Of a DNA stretch of 10,698 nt, positions 1-10,698 are shown piece by piece. Below the pieces are notes generated by a model that had not been told where the DNA came from, made no database searches, and worked only from the letters and a program-made list of their open reading frames with translations. The stretch spans positions 1 to 10,698 of the forward strand of contig NW_021827334.1 in the NCBI RefSeq assembly GCF_006345805.1. The letters run 5' to 3'. Position numbers and translations under genes: made by a program. Each line of letters opens with the position of its first letter. The stretch's first letter is position 1. The stretch comes from Octopus sinensis (Eukaryota).

Positions 1-79
1 TCCGAAAAAAATTTTTAACGAAATTTCGGAATGCCATTTTTTTTATTATGTAAACAAAAAATAGTTAGCAGTATAATGT

Positions 80-1723
80 TTTCCACAAAGTGGCTAACCT
101 CGAAGGAAAATCCTCACCCCCGAGGTTGTGCAACCAGTCTGGTATGCCCGCCTCGCCACAAGAGATGCCAACATATTTGCAGAACACCTGGCCACTATCC
201 AGGAGGCCAATCCGGAAACGTCGCAAAACCGGGAGTCGGAGCCACTGCGCGCGCCCACTGTCGCCGGACCATCACCCGATCACCATTGCAGAGGTGACCT
301 GGCCATCCGTTCGTCAAAAGGCAACGCACCGGGCCATGACAAAATACCGATGCGATTGTTTAAGGAAGCACCCGAAGACCTACATGTGTTCCTCGCGGAT
401 CTGTTTACGGCAAGTCTCAAATGGGGCCATGTGCCGGAAAAATGGAAAATCTCAGAGGTCCGGATGATCAAAAGCCTGCGAAACCGGTGAATCTCGCTAG
501 CAGCTACCGTCCCATAAGCCTAATCCCAACTATCTCAAGGCTGATGGAGAAAATTATGGCCAAGCGCCTCGACTTCCACGCCGAAGAAAGAAAGTGCTGC
601 TCCCGCAGCAATGGGGTTTTCGCTCTGGACGTAGCTGCGGTGACTGTTTCATTACGGTACAGTCCACCATCTCGAGAGCAACGGAGTTTAAAGAAACTTT
701 ATCTCTTGTATGTCTGGACATCTCAAAGGCTTTTGACAGCGTCTGGCACAGAGACCTCCTGGAAGGATCGAACTCTGTGAGCCAACAGCGGAAGTCTTCC
801 TCTGGATGCGCTGCTTCCTCTCAAATCGCTACTCTTTTATCTCTGAGTCGGGCTTCTTCTCAGATATATATTTCGCTCCGAAGGGGGTTCCGCAGGGGTC
901 CTGTCTCAGTCCAATCTTTTTCAATTTGGTAATGAGCAGTTTCCCCACACCCTCCGATCCAGGACATCCCTACTCCTCTACGCGGACGATGTTCTCGTCT
1001 GGACACCTCGATGGACACCAATGCCTCGGAGAAACGACTTGCCGGCTACATTGAGGAGATAAAGAATTGGTGCATTGGTAAGCGACTCTCGCTGGCCATG
1101 GACAAATCTGCATATCTCCAAATTAACCCAAGAAAGTCGCAAGATCGCAAACCCGGCTCTTTGGTGGAAATTGCTCGCCCTGAGAGCATACGTTACCTGG
1201 GGCTCACAATCGACGCAAACTCGAGATACCATTTGCATTTCAAACGGAGAAAAGGGAAAGCCATCGCCGCTCTCCGACTCCTAAGAAGCATGCACTTGAA
1301 TCCAAATACCTTCCTATTTGTATACCATGCAACAATCTTGCCCAGCCTACTGTATGGTATGGAAGCTTGGTTCTACTCGAAACAATATGAGAAAATTCTG
1401 CGAAAATGCGAAAAAATACGGAGATACGCTCTAAAACTAGCCTATATGCTAAATCCATGGGAGCCTGTCCCAAGCTGGGCGGAGAGCAAGTCTCCAGAGC
1501 TACGGCAGGCCATCGAGCTTCTATCCGAACTTTTCGAAACGCTCTAAAGTAACTGACCTATTCATCGATCGTGGAGAATAGCAGGTGTCCCTGCTCATAG
1601 ACAGACAAAGCGGACGAACCATGGAAGAGCTCGAATGCCCAAAGCAATCGTCTCGTCAAAATTACTTTCCGCACTAATTTTCTGTCTCGCTCTTCTTTCT
1701 TACAATAAAATTCTTCGTTCGTT
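80..1723 (+). mobile_element. Element A, copy 1: 5'-truncated non-LTR retrotransposon (Jockey/I/CR1-like RT) inserted at the H2A start codon
   Basis: RT motifs, AATAAA at 1704-1709, short TTC/TTCG tail. Flanked by CAG--TATAATGT (69-79, 2-nt deletion) and CAGAGTATAATGT (1724-1736). Confidence 0.88.
90..1581 (+). pseudogene. Reverse transcriptase of element A, copy 1 (frameshifted as read; no endonuclease domain)
   Basis: Segments in different frames: KGNAPGHDKIP, SYRPISLIPTISRLMEK, QWGFRSGRS, LDISKAFDSVWH, GVPQGSCLSP, RYLGLTID, ILPSLLYGMEAW. These are canonical non-LTR RT motifs. Confidence 0.92.
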
Positions 1724-1732
1724 CAGAGTATA

Positions 1733-2107
1733 ATGTCTTCAAGAGGAAAAGGAGGAAAAGTACGGTCAAAGGCTAAAAGCAAATCCGTTCGGGCCGGGTT
1801 ACAGTTTCCAGTTGGACGCATTCACCGGTGTCTCCGTCATGAAACCCGAATGCGAGTAGGAATTCTGCCGCAGTAATATGTGCGCAGTATTGGAATATGC
1901 TGTGGCTGAAATGCTTGAACTTGCTGGAAATACAGCAGTAAAATGTGGAAAAAGAAGAATTAAACCCGTCACATTGTCGTTGCAATTGGAAATGACGACG
2001 AATTAAAGAATTAACTCAGAAAGCTATTATTTCATCTGGTGGATTTATGATTCGCAAAACTGCAGAAACTCCTAAAACAACTTCCTAACTTTAAATTAAT
2101 TATTTGA
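1733..2107 (+). CDS. H2A: Histone H2A (divergent), copy 1; several indels probably sequencing error
   Basis: Nearly identical to the open copy at 7513-7890 ([39 protein letters not shown]). Confidence 0.88.
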
Positions 2108-2201
2108 ATAATGCGCTGTTATTTTGTAATATTGTTTTCGAAATACAATAGATCAACCAGTTAAGTTTTTTTAACGAATTTCAAAATAATTTCAAACACA
2201 A

Positions 2202-3330
2202 TTAACGAATATTGTATAGGGTGGAGTTCTTGATTTTCTTTGGCCAGTTGATGCCAATAAGAATTCTTAACTGTCTTCTATGGAATGCATCAAGAGATTT
2301 TGATTCAGACTCAGATATTCCCCATGTTCCTCCGTTGTACAAAAGTATGGGTTTAATAAAAGCATTGTATAATTTGGCACGTAAGGCCGTTCCAACCTCG
2401 CGGTTTCGTAGCCAAGTGTCCGCAGTTTGTTAAGTGCAACAGTCGATAGCATCTTTCTCCTCATAATGTCTTCACTATCTCCTAAAAGAGTTCCCACTTT
2501 TTTCGAGTTTCGCCATTTTTCGTCTGTTCTATTTGCCCCCGGTTGATTGTTACATATTCGGTTTTGTCTATGTTCACTTTTAAGAACCATTTTTCCAGTG
2601 CCTGAGGAGCAATGTTCAGCGTTCTTCGAGAGTCGACTTATCATGAGACAAAAGTCTACATCGTCGGCATATATCACTTCAGTTATTGAAGTAGACTTCA
2701 CTAGTTTTCTCAGATCTCTTAGTGCCGCTTCAAGATAGACAATGAATAGTACAGGTGATATTGAATCACCTTGGGGCGTTCCAATGCTTGTTTTGAAAGA
2801 TCTTGATTGTACGGTCCGATCTTCACCGTTAACTCGGTGTCTATAAGTAGTGCTCGAACCATTCTGATCGAGTCATTGTCAAGAATAGTTTTGAGGATCT
2901 CCATTAGCTTGTCTCTGCGGATTGTATCAAATGCCCTGCTCATATCAATGCCCAATATTGTGGTCGCCATTTTAAATTTCTGAGATATGGCACAGATCCA
3001 TCTATGTCCCCATACTACATCTGCAGTTGATCGCCCAGCCTGAATCCACTTTGGCTAGCCGACAGATATTCATTAACAGGGTCCTTAATACGTTCCAGTG
3101 TTACGAGCGAGAAGATTTTCCTTATGTGTTCAAGAGTATGATTGGGCGAATGTTGTTAAGAGGACCTTGCGGCTTGTTGGTTTTTGGAGAGGAATTAGCG
3201 TTCCTTTCCCATAGGCGGTATGGTATTTCCATGGAACATCTCGTTCAGGAGATTTGTGATTATATTGAGATCTCCATGGGGAGTACTTTATCAATTCACC
3301 GTTGATGTTGTCTGGACCCGCCGCACGGTT
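2202..3330 (-). pseudogene. Reverse transcriptase of element B, copy 1 (RTE-like; frameshifted as read)
   Basis: NRAAGPDNINGELIKY, GIDMSRAFDTIRR, YADDVDF, KKVGTLLGDSEDIMRRK. Ends at TLYNIR-stop. Confidence 0.9.
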
Positions 3331-3789
3331 GGGTACTCCCGCTGTATGTGTCCTAAAAGGTCATTATCCTCGAAGTCCCGGGGGACCCCAGAGGAGCAGG
3401 ACTCTTACCTGCCTTACCTTTTGTTCAATCCTGACAAGCCGATGCATGCCAGGACCGAACGGGCTGGACTTCTCCAGCTCTCCTTTAAAGCTGAAGAAGT
3501 CCTCCTCCTTCTCCCACCCAAGCAGAATTGGGTGGGCTCCCTCTTCAGGACTCTATACAAGCTTTGAAGGCTGGATAGAGTCTAACGTACCTAAGATCTT
3601 TATGACCGAGGCCTTCCCACTTGTAGGAGGACCTCAAGTCGTGCCACAGCACCGAAGGTAATTCTGCCCCCGGCGCCAGTGGTCTTCTTTGGGTGTGCAT
3701 CCACCTGATCGGACACACACCCAGTACCTAAAACATTAGGGGGGGTTGGACGGCCAGCCGCACGTTTGGGTTTCCCCACCGTGTACCAA
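3291..3789 (-). pseudogene. ORF1/gag-like segment of element B, copy 1 (frameshifted as read)
   Basis: Counterpart of the open frame 9084-9581 in copy 2. Confidence 0.4.
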
Positions 3790-4238
3790 CCGTCCTCAAG
3801 GGCAACCTATTTCCTGCCTGCCGTACCCACCGGGACGGCCTCAGGAGACGACACCCTGTTGGCATTAATTGACTTACCCTAGGCTGGTTTGGCACCACTA
3901 GACAAACCGCAAACACGTGGCGAACCAGCATGCTGTGCGGTTGTCGTGGCTACCAACAATTAGTACCTGTTGCAGCTGCTGCTCCCCCGACACCAGCCAA
4001 GGGGGAGCAGAGGAGAAGAGTCTTCAGTGAGTGCTGAACCCATCTGGGAGGGTCCAGGCTTCGACCCCTTCCTGCTTTGACCTAAAGAATTAAAAACACC
4101 ACTAGAATAGCCGGAAGCACGTGGCGGTGAACCACGGCTCCGGCAGTTCATCGTAGTGGCACACTGAACCGTCTTGTCCTCCGGGGAGTGCGAAGCGGGA
4201 ACGCCTCCACTTCTGCATAGTCTTCTTAGTGCAGACAG
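3790..4238 (-). other. GC-rich structured leader of element B, copy 1
   Basis: Lies between H3 codon K27 and the ORF1-like segment, with no ORF conserved between copies. Hairpins at 3893-3950, 3979-4010 (perfect 10-bp stem CTGCTCCCCC/GGGGGAGCAG) and 4097-4160. Confidence 0.6.
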
Positions 4239-4322
4239 CTTGCGAGCAGATTTTGCAGACAACTGTTTCCTTGGTACTTTTGCACCAGTAGATTTTCGAG
4301 CCGTTTGTTTTGTTCTAGCCAT
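4239..4322 (-). pseudogene. H3: Histone H3 N-terminal tail fragment (Met to K27), copy 1; histone fold absent
   Basis: [28 protein letters not shown], after which homology is lost (LSA may be the last H3-derived residues). No H3 core sequence occurs anywhere in the unit. Confidence 0.93.
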
Positions 4323-4328
4323 ATTTTA

Positions 4329-4623
4329 TTATTTTTTTTTTTCAGTCTGTATTTCACGTGAGGTAATGGTAGCCTTCGAATTCTGATAGACTAAATTTGA
4401 AGCCTCGGTTTTTATTTTGTCATAAACATCGAATGTAAAACTGTCCATAGCCATCATAGCCTTCTTTGACATCCCAAGTTGATTATGTACTGTCTTTAAA
4501 ATTTTCATAAGATATATCGAAAAAGTTTTCCTTTTCTTTTTTTTTTTTCTTTGTAGCGACGGAAACATTTTTTGTTTTAATGGGAGCTCTTTTTTGTCCT
4601 TTTGTGCTAACTTTAGGTGCCAT
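4329..4623 (-). pseudogene. H2B: Histone H2B, C-terminally truncated, copy 1
   Basis: MAPKVSTKG...KRKTFSIYLMKILKTVHNQLGMSKKAMMAMDSFTFDVYDKIKTEASNLVYQNSKATITSREIQT, then an A-run and stop. The segment equivalent to AVRLLLPGELAKHAVSEG is missing. One frameshift lies in the lysine A-run. Confidence 0.9.
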
Positions 4624-4659
4624 TATTAACAAAATTTGTATGTTCCGAGGGGAAAAACA

Positions 4660-4731
4660 TTATATAATAAAAAAAGTATTATTCCAAAATTTTTTTTGAG
4701 TAATGCAAAAAAGTATCATTCCGAATTTTTT
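4660..4731 (-). promoter_or_regulatory. H2B promoter: TATA-like element plus two copies of a shared histone upstream motif
   Basis: TATATAA on the minus strand at 4660-4666, about 40 bp from the ATG. On the + strand, AAAAAAGTATTATTCCAAAATTTT and AAAAAAGTATCATTCCGAATTTT lie 37 bp apart. Confidence 0.55.
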
Positions 4732-5021
4732 GAGAGGAATAATTTGTAATAGTAGATAATTAAAATATTTCTTAATAAAATAAAACAATAAAGTAAAACG
4801 AGAAAGTTATAAATTAGTTAATGTCATGAGGAAATTATTATTATAATACATTCCGTAGGAACATTAACAAAGTTATAATCCGACACGTGTCACAAGCAAA
4901 ACAATCTTCTGTTCCTTGCTCGTCCATGCCCCTCTGTTGCGGGCGAAATCCCGCAAAGATTTTAGGTCGTCCCAGTTTTTGAAACTTTTGCCATGAAGTT
5001 TGAGATCCCTTTCAAGAACTG

Positions 5022-5116
5022 TGTGTGATGACATGGGATGAACTGGTCACCAAATACCACAAGCGGTACTTAAGACAGTTGGATGTAGATAGTCTCTACA
5101 GGCTTATATACAGTCA
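5022..5116 (+). mobile_element. Probable remnant of the C-terminus of an R4/Dong-like (restriction-like endonuclease) non-LTR retrotransposon
   Basis: CVMTWDELVTKYHKRYLRQLDVDS, then one frameshift to LQAYIQS. This resembles the recalled C-terminal motif PYVMTWDGxVTxYHxxYLxxxGxxxxIEAYIQS. It lies in a GC-richer island (~4880-5250) within AT-rich spacer. Confidence 0.5.
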
Positions 5117-5373
5117 GCCCTTTCCTGACGTTTAGTCAGCAAGAGGCGCTAGACTGCACCTTCTCGAAGGTCTACAGTGCCAGAGAAGAAAAGGAAGAAA
5201 AAGAGGAGGTTCGTGGAGTGCCACCTTCTGCTCACTTCGAAGGCTCTGGACTTAGTAAAATACTTAGTTTCTTTTTTTAATAAAGCTAGTTAGTATATTT
5301 ATGAAATTGCTAATTTTTATCTGGTAAATTTGTAAGGAATATCAATGTATTTTATTAAAAAAATTATGTATAT

Positions 5374-5685
5374 TTATCCACCAAATCCGTAAATTGTCCT
5401 ACCTTGACGTTTCAAGGCATTAACAACGTCCATTGCGATAACAGTTTTTCTTTTGGCATGCTCAGTGTAAGAAATACAATCACGAACAGTTTGCTCAATA
5501 AAAATCTTAAGGACAGAACGTGTCTCCTCGTAAATTTTTCCAGAAATTCTTCGAACACACCCCCCTCTTCGACATAGTCTTCTTATTGCTGGCTTAGTAA
5601 TTCCTTGTATATTGTCAATTAATATCTTTCGAAATCGTTTTGCACCACTCTTTCCTCCTTTGCCACCTTTACCACGTCCAGACAT
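5374..5685 (-). CDS. H4: Histone H4 (divergent, full length, 103 aa)
   Basis: [10 protein letters not shown]...[14 protein letters not shown]...[11 protein letters not shown]...[27 protein letters not shown]. An AATAAA lies shortly after the stop on the minus strand. Confidence 0.97.
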
Positions 5686-5722
5686 TAGGAAAAATTCTCT
5701 AAATAAACACTATTTTCAACCT

Positions 5723-5820
5723 ATGCAAAAAAAGTATCATTGCCAAATTTTTTTCGACTGATGCAAAAAAGGACCATTCCGAAAAAAATTTTTAACGAAA
5801 TTTCGGAATGCCATTTTTTT
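5723..5820. promoter_or_regulatory. Divergent H4/H2A promoter with three copies of the shared motif, one inverted
   Basis: ATGCAAAAAAAGTATCATTGCCAAATTT (from 5723), ATGCAAAAAAGGACCATTCCGAAA (from 5761) and inverted AAATTTCGGAATGCCATTTTTTT (5798-5820). Perfect 10-bp inverted repeat CATTCCGAAA (5775-5784) / TTTCGGAATG (5801-5810). Confidence 0.6.
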
Positions 5821-5844
5821 ATTATGTAAACAAAAAATAGTTAG

Positions 5845-5857
5845 CAGAGTATAATGT
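5845..5857 (+). repeat. Left target-site duplication of element A (CAGAGTATAATGT, includes the H2A ATG)
   Basis: Exact 13-nt match to 7504-7516. Confidence 0.88.
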
Positions 5858-7503
5858 TTTCCACAAAGTGGCTAACCTCGAAGGAAAATCCTCACCCCCG
5901 AGGTTGTGCAACCAGTCTGGTATGCCCGCCTCGCCACAAGAGATGCCAAACATATTTGCAGAACACCTGGCCACTATCCAGGAGGCCAATCCGGAAACGT
6001 CGCAAAAACGGGAGTCGGAGCCACTGCCGCGCCACTGTCGCCGGACCATCACCCGATCACCATTGCAGAGGTGACCTGGGCCATCCGTTCGTCAAAAGGC
6101 AACGCACCGGGCCATGACAAAATACCGATGCGATTGTTTAAGGAAGCACCCGAAGACCTACATGTGTTCCTCGCGGATCTGTTTACGGCAAGTCTCAAAT
6201 GGGGCCATGTGCCGGAAAAATGGAAAATCTCAGAGGTCCGGATGATCAAAAGCCTGCGAAACCGGTGAATCTCGCTAGCAGCTACCGTCCCATAAGCCTA
6301 ATCCCAACTATCTCAAGGCTGATGGAGAAAATTATGGCCAAGCGCCTCGACTTCCACGCCGAAGAGAAGAAAGTGCTGCTCCCGCAGCAATGGGGTTTTC
6401 GCTCTGGACGTAGCTGCGGTGACTGTTTCATTACGGTACAGTCCACCATCTCGAGAGCAACGGAGTTTAAAGAAACTTTATCTCTTGTATGTCTGGACAT
6501 CTCAAAGGCTTTTGACAGCGTCTGGCACAGAGACCTCCTGGAAAGGATCGAACTCTGTGAGCCAACAGCGGAAGTCTTCCTCTGGATGCGCTGCTTCCCT
6601 CTCAAATCGCTACTCTTTTATCTCTGAGTCGGGCTTCTTCTCAAGATATTTCGCTCCGAAGGGGGTTCCGCAGGGGTCCTGTCTCAGTCCAATCTTTTTC
6701 AATTTGGTAATGAGCAGTTTCCCCACACCCTCCGATCCCAGGACATCCCTACTCCTCTACGCGGACGATGTTCTCGTTCTGGACACCTCGATGGACACCA
6801 ATGCCTCGGAGAAACGACTTGCCGGCTACATTGAGGAGATAAAGAATTGGTGCATTGGTAGCGACTCTCGCTGGCCATGGACAAATCTGCATATCTCCAA
6901 ATTAACCCAAGAAAGTCGCAAGATCGCAAACCCGGCTCTTTGGTGGAAATTGCTCGCCCTGAGAGCATACGTTACCTGGGGCTCACAATCGACGCAAACT
7001 CGAGATACCATTTGCATTTCAAACGGAGAAAAGGGAAAGCCATCGCCGCTCTCCGACTCCTAAGAAGCATGCACTTGAATCCAATACCTTCCTATTTGTA
7101 TACCATGCAACAATCTTGCCCAGCCTACTGTATGGTATGGAAGCTTGGTTCTACTCGAAACAATATGAGAAAATTCTGCGAAAATGCGAAAAAATACGGA
7201 GATACGCTCTAAAACTAGCCTATATGCTAAATCCATGGGAGCCTGTCCCAAGCTGGGCGGAGAGCAAGTCTCCAGAGCTACGGCAGGCCATCGAGGCTTC
7301 TATCCGAACTTTTCGGAAACGCTCTAAAGTAACTGACCTATTCATCGATCGTGGAGAATAGCAGGTGTCCCTGCTCATAGACAGACAAAGCGGACGAACC
7401 ATGGAAGAGCTCGAATGCCCAAAGCAATCGTCTCGTCAAAATTACTTTCCGCACTAATTTTCTGTCTCGCTCTTCTTTCTTACAATAAAATTCTTCGTTC
7501 GTT
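5858..7503 (+). mobile_element. Element A, copy 2: 5'-truncated non-LTR retrotransposon at the H2A start codon
   Basis: RT motifs, AATAAA at 7484-7489, TTCTTCGTTCGTT tail, exact 13-bp flanking duplication. Confidence 0.9.
5868..7361 (+). pseudogene. Reverse transcriptase of element A, copy 2 (frameshifted as read)
   Basis: SYRPISL, QQWGFRSGRS, LDISKAFDSVWH, GVPQGSCLSP, LLLYADD, RYLGLTID. Ends at DLFIDRGE-stop. Confidence 0.92.
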
Positions 7504-7516
7504 CAGAGTATAATGT
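7504..7516 (+). repeat. Right target-site duplication of element A
   Basis: CAGAGTATAATGT, whose ATG (7513) opens the H2A ORF. Confidence 0.88.
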
Positions 7517-7890
7517 CTTCAAGAGGAAAAGGAGGAAAAGTACGGTCAAAGGCTAAAAGCAAATCCGTTCGGGCCGGGTTACAGTTTCCAGTTGGACGCA
7601 TTCACCGGTGTCTCCGTCATGAAACCCGAATGCGAGTAGGAATTCCTGCCGCAGTATATATGTGCGCAGTATTGGAATATGCTGTGGCTGAAATGCTTGA
7701 ACTTGCTGGAAATACAGCAGTAAAATGTGGAAAAAGAAGAATTAAACCACGTCACATTGTCGTTGCAATTGGAAATGACGACGAATTAAAAGAATTAACT
7801 CAGAAAGCTATTATTTCATCTGGTGGATTTATGATTCGCAAAACTGCAGAACTCCTAAAACAACTTCCTAACTTTAAATTAATTATTTGA
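7513..7890 (+). CDS. H2A: Histone H2A (divergent, open, 125 aa), copy 2
   Basis: [58 protein letters not shown]. The acidic-patch residues are retained. Confidence 0.96.
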
Positions 7891-7983
7891 ATAATGCGCT
7901 GTTTTTTGTAATATTGTTTTCGAAATACAATAGATCAACCAGTTAAGTTTTTTTAACGAATTTCAAAATAATTTCAAACACAA

Positions 7984-9123
7984 TTAACGAATATTGTATA
8001 GGGTGGAGTTCTTGATTTTCTTTGGCCAGTTGATGCCAATAAGAATTCTTAACTGTCTTCTATGGAATGCATCAAGAGATTTTGATTCAGACTCAGATAT
8101 TCCCCATGTTCCTCCGTTGTACAAAAGTATGGGTTTAATAAAAGCATTGTATAATTTGGCACGTAAGGCCGTTCCAACCTCGCGGTTTCGTAGCCAAGTG
8201 GTCCGCAGTTTGTTAAGTGCAACAGTCGATAGCATCTTTCTCCTCATAATGTCTTCACTATCTCCTAAAAGAGTTCCAACTTTTTTCGAGTTTCGCCCTT
8301 TTTCGTCTGTTCTATTTGCCTCCCGGTTGATTGTTACATATTCGGTTTTTTCTATGTTCACTTTTAAGAACCATTTTTCCAGTGCCTGAGGAGCAATGTT
8401 CAGCAGTTCTTCGAGAGTCGACTTATCATGAGACAAAAAGTCTACATCGTCGGCATATATCACTTCAGTTATTGAAGTAGACTTCACTAGTTTTCTCAGA
8501 TCTCTTAGTGCCGCTTCAAGATAGACAATGAATAGTACAGGTGATATTGAATCACCTTGGGGCGTTCCAATGCTTGTTTTGAAAGATCTTGATTGTACGG
8601 GTCCGATCTTCACCGTTAACTCGGTGTCTATAAGTAGTGCTCGAACCATTCTGATCGAGTCATTGTCAAGAATAGTTTTTGAGGATCTCCATTAGCTTGT
8701 CTCTGCGGATTGTATCAAATGCCCTGCTCATATCAATGCCCAATATTGTGGTCGCCATTTTAAATTTCTGAGATATGGCACAGATCCATCTATGTCCCCA
8801 TACTAATCTGCAGTTGATCGCCCAGGCCTGAATCCACTTTGGCTAGCCGACAGATATTCATTAACAGGGTCCTTAATACGTTCCAGTGTTACGAGCGAGA
8901 AGATTTTCCTTATTGTGTTCAAGAGTATGATTGGGCGAATGTTGTTAAGAGGACCTTGCGGCTTGTTGGGTTTTTGGAGAGGAATTAGCGTTCCTTTCCC
9001 AATAGGCGGTATGGTATTTCCATGGAACATCTCGTTCAGGAGATTTGTGATTATAGTTGAGATCTCCATTGGGGAGTACTTTATCAATTCACCGTTGATG
9101 TTGTCTGGACCCGCCGCACGGTT
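7984..9123 (-). pseudogene. Reverse transcriptase of element B, copy 2 (RTE-like; indels as read)
   Basis: NRAAGPDNINGELIKYSP, NIRPIILLNTIRKIF, SQSGFRPGRSTAD, GTPQGDSISPVLF, YADDVDF, IKPILLYNGGTWG, AFHRRQLRILIGINWP. Confidence 0.92.
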
Positions 9124-9581
9124 GGGTACTCCCGCTGTATGTGTCCTAAAAGGTCATTATCCTCGAAGTCCCGGGGGACCCCGAGGAGCAGGACTCTTAC
9201 CTGCCTTACCTTTTGTTCAATCCTGACAAGCCGATGCATGCCAGGACCGAACGGGCTGGACTTCTCCAGCTCTCCTTTAAAGCTGAAGAAGTCCTCCTCC
9301 TTCTCCCACCCAAGCAGGAATTGGGTGGGCTCCCTCTTCAGGACTCTATACAGCTTTGAAGGCTGGATAGAGTCTAACGTACCTAAGATCTTTATGACCG
9401 AGGCCTTCCCACTTGTAGGGAGGACCTCAAGTCGTGCCACAGCACCGAAGGTAATTCTGCCCCCGGCGCCAGTGGTCTTCTTTGGGTGTGCATCCACCTG
9501 ATCGGACACACACCCAGTACCTAAAACATTAGGGGGGTTGGACGGCCAGCCGCACGTTTGGGTTTCCCCACCGTGTACCAA
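9084..9581 (-). CDS. ORF1/gag-like open frame of element B, copy 2
   Basis: Open 165-codon frame with a non-ATG start. KVRQVRVLLLGVPRDFEDNDLLGHIQREYPTVRRVQ resembles the RRM-like portion of non-LTR ORF1 proteins (pattern recognition only). Confidence 0.45.
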   Translation of the reverse strand: MVHGGETQTCGWPSNPPNVLGTGCVSDQVDAHPKKTTGAGGRITFGAVARLEVLPTSGKASVIKILGTLDSIQPSKLYRVLKREPTQFLLGWEKEEDFFSFKGELEKSSPFGPGMHRLVRIEQKVRQVRVLLLGVPRDFEDNDLLGHIQREYPTVRRVQTTSTVN

Positions 9582-10029
9582 CCGTCCTCAAGGGCAACCT
9601 TATTTCCTGCCGTACCCACCGGACGGCCTCAGGAGACGACACCCTGTTGGCATTAATTGACTTACCTAGGCTGGGTTTGGCACCACTAGACAAACCGCAA
9701 ACACGTGGCGAACCAGCATGCTGTGCGGTTGTCGTGGCTACCAAACGATCAGAACGTTGCACCTGCAGCTCCCCCGACACCAGCCATAGGGGGAGCAGAG
9801 GAAAAGTGTCTCCAGTGAGTGCTGAACCCACCTGGGAGGGTCCAGGCTTCGACTTCTCCTCCTGCTTTCGCCTAGAAAATTAAAGACACCACTAGAATAG
9901 CCGGAAGCGCGTGGCGGTGAACCACGGCTCCGGCAATTCAATCGTAGTGGCACACTGAACCGTCTTGTCCTTCTGGGAGAGCGAGGCGGGAAGCACCTCC
10001 ACTTCTGCATAGTCTTCTTGTGCAGACAG
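9582..10029 (-). other. GC-rich structured leader of element B, copy 2 (divergent variant)
   Basis: Counterpart of 3790-4238, with hairpins at 9681-9738 and 9887-9951. Confidence 0.6.
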
Positions 10030-10113
10030 CTTGCGAGCAGATTTTGCAGACAACTGTTTCCTTGGTACTTTTGCACCAGTAGATTTTCGAGCCGTTTGTT
10101 TGTTTCTAGCCAT
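10030..10113 (-). pseudogene. H3: Histone H3 N-terminal tail fragment, copy 2
   Basis: MAR(N)[24 protein letters not shown], with the same junction as copy 1. Confidence 0.92.
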
Positions 10114-10119
10114 ATTTTA

Positions 10120-10409
10120 TTATTTTTTTTTTTCAGTCTGTATTCACGTGAGGTAATGGTAGCCTTCGAATTCTGATAGACTAAATTTGAAGCCTCGGTT
10201 TTTATTTTGTCATAAACATCGAATGTAAAACTGTCCATAGCCATCATAGCCTTCTTTGACATCCCAAGTTGATTATGTACTGTCTTTAAAATTTTCATAA
10301 GATATATCGAAAAAGTTTTCCTTTTCTTTTTTTTCTTTGTAGCGACGGAAACATTTTTTGTTTTAATGGGAGCTCTTTTTTGTCCTTTTGTGCTAACTTT
10401 AGGTGCCAT
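10120..10409 (-). pseudogene. H2B: Histone H2B, C-terminally truncated, copy 2
   Basis: Open from MAPKVSTK to ATITSRE, then joined to the same A-run and H3 ATG as copy 1. Confidence 0.9.
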
Positions 10410-10443
10410 TATTAACAAAATTTGTATGTTCCGGGGGAAAAAA

Positions 10444-10517
10444 CATTATATAATAAAAAAAGTATTATTCCAAAATTTTTTTTGAGTAATGCAAAAAAGT
10501 ATCATTCCGAATTTTTT
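10444..10517 (-). promoter_or_regulatory. H2B promoter, copy 2 (TATA-like element plus paired motif)
   Basis: Same sequence as 4660-4731. Confidence 0.55.
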
Positions 10518-10698
10518 GAGAGGAATAATTTGTAATAGTAGATAATTAAAATATTTCTTAATAAAATAAAACAATAAAGTAAAACGAGAAAGTTATAAAT
10601 TAGTTAATGTCATGAGGAAATTATTATTATAATACATTCCGTAGGAACATTAACAAAGTTATAATCCGACACGTGTCACAATCAAAACAATCTTCTGT

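Follow-up and report, generated by a model that had tools for sequence, protein, structure and literature searches.

Recurrent LINE junctions at histone gene starts and a damaged tandem histone unit in Octopus sinensis

The Octopus sinensis contig VCDQ01009424.1, analysed here over its whole length of 10,698 nucleotides (the window), carried core-histone and retroelement sequences side by side in a repeated unit. This raised the question of whether a histone array is a habitat for retroelements or whether a damaged unit was simply amplified. The preliminary description of this DNA had offered both readings.

The repeated unit in the window

The window contained 1.85 copies of a direct tandem unit of approximately 5,780 bp, which confirmed that a unit of about 5.78 kb is present at least twice. 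Self-alignment of positions 2-4912 with 5779-10698 gave 98.0% identity with 33 mismatches and 55 gap openings. Most differences between the units were scattered 1-bp indels, at a rate of about 1%, which look like long-read errors and are typical of an unpolished long-read assembly. Of the inter-unit substitutions, 25 of 33 were clustered at 3958-4203. H4 was covered only in the first unit; the window ends before the second H4. Both units shared the TSD, the 5' truncation of element A, the junction between H2B and the LINE head and the B1 junction. Each retroelement junction therefore arose once and was then copied, together with the DNA around it, by tandem duplication. In the window, one damaged unit of a divergent ("variant") core-histone array occurs twice in tandem, and at this scale the suggested amplification of a damaged unit held. 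Chimeric long reads or collapsed repeats might also produce false junctions between LINEs and histone genes. The 1-bp indels would fit such an artefact, as would the short, unplaced contig and the substitution-rich stretch, which could reflect mixed repeat copies. However, the same junctions, TSDs and heads recurred in independent contigs of 15-428 kb, and TSDs and empty sites were internally consistent, so that an artefact was hardly credible.

The features of both units are collected in Table 1. Element A was a 5'-truncated, RT-bearing LINE of the APE type. It was placed exactly at the H2A start, as had been described, and was flanked by a 13-bp duplication, CAGAGTATAATGT, that contained the H2A ATG. 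Its 3' end consisted of AATAAA followed by attcttcgttcgtt, without poly(A). The 2-nt shortfall of the left TSD in unit 1 was probably a read error. In the case of a second A copy, found in locus L004, the 5' truncation was different, and the 17-bp TSD CGGAACATACAAATTTT started at the H2B leader with the H2B promoter upstream.

Table 1. Positions of histone and retroelement features in the window
Feature	Position	Strand	Remark
Left TSD of A, unit 1	69-79	plus	reads CAGTATAATGT, 2 nt shorter than in unit 2
Element A, unit 1	80-1723	plus	RT domain and ORF2 C-terminus
Right TSD of A, unit 1	1724-1736	plus	9-nt H2A leader, ATG and T
Variant H2A, unit 1	1733-2107	plus	read as frameshifted, several 1-bp indels
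B1, unit 1	2212-3330	minus	RT fragment
LINE D 5' end, unit 1	3331-4322	minus	H3-derived head, H4-like stretch, N-terminal part of ORF1
H3 codons 1-30 only	4239-4322 and 10030-10113	minus	part of LINE D head
Variant H2B, unit 1	4344-4623	minus	promoter intact, gene truncated
Segment C, GC-richer block in H4-H2B spacer	about 4881-5240	minus	common to other units
Variant H4	5374-5685	minus	intact 103-aa ORF
Divergent H4-H2A promoter	5686-5844		TTCGGAATG motif and TATA-like box
Left TSD of A, unit 2	5845-5857	plus	CAGAGTATAATGT
Element A, unit 2	5858-7503	plus	truncation point and tail as in unit 1
Right TSD of A, unit 2	7504-7516	plus	
Variant H2A, unit 2	7513-7890	plus	open, 125-aa ORF
B1, unit 2	7994-9123	minus	RT fragment
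LINE D 5' end with H3-derived head, unit 2	9124-10113	minus	
Truncated variant H2B, unit 2	about 10143-10409	minus	

Variant H4 was approximately 80% identical to canonical H4, and its stop codon was followed by AATAAA. One 1-bp deletion altered the C-terminus of the unit 2 H2A relative to the 119-aa protein P0001. H2B ended after ...SREIQT, with the loss of about 30 C-terminal residues, and at the cut point it shared a CTG microhomology with D's H3 leader. The D segments of the two units (H3 piece, 33 nt of H4-like sequence and a GC-rich stretch) corresponded to nt 1-987 of full-length LINE D. The unit 1 head consisted of partial H3 5'UTR and codons 1-30, followed by 11 H4-like codons (4200-4232). 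This H3-derived head was also present on LINE D at a non-histone locus, which indicated that the retroelement was not inside H3, and the 3' part of H3 was absent from the entire unit. The H3 fragment was rejected as a disrupted H3 gene, since it is the histone-derived 5' head of LINE D; the gene actually broken at this junction was H2B. Two unrelated LINE fragments, B1 and the 5' end of D, together made up the sequence next to the H3 fragment. B1 was a LINE distinct from A and D (24-26% protein identity to them) and was truncated at both ends: at one end its ORF continued without a stop into the 3' flank of H2A, and at the other it lacked about 40 C-terminal residues and the 3'UTR. For segment C, searches against Pfam and against 164 LINE ORF2 proteins gave no hit and no significant match, respectively. 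Histone and retroelement sequences were both real constituents of the unit, but the retroelements proposed inside H3 and in the H4-H2B spacer were a misreading and not borne out, respectively.

LINE ends at histone leaders in other loci

Fifteen further O. sinensis loci were compared with the window, and LINE 3' ends were catalogued by motif. The families A/E, D and D2 formed one clade of APE-type LINEs with a gag-like CCHC ORF1 and an ORF2 carrying APE and RT. A/E and D, both associated with the array, were about 34% identical in ORF2 and 36% in ORF1. In this motif-based catalogue, 24 of 36 3' ends of these families lay at most 70 nt upstream of the ATG of a histone gene or histone-derived head, an association that is inflated because most loci were picked for containing histone genes, while the base-level precision is not. 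Most junctions were located at one fixed base in front of each gene (H2A, H2B, H3 or H4), in the orientation of the gene, with at least 16 distinct combinations of tail and leader over the four genes. At the H2A junction, before CAGAGTATA-ATG, four different tails were found (A, E, D and D). D and D2 tails met the H4 junction before ATTTAGAG, and the H3 junction before CTGAAACTGT had an E tail and the tail of a (TTCA)n family. The H2B junction before CGGAACATAC, with its variant before CAAAACTTGC, had A and D tails. TATA-like boxes were located 19-25 nt upstream of the junctions, which is less than the distance of about 30 nt that is usual. Exceptions to the junction base were A at about +15 of H3 (L021) and D at about +12 of H3 (L018), and one D in L004 lay 39 nt upstream of the H3 leader.

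Downstream of occupied H2A copies, the normal unit continued for at least 700 bp, and these copies encoded the intact 119-aa protein. This indicated insertion in situ rather than retrocopies. Empty sites coexisted with occupied ones, and the H4-H2A spacer of 155-161 bp was uninterrupted in empty units of L005, L006, L019 and L021. The 5' truncations of the LINEs varied, and one LINE in L007 had an inversion of the twin-priming type; both are signatures of target-primed reverse transcription (TPRT). D tails differed in length at the junction, and tail-to-head junctions occurred between tandem LINEs.

Without targeting, these junctions could be explained by a few chance insertions that were later copied and rearranged through unequal crossing-over, gene conversion and segmental duplication. 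This would agree with the identical junctions of the window units, with junctions that recurred with identical flanks (L002 5957 and 18192; L018 1761 and 17596) and with the visible rearrangement of the array. However, tails of different families met one base and differed right up to the junction at H2A, H3 and H4, the at least 16 tail and leader combinations were spread over four genes, and the two A copies differed in truncation and TSD. For the first six loci, where 13 of 19 ends were at such positions, the chance estimate was about 5e-36, and still about 6e-25 with duplicates collapsed. We therefore consider an untargeted origin improbable. Descent of all histone-linked copies from a single insertion each, raised earlier as a possible objection, applied within the window but probably not across the 15 loci. 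Errors are frequent in the assembly, and several of the junctions may go back to a single event that was later duplicated as DNA.

A strictly sequence-specific LINE similar to R1, R2 or NeSL, with an endonuclease that recognises histone gene sequence, would account for precise 3' junctions with variable 5' ends, for occupied and empty sites together in a multicopy array and for host-derived 5' sequence as in co-transcribed R2. However, no common target sequence was found among the four junction sites on either strand. The endonuclease was of the APE type without a restriction-like domain, and some junctions were displaced by 12-40 nt. In addition, all three D copies retrieved by LINE protein were located far from histone genes at unrelated AT-rich sites, which meant a strong preference and not R2-like strict specificity. 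A sequence-specific LINE is therefore very unlikely. The proposed niche stood in this sense: fixed bases, the variety of junctions, empty sites and heads supported the array as a strongly preferred landing place for A/E, D and D2, while the dispersed D copies contradicted an exclusive one.

Histone-derived heads and the position of the junction

LINE ORF1s started with the 5'UTR and N-terminal codons of H3, H4 or H2B. At the non-histone locus L012, an ORF was open from the H3 ATG into D ORF1 (362 aa). H4 codons 1-54 were in frame with D ORF1 (516 aa), and an H2B-like head was found on E ORF1 (473 aa). Diverged histone-derived heads (KVPRKQLS...IRNLCRSG) were common to LINE families only about 35% identical. 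LINE 5' ends also carried patchworks of short histone 5'UTR pieces, and none of the RNA-derived heads compared reached upstream of the junction base. The junction base is the leader start, which is presumed to be transcription +1.

We infer the following order of events for the unit. A family A LINE would have inserted by TPRT at the first base of the H2A leader, producing the 13-bp TSD and parting H2A from the shared H4-H2A promoter. A family D LINE, with a 5' head presumably copied from H3 and H4 mRNA, would have been joined by this end to the H2B coding region. B1 and a deletion may then have removed the remainder of D, and the wrecked unit would have been duplicated at the DNA level. LINE copies landing downstream of a histone promoter may be transcribed from it. 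Their RNAs would have histone 5'UTR and N-terminal codons at the front, which would now supply the ORF1 start codon.

Since the four sites share no sequence, it was most likely the 5' end of a histone transcript, and not DNA recognition, that determined the junction. An RNA-guided step might take two routes. Starting from a nicked template strand, RT could copy histone RNA as far as its 5' end and then jump end-to-end onto the 3' end of a LINE RNA. Alternatively, ordinary TPRT could be primed by a nick made where an RNA-DNA hybrid ends. A junction defined by the RNA end was favoured by the tail-to-head junctions, by the 5'UTR patchworks and by L004, where two D tails in inverted orientation stood in place of the entire H4-H2A promoter and both stopped precisely where a leader begins. 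The 13- and 17-bp TSDs are an ordinary LINE stagger; against RNA-templated extension, they fit a plain nick at the junction base at least equally well.

Classical TPRT without a role for histone RNA was also considered. In this case, a tethering protein or a feature of the chromatin would steer the first nick to the promoter-proximal base; candidates are the pre-initiation complex, TBP-bent DNA and an open or paused complex. This would be a Pol II counterpart of Ty3 and Dictyostelium TRE targeting of Pol III genes. Both TSDs began at the junction base with intact promoters upstream, L007 contained a twin-priming-type inversion, and the variable D tail lengths are expected from TPRT initiation. 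The roughly constant distance from the TATA-like boxes was also consistent with steering. However, some tail/head junctions were found where the promoter is now absent (L002 7085, L007 5069), L004 would need two precise nicks and exact loss of the intervening promoter, and the histone RNA patchworks at the 5' ends of LINEs were left unexplained. To our knowledge, base-precise LINE nicking at Pol II starts has no precedent. We regard steering of the nick as a whole as a serious but rather unlikely alternative. The account that combines a damaged variant-array unit, a preferred LINE landing place and a junction set by the histone transcript 5' end draws on directly observed junction positions, TSDs, heads, empty sites and non-histone copies, and we favour it on balance, with reserve.

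Relation to known targeted elements

The earlier analogy with R1, R2, NeSL and Utopia was appropriate for the multicopy habitat but did not extend to a common site sequence or to confinement to the target genes. As with R1 and R2, a tandem multicopy gene family was occupied in a sizeable share of units and empty in others, the 3' junction was precise with variable 5' truncation, and damaged units were spread by unequal crossing-over. R2 relies on the host promoter for its expression, and its RNA has host-derived sequence at the 5' end; host-derived 5' sequence and a putative dependence on the host promoter were similar here. In contrast to R1 and R2, the octopus targets were Pol II protein-coding histone genes, with four dissimilar sites at the presumed transcript start instead of an internal conserved sequence. 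The octopus element was also found outside the array, and its host-derived head is predicted to be translated as the ORF1 N-terminus.

Ty3 and Dictyostelium TRE use Pol III factors as tethers, and TRE integrates tens of bp from the gene. The insertion point was likewise set relative to the transcription unit and not by DNA sequence, whereas the octopus junction coincided with the first leader base of Pol II histone genes, and any tether is putative. In L1 5' and 3' transduction, transcription from a flanking promoter similarly adds flank to the element RNA, which is copied to new sites. However, transduced flank is normally a passive passenger, whereas the octopus heads were common to diverged families and started the ORF1 frame.

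Multicopy genes targeted by LINEs include spliced-leader RNA and U2 snRNA genes (Kojima and Jurka 2015). SLACS/CZAR/CRE, NeSL-1, Utopia and Keno resembled the octopus LINEs in insertion near the 5' end of tandem Pol II-transcribed genes. However, most of them have a restriction-like endonuclease and strict sequence specificity, unlike the APE-bearing octopus LINEs with their dissimilar targets. U6-L1 chimeras, which are retrocopies formed when RT switches template, and SINEU, with heads from snRNA, carry 5' heads that were copied from abundant RNAs of the cell and reach as far as the 5' end of the RNA; these heads can become heritable within the element (PMC4494074). Heads from abundant RNAs, here histone mRNAs, were also found in octopus, but on autonomous LINEs, where they provide ORF1 with its 5'UTR, its ATG and an N-terminus taken from a histone tail, and octopus LINE tails also joined histone leader starts in situ. 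Histone genes were absent from the published lists of LINE targets found in our literature search. The recurrent LINEs at histone gene starts point to a previously undescribed LINE habitat.

Tandem unit and variant histone genes

The window (10,698 bp) was contig VCDQ01009424.1 in full, from assembly GCA_006345805.1. A unit of 5.78 kb was repeated in it in tandem, in 1.85 copies, which confirmed the tandem repeat of the preliminary description. When 2-4912 was aligned with 5779-10698, identity was 98.0%; there were 33 mismatches, and gaps were opened 55 times. The gaps were scattered 1-bp indels and were read as leftover errors of long reads. Most frameshifts in the histone and retroelement ORFs are therefore not to be trusted. 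A single patch of ~250 bp in the 5' region of the LINE family D (3958-4203 versus 9747-9995) carried 25 of the 33 substitutions. It could be a gene-conversion tract or could reflect mixed repeat copies in the assembly. Outside this patch, the units differed almost solely by 1-bp indels. The junctions were the same in both units. This meant that each junction in the window was a single event, and that the damaged unit was then duplicated as DNA. The features of the unit are listed in the table.

Features of the histone unit in the window
Feature	Position	Strand	Remarks
H4	5374-5685	minus	intact 103-aa ORF
H2A	7513-7890	plus	open in unit 2, frameshifted in unit 1
H2B		minus	ends after ...SREIQT
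H3			codons 1-30 alone
Element A	80-1723 and 5858-7503	plus	RVT_1 matches
D 5' end, nt 1-987	3331-4322 (unit 1), 9124-10113 (unit 2)	minus
B1 RT fragment, unit 2	7994-9123		RVT_1 2.5e-15
Segment C	~4881-5240		H4-H2B spacer, common to other units

Clustering of the core histones H2A, H2B, H3 and H4 in the repeat was detected by tblastn and by Pfam matches (Histone and CENP-T_C), and the same quartet was clustered in other loci. The preliminary description had placed sequence of all four genes in each unit. This held for H2A and H2B, and for H4 in the first unit, the window ending before a second H4. It did not hold for H3 as a host gene, since its codons 1-30 belonged to the histone-derived 5' end, or head, of a LINE, and tblastn and Pfam detected no H3 coding sequence beyond these codons in the unit.

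The genes were divergent, with identities to the canonical proteins of about 80% for H4, 79% for H3, 58% for H2A and 54% for H2B. The H3 and H4 values were thus outside the near-invariance of replication-dependent metazoan core histones. The exact H4 protein of the window had no record in a protein look-up. In the window, neither the histone 3' stem-loop (Rfam, E<=1) nor any other RNA family was detected. AATAAA was found shortly 3' of the H4 stop codon. Judged from these sequence features, the histone genes of the window look polyadenylated rather than stem-loop processed. The histone promoters (4650-4740 and 5700-5830 in the window, and at other loci) had in common a repeated motif TTCGGAATG(A/C), with a T-run and then a TATA-like box after it.

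The divergent quartet was also present on a 2.2-kb Vollenhovia emeryi (ant) scaffold and on contigs of two unrelated sequencing runs. H4 was 91-92% identical among these three sources as protein and only 75-78% as DNA, which suggested a conserved, presumably functional family of variant histones. A motif GCTTCCG...AAAA in the ant and Logan units was possibly related to the TTCGGAATG(A/C) motif. Contamination by a parasite or symbiont was considered in view of the ant scaffold and the unrelated runs, and it or horizontal transfer may underlie the sporadic taxonomic distribution. However, the histone contigs were tied through the LINEs to contigs (200-430 kb) that were AT-rich, as expected for octopus. 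In addition, a called gene with an innexin domain (17247-20411 of locus L018) lay ~7 kb from a variant H3 gene, and ORFs of DDE_1 and Tc5-type transposases were present in L018 and in another locus, L020. The innexin gene and the transposase ORFs supported an animal genomic context of the arrays.

Retroelements within the unit

The elements were LINEs. RVT_1 matched the window pieces of A (E values 4.5e-16 and 9e-10) and of B1, as well as ORF2 of D and E (up to 6.7e-39). APE endonuclease domains (Exo_endo_phos and Exo_endo_phos_2) were found at related loci in D ORF2 and in the endonuclease ORF of E; the copies in the window were 5'-truncated and so were without this part. Pfam detected no restriction-like endonuclease domain on the LINE ORFs. 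Insertion was of the TPRT type, as indicated by TSDs of 13 and 17 bp, many 5' truncation points of D, a constant AATAAA with a short tail and a twin-priming-type inversion in locus L007. Long direct or inverted terminal repeats were absent.

Element A was located at the H2A start codon, as first described. Its 3' end consisted of AATAAA followed by attcttcgttcgtt, with no poly(A). A 13-bp duplication, CAGAGTATAATGT, flanked A on both sides and included the 9-nt H2A leader and the ATG. H2A itself was intact and was separated from its promoter. The empty site was represented by unbroken H4-H2A promoters of 155-161 bp at four loci (L005, L006, L019 and L021). A second copy of A, in locus L004, had another 5' truncation point. 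The H2B promoter lay upstream of it, and the start of its 17-bp TSD coincided exactly with that of the H2B leader. Left-hand TSD copies were sought for the remaining insertions at leader starts, and were present for the two A copies alone.

The minus-strand block beside H3 was a composite of two LINEs, the 5' end of D and B1. A full-length D at 5448-9990 of L006 served as the reference. Its ORF1 was gag-like and had CCHC knuckles, and its ORF2 carried the APE endonuclease and the RT. Its first 120 nt comprised a partial H3 5'UTR and codons 1-30, followed by 11 codons resembling residues 34-44 of the variant H4. A full-length D at locus L012, 98% identical and more than 10 kb away from any histone gene, had the same head, and its frame stayed open from the H3 ATG over 362 ORF1 residues. 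This meant that the H3 fragment of the window was part of element D. The insertion proposed inside H3 was therefore withdrawn; the broken host gene was H2B, interrupted at a CTG microhomology.

B1 was a separate LINE, with 24-26% identity to A and D. It was truncated at both ends, and its ORF continued open into the H2A 3' flank, 127 nt past the H2A stop. No B1 relatives were found in other histone loci. A retroelement had also been suspected in the H4-H2B spacer. The GC-richer segment C at this position had no Pfam match and no significant similarity among 164 LINE ORF2 proteins, and the label was dropped. In L019 (596 and 13707), a relative of segment C ended internally and abutted the H3 leader directly at its first base. 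Sequence that was no recognisable LINE tail was thus also joined at the leader start.

LINE tails and histone-derived heads across the wider array

For every histone ATG, we compared the preceding 90 nt across 15 further independent O. sinensis loci on 15 contigs of 15-428 kb, which were collected by exact-protein look-ups with variant H2A, H3, H4 and LINE D proteins. For H2A, a normal promoter preceded CAGAGTATA-ATG in seven copies. In the other copies, the same base was preceded by the A tail (ttcgttcgtt), the tail of E, a relative of A ((ttcca)n), or either of two different D tails. The H4 sequence ATTTAGAGAATTTTTCCTA-ATG followed directly on the promoter, on a D tail or on a tail of D2, a D-like family. 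The H3 leader, CTGAAACTGT, was preceded by E or a (TTCA)n-tailed relative, and the H2B leader, CGGAACATAC or its variant CAAAACTTGC, by A or D. Each of the four leaders had one fixed junction base, and several families used each. A minority was displaced by 12-40 nt, including A at about +15 and D at about +12 of H3, and D 39 nt upstream of the H3 leader.

A second catalogue was built from LINE tail motifs instead of genes and comprised 36 3' ends at 16 loci. A histone or head ATG followed within 70 nt downstream in 24 of them, in at least 16 distinct combinations of tail and leader. For the first six loci alone, where 13 ends out of 19 were at such positions, the rough binomial probability was ~5e-36, or ~6e-25 with likely duplicates collapsed. 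Pure chance followed by amplification was disfavoured as an explanation. The preliminary description had left a choice between a retroelement niche and an amplified damaged unit. Amplification accounted for the window, where the junctions were identical. The niche was strongly supported across the wider loci, where 24 of the 36 tails lay within 70 nt upstream of an ATG.

About one third of the sampled gene copies were occupied. Occupied H2A copies encoded the intact 119-aa protein and kept at least 700 bp of the normal downstream unit, which indicated insertion in place. LINE-preceded H2A copies were also considered as retrocopies or 3'-transduced modules. This was rejected, since these 700 bp were common to the promoter-bearing copies.

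Other arrangements were observed in these loci. At 8826-10001 of L004, the whole divergent H4-H2A promoter was replaced by two opposed D fragments with their tails exactly at the leader starts; the fragments were joined at a cctccc/gggagg microhomology with a 14-nt duplication. An A-like (TTCTG)n tail at six positions (L002 9162, L004 1233, L007 4404, L013 345 and 17430, L020 5983) was followed each time by the non-histone flank atttgtcattttataatattt, so that these sites are probably part of a larger repeated unit and not independent insertions. ORFs of 846 and 647 aa (L006 16363-18900, minus; L004 15120-17060) had an N-terminal PHD-like finger and an RT, with no endonuclease detected, and represented a further, different type of retroelement.

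Full-length LINEs of the A/E-D clade started with histone sequence. These heads were translated. The D head was of an H3 type or an H4 type, the latter being the leader and codons 1-54 in frame with a 516-aa ORF1. The E head was H2B-like, then H3-like (KVPRKQLS) and H4-like (IRNLCRSG), in frame with a 473-aa ORF1. A recurrent breakpoint within H3, at codons ~15-18 (KVPRKQLS), was seen in L002 (12320-12829) and at many loci (unit position ~2786), and coincided with the start of the H3-like part of the E head. LINE tails were also joined to the first head base of a following LINE (L002 7085, L004 8855, L007 5069). A/E and D were ~34% identical in ORF2 and 36% in ORF1, which meant that the association with histones was older than their split. 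Among 1.84 billion representative proteins, D ORF2 had no relative between 33% and 87% identity. Its close relatives were all from O. sinensis, and the nearest others were arthropod ORF2s (27-33% identical). In another protein search with D ORF2, for which candidates were very many, the matches listed were all at or below 43% identity.

Proposed integration mechanism and relation to known LINE targets

Among the heads compared, none reached upstream of the tail-junction base. This was the main internal evidence that the junction base was the RNA 5' end, and we infer that it corresponds to the transcription start. TATA-like boxes lay 19-25 nt upstream of the junctions, which is somewhat close, and the H2A leader was just 9 nt. 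LINE copies downstream of a histone promoter would be expressed from it and would thereby gain their heads. The histone RNA 5' end, in turn, would set the junction. In the mechanism that we prefer, RT would extend the nicked template strand, copying the histone RNA to its end, and would then jump onto the 3' end of the LINE RNA. End-to-end template jumping has precedents in the R2 RT and in U6-L1 chimeras. Alternatively, a nick at the boundary of an R-loop (RNA-DNA hybrid) would lead to an identical product. The main rival explanation is that protein or chromatin directs the nick to the fixed base. The short TSDs fit such a nick equally well.

A sequence-specific endonuclease would also place insertions precisely, as they were at the four leaders. 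It was disfavoured; the four junction contexts (TTAG/CAGAG, GTTT/ATTTAG, CCCT/CGGAAC and TAGC/CTGAAAC, with the slash at the junction) had no shared motif on either strand. An assembly artefact was likewise disfavoured, since identical junctions, TSDs and heads came back in independent contigs. All array data came from one error-rich assembly, and the counts cover 16 loci of the genome.

The elements resembled R1 and R2 in rDNA: their habitat was multicopy and partly occupied, their 3' junctions were precise, and the 5' part of their RNA came from the host. Unlike sequence-specific LINEs (R1, R2, R4, NeSL, CRE, Utopia and the Tx1 clade), they had no conserved target sequence, and D was not limited to the histone target. 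The three D copies found via the LINE protein (L011-L013) were all in AT-rich non-histone DNA, and one of them was full-length and headed. Known havens of LINEs are rDNA, spliced-leader, snRNA and tRNA genes, microsatellites, telomeres and other transposons (Kojima and Jurka 2015). Histone genes were absent from the accessible published target lists, and a full-text literature search found no description of a histone-targeting LINE or of histone/LINE arrays in O. sinensis.

It is possible, if doubtful, that these elements form an autonomous LINE clade specialised on histone transcription units, with transcript-5'-end-guided integration at +1 of H2A, H2B, H3 and H4, borrowed promoters, 5'UTRs and ATGs, and an ORF1 that starts with a histone tail. 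If so, these would be the first retrotransposons with histone genes as their habitat. The targeting of multicopy genes as safe havens is a core theme in LINE biology, and histone arrays were not previously known among the havens. The present case also differs in mechanism from the known havens. Several LINE lineages ~35% identical used the same base before four unrelated leaders, and the histone 5'UTR, ATG and N-terminal tail serve as the start of the elements' own ORF1. If the transcript 5' end sets the junction, site finding would be sequence-independent and RNA-guided. It would be the first LINE target choice defined by an RNA end and not by sequence, and the arrays would offer a natural in vivo system of template jumping. 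With about one third of the sampled variant histone genes deprived of a promoter, the arrays are an example of a tandem gene family that is eroded and reshaped by retroelements together with unequal crossing-over.

What the first reader, a model, noticed from the sequence alone, without database searches (positions are those of the whole stretch)
3955..4235. A ~280-bp hypervariable patch in otherwise near-identical units
Seen: outside this patch the copies differ mainly by 1-nt indels with only scattered substitutions. Between 3955-4235 and 9742-10025 I count about twenty substitutions by eye, mostly transitions (e.g. GAGAAGAGTCTTC versus GAAAAGTGTCTCC; TTTGACCTAAAG versus TTTCGCCTAGAA). The patch is the 5'-most part of element B, next to the H3 junction. 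This shows the copies are distinct molecules. Inference: gene conversion or template switching with another family member, exchange of 5' ends among units, or an assembly mosaic of two haplotypes.
Basis: partly seen in the sequence, partly recalled or inferred. Interest (0 to 1): 0.7.

Follow-up and report, generated by a model that had tools for sequence, protein, structure and literature searches.

The report
Gene-conversion patch in octopus LINE copies
Two neighbouring copies of a 5.8-kb octopus histone-gene repeat differ in one 246-bp block because one copy carries a second, pre-existing version of that block, taken from a related retrotransposon copy elsewhere in the histone clusters. This is ordinary repeat shuffling, but the block lies in a retrotransposon gene that reads in frame from a histone H3 start codon.

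Summary
The window is a contig of Octopus sinensis holding about 1.85 tandem units of 5.78 kb. Of 33 substitutions between the units, 23 fall in 3958-4203 (unit 2: 9747-9995); binomial P = 7e-23.

The patch is not hypervariable. It has two discrete versions, alpha and beta, and both recur in 11 other copies from other histone-cluster contigs. Unit 2 is beta at 24 of 24 diagnostic patch sites and alpha at 27 of 27 sites downstream. It is therefore a recombinant. The most likely cause is a DNA-level gene-conversion tract of roughly 250-390 bp, or up to about 930 bp if alpha was the donor.

It does not belong to RTE-like "element B". It belongs to a separate APE-type LINE ("LINE-C") that is cut at 3331 and fused to B.

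After assembly indels are removed by consensus, the region reads as one open frame. The frame runs from the H3 start codon through the patch into LINE ORF1 (0 stops in 265 codons; 3-13 in the other frames). A sister lineage has an H2B start fused in the same frame.

The patch itself is a routine mosaic. The histone-LINE association is the more interesting by-product and is not resolved.

The parts
3958..4203 (-). Variable patch in unit 1, alpha haplotype. It covers codons about 41-122 of the frame that opens at the H3 ATG.
   Evidence: 23 of the 33 inter-unit substitutions fall here. Unit 1 is alpha at 22 of 24 diagnostic sites and differs at 3 of 243 positions from alpha copy L009_678.
9747..9995 (-). 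Variable patch in unit 2, beta haplotype. This is the converted or recombinant tract.
   Evidence: Unit 2 is beta at 24 of 24 diagnostic sites. It differs at 1-3 of about 245 positions from beta copies L015_6511, L006_8915, L004_3257 and L009_13791, but at 24 of 242 from alpha L009_678.
4239..4322 (-). Histone H3 start codon plus 28 codons, [28 protein letters not shown] (unit 2: 10030-10113). The rest of H3 is absent.
   Evidence: tblastn against O. sinensis H3.2-like P0007. Comparison with the intact H3 gene at L005 10001-10411 shows that homology ends after CGCAAG.
4204..4238 (-). Invariant 5' terminus of LINE-C, CTGTCTGCACTAAGAAGACTATGCAGAAGTGGAGG. It encodes [12 protein letters not shown], which resembles H4 residues IRRLCRRGG (unit 2: 9996-10029).
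   Evidence: The same first LINE nucleotide is joined to H3 codon 28 in 8 copies and to H2B codon 25 in 3 copies. It shares a 13-nt identity plus further matches with the window's own H4 gene at 5586-5560.
3331..4238 (-). 5' part of LINE-C: the ORF1 N-terminal extension plus the first roughly 40 codons after the MHRLVRIE methionine at 3447, cut at 3331 (unit 2: 9124-10029).
   Evidence: blastn gives 91-98% identity to 11 other copies. The full element at L009 596-5126 has a CCHC ORF1 and an ORF2 matching Exo_endo_phos and RVT_1. The frame is open: 0 stops against 3-13 in the other frames, and 0 of 20000 shuffles are open.
2209..3330 (-). RTE-like 'element B': a reverse-transcriptase fragment truncated at both ends and joined out of frame to LINE-C (unit 2: about 7991-9123).
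   Evidence: 99% protein identity to O. sinensis LOC115230848. Other genomic copies (L001-L003) match only this range and have an APE domain upstream instead of the patch region. The junction sequence is GGGAGTACCC|AACCGTGCGG.
4097..4159 (-). Imperfect 63-nt hairpin or palindrome inside the patch (CCACTACGATGAAC...TTCTAGTGGTG). It is conserved between alpha and beta. A second, related hairpin lies at 3891-3950, just past the 3' edge of the patch.
   Evidence: A direct repeat at 204-nt spacing. The RNAalifold stem spans columns 83-144 and all its pairs are invariant. In this stretch the only alpha/beta changes are synonymous (codons 59, 68 and 76).
84..1724 (+). 'Element A': a 5'-truncated LINE related to LINE-C, inserted at the H2A start codon. 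The target-site duplication CAGAGTATAATGT(C/T)TTC lies at 5845-5861 and 1724-1740.
   Evidence: RVT_1 match. The empty site is seen at L004 12723-12803 and 12739, where unit positions 4-83 abut 1724-2211 with a 17-nt overlap.
1733..2108 (+). Divergent histone H2A gene. Its frame is broken by assembly indels in unit 1; the unit 2 copy starts at 7513.
   Evidence: tblastn; 98% identity to the 119-aa H2A annotated in the loci.
4340..4623 (-). Histone H2B, truncated after ...TSREIQT and joined directly to the H3 leader.
   Evidence: Pfam Histone match, tblastn, junction sequence ACAGACTGAAAAAAA. The full H2B at L009 5169-5516 continues as AVRLILPGE.
5374..5685 (-). Divergent histone H4 gene, 103 aa, intact.
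   Evidence: ORF listing, Pfam, tblastn with 79% identity to canonical H4.

Best explanation
The window holds about 1.85 tandem 5.78-kb units of a degenerate variant-histone repeat of Octopus sinensis.

Each unit contains a dead fragment of an APE-type LINE, which I call LINE-C. The 5' end of this LINE is joined to the first 28 codons of histone H3. LINE-C copies in the histone clusters exist as mosaics of a few old sequence modules. The 246-bp patch is one such module and comes in two versions, alpha and beta, that differ by about 10%.

The two tandem units were duplicated as DNA, because they share three unique dead junctions. Afterwards one of them exchanged this module with a non-allelic LINE-C copy of the other type. 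The exchange was homologous recombination or gene conversion, with a tract of at least 246 bp.

The result is a clean block of 23 substitutions in otherwise identical units.

Shown here: the block, the two haplotypes, the donor-type copies, and the recombinant pattern.
Inferred: that the exchange was a DNA-level conversion, and in which direction it went.
For: Block: 23 of 33 substitutions fall in 246 of 4912 bp, P = 7e-23.

Two haplotypes only, in 13 aligned copies:
- alpha: W_u1, L009_678, L009_19405, and the gamma copies L008, L010 and L013.
- beta: W_u2, L004, L006, L009_13791, and three copies in L015.

Recombinant pattern: of the 52 alpha/beta diagnostic sites from the patch to the C/B junction, W_u2 is beta at 24 of 24 in the patch and alpha at 27 of 27 downstream. 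W_u1 is alpha at 22 of 24 and at 27 of 27.

Pairwise distances:
- W_u2 against beta copies: 1-3 of about 245 in the patch, but 24-27 of about 197 in the 3' block.
- W_u2 against alpha L009_678: 24 of 242 in the patch, but 0 of 620 downstream.

Mosaic ancestry rather than local selection: synonymous divergence between alpha and beta varies widely along the element. It is 0.141 in the patch, 0.009 in the central part, 0.294 in block 2 and 0.041 in the ORF1 core.

All four haplotype combinations exist, both for H3-tail with patch and for patch with the 3' block.

DNA-level duplication of the units: both share the C/B junction at 3331/9124, the truncated H2B/H3 junction, and the element-A insertion with its TSD.
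Against: No sequencing reads could be examined, so the physical linkage of the beta patch to the alpha backbone rests on a single low-accuracy contig (about 1.5% indel discordance between units).

Only two units are seen, so the direction of conversion and the state of the rest of the array are unknown.

Only 13 copies were sampled, all from contigs fetched through histone genes. The true donor was not identified.

A double crossover or unequal sister-chromatid exchange would give the same pattern as gene conversion.
Confidence: 0.75

Rival explanations
1. Assembly or consensus artefact. The contig consensus for unit 2 was built or polished partly from reads of beta-type LINE-C copies located elsewhere, which created a mosaic that does not exist in the genome.
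For: The contig is short (10.7 kb) and unplaced, and it carries many residual 1-nt indels (74 indel positions in 4.9 kb). Beta copies with the same H3 tail exist elsewhere and could be mis-recruited.
Against: The switch is a clean block: 24 of 24 beta sites, then 27 of 27 alpha sites, with no interleaving. True beta loci differ by about 13% in the 3' block (24-27 of about 197 positions) and lack the C/B junction only 630 bp away, so long reads from them would not align across unit 2. Unit 1 has identical flanks and was not affected.
Confidence: 0.12
2. The two units are not recent DNA duplicates that later diverged. Instead the array was assembled from two already different H3::LINE-C copies (1/alpha/alpha and 1/beta/alpha) that were produced earlier by RNA-level template switching between co-packaged LINE RNAs during retrotransposition.
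For: Mosaic LINE lineages are widespread in this family. The alpha, beta and gamma lineages swap relationships between segments. This is what reverse-transcriptase template switching produces in other LINEs (established for L1; my own knowledge).
Against: Both units share the same non-functional, out-of-frame C/B junction, the same truncated H2B/H3 junction, and the same 5'-truncated element A with the same TSD. Such a unit cannot have retrotransposed, so it was duplicated as DNA after these events. The patch difference therefore arose later, or by DNA exchange.
Confidence: 0.06
3. In-situ hypermutation or diversifying selection acting on this stretch. Examples would be a diversity-generating retroelement mechanism or positive selection on the encoded peptide.
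For: The patch lies in an open reading frame, and 13 of the 22 alpha/beta codon changes are nonsynonymous. Reverse transcriptases are encoded nearby.
Against: There are only two haplotypes, and both pre-exist unchanged in other contigs. Synonymous divergence is as elevated as nonsynonymous divergence: pS 0.141, pN/pS 0.53, which is no different from the out-of-frame control frames. The substituted bases are evenly A, T and G, with no adenine specificity. The reverse transcriptases are LINE-type.
Confidence: 0.03

Closest known systems
Non-allelic (ectopic) gene conversion and concerted evolution among tandem and dispersed repeats, such as histone and rDNA arrays, and Alu and L1 gene conversion in primates
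   Same: A short tract of a few hundred bp is copied from a diverged paralogue into an otherwise identical repeat. The tract has sharp boundaries, donor-type copies exist elsewhere, and four-gamete patterns appear among the copies.
   Different: Here the converted sequence is a dead LINE fragment embedded in a variant-histone repeat of a cephalopod. The donor, the direction and the frequency of the exchange are unknown. The comparison with the primate cases rests on my own knowledge, not on a test made here.
Mosaic LINE-1 lineages and 5'-end replacement in mammals (mouse A/Tf/Gf families with monomeric promoters; primate L1 5' UTR turnover)
   Same: The 5' module of the element evolves as an exchangeable block. 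Lineages alpha, beta, gamma and delta share most of ORF1 and ORF2 but carry different 5' modules. Mouse L1 promoters are built from monomeric units (PMC10620060).
   Different: The exchanged module here is coding, not a UTR. It has no true tandem monomers, only a 30-nt core repeated at 204-nt spacing with 83% identity. The element is not an L1.
Rapidly evolving N-terminal and coiled-coil region of L1 ORF1p
   Same: The N-terminal part of ORF1 is far less constrained than the core. Frame-0 pN/pS is about 0.5 in the patch and central part, against 0.12-0.32 in the core.
   Different: There is no evidence of positive selection here. The excess divergence is also present at synonymous sites.
LINEs that live in multicopy host genes and depend on host transcription (R1/R2 in rDNA, SLACS/CRE in spliced-leader genes, Utopia/Keno in snRNA genes: PMC4640811, PMC5035012)
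   Same: LINE-C copies are joined at one fixed nucleotide to the 5' part of multicopy genes (H3, H2B), in the gene's orientation. A diverged relative is preceded by an 18S/ITS1 fragment.
   Different: The 3' flank is not the remainder of the same target gene. It is the leader of another complete histone gene. The endonuclease is APE-type with no shown sequence specificity. In one full-text search no listed paper described histone genes as a target of target-specific non-LTR elements.
L1 chimeric retrocopies made by RT template switching (U6-L1 type), and 5'/3' transduction
   Same: The junctions fall at apparent mRNA 5' ends. Extra G residues occur at several junctions. Different LINE tails are joined at the same leader position.
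   Different: This was not demonstrated. At least one junction, element A at the H2A start, is an ordinary insertion with a 17-bp target-site duplication and an empty site elsewhere.

Membership tests
Gene-conversion / recombinant mosaic tract | Differences are clustered in one block, with identity on both sides | tested here: met
   23 of 33 substitutions fall in 246 bp, P = 7e-23. There are 0 substitutions in 3331-3957 and 2 adjacent ones (4311-4312, inside the H3 tail and probably one misaligned indel) in 4204-4340.
Gene-conversion / recombinant mosaic tract | A donor-type sequence with the same haplotype exists elsewhere in the genome | tested here: met
   Six beta copies in L004, L006, L009 and L015 differ from unit 2's patch at 1-3 of about 245 positions.
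Gene-conversion / recombinant mosaic tract | The recipient keeps its own lineage markers outside the tract | tested here: met
   Unit 2 is alpha at 27 of 27 downstream diagnostic sites. True beta copies differ there at 24-27 of about 197 positions.
Gene-conversion / recombinant mosaic tract | The mosaic is present on single DNA molecules (read support) | not testable with these tools
   No read data are available. Only the one contig of GCA_006345805.1 carries this unit type (the cluster of P0025 is on 1 contig).
APE-type two-ORF LINE (identity of the element that holds the patch) | ORF2 with an apurinic-like endonuclease and a reverse transcriptase; a gag-like ORF1 | tested here: met
   ORF2 at L009 2342-5020 matches RVT_1 at 1.6e-37, Exo_endo_phos_2 at 7e-9 and Exo_endo_phos at 5e-7. 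ORF1 has three CCHC knuckles visible in its translation. The window region 3331-4238 is 98% identical to L009 678-1582.
   L001-L003 match only window 2209-3331. Upstream of that point, L003 carries an AT-rich APE domain instead.
Diversity-generating retroelement variable region | Adenine-specific substitutions relative to a template repeat, with a DGR-type RT nearby | tested here: not met
   The substituted bases are A 7, T 7, G 7 and C 2. The RTs are LINE-type. Only two haplotypes exist.
Monomeric LINE promoter array (mouse L1 type) | Two or more tandem monomers of about 200 bp with clear similarity over their whole length | tested here: not met
   Only a 30-nt core recurs at 204-nt spacing, with 83% identity. 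The rest aligns weakly (local score 61). The region is also an open reading frame.
Self-cleaving ribozyme at a LINE 5' junction (HDV-like, as in R2) or any Rfam family | A match to a curated covariance model | tested here: not met
   cmscan of the whole window at E <= 1 gave 0 matches. RNAalifold on the patch found 2 compensatory pairs among 88 and a covariation term of -1.06.
Target-specific LINE of a multicopy gene (R1/R2-like) | The same insertion site in independent copies, with both flanks derived from one target gene | tested here: inconclusive
   The 5' flank is always H3 codon 28 or H2B codon 25, joined at the same LINE nucleotide. The 3' flank is the leader of a different complete histone gene, not the remainder of the interrupted one. 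Sampling was biased towards histone loci.

The most novel reading that the evidence does not exclude
LINE-C may be a retrotransposon lineage that has become integrated with the octopus variant-histone clusters in two ways.

1. Its ORF1 protein may be translated from a histone start codon. It would then carry a complete H3 N-terminal tail (28 aa) or an H2B tail (25 aa), followed by an H4-like LRRLCRSGG segment. This could be histone-tail mimicry, or use of the tail for nuclear import or chromatin targeting.

2. Its 3' end, and the 3' ends of two related LINEs, sit at fixed positions 7-64 nt upstream of H2A, H2B, H3 and H4 start codons. This suggests either histone-leader-specific integration or LINE-mediated copying of histone genes, by template switching from capped histone mRNAs or by transduction.

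On this reading the patch would be the fast-evolving, exchangeable N-terminal module of that fusion protein.
Probability: 0.3. Interest if true: 0.8.

Novelty: new member of a known kind. Interest (0 to 1): 0.42.

Why it matters
The patch itself is a textbook signature of non-allelic gene conversion between repeat copies. It matters mainly as a caution: it is neither a hypermutation system nor a sequencing error. It also shows that short conversion tracts shuffle old sequence modules among LINE copies in cephalopod histone clusters.

Following the patch outwards gave a less ordinary result. After correction of assembly indels, the sequence around the patch is an open reading frame that runs from a histone H3 start codon (H2B in a sister lineage) straight into a LINE ORF1. 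In addition, LINE 3' ends abut the leaders of all four core-histone gene types.

If that association is functional, it would be a new niche for a LINE. It would also be a way for histone gene families to be copied and rearranged. This can be tested directly with long reads, Iso-seq and proteomics in octopus.

Tried and rejected
- **Rfam scan of the whole window at E <= 1:** no match, so there is no ribozyme, snRNA or tRNA-like element. ARAGORN found no tRNA or SINE head.
- **SINE or high-copy dispersed repeat:** the 900-bp region has no match in 58 kb of unrelated O. sinensis loci.
- **The patch as a remnant of H3 or H4 coding sequence:** tblastn shows that only the first 28-40 H3 residues match, plus a 9-11-residue H4-like stretch.
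- **The 120-aa ORF (H3 tail plus patch) as a conserved protein:** only the H3 tail finds homologues among 5.8 billion proteins.
- **The 165-aa ORF downstream:** one spurious TPR hit among 1.84 billion representatives.
- **The 403-aa H2B::ORF1 fusion from L010:** only the overlapping start of ORF2 finds a relative.
- **Exact-pattern scans** of metagenome and viral contigs for a conserved 24-mer next to the patch: no hits.
- **Conserved RNA structure in the patch:** 2 compensatory pairs among 88, covariation term -1.06, so not supported.
- **Diversifying selection:** pN/pS is 0.53 in frame, the same as the out-of-frame controls.
- **Exact-sequence look-up of the window's H4:** not on record.
- **Literature search for histone-targeting non-LTR elements:** no listed paper described one. 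The cephalopod epigenetics paper did not treat histone gene clusters.

Full report
**1. What the window is**

The window is a direct tandem repeat with a period of about 5.78 kb.

A stop-free reverse-transcriptase piece (7987-8649, minus strand) is 99% identical to Octopus sinensis LOC115230848. The only contig that carries the identical piece is 10,698 bp long, which is the window itself. All related loci fetched later come from assembly GCA_006345805.1.

The two units differ at 74 indel positions, almost all of 1 nt. This is the signature of residual long-read consensus error in a repeat.

**2. The observation**

A global alignment of the units gives 33 substitutions. Twenty-three of them lie in 3958-4203 (unit 2: 9747-9995). 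That is 9.3% divergence against 0.2% elsewhere, with binomial P = 7e-23.

Sixteen of the 23 are transitions. The true block ends at 4203, not at 4235.

**3. Anatomy of the unit**

Read on the minus strand, one unit contains the following, in order:
- An intact divergent H4 gene (5685-5374).
- A spacer containing an RTE 3' fragment.
- H2B, truncated after ...REIQT (4623-4340).
- The H3 leader, the ATG and 28 codons (4322-4239).
- A GC-rich stretch of 908 bp (4238-3331).
- An RTE-like RT fragment, "element B" (3330-2209).

On the plus strand lie H2A (from 1733) and a 5'-truncated LINE, "element A" (84-1724).

Element A is an ordinary insertion. An empty site exists in L004, where unit positions 4-83 abut 1724-2211 with a 17-nt overlap. 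That overlap is the target-site duplication CAGAGTATAATGT(C/T)TTC, which spans the H2A start codon.

**4. The patch is not part of element B**

Three other genomic copies of element B match only window 2209-3331. Upstream of that point L003 has an AT-rich APE domain.

The 908-bp stretch recurs at 91-98% identity in 11 other places in histone-cluster contigs. In L009 it continues into a complete element at 596-5126. That element has a 315-aa ORF1 with three CCHC knuckles and an 893-aa ORF2 that matches Exo_endo_phos, Exo_endo_phos_2 and RVT_1. I call it LINE-C.

In the window, LINE-C is cut at 3331 and joined out of frame to element B (GGGAGTACCC|AACCGTGCGG). This junction was not seen in any other locus.

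**5. Two haplotypes and a recombinant**

I aligned 13 copies. The patch shows two discrete versions:
- Alpha: unit 1, two L009 copies, and the three "gamma" copies in L008, L010 and L013.
- Beta: unit 2, L004, L006, L009_13791, and three copies in L015.

There are 57 sites that separate alpha from beta. Five of them lie in the H3 tail, where both units carry the "type 1" state that I scored as beta. At the other 52 sites:
- Unit 2 is beta at 24 of 24 patch sites (one further site falls in a gap) and alpha at all 27 sites downstream.
- Unit 1 is alpha at 22 of 24 patch sites (one further site falls in a gap) and alpha at 27 of 27 downstream.

Pairwise distances agree:
- Unit 2's patch differs from beta copies at 1-3 of about 245 positions, and from alpha at 24 of 242.
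- Downstream, unit 2 is 0 of 620 from alpha, but 24-27 of about 197 from beta in the 3' block.

Unit 2 is therefore an alpha backbone that carries a beta patch. Equivalently, unit 1 is a "type 1 H3 tail / beta / alpha" unit whose patch was overwritten by alpha.

The visible switch points lie between 4263 and 4203, and between 3958 and 3950. A beta-to-alpha conversion would need a tract of 246 to about 385 bp. An alpha-to-beta conversion would need 246 to about 930 bp.

**6. Why this is DNA-level exchange**

Both units share three dead junctions: C/B, the truncated H2B/H3 junction, and element A with its TSD. The 5.78-kb unit therefore spread as DNA and cannot have retrotransposed. The patch difference must post-date that duplication, or else reflect exchange at the DNA level.

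Mosaicism is general in the family:
- All four combinations of H3-tail type with patch type exist, and all four combinations of patch type with 3'-block type exist.
- Alpha and beta are 98-100% identical along most of the element, except in two blocks of about 89% identity. These are the patch and a second block around the ORF1 methionine.
- In the patch, beta is the odd one out (alpha equals gamma). In block 2, alpha is the odd one out (beta equals gamma).
- Synonymous divergence between alpha and beta is 0.141 in the patch, 0.009 in the centre, 0.294 in block 2 and 0.041 in the ORF1 core.

Uneven synonymous divergence points to different ancestry of the segments. It does not point to local selection or hypermutation.

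**7. The patch lies in an open reading frame**

Individual copies show stops at scattered, different places, as expected from indel errors.

A majority consensus of four beta copies reads open from the H3 ATG through the whole 908-bp stretch and on into ORF1. That is at least 633 codons.

The 795 nt between H3 codon 28 and the MHRLVRIE methionine have 0 stops in this frame. The other five frames have 3-13 stops. None of 20,000 shuffles is open.

The gamma copy in L010 is open by itself for 403 codons. It starts at an H2B ATG plus 25 codons, joined to the same LINE nucleotide (CTGTCTGCAC) and in the same frame.

Coding constraint in this frame varies along the element:
- It is clear in the ORF1 core (pN/pS 0.12-0.32) and in block 2 (0.14-0.22). 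The other frames give about 1-2 there.
- It is weak in the central part (0.49-0.60).
- It is absent in the patch (0.53, like the control frames).
- Within the patch, codons 49-78 ([30 protein letters not shown]) show 3 synonymous changes and no replacement.
- Codons 29-40 ([12 protein letters not shown], similar to H4 IRRLCRRGG) show 3-4 synonymous changes and no replacement between gamma and alpha/beta.

A diverged (86.5%) delta copy in L017 is not near any histone gene. It shares ORF1 only from ...EDGWHTVGKPKR... onward (window 3808). It has its own N-terminus (MVVFPVMRKNDNLK...). It is preceded by a 5'-truncated 18S rRNA 3' part and an ITS1-like stretch.

The part of ORF1 that holds the patch is therefore a lineage-specific 5' module.

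Whether translation really starts at the histone ATG is not shown. Two in-frame fusions have a chance probability of about 1/9, and a native start at the methionine of codon 57 is possible.

No homologue of the N-terminal extension was found in three protein searches.

**8. Other tests**

- Rfam gave no match, and ARAGORN found nothing.
- A 63-nt imperfect hairpin in the patch (4097-4159) and a related one at 3891-3950 share a 30-nt core at 204-nt spacing. The second hairpin lies at the 3' switch point.
- Covariation support for an RNA structure is negligible: 2 compensatory pairs among 88.

**9. Verdict**

The patch is real and far beyond chance. Its most likely cause is non-allelic gene conversion, or an equivalent recombination, between two old versions of the 5' module of a LINE embedded in a variant-histone tandem repeat (confidence 0.75).

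The main rival is an assembly mosaic (0.12), and only reads can exclude it.

As a phenomenon this is a new instance of a well-known process.

The by-products are unusual, and I could not resolve them here. They are histone-start::ORF1 fusions in two lineages, and LINE tails at fixed positions in front of all four histone gene types (13 of 49 gene starts for LINE-C alone).

Noticed in passing
L004, L005, L008, L009, L015 (e.g. L009 4700-5168; L004 7429-7566; L008 1308-1760); window 1640-1740: The last roughly 430 nt of LINE-C (...CTTAACTAATAAATTTTTCC(C)n) end 14-64 nt upstream of the ATG at 13 of 49 histone gene starts: H4 5 of 12, H3 4 of 20, H2B 3 of 9, H2A 1 of 8. The tails of element A ((TTCG)n) and of the delta lineage join at the same leader positions: H3 -16, H4 -20, H2B about -23, H2A -9. 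Extra GG is often present at the junction. Three explanations remain open: site-preferential integration, template switching from capped histone mRNAs, or transduction.
   Followed up: partly
L009 596-2414; L010 981-2189; window 3331-4322 (minus strand): After consensus correction, the H3 start codon plus 28 codons (an H2B start plus 25 codons in the gamma copies) are in frame with at least 290 further stop-free codons that lead into LINE ORF1. Both histone fusions use the same LINE nucleotide, and the first 12 LINE codons resemble H4 residues 46-54.
   Followed up: partly
L017 7801-8700: A diverged LINE-C relative lies outside the histone clusters. It is preceded by a 5'-truncated 18S rRNA 3' part (Rfam SSU model positions 1117-1823) and about 170 nt of ITS1-like sequence, directly upstream of its own ORF1 start codon.
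   Followed up: partly
window 84-1724, with 1724-1740 and 5845-5861: Element A is a 5'-truncated LINE inserted at the H2A start codon with a 17-bp target-site duplication. The uninterrupted site is present in L004, L009 and L011.
   Followed up: yes
window 4336-4350 (unit 2: 10127-10141): H2B is truncated after ...TSREIQT and joined through a CTG microhomology and an A-run to the first nucleotides of the H3 leader. This is the same leader boundary at which other contexts begin.
   Followed up: partly
window 1733-2108, 4340-4623, 5374-5685; loci L004-L016: The histones of these clusters are unusually divergent. H4 is 79% identical to canonical H4. The H3 carries ...SVSQFGGVKKPHRFRPGVVAM..., and H2A has an atypical C-terminus. 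The genes are AT-rich, whereas the embedded LINEs are GC-rich. They are probably a variant (possibly stage- or germline-specific) histone set rather than the canonical replication-dependent genes.
   Followed up: no
window 4097-4159 and 3891-3950 (minus strand): Two related imperfect hairpins lie 204 nt apart. Each contains a CACGTG E-box-like core, which is changed to CACGCG in the beta version of the first hairpin. Differences between the two hairpins look compensatory (CCGGA/TCCGG against CCGCA/TGCGG). The second hairpin coincides with the 3' recombination switch point.
   Followed up: partly
window 4873-5034 (minus strand); L009 329-589: The spacer between H4 and H2B contains the C-terminal end of another RTE-like ORF (...FKNWDDLKSLRDFARNRGAW...). 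The spacers of the histone repeat are therefore built largely from retroelement debris.
   Followed up: no
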